Source: an uncultured Actinomycetes bacterium (GTDB lineage: Bacteria; Actinomycetota; Actinomycetes; S36-B12). From it: 64,000 nt of DNA. The position numbers were made by a program, and so were the translations under genes. The notes beneath the pieces were generated by a model. That model did not search any database and had not been told where the DNA came from. It worked only from the letters and a program-made list of their open reading frames with translations. This document shows, one piece after another, positions 1-64,000 of the stretch; the first letter of the stretch is position 1; each line of letters begins with the position of its first letter. Location of the stretch: NCBI GenBank assembly GCA_913057155.1, contig CAJXNV010000001.1, positions 1,354 through 65,353 on the forward strand. The letters are read 5' to 3'.

Positions 1-1190
1 GCCTTTTGTAGCGCCTCGGGGAAGTTGCGGCCGATTGCCATCGCCTCGCCCACGCTCTTCATCGTCGTCGTGAGCGTGGTGTCCGCCCCCGGGAACTTCT
101 CGAAGGCGAAGCGCGGCACCTTGACCACGATGTAGTCCAGCGTCGGCTCGAAGGATGCCGGGGTCTCTTGGGTGATGTCGTTGGGGATCTCGTCGAGGGT
201 GTAGCCGATGGCAAGGCGCGCGGCGATCTTGGCGATCGGGAAACCGGTGGCCTTCGATGCCAGCGCGGAGGAACGGGAGACCCGCGGGTTCATCTCGATG
301 ACGATCATCCGGCCGTCGTCGGGATTGATCGCGAACTGGATATTGCAGCCACCGGTATCGACCCCGACGGCGCGGATGATCGCGATACCGACATCGCGCA
401 TGTGCTGGTACTCGCGGTCGGTGAGGGTGAGCGCCGGGGCGACGGTGATGGAGTCCCCGGTGTGCACGCCCATCGGGTCGAGATTCTCGATCGAGCACAC
501 GACCACCACGTTGTCGTTGCGATCGCGCATCAACTCGAGTTCGTACTCCTTCCACCCGATGATGGATTCCTCGAGCAGCACCTCGGTGGTGGGGCTGGCC
601 TGCAGCCCGGCGCCGGCGATGCGCGCGAGATCGTCGGGGTCGTAGGCGATCCCCGAACCGGCTCCACCCATCGTGAACGACGGACGCACCACCACCGGAT
701 AGCCGAGTTCCTCGGTGGCGGAGAAGCACTCCTCGAGGCTGTGGCAGATGATCGAGCGAGCACTGGAACCACCGATCGTTTCGACGATCTCGCGGAACTT
801 CTCCCGGTTCTCACCACGTTCGATCGCATCGACATCGGCACCGATCAACTCGACGTCGTACTTCGCGAGGACCCCGGACTTGTGCAAGGCGATCGCGGTG
901 TTCAACGCCGTCTGCCCGCCCAAGGTGGGCAACAGCGCATCCGGGCGCTCCTTGGCGATGATCCGCTCCACGTAATCCGGGGTGATGGGTTCGACGTACG
1001 TGGCATCGGCGAACTCCGGGTCGGTCATGATGGTGGCCGGGTTGGAGTTGACCAAGATGACGCGCAGCCCCTCGGCCTTGAGCACCCGGCAGGCCTGGGT
1101 TCCGGAGTAGTCGAACTCGCAGGCTTGACCGATGACGATCGGACCGGATCCGATCACCAGCACCGATTCGATATCCGCCCGTCGTGACAT
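1..1190 (-). CDS. carB: carbamoyl-phosphate synthase large subunit, N-terminal ~396 aa (rest lies beyond the window edge)
   Basis: Reverse translation from ATG 1188-1190 reads [37 protein letters not shown], the canonical CarB N-terminus. The start overlaps the carA stop (ATGA). It is absent from the ORF track because it runs off the window. Confidence 0.9.
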
Positions 1191-2341
1191 CAGGCCTCCA
1201 CCTTTGAGCGGTGCTGTTGCATGAGGTCGGCGAACCGGTCGAACAGGTAGGCGGCATCGTGCGGCCCGGCGGCCGCCTCGGGGTGGTACTGCACGCTGAA
1301 CGCGGGGGCGTCGAGCAACTCCAAGCCCTCGACTACGTCGTCGTTCAAGCACACATGGCTCACCCGCCCGCGTCCGAAGGGGGTGTCGAATTCCTCCCCG
1401 ATCGGGGCGAGGACCGCGAAGCCGTGATTGTGCGCGGTGACCTCGACCTTCTCGGTGGCCAGATCCATGACCGGTTGGTTGATGCCCCGATGGCCGAACC
1501 GCAACTTGTAGGTGCCCAGGCCGAGCGCCCGACCGAGGATCTGGTTGCCGAAGCAGATCCCGAACACCGGGATCCGTGCGCCAAGCGCTGCTCGCATCAC
1601 CTCGACGGCATGCTCGGCCGTGGCCGGGTCCCCCGGTCCGTTGGAGAAGAACACACCGTCGGGTGCCAAGGCCGCGATCTGCTCCCAGGTGTACGAAGCG
1701 GGCACGACGTGAACGCGCATCCCACGCTCGGCCATGCGCTGGGGTGTCATGGACTTCAGCCCGAGGTCCACCGCGACGACGGTGAACCGATGCTCGGCCA
1801 GCGGTTCGACCGTGTACATCGCCTCGGTGGTGACGTCGTCGGTGAGATCCGCGCCTTCCATCGGCGGGCTGGCGCGCACGGCATCGAGCAGTTCGGCGGG
1901 AGTGCGGCTGGCTGCCGGGCCGCTGAAGATCCCCACGCGCATCGCACCGGCATCGCGCAGCCGCCTGGTCAGCGCGCGGGTGTCGATGCCGCTGATGCCG
2001 ACGATGCCGTAACTGCGCAGTTCGTCGTCCAGGCTGCGCTTGGCGCGCCAGTTGGAAGCGATCCGCGCGGGATCGCGCACCACGTAGCCGGCAACCCAGA
2101 TACGACCGGATTCAAGGTCGTCGTCGTTGACCCCGGTATTGCCGATATGCGGCGCGGTCATGATCACCACCTGCCGGTGGTAGGACGGATCGGTCAGCGT
2201 CTCCTGGTAGCCGGTCATCCCGGTCGAGAAGACGGCTTCGCCGAAGGTCTCACCGATCGCTCCGTAGGCCTGACCGGGCATCGTGGTGCCGTCCTCGAGG
2301 ACCAGCACCGCCGGCACCTTCTTGTCGCTGGAGTGGCTCAT
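1190..2341 (-). CDS. carA: carbamoyl-phosphate synthase small (glutaminase) subunit
   Basis: 383-aa ORF with the GATase active-site region VFGICFGNQ and the HNHGF motif. It sits immediately upstream of carB and is translationally coupled to it. Confidence 0.95.
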
Positions 2342-2937
2342 GCGCGCGCCTCGCGTGGGAAGGTGGCCATGAGCCCATCCAACACAGTGCGGTGACCGGC
2401 CGAGTCATCCGCCCGGAACCCGGTGTCGACCACCCGCTCCCCCAACTGCCAGGTAACGACCACGACGCTGTCCTTGGACCGCACCGTGGCGGCCACGCCG
2501 CTGTCCGCGCGGACCCCGAGCAGATCCGCCGCCGGGATCAGCAGCGAGGGGGCTCCTTGCCGGTGGATGGCCACACCTTCTTCGGACCAGTCCACGAAAG
2601 CGCGGCTTCGCACCCCGAGCCCGTGGGCGGCGATGCGATCGAGCCAGTCCCCGCTGACCGACGTGCCCAGGTACAGGCCCGGGAGCGCATCGGCTGTGGG
2701 CTCGGCGGGTGGTGCGTGCGGTGCGGGCACATCGGCTTGGCGCCGGATGCGGGCCTGCCAACCACGCCGCATCGCCCACAGCACCAGGGCGATCACGCCG
2801 AGCACCAGGGCCGTCCACGCCAACCGCGCCGGCCAATTGGTCACCTGCGCCTGCTCGACGAACTCCTCGGCCCGCAGCACGCCCGAGGTCGTCGTAAGCG
2901 CTTCGACAATCAGAGTGCTCATAAGAGTGCCCATCAT
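2338..2937 (-). CDS. membrane-anchored conserved protein of actinobacterial pyr operons (Rv1382-like, PH-like C-terminal domain)
   Basis: 199-aa ORF with one hydrophobic helix ([18 protein letters not shown]). It has 4-nt overlaps with the pyrC stop and the carA start. The position between pyrC and carA matches the mycobacterial pyr operon layout. Confidence 0.6.
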
Positions 2938-4262
2938 GCGAGGCCCCCGTCGACCACGCTCGGGCGGCCACGAAAGAGCACATGGCGCACCGCACCGGGC
3001 AGGGTGAACCCGGCGTAGGGGGTGTTGCCGCTGCGCGATGCCAACCGCTCGCCGCTGACCGTCGTCTCGACGGACGGATCCCAGATCGCGAGGTTCGCGA
3101 TGGATCCCGGCTCGATCGGCTGGCCTTGGTCGGCCACCTGTCCGATCCGCGCCGGTGCAACGGACATCAACTGCGCGATCGCCTGCCAGTCGGTCGAGTC
3201 GGTTGCGTCCGCGCCCCCGTCAGCGCTACCGGAGTTCTCATCGCGGGTCACCACCTGCGCGGCGATGCCCAAGGCGGTTTCCAGCCCGAGCATGCCCATC
3301 GCGGCCGCTGCCCACTCGCAGTCCTTGTCCTCGCGGGGATGCGGGGCGTGGTCGGTGGCGATGATGTCGATGGTGCCGTCGAGCACCGCGGCGCGCAGCG
3401 CTTCGACATCCGCACGCCGCCGCAGCGGCGGGTTGACCTTGTACACCGGATCGAAGGTGCTCACCAACTCCTCGGTGAGCAGCAGGTGGTGCGGGGTGGC
3501 CTCGGCGGTTACCGGCATCCCGCGGGACTTCGCCCAGCGGATGACCTCGACCGAACCCGCGGTGGACACGTGGCACACGTGCAGGCGGGAGCCGGTGTGC
3601 GCGGCGAGCAGGACGTCGCGGGCGATGATGGATTCCTCCGCCACCGCCGGCCATCCAGCCAGGCCCAACCGCCCGGACAGCTCGCTCTCGTTCATCTGCG
3701 CGCCCTCGGTCAGCCGCGGATCCTGCGCATGCTGGGCGACCACACCGTCGAAGGCCTTCACGTACTCCAGGGCCCGGCGCATCAACAGTGGATCGTGGAC
3801 GCACAGGCCGTCGTCGCTGAATACCCGCACCGCGGCCGCGCTGCTGGCCATCGCGCCGAGTTCGGCCAGTTGTCGGCCCTCGAGTCCAACGGTCACCGCG
3901 CCGACCGGGCGAACGTCCACCAGGCCGCACTCGATCCCGCGGCGCCAGACCTGCTCGACCACACCGGCGGTATCCGCGACCGGTGAGGTGTTCGCCATGG
4001 CGTGCACGCAGGTGAAACCGCCGAGGGCCGCGGCCTGGGAGCCCGATTCGATGGTCTCGGCGTGCTCCCTGCCAGGTTCGCGCAGGTGGGTGTGCAGATC
4101 CACGAGCCCGGGCAGCACCACGCACCCTTGCGCATCGAGCACCCGATCCGCCGTGGCGGTGCCGACCTCGGCGATCGCGGCGATGCGATCACCCTCGATC
4201 ACGATGTCCACCGGCTCTTGCCCGTACGGCCTACCGGCGCGCACCAGGATCGAATCGCTCAT
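2934..4262 (-). CDS. pyrC: dihydroorotase
   Basis: Motifs [17 protein letters not shown] and ATDHAPH. I start it at [10 protein letters not shown] (ATG 4260-4262), which overlaps the pyrB stop as ATGA. The 557-aa track ORF is an upstream over-extension into pyrB. Confidence 0.92.
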
Positions 4263-5224
4263 CGATCGGCTCCTTCCACCATGAGTTCCTCGGGGCGGCC
4301 ACCGAGCAGCAGGTACAGCACCGCCATGCGCACGTGCACCCCGTTCGTCACCTGCTCGACCACCACGGCCCGCGGCGAATCGGCGACCTCGGCGGAGATC
4401 TCCACCCCACGGTTCATCGGCCCCGGGTGCAAGACGATCGCCTCGTCCGGCATCAAGGCCATCCGCCGGGAATCGAGTCCGTAGCGCCGGGAGTACTCGA
4501 GCTCGTTGGGAAAGTACGAACCGGCCATGCGTTCGGCTTGCACGCGCAGCATCATCACCGCATCGACGTGCGGCAGGACATCGTCGATGTCGTAACTGAC
4601 ATCGCACGGCCAGGTGTGCACGCCGTAGGGCAGCAAGGTCGGTGGCGCAACCACCGTGACCTGCGCGCCCAGCGTGCGCAGCAGCGCCACATTCGAACGC
4701 GCCACACGGCTGTGCAGGATGTCGCCGACGATCGCTACGCGAGCGCCCGCTAAGTCACCGCTCCCGGCTCGCAGGTGGTTGCGCAGCGTGAAGGCATCGA
4801 GCAGCGCCTGGGTGGGGTGCTCGTGGGTGCCATCACCGGCGTTGATCACCGAGCCTTGGATCCAGCCGGCATTCGCCAAGCGGTAAGGAGCACCGGAAGC
4901 ACCGTGGCGGATGATGACGGCGTCGGCTCCCATCGCCTCGAGCGTCAACGCCGTGTCCTTCAAACTCTCGCCCTTGGACAGCGAGGACCCCTTGGCCGCG
5001 AAGTTGATCACATCGGCCGATAGCCGCTTGGCCGCGAGCTCGAAGGAGATCCGGGTGCGCGTGGAATCCTCGAAGAACAACGTGACCACCGTGCGCCCGC
5101 GCAACGTGGGCAGCTTCTTGACCGATCGGTCGGTCACGGTCGCCAATTCCCCCGCGGTATCCAGGATGCGAACGGCGTCGGCCGACGTCAGATCCTGCGC
5201 CGAGAGCAGATGACGACCGATCAC
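4259..5224 (-). CDS. pyrB: aspartate carbamoyltransferase catalytic subunit
   Basis: Motifs [17 protein letters not shown] and HPGPMNRG. The likely start is GTG 5222-5224 (VIGRHLLS), which overlaps the pyrR stop as GTGA. The alternative start is 5266. Confidence 0.92.
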
Positions 5225-5787
5225 TGGCCCACCTGCGCGATGGTCACCGAATCGTCGTCGTCGCACTCGGTGAGGTGCACGTGCACCGTCTCGCTTTGCG
5301 AAGTGGGCAGGTTCTTGCCGATGAAGTCCGGGCGGATCGGTAGTTCGCGATGGCCCCGGTCGACGAGCACGGCGAGCCTGACCGCGGCGGGACGACCGAC
5401 ATCGGCGAGGGCATCGAGGGCGGCCCTGATCGTGCGACCGGAGTACAGGACATCGTCGACGAGCACCACGACCCGTCCGTCGATGCCTTCGGGGGGAATG
5501 CTCGTGGGTTCCAGGGCGCGCACCTCGCGAAGCCGCAGGTCGTCGCGATACAAGGTGATGTCCAAGGACCCGCAGGGCACACCCTGGCCGTCGATCGCTT
5601 CGCTTTCCTCGATCTCTTCGATCTGCCGGATCGCCGCCGCGATACGTCGGGCGAGATAGACGCCGCGGGTGGGTATTCCCAAGATCACGAGATCGTCGAC
5701 ACCCTTGGCCGATTCCAGGATCTCGTGGGACATCCGTCGTACCGCGCGCCGCACGTCCGACGCGTCGAGCACTGTGCGCTCAGGCAC
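5221..5787 (-). CDS. pyrR: bifunctional pyrimidine operon regulator / uracil phosphoribosyltransferase
   Basis: 188-aa ORF with the PRPP-binding loop [18 protein letters not shown]. It is the first gene of the pyr operon and uses a GTG start. Confidence 0.93.
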
Positions 5788-5840
5788 CGATCACCTTCCC
5801 CTTCCCCGCCTCTCGGGACGGGCTTAAAGGACCAGTCCCA
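5788..5840 (-). promoter_or_regulatory. PyrR-binding RNA hairpin in the pyrR leader, adjacent to or overlapping the Shine-Dalgarno sequence
   Basis: The minus-strand RNA reads GGUCCUUUAAGCCCGUCCCGAGAGGCGGGGAAGGGGAAGGUGAUCG-GUG. It contains CUUUAA plus GUCCCGAGAGGC, close to the PyrR binding-loop consensus ARUCCAGAGAGGYU. Stems CCUU/AAGG and CCCG/CGGG end 7-20 nt before the start codon. Confidence 0.7.
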
Positions 5841-5850
5841 AACCTACACC

Positions 5851-5969
5851 CCCGCGAACTTGCTGCCTGGGGGCGCGAACTTGCTGCCTGGGGGCGCGAA
5901 CTTGCTGCCTGGGAGCGCGAACTTGCTGCCTGGGGGCGCGAACTTGCGCAAATGGCGCCCGACTTTGCG
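5851..5969. repeat. left array of 21-bp-period tandem repeats (core GCGCGAACTTGCTG x4, then GCGCGAACTTGCGC, then a degenerate unit)
   Basis: Cores start at 5853, 5873, 5894, 5915 and 5936, with a degenerate unit at 5955-5969. The period is exactly 21 bp and the spacer is CCTGGGG. Confidence 0.95.
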
Positions 5970-6043
5970 ATGCCGTGCAGGACGCGTGCCGTCGTCGTAA
6001 TCGTCCTTTGCCCCTGGTACCAATGTGATCAATGAGGTGCGAA

Positions 6044-6141
6044 GCGCAAAGTCGGCTCCCAAGAGCGCAAGTTCGCGCTGTCAATCAGCAAGTTCGCGCT
6101 GTAGGTCAGCAAGTTCGCGCCGTAGGTCAGCAAGTTCGCGG
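6044..6141. repeat. right array of the same repeat in inverted orientation (core CAGCAAGTTCGCGC)
   Basis: Cores at 6044, 6065, 6086, 6107 and 6128 with a 21-bp period and spacers TGTAGGT, CGTAGGT and TGTCAAT. They are the reverse complement of the left-array cores. The array abuts the pyk stop codon (6142-6144). Confidence 0.95.
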
Positions 6142-7575
6142 TTAGACGCCGCCGCCGGGGCCGGCGCTGCCGATCTTGTGCACGCGCATCCCGTTGGTGG
6201 TTCCCGGGATGCCCGGCGGGACGCCAGCGACGATAACCACGCGCTCCCCCACGCTCGCCCGACCGATCTCCAGCAGCGCCTTGTCGACCTGCTGGACCAT
6301 GTCGTCGGTGTGCCGAACCTGCGGCACTAGGAACGTCTCGACTCCCCACACCAACGCGAGCTGGCTGCGCACCCGCGGGTTGGGCGTGAACGCCAACAGC
6401 GGGGTGTCGCAGCGCCAGCGGGCGATGAGCCGGGCCGAGCGCCCGGTCTCGGTGAAGGCGATCAGGTGCGAACCACCGACGTACTGCGCGACATCGACCG
6501 CGGCCCGCGTCATCGCGCGCGCGGTGGAACCGTGCACCTCCTCTTGCAGCGGTGGCAGTCGATCGAGGGCCTCGGACTCGACGTGCTCGATGATCGTGGA
6601 CATCGTCTGCACCACGAGGGCCGGGTTATGGCCGACGCTGGTCTCTCCGGAGAGCATGAGCGCATCGGCGCCGTCGAGGACGGCATTGGCGACGTCGCTG
6701 GCCTCCGCGCGGGTCGGTCGGCTGGCACTGATCATCGAGTCGAGCATCTGGGTCGCGACGATGACCGGCTTGCCGGCTTCCCGGCACTTTTGGATCGCGC
6801 GCTTTTGCACCAGGGGCACTTGCTCCAGCGGCAGTTCGACACCGAGGTCACCGCGCGCGACCATGATGCCGTCGAACGCTTGGACGATCTCCTCGAGGTT
6901 GTCGATCGCCTGCGGCTTCTCGACCTTCGCGAGCACCGGGACGCTGATGCCCTCGTTCTCCATGATGGCGTGGACTTCCTTGGCGTCGGCGGCCGAGCGC
7001 ACGAAGGACAGCGCCACCATGTCCGCGCCCATCCGCAGCGCCCAACGCAGATCCTCGACGTCCTTGTCCGAAAGCGCCGGCACGCTGACCGGGACACCGG
7101 GCAGGTTGAAGCCCTTGTGGTCGGAGACCCGTCCACCCTCGATCACGGTCGTATGCACGCGGGGCCCGTCCACCTTCGTGACCTGCAACTCGATGCGGCC
7201 GTCGTCGACGAGGACGAGGTCCCCGGGTGTGACGTCGCTCGGCAGGCCGGTGTGGGTGGTGGAGACCATGTGTCGATCGCCGGGGACGTCCTCGGTGGTG
7301 ACGATGAACTCCGCGCCGGATTCGAGCAGGACCGGGCCCTCGGCGAAGGTGCCCAACCGGATCTTGGGGCCTTGCAGGTCGACCAGGACCCCGACCCCGC
7401 GGCCGCTGGCATCGCTGGCCTGGCGCACGGCCAGGTAGGCCTGGCGGTGCACATCGTGGGTGCCGTGGGACAGGTTCAGCCGGGCGACATCCATCCCGGC
7501 ATCCACCAGTTCCCGGATCTGCTCGGGCGTGGAAACCGACGGGCCCAACGTGGCCACGATCTTGGCTCGGCGCAT
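6142..7575 (-). CDS. pyk: pyruvate kinase
   Basis: 477-aa ORF with N-terminus MRRAKIVATLGPS, plus NLSHG and MVARGDLGVE motifs. Confidence 0.95.
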   Translation of the reverse strand: MRRAKIVATLGPSVSTPEQIRELVDAGMDVARLNLSHGTHDVHRQAYLAVRQASDASGRGVGVLVDLQGPKIRLGTFAEGPVLLESGAEFIVTTEDVPGDRHMVSTTHTGLPSDVTPGDLVLVDDGRIELQVTKVDGPRVHTTVIEGGRVSDHKGFNLPGVPVSVPALSDKDVEDLRWALRMGADMVALSFVRSAADAKEVHAIMENEGISVPVLAKVEKPQAIDNLEEIVQAFDGIMVARGDLGVELPLEQVPLVQKRAIQKCREAGKPVIVATQMLDSMISASRPTRAEASDVANAVLDGADALMLSGETSVGHNPALVVQTMSTIIEHVESEALDRLPPLQEEVHGSTARAMTRAAVDVAQYVGGSHLIAFTETGRSARLIARWRCDTPLLAFTPNPRVRSQLALVWGVETFLVPQVRHTDDMVQQVDKALLEIGRASVGERVVIVAGVPPGIPGTTNGMRVHKIGSAGPGGGV

Positions 7576-7598
7576 GGCCGCATTCTATGCGTAAACGG

Positions 7599-9045
7599 TT
7601 ACACCATCAGTGGCCGCGCCGATGCCCGGATGGGCGAGGGCAGGTTGGTCGTGCCCATCAGGTAGCGGTCGACGCTCGCAGCGGCGGCACGTCCCTCCGC
7701 GATCGCCCACACGATCAGCGATTGACCGCGGCCGGCGTCGCCGGCGACGAAGACGCCCTCGACATCGGTCGCGTACTCGTCATCGCGGGCGATCGCGCCG
7801 CGTTCGGTGAGCGGCAGACCGAACTGCTCGATCAGCGGCCCCTGCTCCGGTCCGGTGAAGCCCATGGCCAACAGCACGGTGTCGGCCGGGATGCTGCGCT
7901 CGCTGCCGGCGACCGGCTGGAAGGAACCATCGACGAACTCGACGTCGACTAGGTGCAACGAGCGCACGTGTCCGTCGGCATCGCCCTCGAAACGCTCGGT
8001 GGACACCGCGAACATGCGTTCGCCGCCCTCCTCGTGGGCGCTGGAGACCCGGTAGGTCATCGGGAAGGTCGGCCACGGCTGGCTCGCGGGTCGCTCATCG
8101 GAGGGCCGCGGCATGATCTCCAACTGGGTGACGCTCGCCGCCCCTTGCCGGTGCGCCGTGCCTAGGCAATCGGCTCCGGTGTCGCCGCCGCCGATGATGA
8201 CGACGTGCTGACCCTCGACATCGAGGGGGGATTCCTCGAGATCGCCTTCTTGGACCTTGTTGGACCAGGGCAGGAACTCCATCGCCTGGTAGATGCCGGT
8301 GAGTTCGCGTCCGGGGATCGGCAGGTCACGCCACGCGGTAGCGCCGGTGGCGATCACGATGGCGTCGTAGCGCCGCCGCAGATCCGAGACGGTGACATCC
8401 ACCCCGACCTCGACGTTCGGCCGGAACTTAACGCCCTCGGCCTCCATCTGCTCCAGCCGCTGATCGAGGTGACGCTTTTCCATCTTGAATTCCGGGATGC
8501 CGTAGCGCAGCAACCCGCCGATGCGGTCACCTCGTTCGTAGACGGCGACGGTGTGTCCGGCGCGCGCGAGCTGCTGGGCTGCGGCCAGTCCGGCCGGACC
8601 CGAGCCGATGACGGCGACCGTCTTCCCGGTGAGCGATTCCGGCGGCTGGGGCGTGATCCACCCCGATTGCCAAGCGCGATCGACGATCGCCACTTCGACC
8701 TGCTTGATGGTGACCGGTTCGGCGTTGATGCCCAGCACGCACGCCGCCTCGCAAGGAGCCGGGCACAGCCGCCCGGTGAACTCCGGGAAGTTGTTCGTGG
8801 CGTGCAAACGCTCGATCGCCTGACCCCAGTCGCGGTCGTAGATGAGGTCGTTCCACTCGGGGATCAAGTTGCCCAGCGGGCAACCTTGGTGGCAGAACGG
8901 GATGCCGCAATCCATGCAGCGCCCGGCCTGCTTCTCCAGCGAGCGGGCATCGAACTCCTCGTAGACCTCCGACCAGTCCTTGATGCGCACATCGACCGGA
9001 CGCCGCTTGGGCAGCTCCCGCTCGGTGGTCAAGAAACCGCGTGGA

Positions 9046-9053
<8 letters not shown>
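7599..9053 (-). CDS. gltD: glutamate synthase (NADPH) small subunit
   Basis: 484-aa ORF with the Fe-S Cys cluster [10 protein letters not shown] and the dinucleotide fold [18 protein letters not shown]. It overlaps the gltB stop by 8 nt. Confidence 0.93.
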
Positions 9054-13584
<4,531 letters not shown>

Positions 13585-13703
13585 GGTAGGCCTTTCGTCG
13601 TCGTCACTGTTGCCCTATGCACGGCTAATCGCCCCCGCGAGAAGGCCGCGGGTGTAGCCGGTGTTGCGAGCACGGGACGACGTTGGCCCGTGGGGTGGAA
13701 ATG

Positions 13704-14570
13704 CTACCGGGAGGTGGGGTTGCTGTCCTCAGGGGAGCCGGCTTGCGTGTCGGCGTCGGAATCCGCAGGCGTGAGCTCCTCGCGGCCCGGGCGGGTGCGA
13801 GCCGACCACACCAGGTACACCAGGGCACCGATGCCCACCAGGATGGAGGTCCAGACGTTCAAGCGCAGTCCCCCGACGGTGTTGACGGGGTCGATCCGCA
13901 AGGCCTCGATCCACCCACGACCGGTGACGTACAACAGCACGTACAGGGCGAATACGCGTCCGTGTCCCATCGTGAAGCGGCGATCGGCCCAGATGACCAC
14001 GACGGCGACCCCGACCAGCCACAGGGACTCGTACAGGAAGGTCGGGTGGAAGGTCGCGAACTCCTCGTAGCCGGCGGGGCGTTTGGCCTCGTCGATCTGC
14101 AGCGCCCAGGGCACATCCGTCGGTCGCCCGAACAGTTCCTGGTTGAACCAGTTGCCCCACCGGCCGATGGCCTGCGCGAGGGCGATGCCCGGGGCGATGG
14201 CGTCGGCGATCGGTGGCAGCGCCACATGGTGGCGACGCGCGGCGATCCATGCACCCAGCCCGCCCACGGCCACAGCGCCCCAGATGCCCAGGCCGCCGTC
14301 CCAGATCCGTAGGGCCGCGACGAAGCCGCGACCATCGGGGCCGAAGTAGATCTGCCAGTCGCTGAGCACGTGATAGATCCGACCCCCGACGATGCCGAAC
14401 GGCACGGCCCATAGCGCGATATCGGTGATCAGTCCGGGCGTTCCCCCGCGGGCGACGTAACGCTTGTTGCCCAGCCAGATGGCAACGACGATGCCCAGGA
14501 TGATGGCCAGGGCGTAGGCCCGAAGCGGTACCGGCCCTAAGTTCCAGGCGGCTTGGTCGGGACTGGGCAC
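13704..14570 (-). CDS. lgt: prolipoprotein diacylglyceryl transferase
   Basis: 288-aa polytopic membrane ORF with N-terminus PSPDQAAWNLGPVPLRAYAL and the GGRIYH motif. Its position downstream of trpA is the usual one in actinobacteria. Confidence 0.9.
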   Translation of the reverse strand: MPSPDQAAWNLGPVPLRAYALAIILGIVVAIWLGNKRYVARGGTPGLITDIALWAVPFGIVGGRIYHVLSDWQIYFGPDGRGFVAALRIWDGGLGIWGAVAVGGLGAWIAARRHHVALPPIADAIAPGIALAQAIGRWGNWFNQELFGRPTDVPWALQIDEAKRPAGYEEFATFHPTFLYESLWLVGVAVVVIWADRRFTMGHGRVFALYVLLYVTGRGWIEALRIDPVNTVGGLRLNVWTSILVGIGALVYLVWSARTRPGREELTPADSDADTQAGSPEDSNPTSR

Positions 14571-14573
14571 GTC

Positions 14574-15380
14574 TTAGCTGCCTGCGGCTTCGGTGACGGC
14601 GGCGAGCAACGCGGCCTGATCGGCGAGGGTCGCGTTGCCGACCTCCTGCCCGTCGATCGTGCCGAACGGCGTTCCCCCGACACCGGAGTCGTAGAACTCC
14701 TGGGTGGAGTTGGCCGCCCACGGGCGGTAGGTGCCATCGTTCACGCACTGTTCGAAGGTGTCGAAGGCCTCCCCGCTGATCCCGATCTCCTCGCCGATGG
14801 CGATGAAGTCCTCGTTCGGCCAGCCATCGCCCTCGACCTCGGGAACGTTGGCGTATAGGGCGTCGTGGAATTCCCGGGTGAAGCCGGCGTCGATGGCGCA
14901 GCCCCACGCGCCGATCGCGCGGTTGGAGGCGTCGTTACCGAGGTTGCGGTCCAAGAACCCGGTCGGTCGCCACACCAACTGGACCACGCCGGTCTCGGCC
15001 AACTCGGCCATGCCGGCGCCGTTGGCCTGTTCCAAGGACGCGCACGCCGGGCATTGGAAGTCCTCCCACAACTCCAGCACCGGGACGTTCTCCCCGCCCG
15101 TGCCGTAGGGAACGCCGTAGGCCCATTCGCTGTCGCCGCCGTAGACGCCCTCGGGTACCGGGGCGCTCGGATCGGGTTCGACTACCTCGATGCCGCTGGC
15201 GCTGCCGGAGCCCTCGCTGTTGCGGGCGATCACCGCGGCTCCGATGATGCCGGCGACGACGACCACGACCGCGGCTGCGCCGATCACTCGGACCGTGCGC
15301 TCGCGGCGCTTCTCGCCGGCCTGCGCGGCTTCCCGTGCGGCGGCGGCGCGCTCGCGGCGATCCCTACTTCCCGATGCCAT
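14574..15380 (-). CDS. membrane-anchored DsbA-family thiol:disulfide oxidoreductase
   Basis: 268-aa ORF with an N-terminal TM helix (VIGAAAVVVVVAGIIGAAVIA) and the thioredoxin-fold active site FQCPAC. Confidence 0.8.
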   Translation of the reverse strand: MASGSRDRRERAAAAREAAQAGEKRRERTVRVIGAAAVVVVVAGIIGAAVIARNSEGSGSASGIEVVEPDPSAPVPEGVYGGDSEWAYGVPYGTGGENVPVLELWEDFQCPACASLEQANGAGMAELAETGVVQLVWRPTGFLDRNLGNDASNRAIGAWGCAIDAGFTREFHDALYANVPEVEGDGWPNEDFIAIGEEIGISGEAFDTFEQCVNDGTYRPWAANSTQEFYDSGVGGTPFGTIDGQEVGNATLADQAALLAAVTEAAGS

Positions 15381-15417
15381 GGACTCTCCGTTCTCGATGT
15401 CCGAGTGAAGTAACAGA

Positions 15418-16244
15418 CTAATTCGCGGTGACCGGAATGCGATCCACCGGTCGGCGCACGCCCTCGGCGAGTTCCTCCGCGAACGCCCGCACCGAAGCGC
15501 GGGCCGCAGCGAGATCGCCGGCGTCGAGGATGCGTCGTACGAAAGCCGAGCCGACGATCACGCCGTCGGCGTACCCGGCGATGCCCGCAGCCTGATCGGC
15601 GCTGGACACCCCGAGCCCGACCCCGATCGGCGCCGTGGTGCGCTCGCGAACGCGCTCGACCAAGGTCGGCGCGGCGTTGCTGACCTGGTCACGCGCCCCG
15701 GTCACCCCCATGGTCGATGCCGCGTAGACGAAGCCGGTGCAGGCCTCGGCGACGGTCTGGATGCGGGCATCGGTGGATGAGGGAGCGACCAGGAAGGTGC
15801 GGTCGATGTCGTTGCTATCGGTCGCCGCGATCCACGGCCCCGCCTCCTCGGGGGTGAGGTCCGGGGTGATCACGCCGCTTCCACCGGCTGCGGCGAGCCG
15901 ATCGACGAAGGACTGCAGGCCGAAACGTTCGATCGGGTTCCAGTAGCTCATCACGACCGCCGCTTGGCTGTCCGATAGCGAGATGCGTTCGACTATCGAG
16001 AGGACATCCTCGGTGGTGGTTCCCTCCGACAGCGCGATCTGCACGGCGTCTTGGATCGCCACTCCGTCCATCAGCGGATCGGAGTACGGCAGACCGACTT
16101 CCACGAGGTCCACGCCCCCGGCGAGCATCTCGTCGATCAGCGCGACGCTGGCATCGATCGTCGGGAACCCGGCGGGTAGGTACCCGATGAGGGCGGCCCG
16201 GGATTCGGCTCGGGCATCGGCGAACAGCGCAGCGGTGCGCGGAT

Positions 16245-16248
<4 letters not shown>
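15418..16248 (-). CDS. trpA: tryptophan synthase alpha chain
   Basis: GTG 16246-16248 (VNPRTAALF) overlaps the trpB stop. Motifs [14 protein letters not shown] and GFVYAAS are present. The 382-aa track ORF is an over-extension. Confidence 0.92.
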
Positions 16249-17494
<1,246 letters not shown>

Positions 17495-17498
<4 letters not shown>

Positions 17499-18313
17499 AT
17501 CGCACTCCGGCGTCCGTGTCGAAGCGCCGGATGGGCACCGGCGGTGACGAGATCGTGTACGGCGGCCCGCGGATCCTTCCCGGTCACCAGGGCCTCCCCG
17601 ACGAGGACGGCATCGGCACCCGCCTCGGCGTAGGCGATCAGATCGTGCGGTTCACGGATCCCCGACTCGGCGATCTTGACGCAGTTATCGGGGATGAGGT
17701 GGGCGATGCGGGCGAAGACGGTGCGGTCGACTTCGAGGGTCTTCAAATCGCGCGCGTTCACGCCGATGACGTCCGCTCCGGCATCGAGTGCGCGGGTGAT
17801 CTCGTGCGCATCGTGGACTTCGACCAGCGGTGTCATCCCCAGGCTGCGGGTGCGCTCCACCAGCGAGACCAACGCATCCTGCTCCAGTGCGGCGACGATG
17901 AGCAGGACCAGATCGGCTCCGCATGCCTTGGCTTCCCACAGTTGGTAGCTGCCCACGATGAAGTCCTTGCGAAGCACCGGGATATCCACCGCGGCGCGCA
18001 CTTGCTCGAGATCGGCGAGGCTGCCGCCGAAACGACGCTCCTCGGTCAGCACGCTGATGCAGTGCGCTCCCCCTGCTTCGTACTGCACCGCGAGTTCGGC
18101 CGGATCCTCGATCGAGGCGAGCGGACCGCGGCTCGGACTTTGCCGCTTCACTTCGGCGATCACGCAGACTTGTTCGGTCGCCAGCATGCAGCGGGCGTTA
18201 CGGGCCGGTGGCACCGAACCCGCGCGCTCCTTCAACGCTTCGAGGGGTGTCTCGTCCATCCGACGGGCGACGTCCACGCGGACGCCGGCAACGATGTCTT
18301 CCAGGACGGTCAC
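17495..18313 (-). CDS. trpC: indole-3-glycerol phosphate synthase
   Basis: 272-aa ORF with [15 protein letters not shown] and [11 protein letters not shown] motifs. It overlaps the trpB start by 4 nt. Confidence 0.93.
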
Positions 18314-18397
18314 GGGCCCACAGTACGCCGGCTAGTTCCGCTCGGCACCGCCGCCATCGTGGGATCGCGGGCGCCGGTACTGGCTGGATCGTCGCGG

Positions 18398-18889
18398 CTA
18401 TCCGGGTCCGGAGCCCAAGTAGGGCACCAGGTTGCGCACCACCCCGAAGGCCAGCACGACGATCAACGCGGTGACCATCCATCTGCTGCGCTGGGCCTGC
18501 TGCGCGGGCGTGAGGTTGGGTCGACGCCCCGTCCAAGCCCGGTAGGCCCACACAGCGAAGGCGAACAGCAGTGCGGGTATCGCGACGATGAGCAGGATGT
18601 TGTCGTCGAGCATGCCGGCGATATCGCCGTGCAGGAGGTCGTAGGTGCCGCGCATCCCACCGCATCCGGGGCAGTCGACGCCGAGGAAGGTCTGGCTCGG
18701 GCAACCCGGATAGTGCCCGGGGACATTGGGATCGACGGCTCGCAGATACACGGCGCCGACGAGCGCGCCGATCGCCGTGGCAACGACCGGAAGCATCCGG
18801 CGTCGACGCGAACGACGATCGATTACGAAGTCGCTATTCGTATCGTCGACCGCGTTCGCGGCGTTCGCTGCGTCGGCTGCTTCAGGCAC
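18398..18889 (-). CDS. DUF2752-type small membrane protein
   Basis: It carries the CPxCG motif (VDCPGCGGMRG) followed by TM helices. I start it at GTG 18887-18889, 4 nt after the kinase stop. The alternative start is ATG 18796 (MLPVV). The 256-aa track ORF overlaps the kinase and is too long. Confidence 0.65.
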   Translation of the reverse strand: MPEAADAANAANAVDDTNSDFVIDRRSRRRRMLPVVATAIGALVGAVYLRAVDPNVPGHYPGCPSQTFLGVDCPGCGGMRGTYDLLHGDIAGMLDDNILLIVAIPALLFAFAVWAYRAWTGRRPNLTPAQQAQRSRWMVTALIVVLAFGVVRNLVPYLGSGPG

Positions 18890-18893
18890 GCGT

Positions 18894-20318
18894 TTACTGT
18901 ACGACCTCCGGCACCCGCGGCACCCGAACCCAAAAGCTCGTTCCCCCCGGCGGGTTGCTGGTGACCGTCGCCGAACCACCCATCCCCGATGCCAGACGGG
19001 CGACCAAGGCCAGGCCGAGCCCGGTCCCCACCGGACGCACCCCGCGAAAGCGCTCGTGCAGGGCCCCGGGCTCGAAGGCCACCCGCCGATCGTCATCGCT
19101 GAGGCCGGGTCCCTGGTCACGGACTTCCACGACGGCGAAATGTCCACCGGCAAGCGCGGAATCCGCATGCAGCGCCAGCACGATCGCAGATCCTTCCGGC
19201 GAGACCCGAAGTGCGTTCTCGGCGAGGTTGTCGATGATCTGGCGAAGCCGCCAGGCGTCGACGCGCACCATGACCGGCTGCTCGGGCACTTCGGTCCGGA
19301 ACTCGACCTGCTCGCGCGCGCAACGGTCCTGCCACACCAGCGCCGCCTCGCCTACCACCTCGCGAGCATCGACATCGACGAGATCGAAGTGGAAGTCCAC
19401 CGCGCCCAATCGCGCGAGATCGAGCAGATCGTTGACCAGGCGATCGAGCCGTTGCGCTTCGCTGGCCACGATCGAACCGACGGAGGGGATCTCCTGAGGC
19501 GGAACCATGTCCTCGGACAACGCCTCGCCGTATCCCTTGACGGCGGTGAGCGGTGTGCGCAGTTCGTGCGAAACCGACAGTAGGAAATCGCGTTGTCGAC
19601 CCTCGGAGACCACGAGCGCGGCGTTCAACGCGTTCAACGCCTCGGCGATATCGGCCACTTCCGCGGGGCCGCGGGGCGTCAAGGTGCGCTCGCGCTGGCC
19701 TTGGGACATCTCATGGGCCACTTCGCGCGCCGCGCGCAACGGTCGCGAGAGTCGGCGGGCAGCGAAGTAGGCGATGAACACGGCGATCAGCAGACCCAAA
19801 GCCAGCGCCAGGACGATGCGGACCAAGAACACTCCGGTGGCCTGCCCGGCCACCGCTAGTGGTTGGACCAACACGACACCCTTGCCGCCGGCAACCGGTC
19901 GGGCCTCGATGAGCAGCGACTCACCGTCGGGCCCTTGCCCCGTTGTCGAGATGGATTCCCCCGCGAGCAAGATCGCCAGATCCCGCTCGGTTAGTTCCGG
20001 CGGCCGACCCAGATCCGCCGAAACGATGTAGCCGGTCACTTGCTCCTGGGTCAGTACTTGTTGAAGTGCCCGCGGCAGTAGTCGATCGCCGCGGCCGGTC
20101 GAGTCCCGCCTATCGACGAAGGTCGTGGTCACATCGGCCAAGGTTGCGAGGGATCCACGCGCTTCGGTCTCGGCCGCAGCGCGGACGAACGGCGCCGCGG
20201 CCACGCCGGCCACGAGCACCGCGATCGCCGCGATCGCGGTCGCCAACAACACCGTTTGCAGCACGATCCCCGAACGCCGGCCGCCGCGAGCATCGCCGCG
20301 TTGCGCGATCCGGTTCAT
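18894..20318 (-). CDS. sensor histidine kinase (TM - ~150-aa extracytoplasmic domain - TM - HAMP - HisKA - HATPase_c)
   Basis: The H-box is FLLSVSHELRTPLTAV, and the N and G boxes are DNLAENALRV and GTGLGLALV. ATG 20316-20318 (MNRIAQRG) overlaps the response-regulator stop as ATGA. Confidence 0.9.
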   Translation of the reverse strand: MNRIAQRGDARGGRRSGIVLQTVLLATAIAAIAVLVAGVAAAPFVRAAAETEARGSLATLADVTTTFVDRRDSTGRGDRLLPRALQQVLTQEQVTGYIVSADLGRPPELTERDLAILLAGESISTTGQGPDGESLLIEARPVAGGKGVVLVQPLAVAGQATGVFLVRIVLALALGLLIAVFIAYFAARRLSRPLRAAREVAHEMSQGQRERTLTPRGPAEVADIAEALNALNAALVVSEGRQRDFLLSVSHELRTPLTAVKGYGEALSEDMVPPQEIPSVGSIVASEAQRLDRLVNDLLDLARLGAVDFHFDLVDVDAREVVGEAALVWQDRCAREQVEFRTEVPEQPVMVRVDAWRLRQIIDNLAENALRVSPEGSAIVLALHADSALAGGHFAVVEVRDQGPGLSDDDRRVAFEPGALHERFRGVRPVGTGLGLALVARLASGMGGSATVTSNPPGGTSFWVRVPRVPEVVQ

Positions 20319-21001
20319 GATCGATCGACTTCGCAGGAGTAGCCGACTCCCCTGACGGTTCGGATCGGGCTGTCCTCGCCGAGCTTGGCGCGCAGTTGCG
20401 CGACGTGGACGTCGACGGTCCGGGTGCCGACGACCGAGGCATAGCCCCACACTTCGGACAGCAGTTGGTCCCGACTCAGCACCCGACCCGGATCGCTCAT
20501 CAACCGGGCGAGGAGGTCGAACTCGGTGGCGGTCAGCGTTACTTCCGCACCGGCCACGTATGCGCGGCGCTGGGTGGTGTCCAAGGACAGCCGGCCGGCG
20601 GTCAGTGGGGCATCATCGGCACCGGTCAAACCGGCGCGGCGCACGAGTGACTTCACCCGGGCCACGACTTCGCGCGGGCTGAACGGCTTGGTGACGTAGT
20701 CGTCGGCCCCCATCTCCAGGCCGAGGATGCGATCGACTTCATCGTCGCGCGCCGTGCAGAACACGATGGGAACCCAGTTGCCCTCCTCGCGCAGGATCCG
20801 GCAAACCTCGGTGCCGTCCATGCCCGGCAGGCCCACATCCAGCACGACCGCGGATGGGTGCTTGGTGCGCGCAGCGGTCAGCCCGCTTGGACCATCGAAC
20901 TCGGCGTGCACGCCGAAGCCCTCGCGCTGCAAATAGAGCCGAAGCAGGTCCGAGATCGGTTTCTCGTCTTCGACGACGAGGATCAGGCCACGTTCACTCA
21001 C
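20315..21001 (-). CDS. OmpR/PhoB-family response regulator
   Basis: The receiver domain reads LILVVEDE...VVLDVGLPGMDG...KPF. The winged-helix C-terminus reads TRTVDVHVAQLRAKLG...IRTVRGVGY. GTG 20999-21001 overlaps the stop of the upstream small gene as GTGA. Confidence 0.9.
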   Translation of the reverse strand: MSERGLILVVEDEKPISDLLRLYLQREGFGVHAEFDGPSGLTAARTKHPSAVVLDVGLPGMDGTEVCRILREEGNWVPIVFCTARDDEVDRILGLEMGADDYVTKPFSPREVVARVKSLVRRAGLTGADDAPLTAGRLSLDTTQRRAYVAGAEVTLTATEFDLLARLMSDPGRVLSRDQLLSEVWGYASVVGTRTVDVHVAQLRAKLGEDSPIRTVRGVGYSCEVDRS

Positions 21002-21240
21002 GGGTCCGGTGTAGCCGACGGCGAGGCGGGCGCCTTCTTGCCCAGACCGGCGGCTTGCATGACCTTCCCGACGACGGCTCCGACGACGACGAGGCCCACC
21101 CCGACCCAGAACATCGGCCAGTTCCCCAGGACCACCGCCAAGGTGCCGACGGCGAAGGCGATGGTGATGATGATGACGGCGGTCCACGCAGCGGGGGTGG
21201 AGCCGTGATCGTCGTGCTCGGGAGTGACGGGTGTCGACAT
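20998..21240 (-). CDS. HGxxPAAW-family small membrane protein
   Basis: 80-aa ORF from ATG 21238-21240 containing the literal motif HGSTPAAW followed by two TM helices. Confidence 0.7.
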   Translation of the reverse strand: MSTPVTPEHDDHGSTPAAWTAVIIITIAFAVGTLAVVLGNWPMFWVGVGLVVVGAVVGKVMQAAGLGKKAPASPSATPDP

Positions 21241-21252
21241 ATCCCTATCCAA

Positions 21253-21924
21253 TCACTTCGGCGGCCGATCCTGGTCATCAGTGCTTGTTCCGGGGCTCGT
21301 TCCGGGGCTTGCTTCCGGCTCCGCATCGAGCGTGGGATCGATACCGCGATCGAGGGCCTCCCAGGCGTCCCGCGGCGCTTTGCTGCTTCGTTCGTACGAG
21401 CGGCCGAGCCCCGGCCAGGTGGGACCACGCACACCGATCACGATGCCTCCGAGCAGGGCGATGACGCCGCCGACCATGGCCAGGACCGGCGCGAGGGTGT
21501 CGGTGGTGACCTCGCGCGCATCACCCGGGGCGAAGGAATCCAGCCCATCGATGAACAAGGCCCAGAAAGTGCCGATCACGATCACCGCGGCGGCGGCGGC
21601 GATGAGCCCGCCGGTGATGCGGCGTCCCCAACCACGCGAACCGATCACCGCGGCGATACCGGCGAGCAGCAGCACGGGCATCGCAGCCACCGCCGGGAGC
21701 ATGCCCGATCCGCTGATCTCCACTACCCGCTGCGCCGCCGTGATCGTGGAGTCGAGTTCGAGTTCGAGTTCGAGTCCGCCGGCTGCACCATCGCCGGTGC
21801 CTAGGAGGGCTTCGGTCGCGGTGAGCCACGGTCGCGACAGCGCCCACCAAGAAAGCAGTGCTCCGCCGGCGACCGCGAGCACGGCGATGAAGTACTCGCG
21901 TTTCACGCGCGATGACGCACTCAC
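21253..21924 (-). CDS. Trp biosynthesis-associated membrane protein (TIGR02234-like)
   Basis: Polytopic membrane ORF. GTG 21922-21924 overlaps the trpE stop as GTGA. Its position directly after trpE is the defining context of this family. Confidence 0.7.
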   Translation of the reverse strand: MSASSRVKREYFIAVLAVAGGALLSWWALSRPWLTATEALLGTGDGAAGGLELELELDSTITAAQRVVEISGSGMLPAVAAMPVLLLAGIAAVIGSRGWGRRITGGLIAAAAAVIVIGTFWALFIDGLDSFAPGDAREVTTDTLAPVLAMVGGVIALLGGIVIGVRGPTWPGLGRSYERSSKAPRDAWEALDRGIDPTLDAEPEASPGTSPGTSTDDQDRPPK

Positions 21925-23552
21925 GAGGTCGGGCGCCCATGCGTCGGCTCGGACGGACTTCGTCGGGACATCGCGTCCGCGGTCGCGACGGCGCGGATCA
22001 CCGCACCGGCCTTGTTCGCGCATTCGAGCGCTTCGGCGCTGGGGTCGGAATCGGCGACGATCCCCGCGCCGGCTTGCACATGGGCCACCCCGGCTTGGAT
22101 CACCGCGGTCCGGATCGCGATAGCCACATCGACATCGCCGGAGAAATCGACGTAACCGACGACTCCCCCGTACAGGCCGCGGCGGGTCGGCTCGAGTTCA
22201 TCGATGATCTCCATCGCTCGAACCTTCGGCGCACCGCTCAACGTGCCCGCCGGGAAGGTGGCGCGTAGCGCGTCGAGCGCCGATGCCCCATCGCGCAGGT
22301 GTCCCACCACCGTGGAAACGATGTGCATGACATGGGAGTAACGCTCGATCTGCATGAACTCGGTGACATCCACGGTCCCCGGGGCGCAGACACGACCGAG
22401 GTCGTTGCGGGCCAGGTCGACCAGCATCACGTGCTCGGCCCGCTCCTTGTCATCGCCGAGCAATTCATCCGCGAGCGCTTGATCGCTCACCGGATCGGCT
22501 GCTCGCGGCCGAGTTCCCGCGATCGGGTGCACCGTGCAGTGCCGATCGCGGACCGTGACCAGTGCCTCGGGTGAGGAACCGACGATCTCGAAGGCGATCT
22601 CATCGCCCACTTCCTCGTTCTCGTTCTTGTTACCACCGCTGGAGGTAGCGGGCATCCGGATCAGGTACATGTAGGGGCTGGGGTTGGCCGAGCGCAGGAC
22701 CCGGTAGACATCGAGGCCGTCGGCGGACGTGGGCAGCGAGTACCGCTGGGATAGCACGATCTGGAAGGCATCACCGGCGGCGATGTAGTCCTTCGCGACG
22801 GCGACGGAGCGCAGGTAGTCCTCGGGACTGGTGTGCGCCTGGACGCTGGGCTCATCGACGTCCGGAACCTTGGTGACCGCGGTCGCGTGCCCCGCGGATA
22901 GATCGGCCTCCATCGAATCGAGTCGCGCGCAAGCGTCCTGCCAGGCCTCATCGACCCGCTCGTCGCTGGCATCGAAGTTGATGGCGTTCGCGATCAAGGT
23001 GACCGTGCCTTTGAAGTGATCCAACACGGCCAGGTCGGTTGCCAGCAAGAACGCCATCTCCGGAAGCTCGACCACGGGCGGGTTGGCATCGGGCAGTTGC
23101 TCGAAGTTGCGAACGGCGTCGTAGGACAGGTAGCCGACGAAGCCGCTGGTCAACCGCGGCCCGCTACCGGATTCATCGCGTGGGGTGTGCAGCACGCGGG
23201 CGGATTCGGCGAGGACCTCCCAAGCCGACCCGGAAGTAGGAAGGCCCACCGGAACACGACCGAACCACTGCGCCTGGCCGGCTTCCTCGGTGAGCATGGC
23301 CGCCGCGCGCACCCCCACGAAGGAGTAGCGCGACCAGGAACGACCGGCCTCGGCCGATTCCAGCAGGAACGTGCCCGCTCGCGATCCGCACAGTTGCTCG
23401 AACAACCCGACTGCGGTGAGTCCATCGGCGAGCAGGGTGCGCATCACCGGGATCACCCGATCGGACTTCGCCGCCTTCCGGAATCCGGCGAGGTCCAAGG
23501 AGGTCTCACCGTCCACCGGGATCCCCCTCGACCTCGAAGCAACTGAGCGCAC
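21921..23552 (-). CDS. trpE: anthranilate synthase component I
   Basis: Chorismate-binding C-terminus with [14 protein letters not shown] and [10 protein letters not shown]. The start is uncertain (GTG 23552 or GTG 23516), and either choice overlaps the hisI 3' end. Confidence 0.92.
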
Positions 23553-23868
23553 CGGTGTGGCATGCGGGGCCGTGCTGGTCGACTACGAGCAGCACGGTGT
23601 CGCCATCGCAGTCCAGGTGCACTTCGTGCACCTGCTGGGTGTTCCCGGATGTCTCCCCCTTCACCCATTGCCGCTGGCGGCTGCGCGAGTAGAACGTGCC
23701 GCGGCGGGTTTGCAGGGTGTGACGCAGGGCGTCCTCGTCCATCCAGGCCATCATCAAGACCAGGCCGGAGCCTTGTTGCTGCACGATCGCCGGAACCAGA
23801 CCGGCATCATCGAAGCGCACCCGGGCGATGACCGAATCGATCGGTGAATCCAGCAGGTTGCTAGCCAC
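23506..23868 (-). CDS. hisI: phosphoribosyl-AMP cyclohydrolase
   Basis: Motifs [19 protein letters not shown] and [15 protein letters not shown] 23866-23868 overlaps the hisF stop by 8 nt. The 174-aa track ORF is over-extended. Confidence 0.9.
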
Positions 23869-24655
23869 CGGAGACCACCTCCGTGCGTCGGACCGGGTAG
23901 TCCGCTTGCGCGAGGGCCGACTTCGCATCGTCGATGGTGATGTCGCCGAAATGGAACACGCTCGCCGCGAGAACGGCGTCCGCTCCGGCCTGCACCGCGA
24001 CCGGGAAGTCCTCGGCGCGTCCGGCCCCACCGCTGGCGATGACCGGGACGTCGACCGCGGCGCGCACGAGTTCGATCAACTCGGTGTCGAAGCCCGAGGT
24101 CGTGCCGTCGGCATCCATCGAGTTCAGCAGGATCTCCCCCGCACCCCGCTGCACGCCCTCGCGGGCCCACTCGATCGCATCGATGCCGGTTCCGCGCCGG
24201 CCACCGTGCGTGGTGACCTCGAATCCGCTGGCGGTCGAGGTTCCCGCGGGGCAGCGTCGGGCATCCACGCTCAAGACGACGCACTGGGCCCCGAAACGCC
24301 GACCCGCATCGGTCAACAGATTCGGATCGGCGATGGCGGCGGTATTCAAGCTGACCTTGTCGGCTCCCGAGCGCAGCAGTCGATCGAAGTCCTCGACGCT
24401 GCGCACTCCCCCGCCCACGGTCAGCGGGATGAACACCGTCTCGGCGGTACGGCGGACGATGTCGTAGGTGGTCTGGCGATCACCCGAGGATGCGGTGATG
24501 TCCAAGAAGACGAGTTCATCGGCGCCCTGGGCGTCGTACCGCGCCGCCAACTCCACCGGATCGCCGGCATCGCGCAGGCCCTCGAAGTTGACGCCTTTGA
24601 CCACGCGACCGGCGTCGACGTCCAAACACGGGATGACCCGGATAGCGAGAGTCAT
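23861..24655 (-). CDS. hisF: imidazole glycerol phosphate synthase cyclase subunit
   Basis: Starts at [21 protein letters not shown] (ATG 24653-24655) and has (beta-alpha)8 barrel motifs. Confidence 0.93.
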
Positions 24656-24662
24656 GAGGACG

Positions 24663-25439
24663 TCATGGCCGCGGCGGACCCCACTCATAGGGGTCGTATC
24701 GGGCCTCGATCGCCGCGATGGCCTCGGCCAGGGTGAAAGCGCCGTCGTACAGGGCCCGTCCGATGATCGCGCCCTCGATGCCATCGGAGGTCATGTCGGC
24801 GAGCTTGTGCAAGTCCTCGAGGTGCGAGATCCCGCCGGATGCCACGACCGGCGCCTTGGTCACCTTGCAGACCTCGTGCAACAGGTGGAAGTTCGGCCCC
24901 TTCATGGTGCCGTCCTTGTGCACGTCGGTGATCACGTAACGGGCGCAACCGGCGGCGTCGAGGCGACCGAGGGTCTCCCACAGGTCACCACCCTCGGTGG
25001 TCCACCCGCGCGCGGCGAGGGTGTGGTGCTTGACGTCCAAACCGACCGCGATGCGTTCGCCGTGCTCTCCGATCACCCGCTCGGTCCACTCCGGATCCTC
25101 GAGCGCGGCGGTGCCCAGGTTCACCCGGGTGGCGCCGGTCTTCAAGGCGGCCTCGAGCGTTTCGTCGGTGCGGATGCCGCCGGATAGTTCGATGCGCACG
25201 TGATCGCGCAGGGCGTGCACCACCTCGTTGATAACCCCCGCATTGCTTCCCCGACCGAAGGCGGCATCCAGATCGACGAGGTGTATCCAGGTGGCGCCCT
25301 GGTTCACCCACGAGCGGGCCGCTTCCAGGGGTGCGCCGTAGGTGGTCTCGGTGCCGGCCTTGCCTTGGACGAGTCGGACCGCTTGGCCATCGGCCACGTC
25401 CACTGCAGGCAGGAGTTCGAGGGTCTTGGGCTTGGTCAC
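24663..25439 (-). CDS. priA: bifunctional HisA/TrpF isomerase (PriA type)
   Basis: Motifs [18 protein letters not shown] and [14 protein letters not shown] start at 25437-25439. No separate trpF is seen in the adjacent trp genes. Confidence 0.85.
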
Positions 25440-25449
25440 GCCGCTAACC

Positions 25450-26088
25450 CTAGGTGAGGCTGCGGATCCAATTGCGTAGCACTGCCGCACCGGCATCACC
25501 GGACTTCTCCGGGTGGAATTGGGTCGCGCTCAACGCACCGTTCTCCACGGCGGCCACGAAACGACCTCCGTAATCGCACCAGCTGACCGACGGTGCACGG
25601 CGATACGCATCGGTGTCCACCCAATCCCACCTGCGCACCCCGTAGGAGTGCACGAAGTAGAAACGCTGATCCTCGACTCCTTCGAACAGCCGCGAACCGG
25701 CCGGGACATCGACCGTGTCCCAGCCCATGTGGGGTAGCACGGGCGCATCGAGCCTTTCCACCACACCCGGCCACATCCCCAGACCGTCGGAACGTTCGCC
25801 GTGCTCGACCCCCGCGGTGAACATCACCTGCATGCCCACGCAGATGCCCAGTACCGGGCGCCCTCCGGCGAGCCGGCCGTCGATGATCGACTCCCCGCCG
25901 ACCTCCGCGATCCCGCGCATGCACGCTGCGAACGCACCGACACCGGGAACGACCAAGCCATCGCACCCCAAGGCCTCATCGCGGTTCGCCGTCACGTGCA
26001 CGCTCGCACCGGCCCGCTCCAGCGCGCGCTGCGCCGAGCGCAGGTTCCCGCTTCCGTAATCGAGGACGACGACGCTGGGAGCGCTCAT
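25450..26088 (-). CDS. hisH: imidazole glycerol phosphate synthase glutaminase subunit
   Basis: 212-aa ORF with [13 protein letters not shown] and the catalytic-Cys region LGICVGMQ. Confidence 0.93.
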
Positions 26089-26099
26089 CTTGCTGGGTC

Positions 26100-26696
26100 T
26101 TACGAGGCGGTCAGGGTTCCCTTGGTGGAGGGCACCCCCACTACCCGGGAATCCTGCGCGATCGCATCGCGCAACGAACGCGCCACCGACTTGAACTGCG
26201 CCTCGACCACGTGGTGGGCGTTGCGACCACTGAGGACCCGCACGTGCAACGTGATCTGACTGGTGGCCACGATCGATTCCCAGATGTGCCGGGTCAAGGT
26301 GGTGTCGTAGGACCCGATGAGTTCCACGAGTTCGGGCTCTTCATGGACCAGGTAGGGCCGACCGGAAAGGTCGACCGCGGATTGCACCAAGCATTCATCG
26401 AGCGGCACGAGGGCGTCCCCGTAGCGCCGCAGACCCGCACGATCACCCAAGGCCTCGTTCAAGGCTTGGCCGAGGGCCAGTGAGGTGTCCTCGACCGTGT
26501 GGTGCGCATCGACCTCGAGGTCGCCCTCGGTGCGCACCGTGAGATCCAGTCCCCCGTGCTTGGCGAGCTGCGCCAGCATGTGGTCGAAGAACGGCACCCC
26601 GGTTGCGATATCGCTGGTTCCGGTGCCGTCGAGTTCCAACTCCACGAGTACCGAACTCTCCTTGGTGTTGCGTTCCACGCGCGCGGTTCTGCTCAT
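26100..26696 (-). CDS. hisB: imidazoleglycerol-phosphate dehydratase
   Basis: Starts at [14 protein letters not shown] (ATG 26694-26696). Motifs GVPFFDHML and DAHHTVED are present. Confidence 0.92.
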
Positions 26697-26721
26697 CGCC
26701 CCTTGCCATCCTTCGCTGGTG

Positions 26722-27855
26722 TCACGGCTGGAGGACCTCATCCAACGCCGCGACAAACTTAGCGTTCTCCTCGGGAGTGCCTACGGTGACCCGAAGCCAA
26801 CCCTCAGGTCCCGTCTCCCGGATGAGCACGCCACGCTCCAGCAGCCCGCGCCAGATCGCGTGACGATCATCGAACACCCCGAATAGGGCGAAGTTGGCAT
26901 CCGAATCGGGCACCGTCAGACCACGTTCGCGTAGGGCCGCGACCAAACGATCGCGCTCGATGCGCAGCACATCGAGTCCCTGCTGCAGTTCGCGGGCATG
27001 CGCCAGTGCGGTGCTGGCGACCGCCTGCGTGATGGCCGACAGGTGGTAGGGCAACCGCACGATCGTGAGCGCGTCGATGACCGATGGCGCGGCGGCTGCG
27101 TACCCCACACGCGCACCCGCCATGGCGAATGCCTTGCTCATAGTTCGCGTCACGATCACGTTCGGATGGTCGGCGAGCAACGTCAACGCACTCGGTGTGC
27201 CCGAATGACGGAACTCCGCGTACGCCTCGTCCACCACGAGCACGGCTCCTACCTGCGCCGCCGCCTGCGCGAGTTCCGTCAACTCCCCGATCGGCACGGC
27301 GGTGCCGCTGGGGTTGTTCGGGGAGGCGACGAGGACCAGCGCGGGTCGGGGCCCGGTGCTGTCTGGGCTGTCTGGGCTGTCTGTGCTGCCGTTGATGGCG
27401 GCGAGGGCGGCGGCCATGTCCACGGTGAAGTCCTGCGCCCGCGGGACCTCGAGCAACTCGGTGAAGGATTCCCGTGCGTACTCCGGGTACATCGAGTAGG
27501 TCGGTGGGAAGGACACAGCGCGGCGCCCGGGCCCGCCGAACGCGGCCATCACGTGCGCCATGACCTCGTTGGAGCCGTTCGCGGCCCAGATCTGCTCGGG
27601 CGCAAGCCGTACGCCGGATTCACCGGCCAGGTAATCGGCGAGGTGCTCGCGCAACCGCAGGAAGTCCCGGTCGGGGTATCGGTTCAACGATGCCACGGCG
27701 CGCTCGACGTTCGCCGCGATGTCGCGCGCGAGTTCGGCAGATGGCGGGAACGGGTTCTCGTTCACGTTCAGCCGGACATCGACCTCGAGCTGCGGGGCAC
27801 CGTAGGCGGTGATCCCGGCTAGATCGTCGCGAACCGGTGGGCGGAAGTCCGGCAC
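26722..27855 (-). CDS. hisC: histidinol-phosphate aminotransferase
   Basis: 377-aa class-II aminotransferase with the PLP lysine in TMSKAFAMAGARVGY. Confidence 0.9.
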   Translation of the reverse strand: MPDFRPPVRDDLAGITAYGAPQLEVDVRLNVNENPFPPSAELARDIAANVERAVASLNRYPDRDFLRLREHLADYLAGESGVRLAPEQIWAANGSNEVMAHVMAAFGGPGRRAVSFPPTYSMYPEYARESFTELLEVPRAQDFTVDMAAALAAINGSTDSPDSPDSTGPRPALVLVASPNNPSGTAVPIGELTELAQAAAQVGAVLVVDEAYAEFRHSGTPSALTLLADHPNVIVTRTMSKAFAMAGARVGYAAAAPSVIDALTIVRLPYHLSAITQAVASTALAHARELQQGLDVLRIERDRLVAALRERGLTVPDSDANFALFGVFDDRHAIWRGLLERGVLIRETGPEGWLRVTVGTPEENAKFVAALDEVLQP

Positions 27856-27857
27856 GA

Positions 27858-29171
27858 CTACTTCGGCTCGCGCAGGCGAACCGTGATGGCATCGCCGTGT
27901 CCGGGCAGGTCCTCGGCTTGGGCCAGCGCGACGACGTGCTCGGCGACATCGGCCAGTGCGGTGTGGTCGTAGTCGATCACGTGGATGCCGCGCAGGAACG
28001 ATTGGACGGACAAGCCCGAGGAGTGCCGCGCCGCACCCATGGTCGGCAGTACGTGGTTGGAGCCGGCGCAGTAGTCACCTAGCGAGACGGGCGCCCAGGG
28101 GCCCACGAAGATCGCACCGGCGTTTCGAACGCGCATAGCGACATCGCGGGCTTCACGGGTGTGGATCTCGAGGTGTTCGGCGGCGTAGGCATCGACCACT
28201 TGGAGTCCTTGTTCGATATCGCGAACCACGATCACCGCGCTTTGGATCCCGGTGAGGGCTTCGGTGATCCGTTCGGTGTGCTTGGTGTCGGCCACCTGGG
28301 CTCGGACCTCGTCGATGACGTCGTGGGCCAGTTGCTCGCTGGTGGTCACGAGCACCGCCGCGGCGATGACGTCGTGCTCGGCCTGACTGATCAGATCCGC
28401 TGCCACGTAACGCGGATCGGCGGAATCGTCGGCGAGGATCGCGACCTCGGTCGGTCCGGCCTCGGAGTCGATGCCGATGATCCCCTGCAATGCCCGCTTG
28501 GCGGCGGTGACGTAGATATTGCCCGGACCGGTGACCAGGTCCACGGGCTCGCAGCGCGCGGAATCGTCGAGTTCGACGCCGTAGGCGAGCATCGCGACGG
28601 CTTGCGCACCCCCGACCGCATAGACCTCCTCGACCCCGAGCAGGGCGCAGGCGGCGAGCACGGTGGGGTGCGGCCAGCCACCGAAATCGCGTTGCGGCGG
28701 GCTCACCACCACCAGGGATTCCACACCCGCTTCCTGCGCGGGCACCACGTTCATCACCACGCTGCTGGGGTAGACGGCGCGGCCGCCGGGGACGTACAGA
28801 CCCACCCGGGCGACCGGGAGCCAGCGTTCGGTGACCGAACCGCCGGGGACGACTTCGGTGATCACGTCCACTCGCCGCTGGTCGGCGTGCACCTTGCGGG
28901 CCCGCTCGATAGCGACCTCGAGGGCTGCGCGCACCGCTGGGTCGAGCCGCTCGAGGGCGTCGGCGATGACCGCGGCCGGCACCCTCAAGGAGTCCGGTCG
29001 CACGCCGTCGAACTTCTCGCAGGCATCGAGGACGGCAGCCGCCCCGCGCTCTCGGACATCGTCGAGGGTCGGTTGGATGATGGTTCCGGCATCGGCCAGA
29101 TCCATCGCGGCACGCGGAACTTCCGAGCGTGGATCCGCGGCGGAATCACGGACGTCGATGAGACGGAGCAC
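27858..29171 (-). CDS. hisD: histidinol dehydrogenase
   Basis: Motifs [17 protein letters not shown] and [15 protein letters not shown] start it at GTG 29169-29171 (VLRLIDVR), which matches typical HisD N-termini. The track start at 29234 would overlap the divergent gene. Confidence 0.9.
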
Positions 29172-29194
29172 GGCGTGAAGTCTACGCTCGAGGC

Positions 29195-29896
29195 ATGGAA
29201 CCGCAGTTGCCGCTCTTCCCCTTGACGACGGCACTGGTTCCCGGCTTGGTCCTGCCGTTGCACATCTTCGAGCCGCGCTACCGCTTGATGGTCGAGGAAC
29301 TGCTCGCCAAGCCGGAGGAGGAACGCGAGTTCGGGATCGTCGCCGTTCGCGAACGGCACCTCGGGGCGGTCAACTCACCGGAAGCCTCCCCCAGCCAGGC
29401 CGATGAGTTCTTCCCGGTGGGTGTCACGGCTGTCCTTCGGCAAGCCGATCGGCTGGATGACGGTCGCTACGACATCGTCGCCGTGGGCGGTCGCCGCTTC
29501 AACGTGCAGCAGGTGGATCGCTCCGCACCGCTGTTGCGGGCCAGCGTGGACTTCCTCGAGGAGCCGGACGTGGATCCGGATGATCCGGCCATCCGAGGAG
29601 TCGTCGAGCGCGCCAAGCGTTCCTTCGAGCGGTACCGCGCCGCGCTCGGCGGGCGCCTGGACGAGCAGCGCCCCGAGGACGAGCAGATCCCCGACGATCC
29701 CACCGTGCTCAGTTACCTGATCACCGCCGCGTTGATCGTCGACGCCACCACCCGTCAGGAGCTGCTCGTCTCACCGGATGCGCGTACCCGGTTGATGACC
29801 GGGATCGGCGTGCTGGACACCGAGGCGGCACTGATCGGCGCACTCGGTGCGGTTCCGGCCCTGGACCTGCTGAACTCCTCGCCTTCGGCGAACTAG
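29195..29896 (+). CDS. LON-peptidase N-terminal (substrate-binding) domain protein
   Basis: 233-aa ORF with N-terminus [29 protein letters not shown], typical of the LON N-domain family. Confidence 0.8.
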
Positions 29897-29949
29897 CCAA
29901 GCAGCCTTCGGCGAACTAGCCAAGCGGACTTCGGCGAACTAGTCACGCG
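29881..29949. repeat. 23-bp tandem repeat x3 (GCCTTCGGCGAACTAGCCAAGCR)
   Basis: Units lie at 29881-29903, 29904-29926 and 29927-29949. The third is slightly diverged. Unit 1 contains the TAG stop of the LON-domain gene, and unit 3 ends at the ybaK ATG. Confidence 0.95.
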
Positions 29950-30459
29950 ATGAACGACCGGTCGGCGGGCACACCGGCACTGCGCTTCCTGCGCGCGCAG
30001 GGGATAGCGCACGAAGTGCACCGCTACCGGCACGAACCCGGAACCTCGGACTTCGGGGACGAGGCGGCTGCGCAACTGACTCGGCTTGTGGGCTGCGATC
30101 CATCCGCGATCTTCAAGACGCTGGTGTGGCTGGTCGATGGGCGTGCGTGCTTCGCGATCGCGCCCGTCACCGGGCAGGTTGCCGCGAAGCGGCTAGCGGC
30201 CGCGCTCGATGGCCGTAGTGCGGTCTTGGCCGACGAGCCCACCGCACGACGGATCTCGGGTTCCACCCTCGGCGCTATCTCCCCGATCGCGCCGCGCAGA
30301 GCGGTGCCCGTGGTCATCGACGTATCGGCCCACGATCACGATCGGGTCTTCTTGAGTGCGGGCCAGCGCGGAGTGGAGGTGGCGCTCGCACCCGCGGATC
30401 TGATCGCGGCCACCGATGCCACGGTCGCTGCTATCGCGCGCGGTTCGCGCGATAGCTAG
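29950..30459 (+). CDS. ybaK: Cys-tRNA(Pro)/Cys-tRNA(Cys) deacylase, YbaK family
   Basis: 169-aa ORF with TPALRFLRAQGIAHEVHRY, IFKTLV and ISPI motifs typical of YbaK trans-editing proteins. Confidence 0.8.
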   Translation: MNDRSAGTPALRFLRAQGIAHEVHRYRHEPGTSDFGDEAAAQLTRLVGCDPSAIFKTLVWLVDGRACFAIAPVTGQVAAKRLAAALDGRSAVLADEPTARRISGSTLGAISPIAPRRAVPVVIDVSAHDHDRVFLSAGQRGVEVALAPADLIAATDATVAAIARGSRDS

Positions 30460-31045
30460 CCAGCAGGTCGGACAGCGCCAGCACGGCGACGACGGTGGCC
30501 GAGGCGATCGCCCAGACCAGGTAGACCCCCGGCATCGTGACGTCCAGCGGCGCGTCGACCACGAATTCCACATCGGTCGTGGCCACCAGACCCTCGATGT
30601 CGACCGAACCCAAGCGGGTGCCCACCTGCCACATCGCCGCGGTGCCCAATGCGCTGGCGACCAGCCCCGCGGTGAGCACCCCCAACAGGTGTTGACGGCG
30701 CATCGCCGCCAACGCCACGGTCAAGATCACGCCGGCGACGAGTGCGATGGCGGCGAAGGCGATGTCCGCGGCGAGGTACTCCTCGGGCTGGAATCCCTGC
30801 GGCCGGCTGCCATCGGGTTGGATCACGATCGGCACCCGCGGCGCCAACCGCCACCACAGCACCCCGAGCGCGGCACCGCTGAGCAAACCGACGATCGCAC
30901 CGGCGATCACCAGGGATCGCAGTGCTCGCTCCGGGCCCCGCTGCTTGGCGATCATCGGATCCGACGCAGCAGTCGAAGCAGACGTAGCAGACGTAGCAGT
31001 CGAAGGATGCTCCGAAGGCGGCTGCGTGGCCTGGGGCGGCGTCAC
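30431..31045 (-). CDS. hypothetical polytopic membrane protein (DUF2567-like)
   Basis: 204-aa ORF with 4 predicted TM helices and a Ser/Thr/Ala-rich N-terminus. Its 3' end overlaps the ybaK 3' end by 29 bp (convergent). The start is uncertain, with an internal ATG at 30955. Confidence 0.55.
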   Translation of the reverse strand: MTPPQATQPPSEHPSTATSATSASTAASDPMIAKQRGPERALRSLVIAGAIVGLLSGAALGVLWWRLAPRVPIVIQPDGSRPQGFQPEEYLAADIAFAAIALVAGVILTVALAAMRRQHLLGVLTAGLVASALGTAAMWQVGTRLGSVDIEGLVATTDVEFVVDAPLDVTMPGVYLVWAIASATVVAVLALSDLLASYRANRAR

Positions 31046-31068
31046 GGTGAAACGTTACGCCACCTTCG

Positions 31069-34000
31069 CTAGTGCAGGCAGTTCGCGCCCAGCAACGCCT
31101 TGAGGTCCCCGTACAAGGACGCCGACGGGCTTACCCGCAAGGCATCGTCGATGCGTAGGACGGTGGTGTGGGTGCCCCCGGTCAGGTGCAGGTGCACTTC
31201 GGTGGTTCCCGGATGCTGGCGCAGCACGTCCTTCAACCGCTCGACCAACGGCGGGACGCAACGCGACGCGGCGAGGGACAACCGAACCGGTCCGGAGGAA
31301 GCCTGGGACAGATCCGGGGTATCGACGTCCATCGCGATCAACCGAAGGCCGTCGTCCTCGCTGCGCTCAGCGCGCACCCGGATGGTGACGATGGAATCCT
31401 CCACCAGCGATGTGGCAACCGAAGCGTAGGTCTGCGGGAACACCATGACCTCGACCGCACCGTCGAGATCCTCGAGTCCGGCGATCGCCCACGCCGATCC
31501 CTTCTTGGTGGTCTTGCGTTGGACGGTGGTGAGCAAGCCGGCGATCGTCACGACAGTGGACTCGAGCGAATCGTCGGTCAGCAACGAGGCCAACGAACGA
31601 TCGGCCATCGTGGCCAGCGCGTGCTCGAGTCCGTTGAGCGGGTGGTCGGATACGTAGAGCCCGAGCATGTCGCGCTCGTGGGCCAGCAGTACCGACTTAT
31701 CCCACTCCCCTACCGGGATCGGGGTGCGCTCGGCCAGACCGGAGCCCTGATCGCCGTCCGCACCGTCGGAACCGCCCGCCTCGGCAAGGCCGGCGAATAG
31801 ATCGAACTGACCGGCGGCCTCGGCCCGCTTGATCTCCACCGCGGAATCGATCACCAGCTCGTGGACGGTCACCAAGCCCTTGCGGGTATGCCCCAGGGAA
31901 TCGAAGGCCCCGGCCTTGACGAGCGATTCCACCACTCTGCGGTTGCACACGGCGATATCGGACTTCGCGATGAAATCGTGGAAGTCGGTATACCGGCCGG
32001 CGGAGATGCGGGTGTTGATGATCGATTCGACGACTCCATCGCCGACGTTGCGGATCGCCGACAACCCGAACCGGATATCGCTGCCCCGCGCGGTGTACGC
32101 GCCGTCGGATTCGTTGACATCGGGGGGCAGGACCTTGATGCCCATGCGACGACACTCGCCGAGGTAGATCGCGCTCTTGTCCTTGTCGTCCTGGACGCTG
32201 GTCAACAGCGCTGCCATGTACTCGGCCGGATAGTTGGCCTTCAGGTACGCCGTCCAGTACGACACCAGCCCGTACCCGGCCGTGTGCGCCTTGTTGAAGG
32301 CGTAGTCCGAGAACGGAACCAAGATCTCCCACAGCGTGTCGATCGCGCCATCGCTGTAGCCCTGGTCGCGCATGCCGTCGCGGAAGGGCACGAACTCCTT
32401 TTCCAGGATCTCCTTCTTCTTCTTGCCCATCGCCCGGCGCAGCAGGTCGGCCTTGCCCAGGGAATAGCCCGCGAGTTCCTGTGCGATCGCCATGACCTGC
32501 TCTTGGTAGACGATCAGGCCGTAGGTATCACCCAGGATCCCCTCGAGCGGCTCGGCGAGTTCGGGGTGGATCGGCACCACCGGCTTGCGGCCGTTCTTGC
32601 GGTCGGCGTAGTCGTTGTGCGCGTTCGCACCCATCGGTCCCGGTCGATACAACGCCAGCACCGCGGAGATGTCCTCGAAGTTGTCCGGCTGCATCGAGCG
32701 CAGCAGCGAACGCATCGGTCCGCCATCGAGCTGGAAGACACCGAGGGTGTCTCCTCGGGACAACAACTCGTAGGTGGCCGGATCATCGAGGGTGATGTCC
32801 TCTAACACCAGCCGCTGCCCGGTGTTCTTCTCGATGTTGTCGAGGCAATCGTCCAAGACGGTGAGGTTGCGAAGGCCCAGGAAGTCCATCTTCAACAAGC
32901 CGAGCGACTCGCAGGCGCCCATGTCGAACTGCGTGATCACGGCACCGTCTTGCTCGCGCCGCCAGATGGGGATGACGTCGATCAACGGCTCGCGGGACAA
33001 GATCACCCCGGCCGCGTGCACTCCCGGCTGTCGCTTGAGGCCTTCGAGGCCCTTGGCGGTGTCGATCACCTGACGGGCTTGCTCGTCCGATTCGTAGAGC
33101 CCGCGGAAGTCGGCGGCCTCGCCGTAGCGGGGATCGCCCGGATCGAATGCGCCGGCTAGGGAGATGTCCTTGCCCATCACCGACGGTGGCATCGCTTTGG
33201 TGATGCGGTCGCCGAGGGCGTAGGGGTAGCCGAGCACGCGCGCGCTGTCCTTGATCGCAGCCTTCGCCTTGATCGAGCCGTAGGTGACGATCTGGGCTAC
33301 GCGCTCCTCGCCGTACTTCTCGGTCGCGTAGCGGATCATGTCGGCCCGCCGACGCTCGTCGAAGTCGATGTCGATGTCGGGCATGGAGATGCGATCGGGG
33401 TTCAAGAAACGTTCGAACAGCAGTCCGTGCTGCAACGGATCCAATTCGGTGATGCCCAGTGCGTAGGCGATCATCGCGCCCGCGGCCGATCCACGACCCG
33501 GGCCCACGCGGATGCCGTTCTCCTTGGCGTAGCGCACGAGATCGGCGACGACCAGGAAGTAACCGGGATAGCCCATTTGCGAGACGACCCGAAGCTCGTA
33601 CTCGGCCTGGGCGCGGACGTCGTCGGGAACCGAACCGTGGTAGCGGGTGGCCAGACCGCGCTCGACTTCGGCGACCAGCCAGGACTCCTCCGTCTCACCC
33701 GCGGGCACCGGGAATCGGGGCATCAAGTTGGCGCCTTCGTCGAAAGACACCTCGCACCGCTCGGCGATCAGCAGCGTGTTGTCGCACGCCTCGGGCAACT
33801 CACTCCACACCCGGCGCATCTCCTCGGCGGACTTGACGTAGAAGTCGCGCGCGTCGAAGCGGAACCGCTTCGGGTCGTCCATGGTGGTGCGGGTGCCCAC
33901 GCACAGCAGCACCTCGTGGGTGTCGGCGTCGTCGGCGTGCACGTAGTGCAGATCGTTCGTGGCGATCAGCGGCAGATCGAGGTCGCGGGCGATGCGCAGC

Positions 34001-34635
34001 AGGTCCTCGCGGAAGCGGCGCTCGATGGCAAGGCCGTGATCCATGACCTCGCAGAAGTAGTTCCCCGCCCCGAGGATGTCGCGGAAATCGGCCGCCGCAC
34101 TGCGCGCCTTCTCGAACTCCCCGGCCTGCAGCCAGCGGTTGACCTCACCGCTGGGGCATCCGGTCGTGCCGATCAGCCCCTCACCGTGCCGCTCGAGCAA
34201 CTCACGATCGAAGCGGGGCTTGTGGTACTGCCCTTCCAAACTGGCCAGGGACGACAACCGGAACAGGTTGTGCATCCCCGTCGTGTTCTCGGCCCACAAG
34301 GTCATGTGGGTGTAGTTGTGCTTGCCCCGACCGGCCCCGGGGTCCTCGGGTGTGCCTTCGTCGAACCCACCACCGAAGTCGAAGGGACGACGCTCGGCTC
34401 GACCTTGCGGTGCGTAATAGCCCTCCAAGCCGATGATCGGCTTGATGTCCGCTGCGCGCGCCGCGGTGAAGAAGTCGTAGGCGCCGTACAGGTTGCCGTG
34501 ATCGGTCATCGCGATCGCGGGCATGTTCAACCGCTTGGCCTCGGCCATCAGATCCGGCAGTCGGGCGGCACCGTCGAGCATCGAGTACTCGGTGTGCACG
34601 TGCAGATGGACGAAGTCCCCGCGTGATTCGCTCAC
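31069..34635 (-). CDS. dnaE: DNA polymerase III alpha subunit (DnaE1)
   Basis: It has the PHP domain FVHLHVHTEYSMLDG and full-length pol III alpha architecture. I prefer GTG 34633-34635 (VSESRGDF). The track start at 34689 is a TTG. Confidence 0.93.
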   Translation of the reverse strand: MSESRGDFVHLHVHTEYSMLDGAARLPDLMAEAKRLNMPAIAMTDHGNLYGAYDFFTAARAADIKPIIGLEGYYAPQGRAERRPFDFGGGFDEGTPEDPGAGRGKHNYTHMTLWAENTTGMHNLFRLSSLASLEGQYHKPRFDRELLERHGEGLIGTTGCPSGEVNRWLQAGEFEKARSAAADFRDILGAGNYFCEVMDHGLAIERRFREDLLRIARDLDLPLIATNDLHYVHADDADTHEVLLCVGTRTTMDDPKRFRFDARDFYVKSAEEMRRVWSELPEACDNTLLIAERCEVSFDEGANLMPRFPVPAGETEESWLVAEVERGLATRYHGSVPDDVRAQAEYELRVVSQMGYPGYFLVVADLVRYAKENGIRVGPGRGSAAGAMIAYALGITELDPLQHGLLFERFLNPDRISMPDIDIDFDERRRADMIRYATEKYGEERVAQIVTYGSIKAKAAIKDSARVLGYPYALGDRITKAMPPSVMGKDISLAGAFDPGDPRYGEAADFRGLYESDEQARQVIDTAKGLEGLKRQPGVHAAGVILSREPLIDVIPIWRREQDGAVITQFDMGACESLGLLKMDFLGLRNLTVLDDCLDNIEKNTGQRLVLEDITLDDPATYELLSRGDTLGVFQLDGGPMRSLLRSMQPDNFEDISAVLALYRPGPMGANAHNDYADRKNGRKPVVPIHPELAEPLEGILGDTYGLIVYQEQVMAIAQELAGYSLGKADLLRRAMGKKKKEILEKEFVPFRDGMRDQGYSDGAIDTLWEILVPFSDYAFNKAHTAGYGLVSYWTAYLKANYPAEYMAALLTSVQDDKDKSAIYLGECRRMGIKVLPPDVNESDGAYTARGSDIRFGLSAIRNVGDGVVESIINTRISAGRYTDFHDFIAKSDIAVCNRRVVESLVKAGAFDSLGHTRKGLVTVHELVIDSAVEIKRAEAAGQFDLFAGLAEAGGSDGADGDQGSGLAERTPIPVGEWDKSVLLAHERDMLGLYVSDHPLNGLEHALATMADRSLASLLTDDSLESTVVTIAGLLTTVQRKTTKKGSAWAIAGLEDLDGAVEVMVFPQTYASVATSLVEDSIVTIRVRAERSEDDGLRLIAMDVDTPDLSQASSGPVRLSLAASRCVPPLVERLKDVLRQHPGTTEVHLHLTGGTHTTVLRIDDALRVSPSASLYGDLKALLGANCLH

Positions 34636-34714
34636 GGGCGCACCCCGGATTCGAGGAAGGGGGCCGGGGGTCGCGAACGCACCGCTCAACCCTAGGCCAG
34701 GAACCGACGGGCCT

Positions 34715-35656
34715 TCAGGAAGGCAGGCCGTCGAGGAGTCGATCCAGCGCGGTCTGCAGGTCCGCGGGGTACGGGCTGGTCACCACGATCCGCTCGCCGG
34801 TCCGCGGATGGTCGAAACCCAACTGTCTCGCGTGCAACCACTGCCTCGTCAGTCCCAAGGAAGCGGCCAAGGTCGGGTCCGCTCCGTACGTGGTGTCGCC
34901 CACGCACGGGTGGCGCATCGCCGCCATATGCACCCGGATCTGATGGGTCCGGCCGGTCTCCAGATGCACCTCCACCAGCGAGGCCCGCGGCCACGCCTCG
35001 AGGGTGCGGTAGTGCGTGATGCTCGGGCGGCCGCCGGCGACGACCGCGTACTTGTAGTCCTTGGTCGGGTGGCGGTCGATGGGGGCATCGATCGTGCCCT
35101 CGAGCGGATCGAGCAGCCCGTGGACCACCGCGTGGTACTCCTTGTCCACGGTGCGCTCCTTGAACTGCGCCTTCAACGAGGAGTAGGCCAGCGGACTCTT
35201 GGCCACCACCATGGCGCCGGTCGTACCGACGTCGAGCCGGTGCACCACGCCCTCGCGTTCGGCGGCGCCGGTGCCCGAGGGTGCGTGGCCGGCGGCGGCG
35301 ATGGCCGCGGTCACGGTGGGCCCGTGCCATCCCGGGCTCGGGTGCGCCGCCATCCCCACCGGCTTATCGACGACGACGAGATCCGCATCCGCCCACAGCA
35401 CCGGGAGCTCCAGCGACGGTTCGACGTGAGTACCGGCATCGGTGCGCGCATCGGGATCGGTGTCGAGCTCGCCGACCTCGATCCACTCATCGGGGCCGAG
35501 CCGGTGGGACTTCACCACCTGCTTGCCGTCCACCAGCACCACGCCGCGATCGACCAGGGTCTCCACCCGCGCCCGGGACAGGCCGAGCATGCGGGCCAAC
35601 GCCGAATCCAATCGTTCGCCGACGAGGGCGGGGGGAACAGGGAGGGTGCGGGTCAC
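34715..35656 (-). CDS. rluD: RluA-family 23S rRNA pseudouridine synthase (RluD-like)
   Basis: It has an S4 domain at the N-terminus and the catalytic motif HRLDVGTTGAMVVAKS. The GTG start overlaps the lspA stop. Confidence 0.85.
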   Translation of the reverse strand: MTRTLPVPPALVGERLDSALARMLGLSRARVETLVDRGVVLVDGKQVVKSHRLGPDEWIEVGELDTDPDARTDAGTHVEPSLELPVLWADADLVVVDKPVGMAAHPSPGWHGPTVTAAIAAAGHAPSGTGAAEREGVVHRLDVGTTGAMVVAKSPLAYSSLKAQFKERTVDKEYHAVVHGLLDPLEGTIDAPIDRHPTKDYKYAVVAGGRPSITHYRTLEAWPRASLVEVHLETGRTHQIRVHMAAMRHPCVGDTTYGADPTLAASLGLTRQWLHARQLGFDHPRTGERIVVTSPYPADLQTALDRLLDGLPS

Positions 35657-36246
35657 CGCTCACCCTCGGCAGCGGGGTCGTGCGCTTCGCCGGCATCGTT
35701 AGCGTCGGCATCGTTAGCGTCGTCGGCGTCGTCGTCGTCGGCTTCATCGGTGAGCGGCACACCCCGCCAGGCCAGGAAGATCATGCCGATCGAGGCGAAC
35801 GTGATCGACATATCCGCGACGTTGAATATCGGGAAGTTCGGCAGACCGATGAAGTCCACGACCGAACCCATGCCCGGCGACGGTGGCCGGGTAAGCCGGT
35901 CGATCAAGTTGCCCAGCAGCCCGCCGAGCAGGCCCCCGAGCGCCAACGCCCACGGAAGCGAGGTGATGGTGCGCGAGAAACGGATGATGACGACGCCCAC
36001 GATCACCGCGACGGTCGTGAACACCCAGGTGTACCCGGCCCCGAAGCCGAAGGCGGCGCCGCTGTTCTCGGTGTAGGTCAACCGCAGCAACGGACCGAGC
36101 AGGTAGATCGGCCCCTCACCGGCTTCGATCCGCGGCTGCATCACGGCCACCGCCCAGACCTTGGTCAGCTGGTCCACCACCACGATGCCGGCGGCGGTCG
36201 CGAGCAGGACGGCGAGCACGCGGGAACGTGGCGCGGATGGCATCAC
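35653..36246 (-). CDS. lspA: lipoprotein signal peptidase II
   Basis: Motifs YTENSGAAFG and FNVADMSI with 4 TM helices. There is an unusual acidic C-terminal tail (DEADDDDADDANDADANDAGE). Confidence 0.9.
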   Translation of the reverse strand: MMPSAPRSRVLAVLLATAAGIVVVDQLTKVWAVAVMQPRIEAGEGPIYLLGPLLRLTYTENSGAAFGFGAGYTWVFTTVAVIVGVVIIRFSRTITSLPWALALGGLLGGLLGNLIDRLTRPPSPGMGSVVDFIGLPNFPIFNVADMSITFASIGMIFLAWRGVPLTDEADDDDADDANDADANDAGEAHDPAAEGER

Positions 36247-36306
36247 AGCAGCCTACGGGGCCATCCCACGCGGGCCACGTCCTACGCGGGCCACGTCCTG
36301 CGAGGA

Positions 36307-37005
36307 CTAGAAGCGCTCTTCGGCTTCCTTGCACGAGCGGCACAGCGTCGCCCGCGGGAAGGCCTGCAACCGGTACTTCCCGATCGGCTTGCCGCAGGAT
36401 TCGCACACCCCGTAGGAGCCATCCGAGATCCGGGCCAGCGCGTGCTCCACCTGATCGAGCATGTCCCGGGCGTTGTTGGCCAGCGACATCTCGTGCTCGC
36501 GTTCGAAGGTCTTGCTACCGGCGTCGGCTTGATCGTCACCGGCGCCGTCGCCGGAATCACGGATCAGGTCGGCTAGGCCCTCCTCGGCGGTGGCGATCTC
36601 CTCCAGTAGTCGGGTCTTCTCCCGTCCGAGTTCCTCGCGCACCTCGCGCAACTCGGCGTCCGTCCACGGGGATTCGTCCTCCCGAACGACGGGTCGCCGC
36701 TTGGGCTTAGCTACCTTCTTGGCCGCCGGCGCTTTCTTAGCCGCCGCCTTCTTCGCGGGGGCCTTTTTGGCTGCCTTCTTGGCCGGCGCCTTCTTAGCGG
36801 GAGATTTCTTGGCCACCTTCTTGGCCGGCGCTTTCTTCGCGGGAGCCTTCTTGACCGCCTTCTTCGCCGGCGCCTTCTTCGTGGCTTTCTTGGCCGGTGC
36901 CTTCTTGGCCGGCGCCTTCTTCGTGGCTTTCTTGGCCGGCGCCTTCTTGGCCGCTTTCTTGGCCGTCTTCTTGGCCGTCTTCTTCGCGGCCGTCTTCTTG
37001 GCCAT
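36307..37005 (-). CDS. DksA/TraR C4 zinc-finger protein with an N-terminal histone-H1-like Lys/Ala/Pro repeat domain (DdbA-like)
   Basis: The C-terminus is [25 protein letters not shown] preceded by a coiled coil. The N-terminal ~110 aa are PAKKA/AKKT repeats. I start it at MAKKTAAKK (ATG 37003-37005). Confidence 0.85.
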
Positions 37006-37147
37006 CGCAGCCCCCTCGGGTGATGAAGATCCCACGCGGTCGGTGTCCGCACCGGGATCGGGGAATAGTAGGACCGGCCGCGCGGCAACCGGTCACCGGC
37101 ACGCCGACACCCGCGGCACTATCCTGCCCGCTTGAATGGGAGGCGAT

Positions 37148-40100
37148 ATGTATAACGCCGTGCCCGCGCAGGTCGACCTGCCGGCCATGGAGCGGGAGAT
37201 CTTGGGGCTGTGGGACCGCGAAGCGGTCTTCGAGAAGACGCTCCAAGGATCGGCCGATCGCCCCCTGTGGACCTTCTACGAGGGTCCCCCTACGGCGAAC
37301 GGCACCCCGGGTGCCCACCACGTCGAGGCCCGGGTCTTCAAGGACATCTTCCCGCGCTATCGCACGATGAAGGGCTACTTCGTGCCCCGCCAGGCCGGCT
37401 GGGACTGCCACGGCTTGCCGGTCGAGCTCGCCGTCGAGCGTGAACTCGGGTTCACCGGGAAGCAGGACATCGAGGACTACGGGATCGCGGAGTTCAACGC
37501 GCGTTGCCGGGAATCCGTCCTGCGCCACGTCGATGAATTCACCCAGATGAGCACGCGGATGGGCTTTTGGGTCGACACCGACTCGGCCTACTGGACGATG
37601 AACCCCGAGTACGTGCAAAGCGTGTGGTGGTCGTTGAAGACGATCTTCGATGCCGGACTACTCGTCCAAGATCATCGAGTCGCCCCGTATTGCCCGCGGT
37701 GCGGTACCGGGTTGAGCGATCACGAACTCGCCCAGGGCTACGAGACCGTGGTGGACCCGTCGGTCTACGTGCGTTTCCCGGTGACCGGGCAGGCGGCAGG
37801 TGCAGGTGAAGGTGCGGATGCAGGCGCGCTCGCCGACTACCCCGACGCCGCCTTGCTGGTGTGGACGACCACCCCCTGGACGCTGGTCTCCAACACCGCG
37901 GTAGCCGTCCTGCCCGATGCGACCTACGCCGTGGTCCAACGCTCGAACGGGGAACGACTCGTACTGGCCACCGAGCGCATCGAGGGGGTATTCGGCGATG
38001 AGGAGGTCGAGATCCTCACCACGATGCCCGGCCGCGACCTAGAGCACGTCGCCTACCGACGACCCTTCGATCTGGTGGACATCCCCGATGCCCACTTCGT
38101 GATCCTCGCGGACTACGTCACCACCGACGACGGCACCGGTCTGGTGCACCAAGCCCCCGCCTTCGGCGCCGACGACCTCGCAAGCTGCCGCGAGTACGGA
38201 CTCCCGGTGGTGAATCCGATCGCAGCCGACGGCCACTTCATCGACTCGGTCCCCATGGTCGGTGGCGCTTTCTTCAAGAAGGCCGACGAGACGCTCACCT
38301 CCGACCTCGCCGACCGCGAGTTGCTGTTTCGTCGCGATCCCTACGAGCACTCCTATCCGCACTGTTGGCGATGCCACACGCCGTTGCTGTACTACGCGCA
38401 ACCGTCCTGGTACATCAAGACCACTGCCAAGAAGGACGAACTGCTCGCCGAGAACGAGAAGACGAACTGGTACCCCGAGACCATCAAGTGGGGTCGCTAC
38501 GGCGACTGGTTGACCAACAACGTCGATTGGGCGCTGTCCCGCAATCGCTACTGGGGAACCCCGCTACCGATCTGGCGCTGCCCCGCCGACCACTTGACCG
38601 CGGTCGGCTCCCTGGCCGAACTATCCGAACTCTCCGGTCAGGACGTCACCGAGGTGGACCCCCACCGTCCGTTCGTCGACGACATCACCTTGCCCTGTCC
38701 GCAGTGCTCCGAACTCGCTTACCGAGTGCCCGAGGTCATCGACTGCTGGTACGACTCCGGCGCCATGCCCTTCGCGGCGCTGGGCTACCCGCACCAGGGA
38801 ACCGAGCGCTTCGAGCAGCAGTACCCGGCCGACTTCATCTGCGAAGCCATCGATCAAACACGCGGTTGGTTCTACTCGCTGATGGCGGTCGGCACCCTGG
38901 TCTTCGGACGGTCCTCCTACAAGAACGTCGTATGCCTCGGGCACATCCTCGATGAGGACGGCCGCAAGATGAGCAAGCATCTAGGCAACGTGCTCGAGCC
39001 CATCCCGCTGATGGACGATCACGGCGCCGATGCCGTGCGCTGGTTCATGCTGGCTTCCGGTTCACCGTGGCAGGCACGACGGGTCGGTCACACGGCGATC
39101 GCGGATGTCGTGCGTCGCACCCTGCTCACCTACTGGAACACGGTGTCCTTCCAGGCGCTGTACGCACGCACCGCCGGCTGGCAGCCCGGTGATCCGGCGC
39201 CGGAACCGGCGCAGCGGCCGGCCATCGACCGTTGGGTGCTGTCGACCGCCGGGCGGTTGGCGCGCGAGGTGGACGATGCACTGGAGAACTTCGATACCCA
39301 GCGCGGCGGCCGCATCCTGGCCGGCTTCATCGATGACCTGTCCAATTGGTACGTACGCCGCACGCGGCGACGCTTCTGGGACGGCGATCCCGCGGCGCTG
39401 GCTACCTTGCACGAGGCGCTGCGCATCGTCACGTTGTGCCTAGCGCCCTACACGCCCTTCATCAGCGAACGGGTGTGGCAGGACCTGTTCCGCTCCACCG
39501 ACCCCGCGGCACCGGTCTCGGTGCACCTGGCCAGTTGGCCCACGACCGATGACTCCCTGATCGATGAGGAACTCGAACGCAATATGGCCAAAGTGCGTTC
39601 GGTCGTCGAACTCGGACGCGCTGCACGCGCTTCGAGCAGTATCCGAACCCGTCAGCCGCTCTCCCGGGCTCTTGTCTCGGCACCGGGTTGGTCGCAGTTG
39701 CCAGCGGAACTCATCGCCGAGGTCAGTGAGGAACTGAACGTACGCTCGGTGCAGCCACTGGACTCCGATGCGGGCTTGGTCGACATCTCGATCAAGGCGA
39801 ACTTCCGCGCGCTGGGCGCACGTTTCGGCAAGCAGACACCGATCGTCGCCGCGGCGATCACCGAAGCCGACCCGATCGCGTTGTCCCACCAGTTGCGCTC
39901 CGAAGGCCGAGCCGAGGTGCCCATCGATTCGGGAACCGTGGAGATCGGTCCCGACGACGTCCTGATCACCGAATCACCACGCGAGGGCTGGGCCGTTGCC
40001 AGCGATGCCGAGGAGTCCGTGGCGATCGACCTGGCTATCGACGACGACCTCCGCCGCGCGGGACTGGCTCGCGAAGTGGTCCGGGTGATCCAGGAGGCTC

Positions 40101-40309
40101 GCAAGGCATCGGGCTTCGACATCACCGACCGCATCACCATCACCTGGCAGGCCCAGGACGCCGATATGCAAGCCGTCATCGAGGAGCACGGCGCGGACAT
40201 CGCCACCGAGGTGCTGGCGACCGAGGTGAACGAGCGCACACCCGAAACCGAGACGATCGGCACCGAGTTGCCACTGCAGGTGGCGATCGAGCGGGTGGTG
40301 GCCGGCTAG
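37148..40309 (+). CDS. ileS: isoleucyl-tRNA synthetase
   Basis: HIGH-type motif PPTANGTPGAHHV and KMSKS motif KMSKHLGN. I start it at ATG 37148 (MYNAVPAQ), which is preceded by GGGAGG at 37138-37143. The track start at 37136 lies inside that SD. Confidence 0.93.
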   Translation: MYNAVPAQVDLPAMEREILGLWDREAVFEKTLQGSADRPLWTFYEGPPTANGTPGAHHVEARVFKDIFPRYRTMKGYFVPRQAGWDCHGLPVELAVERELGFTGKQDIEDYGIAEFNARCRESVLRHVDEFTQMSTRMGFWVDTDSAYWTMNPEYVQSVWWSLKTIFDAGLLVQDHRVAPYCPRCGTGLSDHELAQGYETVVDPSVYVRFPVTGQAAGAGEGADAGALADYPDAALLVWTTTPWTLVSNTAVAVLPDATYAVVQRSNGERLVLATERIEGVFGDEEVEILTTMPGRDLEHVAYRRPFDLVDIPDAHFVILADYVTTDDGTGLVHQAPAFGADDLASCREYGLPVVNPIAADGHFIDSVPMVGGAFFKKADETLTSDLADRELLFRRDPYEHSYPHCWRCHTPLLYYAQPSWYIKTTAKKDELLAENEKTNWYPETIKWGRYGDWLTNNVDWALSRNRYWGTPLPIWRCPADHLTAVGSLAELSELSGQDVTEVDPHRPFVDDITLPCPQCSELAYRVPEVIDCWYDSGAMPFAALGYPHQGTERFEQQYPADFICEAIDQTRGWFYSLMAVGTLVFGRSSYKNVVCLGHILDEDGRKMSKHLGNVLEPIPLMDDHGADAVRWFMLASGSPWQARRVGHTAIADVVRRTLLTYWNTVSFQALYARTAGWQPGDPAPEPAQRPAIDRWVLSTAGRLAREVDDALENFDTQRGGRILAGFIDDLSNWYVRRTRRRFWDGDPAALATLHEALRIVTLCLAPYTPFISERVWQDLFRSTDPAAPVSVHLASWPTTDDSLIDEELERNMAKVRSVVELGRAARASSSIRTRQPLSRALVSAPGWSQLPAELIAEVSEELNVRSVQPLDSDAGLVDISIKANFRALGARFGKQTPIVAAAITEADPIALSHQLRSEGRAEVPIDSGTVEIGPDDVLITESPREGWAVASDAEESVAIDLAIDDDLRRAGLAREVVRVIQEARKASGFDITDRITITWQAQDADMQAVIEEHGADIATEVLATEVNERTPETETIGTELPLQVAIERVVAG

Positions 40310-40314
40310 CGCAT

Positions 40315-40779
40315 TTAGTCCGGCGAGTTCGGCGAGTCCGGTGCGTCCGGCGCCGCGGGAACCTGCACCGAATCCACGAGTTCGAGTTGGCGCTGCAGCA
40401 TTTGGCGGACGTCGTCGCGGATGCGCCGAAGATCATCGAGCGTTTCGGTGCCCTCCGGCCCTGTCGGTTCGAGCACCACCACGGGATTCTCCGCGGTGGA
40501 ATCCAGGTCGACCGTCTGCGAGCGGGCCTCGTTCAGCTGGCCTAGCTCGGCTAGCTCGGCCAATTCGGCCTGCGTAGCCTCGAGCCGGCCCTGGATCTGT
40601 TGCACCTGCGAGCGAAGCGCTTCGGCTTCGTCTTGCACTCGTCGATAGTTATCGGCGTACTCGGCTATCGACTTCTCCACGCGATCGAGGAATTCATCTA
40701 CCTCGCTGATGTCGTAACCGGCCCGAATACGTGTGGTGCCGAAGCGCACCTCGCGTACGTCGTTCGCGCTCAGGTCCAC
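40315..40779 (-). CDS. divIVA: DivIVA-domain cell-division/polar-growth protein
   Basis: The N-terminus LSANDVREVRFGTTRIRAGYDISEVDEFLDRV is the DivIVA lipid-binding domain, followed by a coiled coil. It is the last gene of the dcw-distal block. It is short at 154 aa. Confidence 0.8.
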   Translation of the reverse strand: MDLSANDVREVRFGTTRIRAGYDISEVDEFLDRVEKSIAEYADNYRRVQDEAEALRSQVQQIQGRLEATQAELAELAELGQLNEARSQTVDLDSTAENPVVVLEPTGPEGTETLDDLRRIRDDVRQMLQRQLELVDSVQVPAAPDAPDSPNSPD

Positions 40780-40789
40780 GGAGACGACC

Positions 40790-41074
40790 CTAGAGCAGCA
40801 CGACGAAATTGATCAGCAACTGCACGCCGAGGATGAGAACGAGGAAAGCCAAGTCCAGCGAGACGCTACCGAGGCGCAACGGCGGGATCACCTTGCGAAG
40901 CGCCCGAAGCGGCGGATCGGTGAGCGAGTAGACGAACTCCGCGATCAGCAGGATCGGCCCGCGTGGCTCCCAGGATCGGGCGAAGATCCGTACGAAATCG
41001 AAGACGAGCCTCCCGATCAGGATGAGCCAATACAGCCACAGCACGGTGGCGAGGATCTGGCCGATGCTGCTCAA
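40790..41074 (-). CDS. yggT: YggT-family membrane protein
   Basis: 94-aa two-TM ORF in the conserved sepF-yggT-divIVA position. Confidence 0.8.
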   Translation of the reverse strand: MSSIGQILATVLWLYWLILIGRLVFDFVRIFARSWEPRGPILLIAEFVYSLTDPPLRALRKVIPPLRLGSVSLDLAFLVLILGVQLLINFVVLL

Positions 41075-41116
41075 CGGCGAACACTCCCCTGGTGGGTAGA
41101 CCGGTAGGACGACGTA

Positions 41117-41695
41117 TCAACTTTGGTTGAAGAATCCATCTTCCGCTATCTGAGCGCGTGCCTGGTCACCGAGGTCCACGTTCGCCGGTGAGAGCAAGAA
41201 CACCTTGCCGGTGATCCGCTCGATGGTGCCGTGCAGGCCGAACACCAGGCCCGCCGCGAAATCGATGATCCGCTTGGCGTCGAGATCGTCCATATCGCCG
41301 AGGTTCATGATCACCGGGATGCCCGAGCGGAACTCCTCGCCGATGCGTCGGGCGTCGTTGTAAGAGCGCGGATGGATCGTCTCGATGCGGCTCAGGTCAC
41401 CGACGGGCACGCCCCGGCCCGGCATCGGAGCGGCGGTCGGCAGCCGCTCGGGGCCACTATCCGGGCGCACGGTGCGTACCGCCCGCGGCTCGTTGATCGG
41501 TCGAACGCTGCGAACCTCGTAGACGTCCTCTTCCTCCTCGACGTCGTACCGATCACGAAAGCCCCGCCGTGACCGCTCTTCCTTGCGCTCGCGCCGAGAT
41601 GGTCGCTCGGGTTCCTCGAAGTCCTCGTAGGTGTCGTAGGAATCGTCCTCGACCAGACCGAGGTACACCGCCATCTTGCGCATCGCACCGGCCAT
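41117..41695 (-). CDS. sepF: cell division protein SepF
   Basis: N-terminal amphipathic [18 protein letters not shown] and a C-terminal FtsZ-binding domain ([11 protein letters not shown]...RIIDFAAG). Confidence 0.9.
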
Positions 41696-41771
41696 GGCGT
41701 ACCTCCTTCGTTCGTTCGGCCCATCGCTAGGGCGTTTTCGCGCAGCCGAAGCGGGCTACAGCGCTTAGACG

Positions 41772-42500
41772 CTACTGCACCCGGGGGCGTTGCCCGAGTA
41801 CCGCGCCTCCTATGCGCACCTGTGTCGCACCCGCCTCGATCGCCGCCTCGAGATCCCCGCTCATCCCCGCCGACAGCACCGTGGCCTCGGGGTGATCGGC
41901 GCGCAGAGCCGCCGCGACCTCGGCTAGGGCCGCGAACGCCCGCCTCGGATCGATCCCGGAGTCCGGGTGCGGGGCCACCGCCATCAATCCACCAAGACGC
42001 ACCGCCGGTCCTGCCTGCGCGATGGCATCCGCGATCGCCGGTACGTCCGTGGGCCGAGCGCCACCTCGATCGATCGCCTCGGGGGCATCCAAGCTCACCT
42101 GGATGAGCAGTTCGATCGGCGAATGCGCATCGCGCACCTGTTGGGCACCGCGGGCTAGGCGCGGCACCAACGAGGCCCTGTCCACCGATTCCACGACGTC
42201 GGCCCACTGCGTGACCGATGCCGCCTTGTTGCTTTGTAGCCGTCCGACCATGTGCCAGCGCAATCCACGATCACTCACCTGCGCGTGTTTGGCCTTGGCT
42301 TCTTGATCCCGGTTCTCCCCTACGTCGCTGACGCCTTCCTCGGCCAGGATGTCCACATCCGAGGCCGGGAACGTCTTGGTGATCACGACCAGCAATACGT
42401 CCTGTGTTCGCCCCGCCTGTTCCTTGGCGCTTTCGATCCGCGCGCGAACCTGCGCCAGGTTCGCGCGGATCTCCTGGCGTCGTCGTTCGTCGGGACTCAT
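41772..42500 (-). CDS. yggS: YggS/YlmE-family pyridoxal-phosphate homeostasis protein
   Basis: ATG 42498-42500 (MSPDERRRQEIRANL) overlaps the pgeF stop as ATGA. The PLP lysine lies in VVITKTFP. The 371-aa track ORF is over-extended. Confidence 0.88.
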   Translation of the reverse strand: MSPDERRRQEIRANLAQVRARIESAKEQAGRTQDVLLVVITKTFPASDVDILAEEGVSDVGENRDQEAKAKHAQVSDRGLRWHMVGRLQSNKAASVTQWADVVESVDRASLVPRLARGAQQVRDAHSPIELLIQVSLDAPEAIDRGGARPTDVPAIADAIAQAGPAVRLGGLMAVAPHPDSGIDPRRAFAALAEVAAALRADHPEATVLSAGMSGDLEAAIEAGATQVRIGGAVLGQRPRVQ

Positions 42501-43315
42501 AGCCGCGCCATCACGAGTGCGTGACGTCCGGTGCGCGCCGATGGCCCGTCTTGCTGCACCGCTCGCCGCAAGCTGTACCAACGCCGATCCTGGGCGGTGC
42601 AGCCGAAACGCTTCACGACCTCGACCCCGTTCTCGACGAGCGCCGCGTGCACCCCGGCACCGATATCGATGCCCCAGGACGATTGAGTTTCCGAACTCCG
42701 GCGCAGCACCGCGCTTCGAGCGACGACGCTCGAGCACGCATCGGTGATCTGCTCGCATCGTTCGACGGGCACCGGGTAGCAGGCACCGCAGATGGCGGGT
42801 CCTTGCACAGCCGTCATCCGCACCGCTCCTCGCTGGCGAAGTACTCCGATCGTCGCGCCCACGATGTCGGCGACGAGCCCCTTCCATCCGCAGTGCACGA
42901 CCGCAATCTCATACTCCCCGTTCGCCCGCTGCGCGCTGACTCCCACGACCGCGCAGTCGGCCCCGAGTGCCGCGAGCCCGAGGGTCGGGACGTCGGTCAC
43001 CAACGCATCCGCAGCGCCCACCTGCGCGGCGGTGGCCACCGGGAGCACCCGGGCGCCGTGTTCGGCTTGGACGAAGGCGACATCGGTGATGCCCGAGAAG
43101 GCCTCGATCACCGATCCCCTGTTCGCCGCGACCGACGATGGATCGTCGCCGACGTGCTCAGCGAGGTTCGACTCGGCGAACGCGCCGGTACTGGCGCCGC
43201 CGAACCGCGTGGTAACGCACCACTGCGCCCCCGCTAGCTCGCCGCGATCCACCCGTAGGTCGGGGAAGTGCCTACCCATGGTCGACGGCTTCGCACCCCC
43301 TGTCGGTGGTGCCAT
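42497..43315 (-). CDS. pgeF: peptidoglycan editing factor / laccase-domain protein (YfiH/PgeF)
   Basis: Motifs ADALVT, LGADCAVV, VHCGWKG and ICGACY. The start may instead be ATG 43279. Confidence 0.85.
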   Translation of the reverse strand: MAPPTGGAKPSTMGRHFPDLRVDRGELAGAQWCVTTRFGGASTGAFAESNLAEHVGDDPSSVAANRGSVIEAFSGITDVAFVQAEHGARVLPVATAAQVGAADALVTDVPTLGLAALGADCAVVGVSAQRANGEYEIAVVHCGWKGLVADIVGATIGVLRQRGAVRMTAVQGPAICGACYPVPVERCEQITDACSSVVARSAVLRRSSETQSSWGIDIGAGVHAALVENGVEVVKRFGCTAQDRRWYSLRRAVQQDGPSARTGRHALVMARL

Positions 43316-43329
43316 GCCGAACTAGCGCC

Positions 43330-44412
43330 CTACTTCAAGAAGTCCGGCACATCGAGGTCGTCGCCGGCATCGTCGAAGACGACGGTGCGTGGCTGCTGGA
43401 CCGTCGGGATATCGCCGGTGGCGTCCGTGGCCGAGGCGACCGGGGCGACCTTGCGCACCGGCGGCTCCCCGCCTTCGAAGCCCGCGGCGATCACCGTGAC
43501 CCGCACCTCGTCGCCGAGGGTGTCGTCGATGACCGCACCGAAGATGATGTTGGCTTCCGGGTGCGCTGCATCGCTGACCAGCCGCGCCGCCTCGTTGATC
43601 TCGAACAGGCCGAGATCGCTGCCACCGGAAACCGACAACAGGACGCCGTGCGCTCCGTCGATGCCGGCCTCGAGTAGTGGACTGGAGATCGCCTTCTCGG
43701 CTGCCTGCATGGCTCGATCCTCACCACGCGCCGAACCGATCCCCATCAGGGCCGAACCCGCTGCGTGCATCACGGACTTGACGTCGGCGAAGTCCAAGTT
43801 GATCAAGCCGGGGGTGGTGATGAGGTCGGTGATCCCGGAGACGCCCTGCAAGAGCACATGATCGGCCTGACGGAAGGCGTCGATCACGCTGATCTCGCGA
43901 TCGGCGAGCGAGAGCAGGCGATCGTTGGGGATGACGATGAGGGTGTCGACCTCGGCGCGCAGATCCTCCACGCCCTGGTCGGCTTGCACCTGACGGCGTC
44001 GTCCCTCGAAGCCGAACGGCCGTGTCACGACACCGATCGTCAACGCACCGAGCGACTTGGCGACCTTCGCCACCACGGGCGCGCCACCGGTCCCGGTCCC
44101 GCCACCTTCGCCGGCGGTGACGAACACCATGTCCGCGCCCTGCAGGACTTCCTCGATCTCCTCGATGTGGTCCTCGGCGGCCTTGCGACCCACCTCGGGG
44201 TTGGCGCCGGCACCGAGTCCGCGGGTGAGTTCGCGACCGATGTCCAACTTCACATCGGCATCGCTCATCAGCAGCGCCTGCGCGTCGGTGTTGATCGCGA
44301 TGAACTCCACACCTTTGAGCCCGACCTCGATCATCCGGTTCACGGCGTTGACGCCGCCGCCGCCGATACCGACGACCTTGATAACTGCCAGGTAGTTCTG
44401 GGGAGCCGCCAC
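43330..44412 (-). CDS. ftsZ: cell division GTPase FtsZ
   Basis: It has [17 protein letters not shown] and the tubulin signature [16 protein letters not shown] start with an AAGGA SD. Confidence 0.97.
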
Positions 44413-44601
44413 AGCTCGTCCTTTCGATCACGCCGGCGCGAGGGGGCGCACCGACTGGTGCGGCCGAGCGGGAAAGTCTCAACCTCTACTTCAGGTCAAA
44501 ACTTCGGCCCTGCCCGAGCCGGCGGGAGGGTAGGGGGTGGGGCGGGTGTTACGCAAGCACAAACCCGCGTCGAATCCCACGCCACTCGAAAATCGGTGCG
44601 C

Positions 44602-45471
44602 TCAGTCCTTCGGACCGCGCTCATCGAAAGTGGTGGGCAACCGCGGCGCACTGACGTCGTAGCCCTTGGCGCGACGCGGCAGCAGCGCGGTCAATACCTC
44701 GGCCTTGAACTCCGGCTCGTCGGCATTCCCCCACCGCACGATGGCGTCGTTGCCCAAGCGCAGTCGGATGTCATCGGGGCTGACCGCCTGCACATCGCGC
44801 ACGCGACGTTCGATGTCCGCGGGTATCGACGCGACCACCGCGACGGCCTCGGGGATCGCGCGGGCTTCCCCGCGGATAACCGGATCGGTCAACCACAACC
44901 CGCCCGGTGGGTCGAATACGACTCCGGATTCGTCGACTCCCTGCCGCACGGGTTCACCATCGGGGTCGAAGGGATCCGGTGACTCCACGACCGCTACCGG
45001 AGTTCGCTCGGTGACCGCGAGCACCACCGAGTCCGGCCAGGCTCTGCGCACTTCCACTTCCTCGACCCAGGGCAACGCCGATACGCGCTCTTGCGCACCG
45101 GTGGTGTCGAGTCTGGCGATCGGCTCACCGACCGGGATCGCTGCCGCGGTGATCACCTGCGCGCTACCCGCGAGGGAGGACTCCTCGGATAGACCTACGA
45201 CGTCGACATCGCGGACCGCGAACAACGACGAGAACAGCACGGCCCATACGCCGGCGACGATCGCAACCACGCCCGCCGCGATAGCGAGCAAGCGCAACCT
45301 GCGACGGCGCTGTTCGCGTGCGAGGTGTCGATCCGCTACCGGACGGCGCCGGGCGAAGACCGCGGGCCGCGATAGTCGAGGCAGTCGCGTTAGTCGCGGC
45401 AACCGGGGCAGCCGCATCGCGCGGCGCCCACTTCGACGACGGGCACTTCGTTCGGGGGCGGAGGCGCTCAT
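44602..45471 (-). CDS. ftsQ: cell division protein FtsQ
   Basis: It has a single TM helix followed by a POTRA-like region (VRDVDVVG...VRRAWPDSVVLAVTERTPVAV). The start overlaps the murC stop as ATGA. Confidence 0.85.
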   Translation of the reverse strand: MSASAPERSARRRSGRRAMRLPRLPRLTRLPRLSRPAVFARRRPVADRHLAREQRRRRLRLLAIAAGVVAIVAGVWAVLFSSLFAVRDVDVVGLSEESSLAGSAQVITAAAIPVGEPIARLDTTGAQERVSALPWVEEVEVRRAWPDSVVLAVTERTPVAVVESPDPFDPDGEPVRQGVDESGVVFDPPGGLWLTDPVIRGEARAIPEAVAVVASIPADIERRVRDVQAVSPDDIRLRLGNDAIVRWGNADEPEFKAEVLTALLPRRAKGYDVSAPRLPTTFDERGPKD

Positions 45472-46862
45472 CGCCGATCCCCCAGGATCTCCAGCACCTC
45501 GCCGCCCAGCATCCCGATGTCCCCGGCACCGAGTGTCATCACCAGGTCACCGGGCTCGGCGCGGGCGGCGAGTACTCCCGCCACGGCCGTCCAGGACGGC
45601 TCGAAGACCACGTTCTCCGGCGGGAGCGGGACGTTCGCCGCAAGCGTCTGGCCGCTGGCACCGGGGATGGGCTGCTCACCGGGTGCGAACACTTCCAAGA
45701 CCACGGCTACGTCGGCCAAGCCGAGTGCGGCACCGAATTCGCGGACGAACATCGCGGTCCGGTAGTAGTGGTGGGCTTGGAAGGCGACGATGATCCGACC
45801 CTCACCCACTACTTCGCGGGCCGCGCGCAAGGTGGCGGTGATCTCGGTCGGATGGTGGGCGTAGTCGTCGAACACCCGCACCCCGGCCACTTCCCCCTTG
45901 AAGTCGAAGCGGCGACGCGTTCCGGAGAATCCCTCGAGGCCGGTGCGGACATCGCCAGCGGAGTAGCCGAGTCCGGTAGCGGCGGTGAAGGCGGCGAGTG
46001 CGTTGAGTGCGTTGTGTCGACCGGGCACCTGCAACTGAACGCGGCCTTGGCGCACTCCCTCATCCACGATGTCGAAGCCCCAGCCCAACTCCCCGCGGTG
46101 CACATCGACCATGCGAACGGTGGCGTCCTCGTGTTCGCCGTAGGTTCGCACCGGTGTGCCCTCCGCCCGCAGCCGCTCGACTAGCGAACGGGCACCCGGG
46201 TCATCGGCGCAGGCGACCACGAAGCCACCGGCGGCACCGGCGGCCCGACCGAAAGTGGTGAACGCCTCCTCCAGTGCATCGAAATCACCCCAATGGTCGA
46301 GGTGATCGGGCTCGACGTTCGTGACGATCGCGACCCGCGCCGGCAACGCGAGGAAGGACCCATCGCTTTCGTCGGCTTCGACGACGAACACATCCCCGCT
46401 GCCGACATGTGCATTGGACCCCGACTCGTTCAGTTCGCTACCGATGACGAAGGACGGATCGGCGCCGCAGCCTTGCAAGGCGACGGTGAGCATCGAGGTT
46501 GTGGTCGTCTTGCCGTGCGTACCGGAGACGGCGATACCGGTGTGCCCGCGCATGATCTCGGCGAGCGCTTGGGCCCGCGACAACTCGGGTATCCCATGCT
46601 CACGGGCGTAGGTGCGTTCGCTGTTCGAGGCCGGTATGGCCGTGGAGACGATCAGCGTGTCCGCGTCTACTCGATCGAGGTGACCGACGTGGGCGTCGAT
46701 ACCGAGCATCCGCAACGCCTGCATCCGGCGCGAATCCTTGGCATCGGATCCGGACACCGGGACGCCCTGCGCGGCGAGCACGCGGGCGATTCCCGACATG
46801 CCCGCGCCACCGATACCGACGATGTGCACGCGACCGAGGGAATCGGCCAACTGCTCGGGCAT
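45468..46862 (-). CDS. murC: UDP-N-acetylmuramate--L-alanine ligase
   Basis: Starts at MPEQLADSLGRVHIVGIGGAGMSGIA (ATG 46860-46862, SD GAGGG). GTHGKTTTTSM P-loop. Confidence 0.93.
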   Translation of the reverse strand: MPEQLADSLGRVHIVGIGGAGMSGIARVLAAQGVPVSGSDAKDSRRMQALRMLGIDAHVGHLDRVDADTLIVSTAIPASNSERTYAREHGIPELSRAQALAEIMRGHTGIAVSGTHGKTTTTSMLTVALQGCGADPSFVIGSELNESGSNAHVGSGDVFVVEADESDGSFLALPARVAIVTNVEPDHLDHWGDFDALEEAFTTFGRAAGAAGGFVVACADDPGARSLVERLRAEGTPVRTYGEHEDATVRMVDVHRGELGWGFDIVDEGVRQGRVQLQVPGRHNALNALAAFTAATGLGYSAGDVRTGLEGFSGTRRRFDFKGEVAGVRVFDDYAHHPTEITATLRAAREVVGEGRIIVAFQAHHYYRTAMFVREFGAALGLADVAVVLEVFAPGEQPIPGASGQTLAANVPLPPENVVFEPSWTAVAGVLAARAEPGDLVMTLGAGDIGMLGGEVLEILGDRR

Positions 46863-46909
46863 GTTCCCTCTCTCGTGTGCTCTCGTGTTCGGTCGTGTTC
46901 GGTCGTGCA

Positions 46910-47974
46910 CTAGCCGCGTGCGATGCGCATGATCCACTCGGCCATGGCGTCGTCGGCGTCGCGTTCACCGTGGAGCGAAGCCGCCTGGGACATGCGCGCA
47001 AGCTGGCTTTCATCATGGACTACATCTACGAGGGTGTCGGTGAGCCACTCCGCGGTGAGTTCGGCATCGGCTCGTTGGAAGCCCCCACCGCTTGCCACGA
47101 TGGCCGCGGCGTTACCGGACTGTTCGCCGTTGCCGACCGGTAGCGGCACGTAGACGGCCGGGAGCCCGACAGCCGTCACCTCCGCGCAGGTCATCGCGCC
47201 CGCTCGGCACACCACGATGTCCGCGGCCGCGTAGGCCGATTCCATCCGATCGACGTAGTGGACGGGCACGTACCCCTCCCGGGCCTGCGGCAGTTCGTTC
47301 CTGCTGCCCACGGCGTGCAGCACGTGAACGCCCGATGCCAGCAGGACATCCAACGAAGCAGCGACCACCTCGTTGAGGTGACGCGCACCCTGACTGCCAC
47401 CGAACACCAACACGACCGGTGCCTGGGGATCCAAACCCCACTCACGACGGGCCGCACTGCGCTCAGCCGCCCGATCGAGTTCCGCGATGCTGCGCCGGAT
47501 CGGCAGTGCCAGGTGCCGGGCGCCGGAAAGCACCCCGTCGTGGACCGCCGCCACATGCTCGGTCAACCGGGCGCCGAGCACGTTGGCGAATCCGGCGGTG
47601 GAGTTGGCTTCGTGGATCAGCAGCGGAGTGCGGGTGCGCCGCGCGGCTACGTAGCCGGGTACGGCGGCATAGCCGCCGAAGCCGACCACGGCACTGGCCT
47701 GCACGCGCCTGAGGTGCGCCGCCGCCTGGCTGACTCCACGCAGCGCGTGCGCGGGAAAGCGCAGCGCCGCCATACCCGGCCGGCGCGGCAGGGGCAGGGC
47801 ATCGGTCTCGATCAACTCATAGCCGCGGGCCGGCACCAAGGTGGACTCCAACCCGCGCCTGCCACCGAGCACGGTGATCTCGATGGCCGGGTCCGCTCGG
47901 AGCAGGGCGTCGGCGGTGTTCAGCGCCGGCTCGATGTGTCCGGCGGTTCCGCCGGCCGCGAAGACGATGTGCAT
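46910..47974 (-). CDS. murG: UDP-N-acetylglucosamine transferase MurG
   Basis: Starts at MHIVFAAGGTAGHIEPAL (ATG 47972-47974). The 379-aa track ORF is over-extended. Confidence 0.92.
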   Translation of the reverse strand: MHIVFAAGGTAGHIEPALNTADALLRADPAIEITVLGGRRGLESTLVPARGYELIETDALPLPRRPGMAALRFPAHALRGVSQAAAHLRRVQASAVVGFGGYAAVPGYVAARRTRTPLLIHEANSTAGFANVLGARLTEHVAAVHDGVLSGARHLALPIRRSIAELDRAAERSAARREWGLDPQAPVVLVFGGSQGARHLNEVVAASLDVLLASGVHVLHAVGSRNELPQAREGYVPVHYVDRMESAYAAADIVVCRAGAMTCAEVTAVGLPAVYVPLPVGNGEQSGNAAAIVASGGGFQRADAELTAEWLTDTLVDVVHDESQLARMSQAASLHGERDADDAMAEWIMRIARG

Positions 47975-47993
47975 GGTGGCCGCAGTCCCGTCG

Positions 47994-49244
47994 TCAACGA
48001 CGTCGAAGGGCCTGCGCCGTGCTGCGGCGTCGCAGGGCGCGGCGAGCATCGGGCTCGCGTTTGGCGAAGGCCATCAACATGCCGATCGCGGTCAGGGTGG
48101 GGATCAAGGACGAACCCCCGTAGGACACCAGCGGCAACGTGACTCCGGCGACGGGCAGCAGACCGAGGACGCCGCCGATATTCACGATGGCCTGCACCAC
48201 GATCCACGACCCGACACCGGCCGCCGCGTATCGCACGAACGGCGAATCGGTATTGCGGCTGAGCCGGAAGATCGCGAAGGCCAGCAGCGAGAACAGCCCC
48301 AAGACGGTCAGGGTGCCCACGAGGCCGAGTTCCTCGCCGACCACCGGGAAGATGAAGTCGGTATGCGCTTCGGGCAAGGTCCCCCACTTCTCGCGGCTCG
48401 CCCCGAGTCCGACTCCCCAGAATCCACCGGTGCCCAACGCGTACTGGCCTTGGGTCACCTGCCAGCCGAAGCCCAAGCGGTCCGACCCCGGGTCCAACCA
48501 CGACAAGATCCGCTCCATCCGGTACGGAGCGGCGAGGGAGAGCACCCACACGGCCACCGCGCCGACGGCAGCGAAGGCCGCGAACACCCGCAAGGGCGCG
48601 CCCGCGGCGAACAGCATGCCGGCGAGGATGGCGCCGAGCATGACGGTGTTGCCGAAGTCGCCCTCGGCGACGACGAGGACCATCATGATGAGGGCGACGG
48701 GAACGATCGGCATGAGCAGTCCGCGCCAGGTGTCCAGGCGTCGGCGCGGCCGGGAGAGCACTTCGGCGCCCCACACGACCAGCGCCAACTTGGCTATCTC
48801 ACTGGGCTGGAACCGGAAGGGACCGAAGATCTCGATCCAGTTGCGCTGACCGGCTACCTCGACCCCGATGATGAGCACGGCGATCAGGAATCCGAAGGCG
48901 ACCAGCAGCAGCGGCCACGCGAAGGCACGCCAGAACTCCACCGAAGTTCGCGAAGCGAAGATCATCGCCACGATCCCCAACACAGCGAAGAACGCTTGGC
49001 GCTGGGCCAAGGTGTAGGGCGAGCCGAAGACCCGCACGCTCTCGATGCTCGAGGCGGACAGCACCATGATCAAGCCGAGCAACAGCAGCAGCAAGGTCGC
49101 GCCCATCAACAGGTAGTAGCCGCTGAGCGGATGCTGCATCAGCAAGGCGACCCGCGAACTTCGGATAGTCGAGGCCTGATCGACATGATCGACATGATCG
49201 ACCTCACCGCGGCTATCGCCGACGTCCACGCTTCGATCGCTCAT
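47994..49244 (-). CDS. ftsW: SEDS-family peptidoglycan polymerase FtsW
   Basis: Ten-TM SEDS protein. ATG 49242-49244 overlaps the murD stop as ATGA. Confidence 0.9.
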   Translation of the reverse strand: MSDRSVDVGDSRGEVDHVDHVDQASTIRSSRVALLMQHPLSGYYLLMGATLLLLLLGLIMVLSASSIESVRVFGSPYTLAQRQAFFAVLGIVAMIFASRTSVEFWRAFAWPLLLVAFGFLIAVLIIGVEVAGQRNWIEIFGPFRFQPSEIAKLALVVWGAEVLSRPRRRLDTWRGLLMPIVPVALIMMVLVVAEGDFGNTVMLGAILAGMLFAAGAPLRVFAAFAAVGAVAVWVLSLAAPYRMERILSWLDPGSDRLGFGWQVTQGQYALGTGGFWGVGLGASREKWGTLPEAHTDFIFPVVGEELGLVGTLTVLGLFSLLAFAIFRLSRNTDSPFVRYAAAGVGSWIVVQAIVNIGGVLGLLPVAGVTLPLVSYGGSSLIPTLTAIGMLMAFAKREPDARRALRRRSTAQALRRR

Positions 49245-50698
49245 CGGCCCTGGAGACCTCGGACCGCTTCGGCGAACAGTTCGCCCCGCTGGGCGTAGTT
49301 GTCGAACATGTCCCAGGAGGCGCATCCGGGGGCGAGCAGTACTACGTCCCCGGGTTCGGCGAGATCGGCTGCGGCGGCCACACTCTCGCGCATCGCCCCA
49401 GTGTCGGGCCGGTCGATGACGATGGTGGGTATATCCGGTGCGTGTCGCGCCAAGGCCTCGGCGATGACCGGAGCATCGACCCCGAGTAGGACCACTCCCC
49501 GCAGTCGATCGGCTACCGAGGAGACCAACTCATCGAAGGACTGGCCCTTGGCCATCCCGCCCGCGAGCCACACCACGGAGTCGTAGGCACGCAGTGACGT
49601 GGCGGCTGCGTGCGTATTGGTGGCTTTGGAGTCGTCGACGAATCGAACCCCGGCAACGGTCGCGACCTCGGCGATGCGATGCGCCGCCGGTTCGAAGGAC
49701 CGCAAGCCCTGCCGGACGGCATCCGGGTGGACTCCGTAGGCCCGCGCCAAGGCCGCGGCACCGAGTGCGTTGCTGATGTTGTGCGGCGCGGGCGGGTGGA
49801 TGTCCGCAACCGATGCGATTTCCTGCGCCATCTCCGATCGCTGCTCGAGGAAGGCCCGATCCACCAGGAGGTCATCGACGACACCGAGCATGCCGATATC
49901 GGGAACGCCCCGGGTGATGCCGATGGCGCGGCATCCTTCGACGACATCGGCGTTCTCGACCATGGTTCGGGTATCCGGTTCGTCGACGTCGTAGACCGCA
50001 GCAACGCGGCAGTGTTCGAAGACCCGCGACTTAGCGTGGAAATAGGCGCTGGAGTCCCCGAAGTGGTCGAGGTGGTCATCGGCGAAGTTCAAGCACACCG
50101 ACGCCAGCGGGCTCATCGATTCCACGAAGGGCAGTTGCGGCGCCCCCACCTCGATGGCGAGGACGTCCATGTCGTCGTGCATCACGATGTCGACGAGCGG
50201 TTTGCCGATGTTGCCCGCGGAGGTCGTGCGCCGGCCCGCCGAGCGGAGCATCGATTCCAGCATCAACGTGGTGGTGGTCTTGCCGTTCGTTCCGGTCACG
50301 CACAACCATTCCGCGGGTCGGTCCTGGCCGCGGAGCCGCCACGCGAGTTCCAATTCGCCCCACACGGGCACACCGGCTGCGCGGGCAGCGACGATGACCT
50401 CGGCGCGAGGTGGCAGGCCGGGCGATACGACCAGGACGTCGGCACCTGCCGCATGCTCCTGCGCGACTTCGGGTTCCTTCCGGCCACCGAGGTGCACCTG
50501 GGCTCCGAGCGTTCGCAGGATCTCCGCTCGCTGCTGTTGCGCTTCACCCGATGAGTCGTCGACGACCGTGATCTGCGCGCCCAATTGCAGCAGGGCGTCG
50601 GCGCACGAATACCCGGCGATCCCCAGTCCGGCGACCGTGACCCGAACCGAGGACCAATCCGAGGATCGATGCAGATCATCGACCGGTGAACGGCTCAC
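49241..50698 (-). CDS. murD: UDP-N-acetylmuramoylalanine--D-glutamate ligase
   Basis: GTG 50696-50698 overlaps the mraY stop. Motifs VAGLGIAG and VTGTNGKTTTT are present. The 671-aa track ORF runs through mraY and is spurious upstream. Confidence 0.92.
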   Translation of the reverse strand: MSRSPVDDLHRSSDWSSVRVTVAGLGIAGYSCADALLQLGAQITVVDDSSGEAQQQRAEILRTLGAQVHLGGRKEPEVAQEHAAGADVLVVSPGLPPRAEVIVAARAAGVPVWGELELAWRLRGQDRPAEWLCVTGTNGKTTTTLMLESMLRSAGRRTTSAGNIGKPLVDIVMHDDMDVLAIEVGAPQLPFVESMSPLASVCLNFADDHLDHFGDSSAYFHAKSRVFEHCRVAAVYDVDEPDTRTMVENADVVEGCRAIGITRGVPDIGMLGVVDDLLVDRAFLEQRSEMAQEIASVADIHPPAPHNISNALGAAALARAYGVHPDAVRQGLRSFEPAAHRIAEVATVAGVRFVDDSKATNTHAAATSLRAYDSVVWLAGGMAKGQSFDELVSSVADRLRGVVLLGVDAPVIAEALARHAPDIPTIVIDRPDTGAMRESVAAAADLAEPGDVVLLAPGCASWDMFDNYAQRGELFAEAVRGLQGR

Positions 50699-51762
50699 GC
50701 TCGCACCCACTCGGCGTAGAAGAGGGTCAACCCGGCTCCGATGCACAGACCCTGCACGATCCACATGCGCACCACGATCTGGATCTCCGGCCAGCCGATC
50801 ATCTCGAAGTGATGGTGCAGTGGTGCCATCCGGAACACGCGCCGTCCGGTCAACTTGAACGATCCGACCTGCAAGATCACCGAGACCGTGGTGATCAAGA
50901 ACAGACCGGCGATGAACGGCAGCAGCAATTCGGTACGGGTCAAGATGGCGAGTCCGGCGATGCCACCACCGAGGGCGAGCGAGCCGGTGTCGCCCATGAA
51001 TATCCGCGCCGGGGCGGTGTTCCACCATAGGAAGCCGAAACAGGCTCCTGCGGCGGATGCCGCGACGATGCCCAGATCGAGCGGGTTCTGCGTGGTGTAA
51101 CAGAACTCGGTGACCTCGAACGCGCAGTTTTGACCGTATTGCCAGATGGACAGCAGGACGTAGGCCAGGAAGCTCATCACCGAGGCACCGACGGCCAAGC
51201 CATCGAGCCCATCGGTCAGGTTCACGCCGTTGGTGGTGGCCGTGATCAGGAACCACACCCAGATCAAGAACAGGCCCAGGGGCAGCACCAGCGGTGTGTC
51301 CCGCACGAACGAGACGGCCATCGATGCCGCCGTCTGCCCGTCCTGGTCGGGGAATTGGACCGACAGGTAGGCGAACGTGAACGCGACTACGGCTTGGCCG
51401 ATCAGCTTGGTTCGTGCCCGCAGTCCGGTGCTGCGCTGCTTGAAGATCTTCAGGTAGTCATCGGCTAGGCCGACCAGTCCCAGGCCGACCATCAAGAACA
51501 ACACCAACAGACCGGAGACCGTGACCGGTCGCCAGGTGATCAAGTGGGTGCCGAAGTATCCGATGACGACGGCGAGCAGGATCGCAGCGCCACCCATCGA
51601 CGGGGTTCCCCGCTTGGCTTCGTGATCGGGGTAGGCCTCGCCTTCGCTGGAGACACGGATCGCCTGCGAGTAGCCGCGCCGTGCCAGCAACTTGATCAGC
51701 AGCGGAGTGCCTACGAGTGAGACGACCGACGCGATCGCCAGCGCGATGACCACCAACCTCAT
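50695..51762 (-). CDS. mraY: phospho-N-acetylmuramoyl-pentapeptide transferase
   Basis: 355-aa polytopic ORF with NGVNLTDGLDGLA and MGDTGSLALGG motifs. Confidence 0.95.
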   Translation of the reverse strand: MRLVVIALAIASVVSLVGTPLLIKLLARRGYSQAIRVSSEGEAYPDHEAKRGTPSMGGAAILLAVVIGYFGTHLITWRPVTVSGLLVLFLMVGLGLVGLADDYLKIFKQRSTGLRARTKLIGQAVVAFTFAYLSVQFPDQDGQTAASMAVSFVRDTPLVLPLGLFLIWVWFLITATTNGVNLTDGLDGLAVGASVMSFLAYVLLSIWQYGQNCAFEVTEFCYTTQNPLDLGIVAASAAGACFGFLWWNTAPARIFMGDTGSLALGGGIAGLAILTRTELLLPFIAGLFLITTVSVILQVGSFKLTGRRVFRMAPLHHHFEMIGWPEIQIVVRMWIVQGLCIGAGLTLFYAEWVRA

Positions 51763-53159
51763 GCGCTCTCCTCCTGCTCACCTAGCAGGTGCGCGGCAAC
51801 GGCTTCCAAACCGATTGCCCGTGACGCCTTGATCAACACGACGTCGCCGGGCTGCACCTCGGCGTCGAGCAGTTCGATGGCGGCGGCTACGTCGGGAACC
51901 CAGGCGGACTCCTCACCCCAGGATCCTTCGTTGCTAGCGGCCAAGTGCATCACCTTGGTCTGCGGACCCACACACACCAGGCGCGAGATGTCCAAGCGCA
52001 CCGCGAGACGGCCGATGGCGTCGTGCTCGGGCACGCTGAGTTCGCCGAGTTCGCGCATCTCGCCGAGAACGGCCCAGGTGCGCGAGCCCTGCGCCATCGA
52101 ACGCAACGCCTTCAAAGCCGCCCGCATCGACTCGGGGTTCGCGTTGTAGGCATCGTTCACGACGGTGACACCGGCTTCGGACCGACGCACTTCCATCCGC
52201 CATCGACTATCGATGCGGATATCGGCGAGCCGGTCGGCGATCACCGCGACAGGCACGCCGGTGAGATGCGCGACGCTGGCCGCGGCCAGGGCCGCGGATA
52301 CGAAGTGCTCTCCGTGCATCGGCAATCGGATGGTCTCGGAGACCTCGCCGGCGACGCTCAGCCGGAAGTTCGGACGACCGTGTTCATCGAGACGGATATC
52401 CAGAGCGCGGACGTCGGCGTCGGGGCTTTCCCCGAACCACACGATGCGTGCATCGGTCCGCGACCGCATCGCCGCGACCTGCGGGTCATCGGCGTTCAAA
52501 ACGGCGACGGCACTCGCGGGGAGGCCTTCGATGATCTCCCCCTTGGCCTGCGCGATATCGGCGGGCCCGTCCAGCATGCCGACGTGCGCCGTGCCGACGT
52601 TCAACACCAACGCGATGTCCGGCGTAGCCAACTCGGCTAGATAGCGAATGTGCCCAAGGCCGCGCATACCCATCTCGAGCACGAGGAAGTCGGTATCGGC
52701 TTCTGCGGCCAGGATCGTCAGCGGAACCCCGATCTCGGTATTGAACGAACCCCGGGCGGCCACGACGTCACCATCGAGCACTCCGGCGATCAGATCCTTG
52801 GTGGTGGTCTTGCCCGAGGATCCGGTCAGTGCGATGACGGTCGCGGTCAACACCTCGCGCCGATACCAGGCCGCGACCTGGCCCAGCGCCGCGACGCAGT
52901 CCTCGACGACGATGCACGGCAGCGGTGCGAGATCGCGCTCGCTGAGTACCGCGACCGCGCCGCGCTCGAGCGCTGCGGCGGCGAAGTCGTGTCCGTCCAC
53001 CCGTTCGCCGCGGGTAGCCACGAACACCTGCCCCGGTTCGATGCTGCGGGAATCGACGTTGAAGCCCTGTACGAGTGGCTGCTCTCCCAGCTCACCGGCG
53101 GGTTCGTTGAGTCGTCCCTGGACGATGTCTGCGAGGGCAGCCACCGCCAGTGCCTTCAC
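51759..53159 (-). CDS. murF: UDP-N-acetylmuramoyl-tripeptide--D-alanyl-D-alanine ligase
   Basis: 466-aa Mur ligase with the P-loop LTGSSGKTTTKD. Confidence 0.93.
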   Translation of the reverse strand: MKALAVAALADIVQGRLNEPAGELGEQPLVQGFNVDSRSIEPGQVFVATRGERVDGHDFAAAALERGAVAVLSERDLAPLPCIVVEDCVAALGQVAAWYRREVLTATVIALTGSSGKTTTKDLIAGVLDGDVVAARGSFNTEIGVPLTILAAEADTDFLVLEMGMRGLGHIRYLAELATPDIALVLNVGTAHVGMLDGPADIAQAKGEIIEGLPASAVAVLNADDPQVAAMRSRTDARIVWFGESPDADVRALDIRLDEHGRPNFRLSVAGEVSETIRLPMHGEHFVSAALAAASVAHLTGVPVAVIADRLADIRIDSRWRMEVRRSEAGVTVVNDAYNANPESMRAALKALRSMAQGSRTWAVLGEMRELGELSVPEHDAIGRLAVRLDISRLVCVGPQTKVMHLAASNEGSWGEESAWVPDVAAAIELLDAEVQPGDVVLIKASRAIGLEAVAAHLLGEQEESA

Positions 53160-54724
53160 GCGCCGTCTCCTCGTCCGCCCCCGGCTACCCCGAAACGTTG
53201 TCGGATGAAGGATGCCAGCACCGCACGATCATCGAAGGCAACGACCCGACCCTGCACCTCCTGGGTCGCCTCGTGGCCCTTGCCCAGCACGAGCACGATG
53301 TCCCCGGGCCCTGCCTCCTGCACCGCCCTGGCGATCGCCTCCTCACGGGGAGCGATCTCCCACACTTCCGCAGGTCCGGATTCGGCTCCGCGGCGCACGG
53401 CGGCCCGGATCTGGGCTGGGTCCTCGGTCCGGGGGTTGTCGTCGGTCACGATCACCAGGTCGGTGCCGGCCTGGGACGCCGCCCGACCCATCGCCGAGCG
53501 TTTCGCCGAGTCACGATCGCCCCCGGCACCCAGCACCACCACGACTCGACCGTGCCCACCGGCGGCTTCACTCCGACTGGCCCGCATCTCGATGGCCGCC
53601 TGCACGACCCGATCGATCGCATCGGGGGTGTGTGCGTAGTCCACGAGGAACTCGCGTGAGTCGACCGACGCCACCGATTCCATGCGACCGGGCACGCTCG
53701 CGGTCCGCAGCGCATCCGCGGCCAGCTGTGCGGGCACATCGAGGGAATGCGCGATAGCGATCGCGAGTGTCGCATTGGCTATCGCGAACCCCGCAGGGAT
53801 GCCGATGGCCAGTGTCACCGATTCCGGCCCCTCGATCCGAACACCGGATTCGGTTCGACGTGCGCGCCAGGTGGCGTCGATATCCGGCTGCGTGCTGACG
53901 GTGGTGAGGGGAACCGCAGCCTGCTCGGCTAGCCGTTGCCCCCAGGGTTCATCGACTACGACGACGCCGGCTCGGCAACGACCGGGGGCGAACATCCGCG
54001 CCTTGGCGTCGAAGTAGGCATCCATAGTGCCGTGGTAGTCGAGGTGGTCATGGCTCAATCCGGTGAAACCCATGACGTCGAAATCGATGCCATCGATCCG
54101 GTTCTCGCAAACGGCGATACTCGAGACCTCCATCGCCACCGCTTGCGCTCCATCGCGCTGCAACTCGGCGAGCGTTCGTTGCAGATCCGGGGCTTCGGGA
54201 GTGGTACGCGGATGCGGATGCGTCGCACCACCGGGGGAGCCGGGGTAATACGTGCCCAGCGTCCCCACGATCCCGCACGGCCTACCCGCTGCCTGCAACG
54301 CCGCTTGCACGAGATAGGTCACCGATGTCTTCCCGTTCGTGCCGGTGACACCGACCATCGTCATGGCCGCAGCGGGGAACCCGTAGAAGGCCGCCGCCAT
54401 TGCAGCCATCGACGCCCGCGGGCTGTCGACGACGAGCACCGGTGGGGTGGATCCACCGTGGTCGCCTTGCTCGTAGTACTCGGAAGCGTCGAGCAACCGC
54501 ACACCGCGCTCGTCGGTGACGATGACCGCCGCACCCGAGCGAGCCGCCTGGCCGGCGAATGCCGCTCCGTGCTCGTTGTGTCCGGGTAGGGCGAAGAAGA
54601 CCGAGCCGGCGGGGACATCGCGGGAGTCGTAGGACAGTCCCGTGATCTCGGGGTCGGCTCCCGATCCTCGGTCGGCTGTACCCGCCGCGAGCCCCGCGTC
54701 GGCAACGAGCTTGGACAGCCGCAT
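53156..54724 (-). CDS. murE: UDP-N-acetylmuramoyl-L-alanyl-D-glutamate--2,6-diaminopimelate (or L-Lys) ligase
   Basis: 522-aa Mur ligase with the P-loop VTGTNGKTSV. Substrate specificity cannot be decided by eye. Confidence 0.9.
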   Translation of the reverse strand: MRLSKLVADAGLAAGTADRGSGADPEITGLSYDSRDVPAGSVFFALPGHNEHGAAFAGQAARSGAAVIVTDERGVRLLDASEYYEQGDHGGSTPPVLVVDSPRASMAAMAAAFYGFPAAAMTMVGVTGTNGKTSVTYLVQAALQAAGRPCGIVGTLGTYYPGSPGGATHPHPRTTPEAPDLQRTLAELQRDGAQAVAMEVSSIAVCENRIDGIDFDVMGFTGLSHDHLDYHGTMDAYFDAKARMFAPGRCRAGVVVVDEPWGQRLAEQAAVPLTTVSTQPDIDATWRARRTESGVRIEGPESVTLAIGIPAGFAIANATLAIAIAHSLDVPAQLAADALRTASVPGRMESVASVDSREFLVDYAHTPDAIDRVVQAAIEMRASRSEAAGGHGRVVVVLGAGGDRDSAKRSAMGRAASQAGTDLVIVTDDNPRTEDPAQIRAAVRRGAESGPAEVWEIAPREEAIARAVQEAGPGDIVLVLGKGHEATQEVQGRVVAFDDRAVLASFIRQRFGVAGGGRGDGA

Positions 54725-54726
54725 CG

Positions 54727-56463
54727 TTACCCCGTCGTCAGGCTGAGCCGTGGGGCCCGCTTGCCCGAGGGCGGGATCTGCAGCGCCTGCAACGCGTGGG
54801 TGGTGATCTCCTTGAAGACGGGCGCGGCGAGCTCACCACCGCCGCGGCCGCGCTTCGGTTGGTGCACGAAGACCCCGACCGCGAGGCGGGGTGCATCAGC
54901 CGGTGCCACACCGATGAACGATGCCGTGACATCCCCGGCGTAGCAACGGCAATCGGGGTCCACGAACTGGGCCGTACCCGTCTTGCCGGCCACCCGGTAG
55001 CCGGGTATCCGCGCTTGCGGTGCGGTGCCACCTTCACCCACGACGGCCTCCATCATCGCCATCACCTGACGGGCGGTGTCCTCGCTGACCACCCGGTCGC
55101 GCTCGGCGGCCGGCTGTTCGTGGACGGTGCCGTCGGGGTCGATCGTGGCCTCGATGATCGACGGATCCACGCGCACTCCCCCGTTGGCGATGGTCGCGAA
55201 GACGTTCGTCATCTGCACGGTGGTCGCGGAATACCCCTGGCCGAATGCCATCGTCGGGAAGGTGGTGCCCGACCAGTTCTCCCGCGAGAGCATCAGTCCG
55301 GCCGATTCACCCGGAAGGCCGAGGTCGGTCTTCTGATTGATGCCGAAGCGTTCCATGTAGCGCGCGAGTTCGATCTTGGGCATCTTCTCGGCCGCGAGGA
55401 TCATGCCGATGTTGCTGGACTTCGCGAAGGCACCGGTCATCGTCAACCGCAAGGTCCCGTGCTTCCAGTAGTCGTTGAAGCGCTTACCGGCTCGCTTCAG
55501 CGTGCCCGGCACCTTGATCGGTGTCAGTGCATCGACCGCACCCTCGTTGATGACGGCGGCAGCGGTGATGACCTTGCCGGTCGATCCCGGCTCGAAGATG
55601 TCGGTGATCGCGCGATTGCGTCGTTCCTCGGGTAGGGCTTGGGTGAAGCGATTGGGATCGAAATCCGGGCCGGTCGCCATGGCCAGGATCTCCCCGGTCT
55701 GTACGTCCATGACGACCGCCGTCGCACTCGAGGCACCGGACTTGCGCACTACCGCATCGATCGCCTCCTGCGCCACGAACTGGATATCCCGATCGATCGT
55801 CAACTGCACATCCGAGCCGGGTACGGCTGCTACCGACGATTGGTTCTGTGTGGGGATGACCCGACCACCGGGGCCACGCTCGTAGGTCTGCTGACCCGCG
55901 GTTCCGGTGAGTAGTTCATCGAAACTGGATTCGATGCCCGCTCCGCCCACTCCATTGGCGTTGACGAATCCGACGATGTGCGAAGCGAGGTCGCCCGCGG
56001 GATAGATGCGTCGCGCGGTCTCCTGGCTGAAGATCCCCGGCAGTTGCAGGGCGGAGATCTCATCCCAGGTTTCCGGGGTCACTCCCTTGGCCACGTACAT
56101 GAACCGCTTGTCCCCCGACAGCCGATCGGCGAGCACGTCCTGGGGTACCTCGAGGATCGGCGCGAGTTCCACGGCGAGTGCGGCGGGATCGTCGATCAGC
56201 GTCTGGTCGGCGGTGATGTCCCGCGCCTCCACCGTCACGGCGAGGGCTTGACCGGAGCGATCCAAGATGCTGCCGCGGTAGGCGGGGATCTCCAGGGTGC
56301 GCAGCCGTTGCGTCAAGGCCGCATCTGCAAGCGCCTCTCCGCGCACCGCCTGCAGGTCCACCAGTCGGGTCGCGAAGATCGACGCCACGATCGCGGTAGC
56401 CAGCAGCAGGGCGGTACCGCGCTTGCGTGAACTACCGGGAGTGAAATCACCGCGCGGACTCAT
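54727..56463 (-). CDS. ftsI: class B penicillin-binding protein (septal transpeptidase FtsI/PbpB)
   Basis: N-terminal TM anchor plus SxxK (STGKV), SSN and KTGTA motifs. Confidence 0.92.
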   Translation of the reverse strand: MSPRGDFTPGSSRKRGTALLLATAIVASIFATRLVDLQAVRGEALADAALTQRLRTLEIPAYRGSILDRSGQALAVTVEARDITADQTLIDDPAALAVELAPILEVPQDVLADRLSGDKRFMYVAKGVTPETWDEISALQLPGIFSQETARRIYPAGDLASHIVGFVNANGVGGAGIESSFDELLTGTAGQQTYERGPGGRVIPTQNQSSVAAVPGSDVQLTIDRDIQFVAQEAIDAVVRKSGASSATAVVMDVQTGEILAMATGPDFDPNRFTQALPEERRNRAITDIFEPGSTGKVITAAAVINEGAVDALTPIKVPGTLKRAGKRFNDYWKHGTLRLTMTGAFAKSSNIGMILAAEKMPKIELARYMERFGINQKTDLGLPGESAGLMLSRENWSGTTFPTMAFGQGYSATTVQMTNVFATIANGGVRVDPSIIEATIDPDGTVHEQPAAERDRVVSEDTARQVMAMMEAVVGEGGTAPQARIPGYRVAGKTGTAQFVDPDCRCYAGDVTASFIGVAPADAPRLAVGVFVHQPKRGRGGGELAAPVFKEITTHALQALQIPPSGKRAPRLSLTTG

Positions 56464-57233
56464 CGGGCATCACCATCCACGACCGCACCATCACCGGAGG
56501 CGTTCGCTCCGGTTGCCGCGCGATCGCCGCCCACGAGCACCGCGCCATCGGTCACCGCGAGACCTTCGACCTCTTGTCCCTGCTGTCGGGCCTCGTTGCG
56601 GCGGGCTTGTTCGGTCGCTTCGTCGAATTGCTCCGCCGCGCCCGGGTCGACCAGGACCGCACCGTCACCGACTTGCCGGCGCTGTCCCTCGGCTGAGTCC
56701 GAATCGCCAGCTGCCTGGGCACCATCATCAGCGGCGCCTGATCCGGGAACCGGATCCAGCAACGAGGCCGTGAGCGAGGTGGCGACGTTCGCGGTGCGGG
56801 AGGTATCACCGCGGGCCGGCTTGGCTCGGCCTTTGACTTCACCGCTCGGGATCGTCACGAACACCGGTCGGCCGCTGGGCACCATGCCGATCGCACGTGC
56901 CTTGGCCTCGAGAACCGGGGGCGCGGCGACCGCACTCAGTTCCTCGGTCAGCGCCGCCTCGGTTCGAGCCAACTCCCGTTGTTGGATCTGCAGCTCGCTG
57001 ACCGTGAAGGCGGTCTGCGCCACCGAGGTATTGATCACCAGCATGACCACCAGGCCCAGGGCCAGCATCGCGGTGATCACTACGGCGAACAATCCGCGAC
57101 TGGCCCGTTCGGGGCGCAGCGGCGCCACGAGTCGCAGATGCGGGAGGTCATGGCGGTGCTTGCGTCCGGCTGCGCCGGTCGCGTACTCGGTGGTGGACTC
57201 GGCGAGCGGAGCTTCGAATGCGGGCGCGCTCAT
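56460..57233 (-). CDS. ftsL: FtsL-like septum formation protein
   Basis: It has a single TM helix ([20 protein letters not shown]) followed by a coiled coil. It sits in the conserved position between rsmH and ftsI and has a long low-complexity C-terminus. Confidence 0.75.
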
Positions 57234-58183
57234 GCCGCTATCCGTTCGATGGCGCGCAGGCGTACCGAAGCCGCGCGCGGGTTGTCCTCGACCTCCGCTG
57301 CCGAGGCTTGCTGCGATCCGCGGACCAGCAGCTCGAAGGACGGTTCGCTGCCTTCGGGAACGAACGGCAGGTCCGGGGGAACATCGAGCGTGGTCCGTCG
57401 CGTGAACTCCGCCTTGACGATGCGATCCTCGAGCGATTGGTAGGACAGCACGACCAATCGACCGCCGAGGTTCAGTACGTCCAACGCCGCCGGAATAGCC
57501 GACCGCAGGACATCGAGTTCACCGTTCACCTCCACGCGCAACGCCTGGAAGGTTCGCTTGGCCGGATTACCGCCGGTGCGCCGGGCCGCAGCGGGGATCG
57601 CTGCGCGGATGATCTCCACGAGGCGAGCGGAATTGGTGATCGGCTCTTGCGCGCGGGCGCGCACGATGCCGCGGGCGATACGCGCAGCGAACCGCTCCTC
57701 GCCGAATTCCCGGAGTATCGAGGTCAGTTCCGCCTCGCTGTAATCGTTGACGATGTCCGCGGCAGTGCGCTCGTCCGTCGTGGACATCCGCATGTCCAGG
57801 GGGGCGTCGATGGAGTAGGCGAAGCCCCGCTCGGGGTCGTCGAGTTGCATGGAGGAGACACCGAGATCGAACAAGATCCCGTCCACGCTGTGGATGCCCG
57901 CATCGGCGAGCACCTGGGGGATTTCGTCGTAGACCGCATGCACCAGATGAAGGCGAACGCCCCACGGCGCGAGTCGGTCACGGGAGATCTCCAATGCGGA
58001 GGCATCGCGATCGATGCCGATGACCGTGAGATCGGGGAAGGTTCGAAGTGCGTACTCGCTATGCCCACCGAGGCCGACGGTTGCGTCGACGAACACCGCA
58101 CCCGGGCGCGTCAGGGCCGGTGCCAGCAGCGCGAAGACGCGCTCGCGTAGCACCGGAGTGTGGTGAGCGGATGATGTGGTCAC
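57230..58183 (-). CDS. rsmH: 16S rRNA (cytosine1402-N4)-methyltransferase
   Basis: Motifs HTPVLRERV and the SAM-binding [11 protein letters not shown] prefer GTG 58181-58183 ([12 protein letters not shown]). The track start at 58243 adds 20 atypical residues. Confidence 0.9.
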
Positions 58184-58233
58184 GAGTCGACTTCCCCATC
58201 GACCGGGACTGCGAAGCCCCGAGCGGGTAGGAC

Positions 58234-58383
58234 TTAGGCCCAACCCGCCACGACGACGGACAGCACGTACAAGATGCTGCCGGTCGCTACACCGGCCACC
58301 ATCACAGCGACCCCGGTACGTACCGGACCTAGCCCGGTGATCGTGGTCGTCTGCGAGACGGTCGTCTCATCGATTGCTGCCAT
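58234..58383 (-). CDS. candidate 49-aa single-TM small protein between mraZ and rsmH
   Basis: ATG 58381-58383 is preceded by GAGGAG with a 5-nt spacer. By eye the GC3 is ~78%. The C-terminal hydrophobic helix is [26 protein letters not shown] recognised no homology. Confidence 0.4.
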
Positions 58384-58494
58384 GTCGGCTCCTCGTTCGC
58401 GGTCGAGTCGTGCTGGTGCATCTACTGGTCGTGTTGCTGTCGGAATTGGCCGGGTGTCGATATTCACCGTCCCGGTCAGGTCCCCGCCCGCTTT

Positions 58495-58532
58495 GCGCGT
58501 CCTGGCACCGGGGAAGGAGTGCCAGGGGGCGC
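58495..58532 (-). terminator. strong GC hairpin 30 nt downstream of mraZ (attenuator/terminator or part of a structured RNA)
   Basis: The minus-strand RNA is GCGC-CC-CCUGGCAC-[UCCUUCCCCG]-GUGCCAGG-AC-GCGC, giving 8 + 4 bp of stem. There is no U-tract. Confidence 0.5.
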
Positions 58533-58562
58533 CCAGCGGGTGGGGGCCTCACCGCAGGTGGG

Positions 58563-58994
58563 TCACAGCACCCCGGGGATCACCTCCTCGTCGATTCCGG
58601 AGAAGTCGTCTTCTTGCCGTCCGAGGTAGGTCTCCCAGGTGGCGGCGTCCCAGATCTCCGCCGTGCTGCCGTTTCCGACGACGATGACGTCGCGGTCGAG
58701 GCCGGCGTACTCGCGCAGTGCGGTCGGGACGGTCACCCGGCCTTGACGATCCGGGATCTCATCGGAGGCCCCGGAGAACAGCACCCGCAGGTAGGCACGA
58801 ACCCGAGCGTCGGATCGGGAGGCTTCGTTCAGGCGCTCGGAGTAGGCCGCGAACTCCGCCGCCGGCCAGACCACGATCGAACGGTCCTGGCCCTTGGTCA
58901 GGACCAGGCCGGCCGCGAGTTGCTCGCGGAACTTCGCCGGCAGGACCAGCCGACCCTTGTCGTCGAGTCGGGGAGCGTGGGTGCCCAAGAACAC
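58563..58994 (-). CDS. mraZ: transcriptional regulator MraZ
   Basis: 143-aa ORF with two SpoVT/AbrB-like halves ([13 protein letters not shown] and [13 protein letters not shown]). It is the first gene of the dcw cluster. Confidence 0.95.
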
Positions 58995-59046
58995 CGTGCA
59001 CCACTCCCCTCATCTGTCCCTTATGCCACACACATCACTCAGGTAA

Positions 59047-59088
59047 CCCCAAGTGCCGCCACTCTACTCCACTTTGCTCCACCGTCAA
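59047..59088 (-). promoter_or_regulatory. candidate Pmra promoter with three phased MraZ boxes
   Basis: The minus strand reads TTGACG-GTGGAGCAAAGTGGAG-TAGAGT-GGCGG. The -35 TTGACG is at 59083-59088 and the -10 TAGAGT at 59061-59066, with a 16-nt spacer. GTGG repeats (CCAC on the plus strand at 59059, 59069 and 59079) are spaced exactly 10 bp apart. Confidence 0.6.
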
Positions 59089-59199
59089 CCCTCTGATGGC
59101 ACTTCCAGCCCCCTTTCCTCCCCCGGCACACCACTGCCCGGTGTCAAGGCGGCGTGGAGCGTTCGGGTATCCGGTCCGCGGCCGCCTAGAGTTCGGCAG

Positions 59200-60369
59200 A
59201 TGCCCCGCCGGTCCCCTCGATCCGCGCCCCATGCAGCCACGGCGGCCACCGGACTGGCCCCACTGCTGGCCCCACTACTGGCCCTGTCGCTCGTCCTAGC
59301 CGCCTGCGGTGCGCCGACCTCCTCCCCCGCACCGACCGAGTCCGAACCGGCGTCGGCTTCCGCCACGCCAACTCCCACTTCCACCCCCACGCCGACGCCC
59401 ACGCCGACGCCAACCCCCACGCCGACCCCGACGCCCACGCCGACTTCTCCCCTGGACGGACTCCCCGACCCCACGCCCGGGCCGGTCCTCGCGGTCAAGC
59501 TCGACAACACCCGCAACGCTCAGCCGCACGCGGGACTACACGAAGCGGATGTCGTCTACATCGAGGAAGTCGAGTACGGCATCACCCGACTAGCCGCCGT
59601 GTTCGCCGACGACGTCCCCCGACGCATCGGCCCGGTCCGATCGGCCCGCATCACCGACATCGACCTACTGGCCCAATACGGGTCCCCTGCCTTCAGCTTC
59701 TCCGGCGTGCAGCGCAAGATGTGGCCGGTCATCGCCGGATCGACGCTGATCGACATCTCACCCAATAAGGCGGCATCGGCGTACGAACGCGACTTCTCCC
59801 GTCGCGCCCCCTACAACTACTTCCTCGATGGTCGGCAGGGACTGAAGGCGGCACCCGATGCTTCCCTCGAACGCGATATCGGCTTCACCTTCGCCGATAG
59901 CCCGCCCCCCGATGGCAAGGTCGGGCTGTCGGCTCGGGTCGACTGGCCGGCGGCTTCAGCGGAATTCCGCTACGACCAGGCATCGCGCCTGTACTTGGTC
60001 GAACTCAACGATCGCCCGGCGCAAGCCGAGGAGCACGAGGATGGTCAACGGGCGGCGACCGTCGTCATCCAGTACGTGGAGCAGAACCCCTCGCAGTTCT
60101 TCGACAAAGGCGGCGGGAACACCCCGCACGCGGAGACCATCGGCAAGGGCAAGGCCGTGATCTTGCGTGATGGGCTGCGCTACGACGCTCGCTGGAAGCG
60201 CACCGATGCCGATGCCGGCACCACCTTCACCACCAAGGACGGTGAACCGTTGGCCTTCAAGCCCGGTCAGGTCTGGGTGGCACTCGCGGATAAGACGCGG
60301 CCGGCAACGCTGTTCCCGGCACCCGCGAAGGAAGCATCCGCCGACGAGGAAGCGGACTCAGCGCAGTAG
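59200..60369 (+). CDS. DUF3048-domain lipoprotein with a Pro/Thr linker
   Basis: Signal peptide with lipobox LVLAAC, then a (TP)n linker, then a domain with VLAVKLDNTRNAQPHAGL and VVYIEEVEYGITRLAAVF motifs. I start it at ATG 59200. The track start at 59053 lies in the mraZ promoter. Confidence 0.75.
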   Translation: MPRRSPRSAPHAATAATGLAPLLAPLLALSLVLAACGAPTSSPAPTESEPASASATPTPTSTPTPTPTPTPTPTPTPTPTPTSPLDGLPDPTPGPVLAVKLDNTRNAQPHAGLHEADVVYIEEVEYGITRLAAVFADDVPRRIGPVRSARITDIDLLAQYGSPAFSFSGVQRKMWPVIAGSTLIDISPNKAASAYERDFSRRAPYNYFLDGRQGLKAAPDASLERDIGFTFADSPPPDGKVGLSARVDWPAASAEFRYDQASRLYLVELNDRPAQAEEHEDGQRAATVVIQYVEQNPSQFFDKGGGNTPHAETIGKGKAVILRDGLRYDARWKRTDADAGTTFTTKDGEPLAFKPGQVWVALADKTRPATLFPAPAKEASADEEADSAQ

Positions 60370-60386
60370 GCACCGACCGTTACTAG

Positions 60387-60806
60387 CTACGAACGAGCTG
60401 GCGGCTGCTTCGGATCGGTGCAAGGCACCACCGTGCGAACTCCTTCGACGTCGTAGGCGTACACCGCCCACTGCCCGAAGTCAGCCGCGATCGACACCCC
60501 GACCTCCACCGGCATCCCCCACGCCAGCCAACCAGGTTCCCGCCACGTGCCATCCGCGGAGAAGCCATCGGCCGGCCACACCTCGTAACCGGAATCCACT
60601 AAGACTTCCAGTAGGCGCTCGTTGGCGGCCTCGTTTTCCGCCCAGGTCGGACGATCGGTTCCCGGGTTGTAGGCCGTCAGCACGATCGCGGACTGCCGGC
60701 GAGACAAGCACTCCAACGAAGGGTCGACCCACTCGCGATCAGCCGGGTTCTCCGTACTCACCAAGGCCTCTTCGTAGATCGCGAAGAGCGTCGTGTGCTC
60801 ACTCAC
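60387..60806 (-). CDS. DUF3293-like hypothetical protein
   Basis: 139-aa ORF. The family assignment is from memory of the motif pattern (IVLTAYNPG...NEAANERL) and should be verified. Confidence 0.5.
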   Translation of the reverse strand: MSEHTTLFAIYEEALVSTENPADREWVDPSLECLSRRQSAIVLTAYNPGTDRPTWAENEAANERLLEVLVDSGYEVWPADGFSADGTWREPGWLAWGMPVEVGVSIAADFGQWAVYAYDVEGVRTVVPCTDPKQPPARS

Positions 60807-60832
60807 CCGTCCATCATGCCAAGTAATCGTCC

Positions 60833-61156
60833 ATGTGGGTCGTGGAGCACACAGGCGTAAACGTCATCGGCCATACTCCAGTGGTGTCCTCCACCGCGCA
60901 GCAGATCATGACGAGCACACCCCGCTCCCGCTGGAGCATCGCGTCGCGGGACTCCGTGCTGTCCATCGCCTCGAGCGGATCGGTCCTGTCGATCGGCTCC
61001 GTGGGATCGGCGTTCTCGGTCGCCAGCATCGGCTCCTTCGCCTCGGTGCTGAGCATCGGCAGCTTCGCCAGCGTTGGCAGTGCCCTTTCCGGCCTGTCCC
61101 GCCTAGCCATCATGTCGTGGCGATCCCATCGCGGCGTCATGAGTGCGCCCGAGTAG
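60833..61156 (+). CDS. hypothetical Ser-rich protein with five SxxSxxSxG nonapeptide repeats
   Basis: 107-aa ORF containing SVLSIASSG SVLSIGSVG SAFSVASIG SFASVLSIG SFASVGSAL. It has high GC3, but the antisense ORF 60814..61140 shares the same wobble positions, so the strand is not certain. No SD is evident. Confidence 0.35.
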   Translation: MWVVEHTGVNVIGHTPVVSSTAQQIMTSTPRSRWSIASRDSVLSIASSGSVLSIGSVGSAFSVASIGSFASVLSIGSFASVGSALSGLSRLAIMSWRSHRGVMSAPE

Positions 61157-61236
61157 CAGGTTCCCCGCCGTTAACCCGCCCGTGAAAGACTCCTCTACCC
61201 CCAAACTCCCCTGGGCGGTACATAGGAAGGCGACCG

Positions 61237-63339
61237 GTGTCGGGCAACGTCCGCGAGGAGCAGGAGTTCGTCGATAGGGCCACGAGCCTGGTCAACGAGC
61301 ACATCGCCTACCTGTCCGCGCGTATCGACGCCACCAAACGGGCACCGGGAACCGGGACCGGCCAGGACGACCTCGAGCGCGAAGCTCACCTCGACAACCT
61401 GAACCAGCAGCTGAACGCTGCCTTGGCAGCCCGCAAGCGCATCTGCTTCGGTCGCCTGCGATTCGCCACCGGCGAGGACGACCACGTCGGTCGCATGGGC
61501 CTTCGCGGCGAAGACGGCGAGGTCGTACTGCTGGACTGGCGAGCACCGCACGCCGCCGCCTTCTACCGCGCGACATTGAAGGACCCGATGGGTCTGACGC
61601 TGCGTCGACGTATCGCATCGCGGGCAACCGCCGATGGTCCGGAAGTCACCCATGTCGACGACGAGACCTTCGATTCCGGCGCCGACTTCGATTCCGATGC
61701 AGCCGCGAGCCAAGCACTCGACGCGCCCCGCGAAGGTCGGATGGCCGACATCTTGGCCACCATCGCCGCGGACCAGGACGCCATCATCCGCAGTCCACTC
61801 GAAGTGGTCACCGTGGTCGAAGGTGGACCCGGCACCGGCAAGACCGTCGTCGCCTTGCACCGAGCCGCGTGGTTGCTCTACACCCACCGAGATCGCCTGT
61901 CGCGAGACGGCGTCTTGATCGTGGGGCCGAGCACGGTCTTCTTGCAGTACATCGACCAGGTGCTGCCGAGCCTGGGCGAGACCGATGTCGTCCTCCTCAC
62001 CCCCGATCAGTTCTATCCGGCGGTGCGACCGAGTGCCGATGACCGTCGCGATGTGGCGCGCATCAAGGGCGATGCGCGAATGGCGAAGGTGATCGCGGCG
62101 GCGGTGGCCGCTCGGGTCCGGATCCCCACCTCCGATCTGACCATCCGAACCACCACGGGAAGCACGGTGCGGATCACCGTCGAACAACTGCAGCAGGCCG
62201 CGCGGGGCCTGTCCAAGACGCGCAATTTCCACGAAGGTCGTGATCCCTTCTTACGTCGAGTCCTCGCGGCTGCGGCGCGCAACCTCGCCCGCGACACCGG
62301 CCATGACCCCGACGACGAGGACTACTGCCAGGACCTCGTCGCTTCGCTCGTCGAGGACGCGAACATGCGACGGGAACTGAACTTGATGTGGCTGCCCACC
62401 ACCGCGGAACGGGTGGTGCAGCGACTACTGACCGATGAGCCAACGTTGCAGGCGGCCGCCGGTTCGATACTCAGCGAGGCGGAGTGGCGTCTGTTGCTGC
62501 GCGACCCGGATGCGCCCTGGACCCGCGACGACATCCCCTTGTTGGACGAAGCAGCCCACGCCCTTGGACCCTGGTCCCCACCGACCGCACCGGATTCCGA
62601 GCCCACGGGCTACCGCGAACTCCAAGCAGAGGACGCCTATCGGGTGAGCCCGCACCGAGGCGAGCAGCCACGATCCACTTTGGCCGAACGGGCGCTCGAT
62701 GACCGCGAGTGGGTCTACGGGCATGTGATCGTCGACGAAGCGCAGGAACTAAGCGCCATGGCCTGGCGGGCAATCGCCCGCAGATCCACCCGCAAGTCGA
62801 TGACCGTGGTCGGTGATCTGCAACAGGCATCGCATCCGGCCGCCGCCCGCAACTGGGATGCGGCCCTCGGCTGGGCCGGTGACCGCATCGAGCGCCACAC
62901 CTTGACGGTCACCTACCGCATCACCCGACAGATCGCCGAGGCAGCAACGGATTTGCTCGAGCGAGCGGGGGGCACTCCCCCACTCCTCACACCGATTCGC
63001 GATGGTGCACCCGTCGCGCGCGTGCAACTCGCGATCACCGAGTTAGCCGACTACGCCAAAGCCGTAGCGCGTCCGGACGGCCGCAGCGCGGTGATCGTCG
63101 CGGACACCGCTTTCGAGTCGATGCGGGCTCATCTGCTCGATGACCACTTCGGTTTCGATGCGGCGGCGCTCGATGCTCCGATCGCGGTCGTCACCGCGCA
63201 GCAATCCAAGGGCCTGGAGTTCGATTGCGTGATCGTGGTCGACCCCGATCTATTGAGCGAGCAGCGACCGATGGGCTCGGATGTCTACGTGGCCGCGACG
63301 CGGGCGACCCAGGAACTGCACCTGGTCAGCCTCATCTGA
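61237..63339 (+). CDS. helD: HelD-like UvrD-family ATPase (RNA-polymerase-associated helicase-like protein)
   Basis: 700-aa ORF. It has a long coiled N-terminal arm, Walker A GGPGTGKT, VIVDEAQELS, MTVVGDLQQ, and the C-terminal KGLEFDCVIVVD and YVAATRATQEL motifs. GTG start with a GGAAGG SD. Confidence 0.75.
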   Translation: MSGNVREEQEFVDRATSLVNEHIAYLSARIDATKRAPGTGTGQDDLEREAHLDNLNQQLNAALAARKRICFGRLRFATGEDDHVGRMGLRGEDGEVVLLDWRAPHAAAFYRATLKDPMGLTLRRRIASRATADGPEVTHVDDETFDSGADFDSDAAASQALDAPREGRMADILATIAADQDAIIRSPLEVVTVVEGGPGTGKTVVALHRAAWLLYTHRDRLSRDGVLIVGPSTVFLQYIDQVLPSLGETDVVLLTPDQFYPAVRPSADDRRDVARIKGDARMAKVIAAAVAARVRIPTSDLTIRTTTGSTVRITVEQLQQAARGLSKTRNFHEGRDPFLRRVLAAAARNLARDTGHDPDDEDYCQDLVASLVEDANMRRELNLMWLPTTAERVVQRLLTDEPTLQAAAGSILSEAEWRLLLRDPDAPWTRDDIPLLDEAAHALGPWSPPTAPDSEPTGYRELQAEDAYRVSPHRGEQPRSTLAERALDDREWVYGHVIVDEAQELSAMAWRAIARRSTRKSMTVVGDLQQASHPAAARNWDAALGWAGDRIERHTLTVTYRITRQIAEAATDLLERAGGTPPLLTPIRDGAPVARVQLAITELADYAKAVARPDGRSAVIVADTAFESMRAHLLDDHFGFDAAALDAPIAVVTAQQSKGLEFDCVIVVDPDLLSEQRPMGSDVYVAATRATQELHLVSLI

Positions 63340-63361
63340 GGCCAGCGGATCGCTAGCGCCG

Positions 63362-63772
63362 TCAGCGGTAGACCAGCACCGGGCAGGGAGCGTGGTTGAC
63401 GCACGCGTTGGCCACCGAACCGATGTGCACATCCGGGAGCGCGCCGTGCCCGCGCGCTCCCACCACGAGCAACTCGGCTCCCTGCGCGGCCAAGTTCAAC
63501 GCCTGCGACGGTCGTTCGGGCACCAGCCGCGCCTCCACATCGACCCCGGGTACTTGCTTTGTTGCTCGCTCGATACACGAGTCGAGCATCTCCTGCGCAT
63601 CGCGTGCGTAGTCGGCTTCGGAGTAGGTGGGCGTGATGTAGATGGTCCACGGAACCACGTAGCCCGTCACCACGACGACCCGAAGGTCCCGTTCGGCGGC
63701 GTAGCGCATCGCCCACTCCAGGGCCTGCTCACTCGGCTCGGAACCATCGACGCCAACCACTACGAAACCCAT
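63362..63772 (-). CDS. universal stress protein (UspA family)
   Basis: 136-aa ORF with VVVGVDGSEPSEQAL, LLVVGARGHG and GSVANACVNHAPCPVLVY motifs. Confidence 0.88.
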   Translation of the reverse strand: MGFVVVGVDGSEPSEQALEWAMRYAAERDLRVVVVTGYVVPWTIYITPTYSEADYARDAQEMLDSCIERATKQVPGVDVEARLVPERPSQALNLAAQGAELLVVGARGHGALPDVHIGSVANACVNHAPCPVLVYR

Positions 63773-63901
63773 GTCAGAAGACCCCGTCCATAGAACCCAT
63801 CTTCTCCGACGACGCTAATCGGCGGACCTTGCCGATGCAATCGGGCATTCGGTCATGCCCGGTGTTCATCCGGCCGATGGATGCGTTTGCCTCGCGCATC
63901 G

Positions 63902-64000
63902 CTAATCGCGCTCGTCGGCCACCGGCGGTATCTCGGTTCGCGAGTCGCGAAGCGACTCGGTGACATCGGCGGGCATCTCGAGTTCAGTGGCGGCAACGAC
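63902..64000 (-). CDS. possible 3' end (32 codons) of an unidentified CDS running off the window
   Basis: An open frame ending at TAG 63902-63904 reads ...ELEMPADVTESLRDSRTEIPPVADERD. By eye the GC3 is ~75%. It is too short to identify. Confidence 0.3.
   Translation of the reverse strand, partial: VVAATELEMPADVTESLRDSRTEIPPVADERD

Follow-up and report, generated by a model that had tools for sequence, protein, structure and literature searches.

Two opposed arrays of a 21-bp repeat lie between pyk and pyrR, and the locus raises the question whether they serve these two genes, act through a folded structure or belong to something wider. In the window, i.e., the whole 64,000-nt stretch of DNA that was analyzed, pyk is encoded at 6142-7575 (minus strand, Pfam PK and PK_C) and pyrR at 5221-5787 (minus strand). 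The first-pass annotation had proposed either a segmented hairpin or cruciform of about 290 nt or two sets of phased protein-binding sites, and the arrays on which it built proved to be real. Tandem Repeats Finder reported period 21 both for 5853-5947 (4.5 copies, 97% matches) and for 6067-6140 (3.5 copies, 92% matches), i.e., five units on the plus strand facing four on the minus strand. An inverted-repeat search joined them as arms of 98 nt (5852-5949 and 6044-6141) that are 76% complementary. With up to two mismatches allowed, the 14-mer GCGCGAACTTGCTG matched 13 times in the window against 0.87 expected, and nine of these matches fell at the pyk-pyrR locus; 13 matches were reached in none of 100 shuffles. 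The locus is laid out as follows.

5681-5834, minus strand: PyrR-binding leader of pyrR, outside the element and given for context (Rfam RF00515, 29.4 bits, gathering score 54)
5841-5852, minus strand: outer flank of the left arm, AACCTACACCCC on the plus and GGGGTGTAGGTT on the minus strand; host sequence that fits the CTAC-N-CCC(C) flank type
5853-5947, plus strand: left (pyrR-side) array of five units, cores CGCGAACTTGC at 5853, 5874, 5895, 5916 and 5937; spacers TGCCTGGGGG (three times), TGCCTGGGAG and GCAAATGGCG; outer, sharp end at 5853
5958-5968, plus strand: sixth left-arm unit, decayed to CCCGACTTTGC (8/11 match with the core), 21-nt phase kept
5969-6045, no strand: centre separating the arms; unique, without significant match in other loci
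6046-6056, minus strand: fifth right-arm unit, decayed to GCCGACTTTGC as read on the minus strand (8/11 match with the core)
6067-6140, minus strand: right (pyk-side) array of four units, cores at 6130-6140, 6109-6119, 6088-6098 and 6067-6077; spacers TGACCTACGG, TGACCTACAG, TGATTGACAG and GCTCTTGGGA; outer end at 6140
6141-6150, minus strand: outer junction GGCGTCTAAC, with the final two codons of pyk (GGC GTC), its stop TAA at 6142-6144 and a C ahead of the first core
5853-6150, no strand: whole block of 298 nt, boundaries ambiguous by 2 nt (GG/CC)

The repeat unit differs from the one first described. What had been taken for a 14-bp core with a 7-bp spacer is a conserved core of 11 nt (CGCGAACTTGC) with spacers of 10 nt, and the supposed right-hand core at 6044 is the decayed unit at 6046-6056. 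The first left core starts with CC (5852/5853) and not with GC. Other statements on the layout held: the right array abuts the pyk stop codon, TAA being the complement of 6142-6144, the spacers of opposite arms do not pair, and the PyrR-type hairpin stands apart from the arrays, with the RF00515 match, below the gathering score, at 5681-5834 (minus strand). The arrays themselves match no Rfam family; at the locus only the PyrR leader beside the element appeared, below threshold, and over the whole window Rfam returned mraW RNA only. A search for tRNA found none, and a scan for promoter-like sites found none in the units.

The arrays are members of a dispersed family. Its loci were retrieved by a search for two exact cores, which matched 33 genome contigs and 106 metagenome contigs; the former come mostly from five actinobacterial MAGs with four to seven contigs each, and many matches sit at contig ends. 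About 150 arrays fell into some 40 outer-flank clusters, each a separate gene boundary, among related MAGs and contigs from metagenomes. Each unit consists of the near-invariant, nonpalindromic 11-bp core CGCGAACTTGC and a 10-bp spacer, and arrays hold two to eight units. The 21-bp period, which the first-pass annotation had proposed to check elsewhere, is kept exactly in 392 of 395 unit-to-unit steps across the family. Core positions 3-11 are conserved to about 100%, an invariance that is in part ascertainment because retrieval used two exact cores. Moreover, homogeneous arrays exist with the variant cores CGCGAACCCGC, GACGAACATGC and GCCGAACCTGC, hence positions 8-9 are not absolutely constrained; the L147 lineage carries the variant core CCCGAACGGGC. 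The spacers, fixed in length, comprise 184 distinct sequences of low information content. They form a few related types that are repeated within arrays, and types such as GCTGTGGGAG are common to unrelated loci. In orthologous arrays, spacer identity is 0.76-0.78, compared with 0.76 for the noncoding inner flank and 0.96 for the coding flank. The cores are identical across loci and species while the spacers drift like ordinary noncoding DNA.

About 60% of the arrays are solo; the others form in-register inverted pairs. The gap between arms, taken modulo 21, was 6-8 in six of eight independent paired loci, and gaps of 28, 49 and 91 occurred inside one paired locus. Within 64 kb, no isolated exact core was found outside arrays. 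Plasmid and phage records, searched by blastn with 5780-6200, gave one 32-nt chance match only, and a pattern scan of viral contigs gave no match. In full-text literature the core sequence was found only in primers, and a keyword search of the literature for similar repeats returned nothing relevant.

Against its own readings, the first-pass annotation had set the case of a core dispersed over the genome as a generic intergenic repeat without positional preference. The core is indeed dispersed, at about 40 loci in several genomes, which largely refutes a role confined to pyk-pyrR, but it strongly prefers gene boundaries, above all positions just past stop codons. The outer edge of an array is sharp: mean identity to the core is 10.95/11 for the first core and 3.15 for the next phased 11-mer outward, compared with 3.03 at random. 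The inner end sometimes decays, and does so mildly. This edge bears a CTA[A/C]/C-rich junction: 24 of 38 clusters have CTA[A/C] no more than 14 nt from the first core, compared with 3% of random windows (P ~3e-27), and the motif marks the outer end of the array only, not each unit. The stop codon next to an array is TAA in 15 of 20 stop-adjacent clusters, compared with 5 of 35 long ORFs of the window (P ~2e-9). Arrays start most often 1, 2 or 3 nt past this TAA, so that no frame is kept. At pyk, the junction at 6141-6150 has the family's CTAAC motif and lies inside the block that is missing from empty alleles. Orientation relative to transcription varies; arrays lie in sense after a stop, in antisense before a downstream start, or with the inner end at a stop.

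The flanking genes are chromosomal housekeeping genes, among them sdhB, clpX and valS (recognized from sequence or named as in the sources) and, from reading of translations, genes for an ABC ATPase, an LCP-family protein and cysteine synthase; no neighbor recurs. Genes enclosed between inverted arrays (DinB-like, LysE-type exporter, DUF559-like) are ordinary and syntenic, each at one orthologous locus. We considered whether the element supplies the stop codon of the preceding gene. This fits pyk, which ends GTG TAG in empty and GTC TAA in filled alleles, but it is not general, since SdhB ends in FRRV in most of the 120 homologues listed and GTC TAA occurs at sdhB also in a lineage that has no array there. 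Translation of an array after read-through was likewise rejected: no consistent frame is kept, and on the pyk side the array runs into a stop after four codons.

Relatives of the pyk-pyrR locus were reached through PyrR homologues, the PyrR of the window having no exact match on record. The 298-nt block is present in the window and in the strain variants L140, L141 and L086, in which the centre 5969-6045 is conserved. It is absent from L142/L143 (95% nucleotide identity) and from L144-146 (81%), and filled sites were found in L057 (94%), L011 (82%) and L109 (77%). Orthologous spacers that lack the structure, which the first-pass annotation had named as a result that would tell against it, hence exist at both close and larger distance. 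The PyrR leader is intact in filled and empty alleles alike. In the empty alleles, the sequence that forms the outer flank of the left arm in the window (5841-5852) is the pyk end GTG TAG, which overlaps a -10-like TAGGTT ahead of this leader. Comparison of filled with empty sites leaves a duplication of at most 2 bp (GG), and the 9-nt gene end is found in two copies that differ, GGCGTCTAA and GGGGTGTAG. Another empty/filled pair consists of L001/L053 on one side and L030 on the other. Homologues of the ClpX C terminus were mostly gene fragments and yielded no usable empty site.

Unit number, which the first-pass annotation had proposed to compare, varies between strains: the arms hold 5+4 units in the window, 5+5 in L140 and L141, and 3+4 in L086, and the pyk-side arm of L011 has at least eight. 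Over the family, it differs in 46 of 71 orthologous pairs. At the same time, arrays persist at orthologous sites in lineages that are 77-82% identical, with perfect cores and drifted spacers. A general polar turnover, in which outer units would be the newer ones, was seen here and at a few other loci but is not supported by the pooled identities, in which first and last spacers both stand at ~0.77.

Because such arrays recur at about 40 gene boundaries and are absent from this very spacer in close relatives, we regard them as a genome-wide repeat and not as a special control of pyk or pyrR. Our preferred reading, to which we assign a probability of roughly 0.45, is a lineage-specific, dispersed family of intergenic 21-bp arrays of the REP/BIME or MIRU kind, with two arrays placed back to back at this locus, in which the conserved object would be a phased site on double-stranded DNA for a putative protein. 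The phased-binding part is favored because the core is invariant, the period of 21 bp is rigid and the spacers vary freely; by analogy, this is the pattern expected for cooperative binding of a protein to one face of the helix. Phased sites on one helix face, as suggested earlier, are from sequence the more plausible of the two original proposals for the family as a whole, but not as a means of pyk or pyrR regulation. Selection would then act on the core at exact two-helical-turn spacing, and the arrays may serve as a platform on which a candidate sequence-specific protein binds head to tail. Arrays would grow and shrink by whole units through slippage or unequal recombination, inverted pairs may arise by fold-back duplication about a 6-8-nt centre, and a site-selective process would install or remove blocks at gene boundaries. 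At pyk-pyrR, insertion probably split the overlapping pyk stop and -10-like TAGGTT and kept both the C terminus of Pyk and the PyrR leader intact. The hairpin potential of about 290 nt would be a by-product of the facing arrays and at most an added barrier between two transcription units.

Several alternatives have to be weighed against this binding platform. That the arrays are locus-specific regulatory iterons, e.g., an operator array for a regulator of pyrimidine synthesis or glycolysis, has only their position in its favor: pyk is on one side of them and the PyrR leader on the other, and the outermost core stands 6 nt upstream of the -10-like TAGGTT. The family-wide distribution already contradicts this idea, as the same arrays flank sdhB, clpX, valS and other unrelated genes, and close relatives without arrays in the same spacer keep the PyrR leader; we hence consider it highly improbable. 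A role at the RNA level, in which the segmented hairpin in the pyk 3' UTR would be selected to terminate or stabilize the pyk transcript and to insulate the pyrR leader, is better grounded but still unlikely. The minus-strand RNA of 5780-6150 is predicted to fold strongly (-201.8 kcal/mol, z = -8.2 relative to shuffles), the element occupies exactly the interval from the pyk stop to the -10-like TAGGTT ahead of the PyrR leader, and paired arrays elsewhere lie mostly between convergent genes and keep palindromic register down to a loop of 6-8 nt. Sister lineages manage without the element, however, pairing between the spacers of the two arms is never seen, and a change in one arm has no compensating partner in the opposite arm. 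Moreover, no terminator-like site, i.e., a G+C-rich hairpin followed by a T/U run, was found in 5600-6400, and the orientation of arrays relative to transcription is not fixed. In solo arrays, predicted structure does not consistently exceed that of shuffles: of ten folds, eight, on seven arrays, gave z between -2.5 and +2.2, among them one array folded on both strands (+1.9 and +2.2), and one solo array reached z = -5.1. The hairpin or cruciform that had been proposed can hence be folded at this locus but is not a conserved feature of the family. About as improbable, or slightly more so, is a passive minisatellite, made by slippage and kept similar between loci by ectopic gene conversion, that nothing binds or uses. 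The strain-variable unit number and the near-identical spacers within an array would fit, as would other tandem duplications in the clade that include a stop codon (at the sdhB end of L166, in L147 and at 29881-29942 of the window). Conversion tracts would homogenize the spacers too, yet 184 spacer variants accompany one core; spacer length is constant (392/395 steps) despite saturated substitution, and one core at about 40 unrelated loci in several species needs a mechanism of spreading.

A selfish element is the serious rival. The arrays may belong to a nonautonomous MITE or foldback element whose cores are subterminal binding sites of an enzyme (transposase or HUH-type nuclease) with its gene elsewhere and whose outer ends are the termini; pairs would be complete elements and solo arrays half-elements, and the cores would stay conserved because mobility is selected for and active copies act as donors in gene conversion, without host function. 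We regard this as possible, if on balance doubtful. The family is multicopy and dispersed, its inverted arrays have sharp outer ends and a terminal junction motif, and at two loci clean empty sites stand against filled ones. To account for which lineages are filled and which are empty at pyk-pyrR, several independent events have to be assumed at a single site, each time with identical junctions; unrelated loci share spacer types, among them GCTGTGGGAG, and arrays are often found at contig ends. Against mobility stand the lack of a target-site duplication beyond 2 bp and the solo state of about 60% of the arrays. Where the ORFs of a locus were listed, none next to an array or enclosed by arrays was transposase-like, the flanked genes being ordinary and syntenic, and viral contigs, phage records and plasmid records held no matches. 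Also, mobility alone does not maintain perfect cores among drifted spacers at orthologous sites in lineages 77-82% identical. A binding platform alone, in turn, does not account for array starts 1-3 nt past stop codons or for the CTAAC at the junction; the recurrent gain and loss at one site, the clean empty sites and the inverted pairs are equally expected of a mobile element, and the in-register palindromic pairs may imply that a folded hairpin or cruciform form has a role after all. There is also a bolder proposal, which we hold to be rather unlikely. The arrays would be an undescribed chromosomal repeat-spacer module that a putative dedicated protein, e.g., a nuclease/recombinase or an array-binding factor, installs, extends and removes site-specifically at gene boundaries with a CTA[A/C]/C-rich junction, often re-creating the stop, and that acts as an insulator or roadblock in compact genomes in which stops, -10 boxes and starts overlap. 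The first-pass interpretation is partly supported.

Among known systems, REP/BIME elements are found in enterobacteria and pseudomonads, where they are linked to RAYT transposases and REPIN doublets, and some are bound by host proteins in Escherichia coli (gyrase, IHF, Pol I). Like the 21-bp arrays, they are short extragenic repeats after stops and between convergent genes, occur singly, in clusters or as inverted doublets capable of forming hairpins, and vary in copy number between strains; a CTAC/GTAG-like tetranucleotide is also found at the edge of the 21-bp arrays. A REP unit, however, is an imperfect palindrome of 20-40 nt with its own hairpin and with the tetranucleotide at its foot, whereas the core described here is not palindromic, solo arrays lack consistent structure and CTA[A/C] stands at the outer end only. 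The 21-bp arrays are also strictly head-to-tail, have variable spacers and occupy tens rather than hundreds of loci. In the Mycobacterium tuberculosis complex, MIRU-VNTR loci have units of 46-101 bp in one orientation with the operon and small ORFs that overlap the neighbors. They share with the present family the tandem intergenic arrangement in an actinobacterium, the few dozen loci, the contact with stops and starts and the strain-polymorphic copy number. The units studied here differ in their length of 21 bp, their invariant 11-bp core, their occurrence in either orientation and in inverted pairs, and in keeping no reading frame.

Plasmid iterons and type II centromeres (e.g., R6K/RK2; R1 parC with its two sets of five repeats) resemble the arrays in having direct repeats of about two helical turns, partly conserved units, 3-8 units per array and sometimes two sets. 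They adjoin their own rep or par gene on one replicon, whereas the 21-bp arrays lie at about 40 chromosomal boundaries without a common neighbor. MITEs, foldback elements and the ends of multi-site transposons of the Tn7/Mu type offer inverted arrays of sites of about 21-22 bp, sharp termini, presence/absence and clean empty sites. Terminal inverted repeats are present in paired copies of our family, while most arrays are solo; in contrast to MITEs, the target duplication amounts to 2 bp at most, no autonomous partner turned up in the loci whose ORFs were listed, and arrays are retained at orthologous sites in different species. GAACTTG presumably resembles nick sites of IS91 and other rolling-circle elements, and CGAAC, as we take it, half-sites of LexA or ClgR. 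Integron attC sites were considered as well, as CTAAC/GTTAG resemble the inverse-core and core sites, and were rejected because solo arrays cannot fold, GTTRRRY fits only 3 of ~20 junctions and each arm has many boxes. The uptake sequences of Neisseria (DUS) and Haemophilus (USS) are invariant, nonpalindromic, intergenic words of 10-12 nt, often in inverted pairs after ORFs, that occur as single words about once per kb. An invariant nonpalindromic word and inverted pairs are found here too, but the words stand only in phased arrays; with no isolated cores, a DNA-uptake sequence was dismissed. CRISPR arrays have repeats of 21-48 nt and unique spacers of 26-72 nt, in contrast to the 11-nt core and repeated 10-nt spacers of this family.

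If the phased-binding reading holds, an uncultured high-G+C actinobacterial clade possesses a repeat family of unusual grammar: an invariant, asymmetric 11-bp word at exact two-turn spacing, free spacers, an outer junction at stops, and recurrent gain and loss at the same site. Such a grammar would point to a putative specific protein as partner, and perhaps to a new means by which compact genomes mark or separate their genes. For pyk-pyrR the outcome is deflationary, as the structure needs no pyk or pyr regulation as explanation. Assemblies break at the arrays, where many contigs end; in practical terms, the arrays can also be used as strain-level length markers.

Other tandem duplications that take in the stop codon of a gene were encountered in the same clade, among them a 54-nt repeat at the sdhB end in L166, a 22-nt array in L147 and a 23-nt array at 29881-29942 of the window.

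Tandem Repeats Finder returned two arrays of period 21 in the pyk-pyrR spacer, at 5853-5947 (4.5 copies, 97% matches) and 6067-6140 (3.5 copies, 92% matches). With up to two mismatches, a 14-mer had 13 matches in the window, nine of them at this element, with 0.87 expected. The two phased arrays that the first-pass annotation had read from the sequence were thus borne out together with their 21-bp period; its 14-bp core with 7-bp spacer was not, and the better division of the unit is into an 11-nt core, CGCGAACTTGC, and a spacer of 10 nt. The exact core has no copies elsewhere in the 64-kb window. Between the arms, 5852-5949 and 6044-6141, complementarity is 76%; as annotated, their opposite spacers do not pair, changes in one arm being unmirrored in the other. 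All flanking genes lie on the minus strand, in the order GltD-like, pyk, element, PyrR, PyrB, PyrC:

7599-9053, minus strand, GltD-like oxidoreductase
6142-7575, minus strand, pyruvate kinase (pyk)
6046-6056, decayed inner unit of the right arm, 8/11 to the core
5958-5968, decayed inner unit of the left arm, 8/11 to the core
5221-5787, minus strand, PyrR

The array indeed abuts pyk, i.e., a single base separates the TAA stop (complement of 6142-6144) from the first core.

We scanned for the pattern of two exact cores 21 nt apart. Among one-genome-per-species contigs, 33 stretches matched, nearly all from five actinobacterial MAGs (two labelled Candidatus Nanopelagicales, one "uncultured actinobacterium", one "Actinomycetes bacterium", one Nocardioides daejeonensis; 4-7 contigs each, many arrays at contig ends). 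Metagenomes gave 106 contigs, the viral contigs scanned none, and phage and plasmid records held nothing similar to the element. A contig from a MAG labelled Rubrivirga (L025), which contains N runs, is 100% identical over 187 nt to an actinobacterial array-locus flank (L039; compared with L039/L065) and is probably mis-binned. With chance and coding look-alikes removed, about 150 arrays fell into about 40 outer-flank clusters, each taken as one distinct locus, and orthologous loci recur across species. Sequence or source names place arrays at sdhB, a valS/clpX convergent pair and pyk; from their translations we take further loci to be an ABC ATPase, an LCP-family protein, a cysteine synthase and a DinB-like gene. 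The arrays are real, but their locus-specific interpretation does not hold: the same core is phased at about 40 gene-boundary loci in several species. We assign the element to a new family of REP/BIME- or MIRU-like type whose architecture is unusual and rigid; it is new with respect to the literature searched and Rfam, in which we found no description of it.

Phasing was nearly invariant, as 392 of 395 unit-to-unit steps are exactly 21 nt, with 2-8 units per array. Core identity was kept across units, loci and species (positions 3-11 about 100%, positions 1-2 about 92%), a conservation that retrieval by exact cores inflates. All arrays are polar, with a sharp edge at the 5' end of the CGCGAACTTGC strand: mean identity is 10.95/11 for the first core and 3.15 for the phased 11-mer one step outward (random, 3.03). 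At the inner end, decayed units sometimes follow (4.10/11 one step in). The sharp end falls on a gene boundary. About 20 clusters have a long, high-GC3, same-strand ORF that stops 1-5 nt before the first core, and this stop is TAA in 15 of 20 clusters versus 5 of 35 long window ORFs (P ~2e-9); the MAG labelled Nocardioides has TGA or TAG there. In the remaining examined clusters the outer end points to the start codon (ATG or GTG) of an outward gene, which lies 6-7 nt from a -10-like TANNNT; the distance of this box from the core is 6-14 nt. In 24 of 38 clusters CTA[A/C] occurs no more than 14 nt from the first core, versus 3% of random windows, and the last six flank bases are 51% C.

PyrR homologues led to the gltD-pyk-pyrR-pyrB-pyrC neighbourhood in several lineages, where the site carries arrays of the family (filled), lacks them (empty) or has a different array.

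The pyk-pyrR site in retrieved loci (L-numbers); percentages give nucleotide identity to the window, over pyrR-pyrB except where indicated
L140, L141: 98-99%; filled, 5+5 units
L086: 98.6% (whole aligned segment); filled, 3+4 units
L057: 94%; filled on the pyrR side, array ends the contig
L011: 82% (pyk side); filled, at least 8 units on the pyk side
L109: 77%; filled on the pyrR side, 5 units
L142, L143: 95%; empty
L144-146: 81%; empty
L147, L148: 76%; different array, CCCCGAACGGGCACAAACTAAC x3, period 22, same GGCGTCTAAC junction

Copy number thus varies between strains (5+4 units in the window), a point that the first-pass annotation had listed for checking. The spacer is empty at 95% and at 81% identity, which speaks against a role specific to this locus. 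In L147 (2313-2380; also L148, 1-60) the CCCCGAACGGGCACAAACTAAC units follow the pyk junction GGCGTCTAAC and each end in CTAAC; in L149-156 a single CGGCGAACGG stands directly after the sdhB stop (GTCTAAAC). This suggests that core variants of the CGAACGG type exist in other lineages.

Empty alleles have a pyk-pyrR distance of 56 nt and a Pyk end of GGG GTG TAG. This stop doubles as the opening triplet of a -10-like TAGGTT (window 5841-5846, L142 2440-2450) that stands just before the PyrR-binding hairpin, so that stop and putative promoter overlap very compactly. Adding 298 nt (5853-6150) to the empty allele gives the filled one, with a duplication of at most 2 bp (GG). The block opens with its own GGC GTC TAA C, so that the Pyk end stays Gly-Val-stop, and the former GGGGTGTAGGTT now lies past the opposite arm. 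The two gene-end copies differ at three positions (GTAGG vs CTAAC), exactly those that make the family's CTAAC junction. The doubled end may be a reshaped 9-bp target duplication, an element-borne terminus, or a deletion that restored the frame by chance. The history of the site requires several independent same-junction events, whether two or more precise losses or three or more gains, which speaks for a site-selective process.

A second filled/empty pair was found upstream of the DinB-like gene, where the array of L030 and relatives starts directly after the host ACGCTACTCCC, a CTAC-N-CCC flank type as at pyrR. L001/L053 have no left array and a native ACGCTACTCCC, so that the flank on the right may be a promoter that was copied. 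The inverted arrays around this gene (L030, 310-335 and 1327-1352) have an identical 15-nt outer flank, CCCACGCTACTCCCC, common also to L127, L132, L138 and L069. On the complementary strand this flank contains TAGCGT, and the ATG or GTG of either outward gene follows after 6-7 nt, an arrangement that we read as putative leaderless-type promoters. We ruled out that the element always supplies the host stop codon, because the final Val of sdhB and, in one lineage, GTC TAA occur without an array. In the same clade, a 54-nt tandem repeat x3 in L166 (1440-1610) covers the last codons and stop of sdhB (CGCGTCTGAACGAGGAGTGAGC...), a further case of tandem duplication beginning within a gene end.

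The minus-strand RNA 5780-6150 was predicted to form a long segmented hairpin (-201.8 kcal/mol, z = -8.2), as proposed from the sequence. Rfam matched only the neighbouring PyrR leader (29.4 bits, threshold 54), in agreement with a PyrR hairpin separate from the arrays; terminator-like and sigma-70-like sites were looked for around the element, and none were found. An RNA hairpin role at this locus nevertheless appears improbable. More than half of all arrays are solo, and eight of ten solo-array folds were not clearly better than shuffles (z -2.5 to +2.2), while one reached z = -5.1. Moreover, cores are sense after a stop in some loci, antisense before a downstream start in others, or antisense with the inner end 4 nt past a stop. 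This unfixed orientation favours recognition of duplex DNA over a strand-specific role of RNA. Where arrays occupy both boundaries of one spacer, their inner ends face each other as in the window. Arm gaps are 6-8 modulo 21 in six of eight independent paired loci, the window pair (119, i.e., 14 modulo 21) being one of two exceptions, and a single locus has gaps of 28, 49 and 91 in different genomes. Pairs are hence long in-register palindromes that change length by whole units; their decayed inner units continue as far as a centre of the form "core - GC(N)2-4GC - reverse core", and the pairs would arise by fold-back duplication and subsequent unit slippage. On our preferred reading the hairpin at pyk-pyrR is incidental.

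Unit number differs in 46 of 71 orthologous array pairs, as a passive minisatellite would allow, a reading we regard as quite improbable. Between orthologous arrays with 96% identical coding flanks, spacers are 76-78% identical and the non-coding inner flank 76%; except for their constant length, spacers thus act as ordinary non-coding DNA. Ectopic gene conversion would homogenise spacers with cores, yet the 392 spacers comprise 184 different low-information sequences, a few types (GCTGTGGGAG, GCAAATACGG-like) recurring in unrelated loci. Purifying selection on core and spacing is therefore the simplest account. An asymmetric 11-bp word, a two-turn period and free spacers are, by analogy, the pattern of cooperative, head-to-tail binding to one duplex face; iterons and multi-site transposon ends likewise present phased sites on one face, the protein partner here being putative. 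We tentatively prefer (probability about 0.45) a phased DNA platform: cores at two-turn spacing would seat the putative protein on duplex DNA, and arrays would breathe by whole units and be gained or lost at gene boundaries. The main rival, a selfish MITE/foldback-like element with the cores as transposase sites, we consider rather unlikely, and operators specific to pyk/pyr are scarcely credible.

A second tandem array in the window (29881-29942; 23-nt unit CCTTCGGCGAACTAGCCAAGCAG x2.7) has the core GGCGAACTAGC, which matches the family core at 9/11 positions. The spacer that it fills separates a 233-aa gene (29195-29896), presumably Lon N-terminal-like, whose TAG stop falls within the first unit, from a 169-aa gene (ATG 29950), presumably YbaK-like. 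The array looks like a sister sub-family; no further copies were found among the retrieved loci. Other homogeneous variant-core arrays have CGCGAACCCGC, GACGAACATGC or GCCGAACCTGC. In L078 (875-1100) each 21-nt unit is made up of the half-units CGCGAACTTGC and CGCGGACTTG(C), a hint that the spacer may derive from a second core. In L088 (176-270), whose G+C is lower, the palindrome TGAACTTGCAAGTTCA forms part of 21-nt units. The window also holds a complex nested repeat at 36724-37003 (periods 12, 15, 27, 42 and 69; unit around GCCTTCTTGGC), at a guess minus-strand coding for a Lys/Ala-rich repeat, and CCACGC x13 at 59363-59444. The sole Rfam family above its gathering score in the window is the mraW RNA motif (RF01746, 58458-58565, minus strand, 70.6 bits).

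Follow-up and report, generated by a model that had tools for sequence, protein, structure and literature searches.

Why should a complete sensor-regulator pair lie between trpE and trpC? In the stretch of actinobacterial DNA analysed here (the window, 64 kb), genes for an OmpR-family response regulator (RR) and a HAMP histidine kinase (HK) occupy this position, and no description of an RR/HK pair between trpE and trpC was found in the literature searched. The initial annotation, which regarded the arrangement as not standard, offered two readings: sensing of envelope state or aromatic metabolites tied to Trp synthesis, or a regulator that hitch-hikes on an operon expressed constitutively. The best explanation overall, held here with moderate confidence, is a vertically inherited cassette that is probably self-regulated in most lineages and has lost the spacer before RR in the subclade of the window.

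Layout and conservation of the locus

All genes of the locus are on the minus strand, and all junctions in the window were read directly from the sequence. The order after trpE is Trp_oprn_chp, HGxxPAAW, RR, HK, DUF2752 and trpC. The trpE gene for anthranilate synthase component I (21921..23552; NF010086, 744 bits against a cut-off of 693; PF00425, PF04715), the start side of which overlaps the end of the upstream hisI, and trpC (17495..18313, GTG at 18313) both pass their equivalog models. A GTGA overlap joins trpE to the Trp_oprn_chp membrane protein gene (21253..21924; GTG at 21924, stop at 21253; 223 aa; PF09534), which is followed after 12 nt (TTGGATAGGGAT) by the gene for the small HGxxPAAW/DUF6704 membrane protein (20998..21240; ATG at 21240, stop at 20998; 80 aa; NF041681, PF20447). 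The latter shares a GTGA overlap with the OmpR/PhoB-family RR gene (20315..21001; GTG at 21001, stop at 20315; 228 aa; PF00072 and PF00486), and RR shares an ATGA overlap with the sensor kinase gene (18894..20318; ATG at 20318, stop at 18894; 474 aa; HAMP, HisKA and HATPase_c in Pfam). HK is separated by 4 nt from the DUF2752 membrane protein gene (18398..18889; GTG at 18889, stop at 18398; 163 aa; PF10825), and an 84-nt spacer (18314..18397), with a candidate leaderless promoter at its trpC-side end, leads to trpC. Further downstream are trpB (16245-17498) and trpA (15418-16248), both at 4-nt overlap junctions, a gene for a DsbA-like thioredoxin (14574-15380) and lgt (13704-14570). The junction reading, together with domain searches, confirms that a complete RR/HK pair lies between trpE and trpC and that in the window overlaps of stop and start codons tie it to the genes upstream (the junctions of the locus being, in order, GTGA, 12 nt, GTGA, ATGA, 4 nt and 84 nt).

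The domain calls made earlier for the five inserted genes are borne out by Pfam and NCBIfam profile scores. The Trp_oprn_chp protein, adjoining trpE directly, scores 90 bits against PF09534 (cut-off 29.6) and has about four membrane segments by hydropathy and 3.1% Trp; since it scores only 16 bits against the stricter NCBIfam model TIGR02234 (cut-off 71), the wording 'TIGR02234-like' is the correct one. The HGxxPAAW protein scores 77 bits against NF041681 (cut-off 33), matches PF20447, carries the motif HGSTPAAW and has two membrane segments by hydropathy. The DUF2752 protein (PF10825, 54 bits against a cut-off of 27) has three membrane segments and a cysteine motif C-x10-CPGC.

The comparison of synteny proposed earlier removes any notion of a local oddity. 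The relatives are uncultured actinobacterial MAGs, mostly labelled Candidatus Nanopelagicales (labels taken from record titles, some of them plainly wrong). RR/HK lies at the same spot in 80 of 80 species-representative genomes carrying HK, with 12 genes colinear, and both trpE and trpC are present at 66 of the 80 loci. Since the same 12-gene order recurs in all of these species-level genomes, the arrangement is not due to chance; none of the related genomes examined departs from it. The cassette has probably been passed on by vertical inheritance, keeping a single place between HGxxPAAW and DUF2752 in the conserved actinobacterial cluster hisD...hisI-trpE-...-trpCBA-dsbA-lgt, a view that shares the moderate confidence given to the explanation as a whole. 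The lgt and DsbA-like genes are equally fixed in the cluster and have no role in Trp synthesis. The median gaps in the relatives are 78 nt for HGxxPAAW/RR, -4 for RR/HK, 9 for HK/DUF2752 and 53 for DUF2752/trpC.

As HK identity among the 80 loci falls to 46%, the conservation of position over such divergence could itself mean that the pair is functionally linked to the genes around it. The HGxxPAAW and/or DUF2752 protein, perhaps with Trp_oprn_chp, might be accessory partners of HK in the manner of LpqB-MtrB and CseA-CseC, in a module that, with the DsbA-like protein and Lgt, reports on the envelope or on the lipoprotein/disulfide state, and such a partnership would explain the capture of the pair at this spot. 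In its favour, the pair is bordered exactly by HGxxPAAW and DUF2752 at all 80 loci, the median gap between HK and DUF2752 is so short, the three neighbouring genes all encode small polytopic membrane proteins, and envelope genes come after trpA. A few loci, however, have an insertion at one or the other border of the cassette. HK and DUF2752 are separated by an inserted gene in L078, L080, L083 and L085 (which in L080 and L083 encodes a secreted protein of about 550 aa), HGxxPAAW and RR are separated by an opposite-strand gene in L023, and DUF2752 has a promoter-like motif of its own. The same membrane proteins also occur in trp clusters of other actinobacteria that are not known to have a kinase there, which likewise makes a partnership unlikely.

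The cluster shares with that of Mycobacterium tuberculosis the backbone of trpE, a Trp_oprn_chp protein, trpC, trpB, trpA and then lgt. The trp operon of M. tuberculosis has the order trpE-Rv1610-trpC-trpB-trpA with no kinase or regulator listed (PMC5573416), a further point against the accessory partnership, whereas the present lineage adds HGxxPAAW, RR, HK and DUF2752 before trpC.

The response regulator and the kinase

RR matches PF00072 with 94 bits (residues 7-117) and PF00486 with 93 bits (residues 151-222), which places it in the OmpR/PhoB family, and its nearest solved structures are RegX3 (185 bits) and MtrA (180 bits). HK consists of a first membrane segment (residues ~19-43), an extracytoplasmic domain, a second membrane segment (~160-186), HAMP, HisKA with H251, and HATPase_c. 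An alignment of 25 homologous sequences shows invariant H, N and G boxes (H251, N364, D401/G403/G405 and G431/G433/G435), and Pfam domains, boxes and hydropathy together identify HK as a transmembrane sensor kinase of the HisKA class. RR-HK is a canonical OmpR-type two-component cassette.

An extracytoplasmic loop is present as noted earlier, although its size is about 116 aa by hydropathy rather than ~150 aa, because the hydrophobic segments lie at ~19-43 and 160-186. No Pfam sensor family was matched in this loop (19842..20189, minus strand, about residues 44-159). Its AlphaFold2 model (pLDDT 88, pTM 0.80) consists of a small alpha/beta unit preceded by a long N-terminal helix, with helices and strands in the order expected for a PDC or single-Cache domain. 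In Foldseek, the model ranks highest with extracellular sensor domains from kinases and chemoreceptors, with a best TM-score of 0.64-0.68 to TlpB; these matches are statistically weak (best E-value 0.019). The loop is best taken as a putative PDC/Cache-like, outward-facing domain. HK would read a signal outside the cytoplasm through this domain and phosphorylate RR.

The named systems MtrAB, CseBC, CreBC, PhoBR, BaeSR and WalRK were rejected as identities of the pair by curated equivalog cut-offs, and RR stays below every NCBIfam cut-off of this kind. RR scores 233 bits as CreB (cut-off 273), 215 as PhoB (296), 212 as MtrA (300) and 204 as CseB (350), and HK scores 153 as WalK (725), 132 as BaeS (500) and 128 as MtrB (450).

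Likenesses to several known systems are nevertheless instructive. In MtrA/MtrB, an actinobacterial system of the cell envelope and cell cycle, the regulator is also of the OmpR family and the kinase has the same domain order as HK; MtrA is the second-best solved-structure match for RR, and the pair is, like the present one, highly conserved across the whole lineage. It differs, besides the low equivalog scores, in that lpqB follows the kinase there, whereas DUF2752 follows HK in the window and the relatives examined, in a his-trp cluster context. SenX3/RegX3 of M. tuberculosis provides the best structural match for RR, and self-regulation through direct repeats is typical of this class. SenX3, however, is not known to have a large extracytoplasmic loop and carries a cytoplasmic PAS domain, while HK has the putative outward PDC-like domain of ~116 aa and HAMP. 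EnvZ/OmpR, PhoR/PhoB and PhoQ/PhoP resemble the pair in their winged-helix output, in candidate sites made of three or four direct repeats with 11-bp spacing upstream of the promoter, and perhaps in a small PDC-like periplasmic sensor, for which the fold matches are weak here; RR and HK reach no equivalog model, and the TTAC/TGAC repeat sequence and the leaderless promoter layout are lineage-specific. In the Streptomyces sigE-cseA-cseB-cseC operon, an OmpR-type pair also lies downstream of other genes and is partly expressed by read-through. The CseB score of RR is far below its cut-off, however, and the present locus has no sigma factor or lipoprotein gene, its host operon being biosynthetic.

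Repeats and promoter-like motifs in the cluster

The spacer before RR in most relatives (median 78 nt) contains three or four direct repeats with 11-bp spacing, of the consensus TTAC / TGAC / TGAC / nnACC, and the array begins ~80 nt upstream of the RR start codon. The array is matched 36 times in the 11.5 kb preceding RR, with constant offsets of -80/-81 and -70, as opposed to 11 times in 2.56 Mb of other sequence, and a position-weight matrix gives 58 matches upstream of RR against three weak ones elsewhere, none at trp or his starts. These scans covered ~1.3 Mb from ~80 genomes (20 kb per genome), at a resolution that a single half-site near trp genes would escape. The 200 nt preceding the starts of trpE, Trp_oprn_chp, HGxxPAAW, DUF2752, trpC, trpB and trpA contain no repeat array. 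At no fewer than 53 of 79 loci, an extended -10-like motif, TGn[CT]AnnnT, stands 5-7 nt before the RR start codon. These motifs suggest a self-regulated leaderless RR promoter in most relatives, where RR would bind the repeats before its own gene and control a leaderless RR-HK transcript. The RR -10 in the relatives has C, not T, at -12, and its core TCTGAC could be a binding site instead of, or besides, a promoter element, because it resembles the repeat unit.

The subclade of the window (the window and L008-L010) departs from this state. Alignment with the relatives shows a deletion of ~55-80 bp in the RR spacer, and the whole 64 kb of the window holds no convincing copy of the array. What is left of the -10 region is a decayed remnant (21002..21021, minus strand), GTCGGCTACACCGGACCC before the GTG, which aligns with TCTGCCACGCTnnnnnn in the relatives. 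The HGxxPAAW frame of the window lineage runs through this remnant and ends in the GTGA overlap, so that the tight coupling of HGxxPAAW and RR in the window is, on comparison of the aligned sequences, a derived state due to the deletion of the repeat-bearing spacer. The overlaps described earlier at the trpE/Trp_oprn_chp, HGxxPAAW/RR and RR/HK junctions hold for the window, while HGxxPAAW and RR are kept apart by the 78-nt spacer in most relatives.

With the spacer deleted, RR-HK of the window is probably expressed from upstream his/trp promoters with translational coupling. The pair might instead retain its own promoter, if the remnant TACACC or a site within the HGxxPAAW gene fires, in which case the coupling would be irrelevant. 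TACACC does keep T at -12 and A at -11, the corresponding CACACT of L009 has T at -7, and actinobacterial promoters tolerate weak -10 elements (PMC3898074). Nevertheless, the window, L008 and L010 have lost T at -7 and TG at -15/-14, nothing of the upstream repeat region survives the deletion, a search of 13.5-29 kb of the window gave no sigma-70-like site, and the GTGA overlap suits termination-reinitiation, all of which makes a surviving promoter very improbable.

The mycobacterial -10 element is TANNNT, which lies 7-12 bp ahead of the transcription start, and mycobacteria commonly have leaderless mRNAs (PMC3898074). A leaderless signature was scored as TANNNT at -12..-7 from the start codon without a Shine-Dalgarno sequence. 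Of 75 species, 68 have TANNNT at this distance before trpC, and 61 of 79 have it before DUF2752; six other gene starts score 0-5. The candidate DUF2752 promoter (18890..18904, minus strand) consists of TACAGT (18901-18896), 6 nt and GTG, its hexamer overlapping the HK stop codon TAA (18896-18894), and the motif stays with DUF2752 in relatives where another gene follows HK. Given this conserved TANNNT, the 4-nt HK/DUF2752 junction is more likely a promoter overlapping the HK stop than a coupling junction. The candidate trpC promoter on the same strand consists of TACTGT (18325-18320), GGGCCC and GTG at 18313, at the end of the 84-nt spacer, in which neither a terminator, an unusual fold (z-score 0.41) nor an Rfam match was found.

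Upstream on the minus strand, candidate leaderless promoters precede priA (25439..25454; TAGGGT, 7 nt, GTG at 25439) and hisD at the head of the his-trp cluster (29171..29186; TAGACT, 7 nt, GTG at 29171). The priA motif, present in 52 of 53 relatives by a permissive test, lies closer upstream of RR-HK in the window than any other conserved promoter-like motif, and the hisD motif is present in 39 of 39 relatives. Between 13 and 30 kb of the window, hisD, priA, DUF2752 and trpC are the only cases of TANNNT-N5-7-RTG opening an ORF of at least 70 aa. RR-HK of the window subclade would then be made by read-through from the priA and hisD promoters, while DUF2752 and trpCBA would keep leaderless promoters of their own.

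From these motifs, the trpE-trpC 'operon' more plausibly consists of several transcription units, nested in one another. The single coupled operon of the initial annotation is contradicted by the TANNNT motifs before DUF2752 and trpC, in the window too, and by the promoter-like motifs of the RR spacer in most relatives. Internal promoters had been named in advance as speaking against it, and promoter-like motifs were indeed found for RR, DUF2752 and trpC; no terminators or RNA elements were found inside the cluster.

Tryptophan and the position of the pair

It has been supposed that HK senses tryptophan, indole, an aromatic metabolite or a Trp-linked envelope state, and that RR adjusts the trp (and his) genes. 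Several observations would suit this supposition: a placement between trpE and trpC that does not vary among the 80 genomes, the translational coupling of the window pair to the trpE block, the origin of the flanking small membrane proteins from trp-operon-associated families, and the conservation of RR (median identity 74% over 79 species), which is on a par with that of trpC (76%). The fixed position alone is weak evidence, however, because lgt and the DsbA-like gene are equally fixed without a role in Trp synthesis. Moreover, the candidate RR array is confined to the region upstream of RR in the ~80 genomes scanned and has no convincing copy in the window, the sensor is predicted to be extracytoplasmic whereas the intermediates of the Trp pathway are cytoplasmic, and trpC retains a constitutive-looking TANNNT promoter. 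Sensing of Trp or aromatic metabolites is thus unsupported by the location of the array and the outward-facing loop, and a role of the pair in trp control is very improbable. Hitch-hiking on a constitutive operon fits the window better than Trp sensing, whereas most relatives have a putative promoter of their own for the pair.

The vertically inherited, probably self-regulated cassette remains the preferred reading. Gene content, junctions, synteny, conservation of the motifs and the deletion of the spacer are direct observations; promoter activity and leaderless starts (both from motif conservation), binding of RR to the repeats, the outward-facing signal and the lack of trp control are inferred. 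Since no candidate RR site is found at any trp or his gene start, the pair most likely stands beside the trp genes for reasons of position and history, not of regulation.

A sensor-regulator pair between trpE and trpC

A complete pair of a response regulator (RR) and a histidine kinase (HK) lies between trpE and trpC, as the initial annotation had it, and reading of the sequence together with Pfam and NCBIfam searches bore out both the pair and every domain that had been named. All genes of the cluster are on the minus strand. trpE (23552-21921), which overlaps hisI, is followed by the genes for the Trp_oprn_chp membrane protein (GTG at 21924, stop at 21253), which shares a GTGA overlap with trpE, and, after a 12-nt gap (TTGGATAGGGAT), the HGxxPAAW (DUF6704) protein (ATG at 21240, stop at 20998). 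The RR gene (GTG at 21001, stop at 20315) overlaps the latter by GTGA, and the HK gene (ATG at 20318, stop at 18894) overlaps the RR gene by ATGA. The gene for a DUF2752 protein (GTG at 18889, stop at 18398) begins after 4 nt, and trpC (GTG at 18313, stop at 17495) after a further gap of 84 nt. Downstream of trpC come trpB and trpA, with a 4-nt overlap each, and then genes for a DsbA-like thioredoxin, lgt and gltB; upstream of trpE, hisD-hisC-hisB-hisH-priA-hisF-hisI run without a break. gltB occupies 9046-13584 (minus strand), and it likewise follows lgt in L001-L006, the related-genome loci checked. At 58458-58565 on the minus strand is a match to the mraW RNA (Rfam RF01746; 70.6 bits, E = 4e-13), the leader of the dcw gene cluster for cell division and cell wall, so that this cluster is probably present at that end of the window.

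RR is an OmpR-family regulator and HK a classical HAMP-HisKA kinase. Neither reached any NCBIfam equivalog cut-off, the scores being 233 bits (cut-off 273) with the CreB model, 215 (296) with PhoB, 212 (300) with MtrA, 204 (350) with CseB and 128 (450) with MtrB. The names MtrAB, CseBC, CreBC, PhoBR and SenX3-RegX3 were therefore rejected for the pair. The solved regulators nearest to RR, RegX3 (185 bits) and MtrA (180 bits), score almost equally, so that no orthology is assigned. The catalytic boxes of HK are complete, with H251 and the N, G1 and G2 boxes invariant among 25 aligned homologues. Its outer loop, first put at about 150 residues, comprises about 116, between hydrophobic segments at residues ~19-43 and 160-186. 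Solved kinases match only the cytoplasmic core of HK. An AlphaFold2 model of the outer domain (pLDDT 88, pTM 0.80) begins with a long N-terminal helix, after which comes a small alpha/beta unit; Foldseek returned no significant match to this model, and its top, non-significant matches are extracellular PDC/Cache domains of kinases and chemoreceptors, mmHK1S-Z2, mmHK1S-Z3, McpA, TlpB (TM-score 0.64-0.68 for TlpB) and RisS, which suggests with moderate confidence that the outer domain is PDC-like. PF26769 is listed in the precomputed annotations of some homologues.

The three flanking proteins (Trp_oprn_chp, HGxxPAAW and DUF2752) are all small polytopic membrane proteins. The description of the first as TIGR02234-like holds at the level of PF09534 (90 bits), whereas the strict TIGR02234 model scores only 16 bits against a cut-off of 71.

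Conservation of the arrangement among relatives

Close homologues of HK number in the thousands; where a source names an organism, which few do, it is an uncultured MAG. The window HK itself gave no exact match in public assemblies. On contigs with homologues at 61-62% identity, TARA Oceans contigs and one of 1.4 Mb among them, the gene order is shared, namely his genes, trpE, Trp_oprn_chp, DUF6704, RR, HK, DUF2752, trpC, trpB, trpA, thioredoxin, lgt and gltB. A GTDB scan with one genome per species, in which the query was an alignment of the HK sensor half only, yielded 80 loci, all from MAGs and labelled mostly Candidatus Nanopelagicales, Actinomycetes or Actinomycetota. HK identity among them goes down to 46%, and the GC content of the loci is 54-73%. 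By tblastn with twelve window proteins, all 80 are colinear with the window, RR-HK always lying between HGxxPAAW and DUF2752 in the trp cluster; trpE and trpC are both present in 66, the remaining 14 being cut by contig ends. Median identity among related species is 74% for RR and 76% for trpC. Since the order is universal among these loci and RR is conserved like trpC, the arrangement is a fixed trait of the group and not a local event.

In one subclade (L005-L007, ~2365-2865 of these loci) hisH and priA are separated by an inserted DUF5946 gene. Ten actinobacterial his-trp MAGs (L008, L010, L012, L030-L032, L053, L054, L056 and L062) bear the labels 'uncultured Rubrivirga sp.' or 'Bifidobacterium breve', which are almost certainly wrong. 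The literature searched contained no experimental genetics on these uncultured actinomycetes and nothing relevant on the arrangement, on the DUF families in such a context or on Nanopelagicales two-component systems.

Candidate leaderless promoters and loss of the RR spacer in one subclade

Across ~75 species the approximate median gaps are -4 nt at trpE/Trp_oprn_chp, RR/HK, trpC/trpB and trpB/trpA, 11 nt at Trp_oprn_chp/HGxxPAAW, 78 nt at HGxxPAAW/RR, 9 nt at HK/DUF2752 and 53 nt at DUF2752/trpC. In M. tuberculosis, leaderless mRNAs are abundant and 73% of primary transcription starts are preceded by TANNNT at a distance of 7-12 bp (PMC3898074), so that a hexamer at -12 to -7 from a start codon can be taken as a leaderless signature. 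The spacer before trpC ends with TANNNT, 6-7 nt and the start codon in 68 of 75 loci, and TANNNT stands at leaderless distance from DUF2752 in 61 of 79, its first bases often being those of the HK stop codon; at the starts of trpE, Trp_oprn_chp, HGxxPAAW, RR, HK, trpB and trpA it is found in just 0-5 of 68-82 loci. Between 13 and 30 kb of the window, the minus strand has no more than four TANNNT-N5-7-RTG motifs that begin a reading frame of at least 70 aa, and these are the starts of hisD (29171), priA (25439), DUF2752 (18889) and trpC (18313). The hisD candidate promoter (29171-29186, minus strand) has TAGACT at leaderless distance from a GTG start, and that of priA (25439-25454, minus strand) has TAGGGT just after the hisH stop codon, also before GTG. 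A permissive motif test finds them in 39/39 relatives for hisD and 52/53 for priA, and with these motifs the 'his operon', too, looks split into leaderless units.

RR has a different control region. In most genomes its spacer ends with TCTG(A/C)CAnnCT, 6 nt and ATG or GTG. This end, TGn[CT]AnnnT, resembles an extended -10 element whose A is at -11 and whose last T is at -7; at least 53 of 79 loci have it, and the number rises with correction of a few mis-called starts. Upstream of it are three direct repeats of [GT][AGT]AC with an exact 11-bp spacing, as in L017 (TTTACAGAGAA TTGACGGAAGG CTGACC) and L050 (TTTACCAAATC TTGATCAAAGA TTGATCC), and a fourth box, nnACC, lies 11 bp beyond them. The 11.5 kb upstream of RR contain 36 copies of the three-box pattern, at nearly fixed offsets from the RR start codon (-80/-81 and -70), against 11 copies on both strands of the remaining 2.56 Mb. 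A position-weight matrix gives 58 matches upstream of RR and three elsewhere, weak and dissimilar, with none at trp or his gene starts of the related loci. Regulators of the OmpR/PhoB family usually bind phased direct repeats, so we infer that the spacer is a leaderless RR-HK promoter under the control of its own product. In one clade, GGGAAC...CGTAAC elements were considered as ECF-sigma sites, a reading ruled out by their spacing of 5 nt instead of 16-18 nt.

Insertions in the relatives support both borders of the cassette as unit boundaries. In locus L023, a gene for a 196-aa polytopic membrane protein (8563-9153, minus strand) is inserted between HGxxPAAW and RR on the opposite strand, and the RR promoter motifs are intact downstream of it. 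At the HK/DUF2752 junction, the divergent subclade of L080 (~11400-13074) and L083 carries a gene for a secreted protein of ~550 aa with a signal peptide, possibly a lipoprotein, and extra sequence is also found in L078 (582 nt) and L085 (318 nt); in all four loci the DUF2752 motif stays with DUF2752.

Judged from these motifs, the his-trp-lgt cluster looks like a chain of leaderless units starting at hisD, priA, RR, DUF2752 and trpC, not like one operon. No terminator, Rfam element or unusual fold was found inside the cluster, and read-through between units is therefore likely. The predicted fold of the 84-nt spacer upstream of trpC is no more stable than those of shuffled sequences (z = 0.41). 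A generic scan for sigma-70 promoters and terminators over 13.5-29 kb, which is uninformative at this high GC content, detected no promoter and 3 terminator-like sites, fewer than the 5.5 expected. A terminator-like 8-bp GC-rich hairpin followed by GAGTGTTCTT lies at 19835-19855 (minus strand), inside the coding sequence of HK membrane segment 2, and it is probably fortuitous, as such matches are below chance expectation in the region.

The RR spacer is missing in the window as well as in the three relatives closest to it, L008-L010 (HK identity at least 79%, and 92% for L008, the closest). Alignment indicates a deletion of ~55-80 bp there, by which all repeats are gone. Before the GTG of the window remains a remnant of the -10 element, GTCGGCTACACCGGACCC, its counterpart in locus L011 being GTCTGCCACGCTAGGCAG; all four have lost TG at -15/-14, and the window, L008 and L010 also T at -7. 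The repeat array KDAC-N7-KDAC-N7-KDAC has one match in the window, within a coding region, against 0.65 expected, and the matrix scan gives one unconvincing match, at 52427, so that no regulon member is identifiable in the window. The HGxxPAAW frame crosses the -10 remnant and stops at the TGA within GTGA. The tight coupling seen by the initial annotation is thus real in the window; however, it is a derived state that arose through deletion of the spacer. Self-regulation of the pair was most likely lost in this lineage, where the priA promoter (4.4 kb upstream), the hisD promoter (8.2 kb upstream) or both would probably drive RR-HK, whose translation would involve termination-reinitiation at the GTGA and ATGA overlaps.

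Relation to tryptophan synthesis and meaning of the cassette

Of the two options raised at first reading, sensing tied to tryptophan synthesis finds no support, since trp and his gene starts lack candidate sites, the sensor is predicted to face outward, trpC has its own promoter motif, and no Trp leader, T-box or attenuator was detected in the cluster by an Rfam scan. Nothing in the analyses of the cluster sequence speaks positively for control of tryptophan synthesis by the pair, nor for a new way of regulating it. The fixed position of the pair alone says little, because lgt and the DsbA-like gene are equally fixed in the cluster. The M. tuberculosis operon is trpE-Rv1610-trpC-trpB-trpA, without a kinase (PMC5573416), unlike the present cluster with its RR-HK pair. 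Tryptophan makes up 3.1% of Trp_oprn_chp and 3.8% of HGxxPAAW against 0.4-0.9% of trpE, trpC, RR and HK, which could make translation of the two membrane proteins sensitive to tryptophan supply, or could simply reflect membrane-interface residues.

The other option, a hitch-hiking regulator, fits the window. The most economical reading is that a housekeeping sensor cassette of envelope type entered the membrane-protein segment of the cluster a single time and has stayed fixed there since. A working partnership of HK with HGxxPAAW or DUF2752 is possible. It is quite improbable that the three flanking proteins and RR-HK form one group-specific membrane signalling unit for an envelope or exported aromatic (Trp/indole-related) cue, rewired in the window subclade when a deletion took away its self-regulated promoter and tied the amount of sensor to his/trp expression. 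If true, this would be a natural case of a two-component system passing from self-regulation to a dosage slaved to a metabolic operon. In freshwater actinobacteria, heliorhodopsin genes have been reported near glutamate synthase and histidine kinases, without mention of the RR-HK locus (10.1101/2021.02.01.429150), and the present HK might account for some of those kinases.

The components of the pair are ordinary; the novelty lies in their setting, which is shared by the whole group examined, in the predicted self-regulatory site and in the loss of the promoter within the window subclade. The reading of the cluster as a chain of leaderless units bears on operon calling in high-GC genomes, where 4-nt gaps are usually taken as coupling. 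For a two-component system that ranks among the best-conserved of the group, the analysis provides a predicted regulatory site and a map of promoters. It also makes visible an evolutionary step, in which the deletion of ~55-80 bp in one subclade would have left a self-regulated sensor cassette to be carried along on a biosynthetic transcript.
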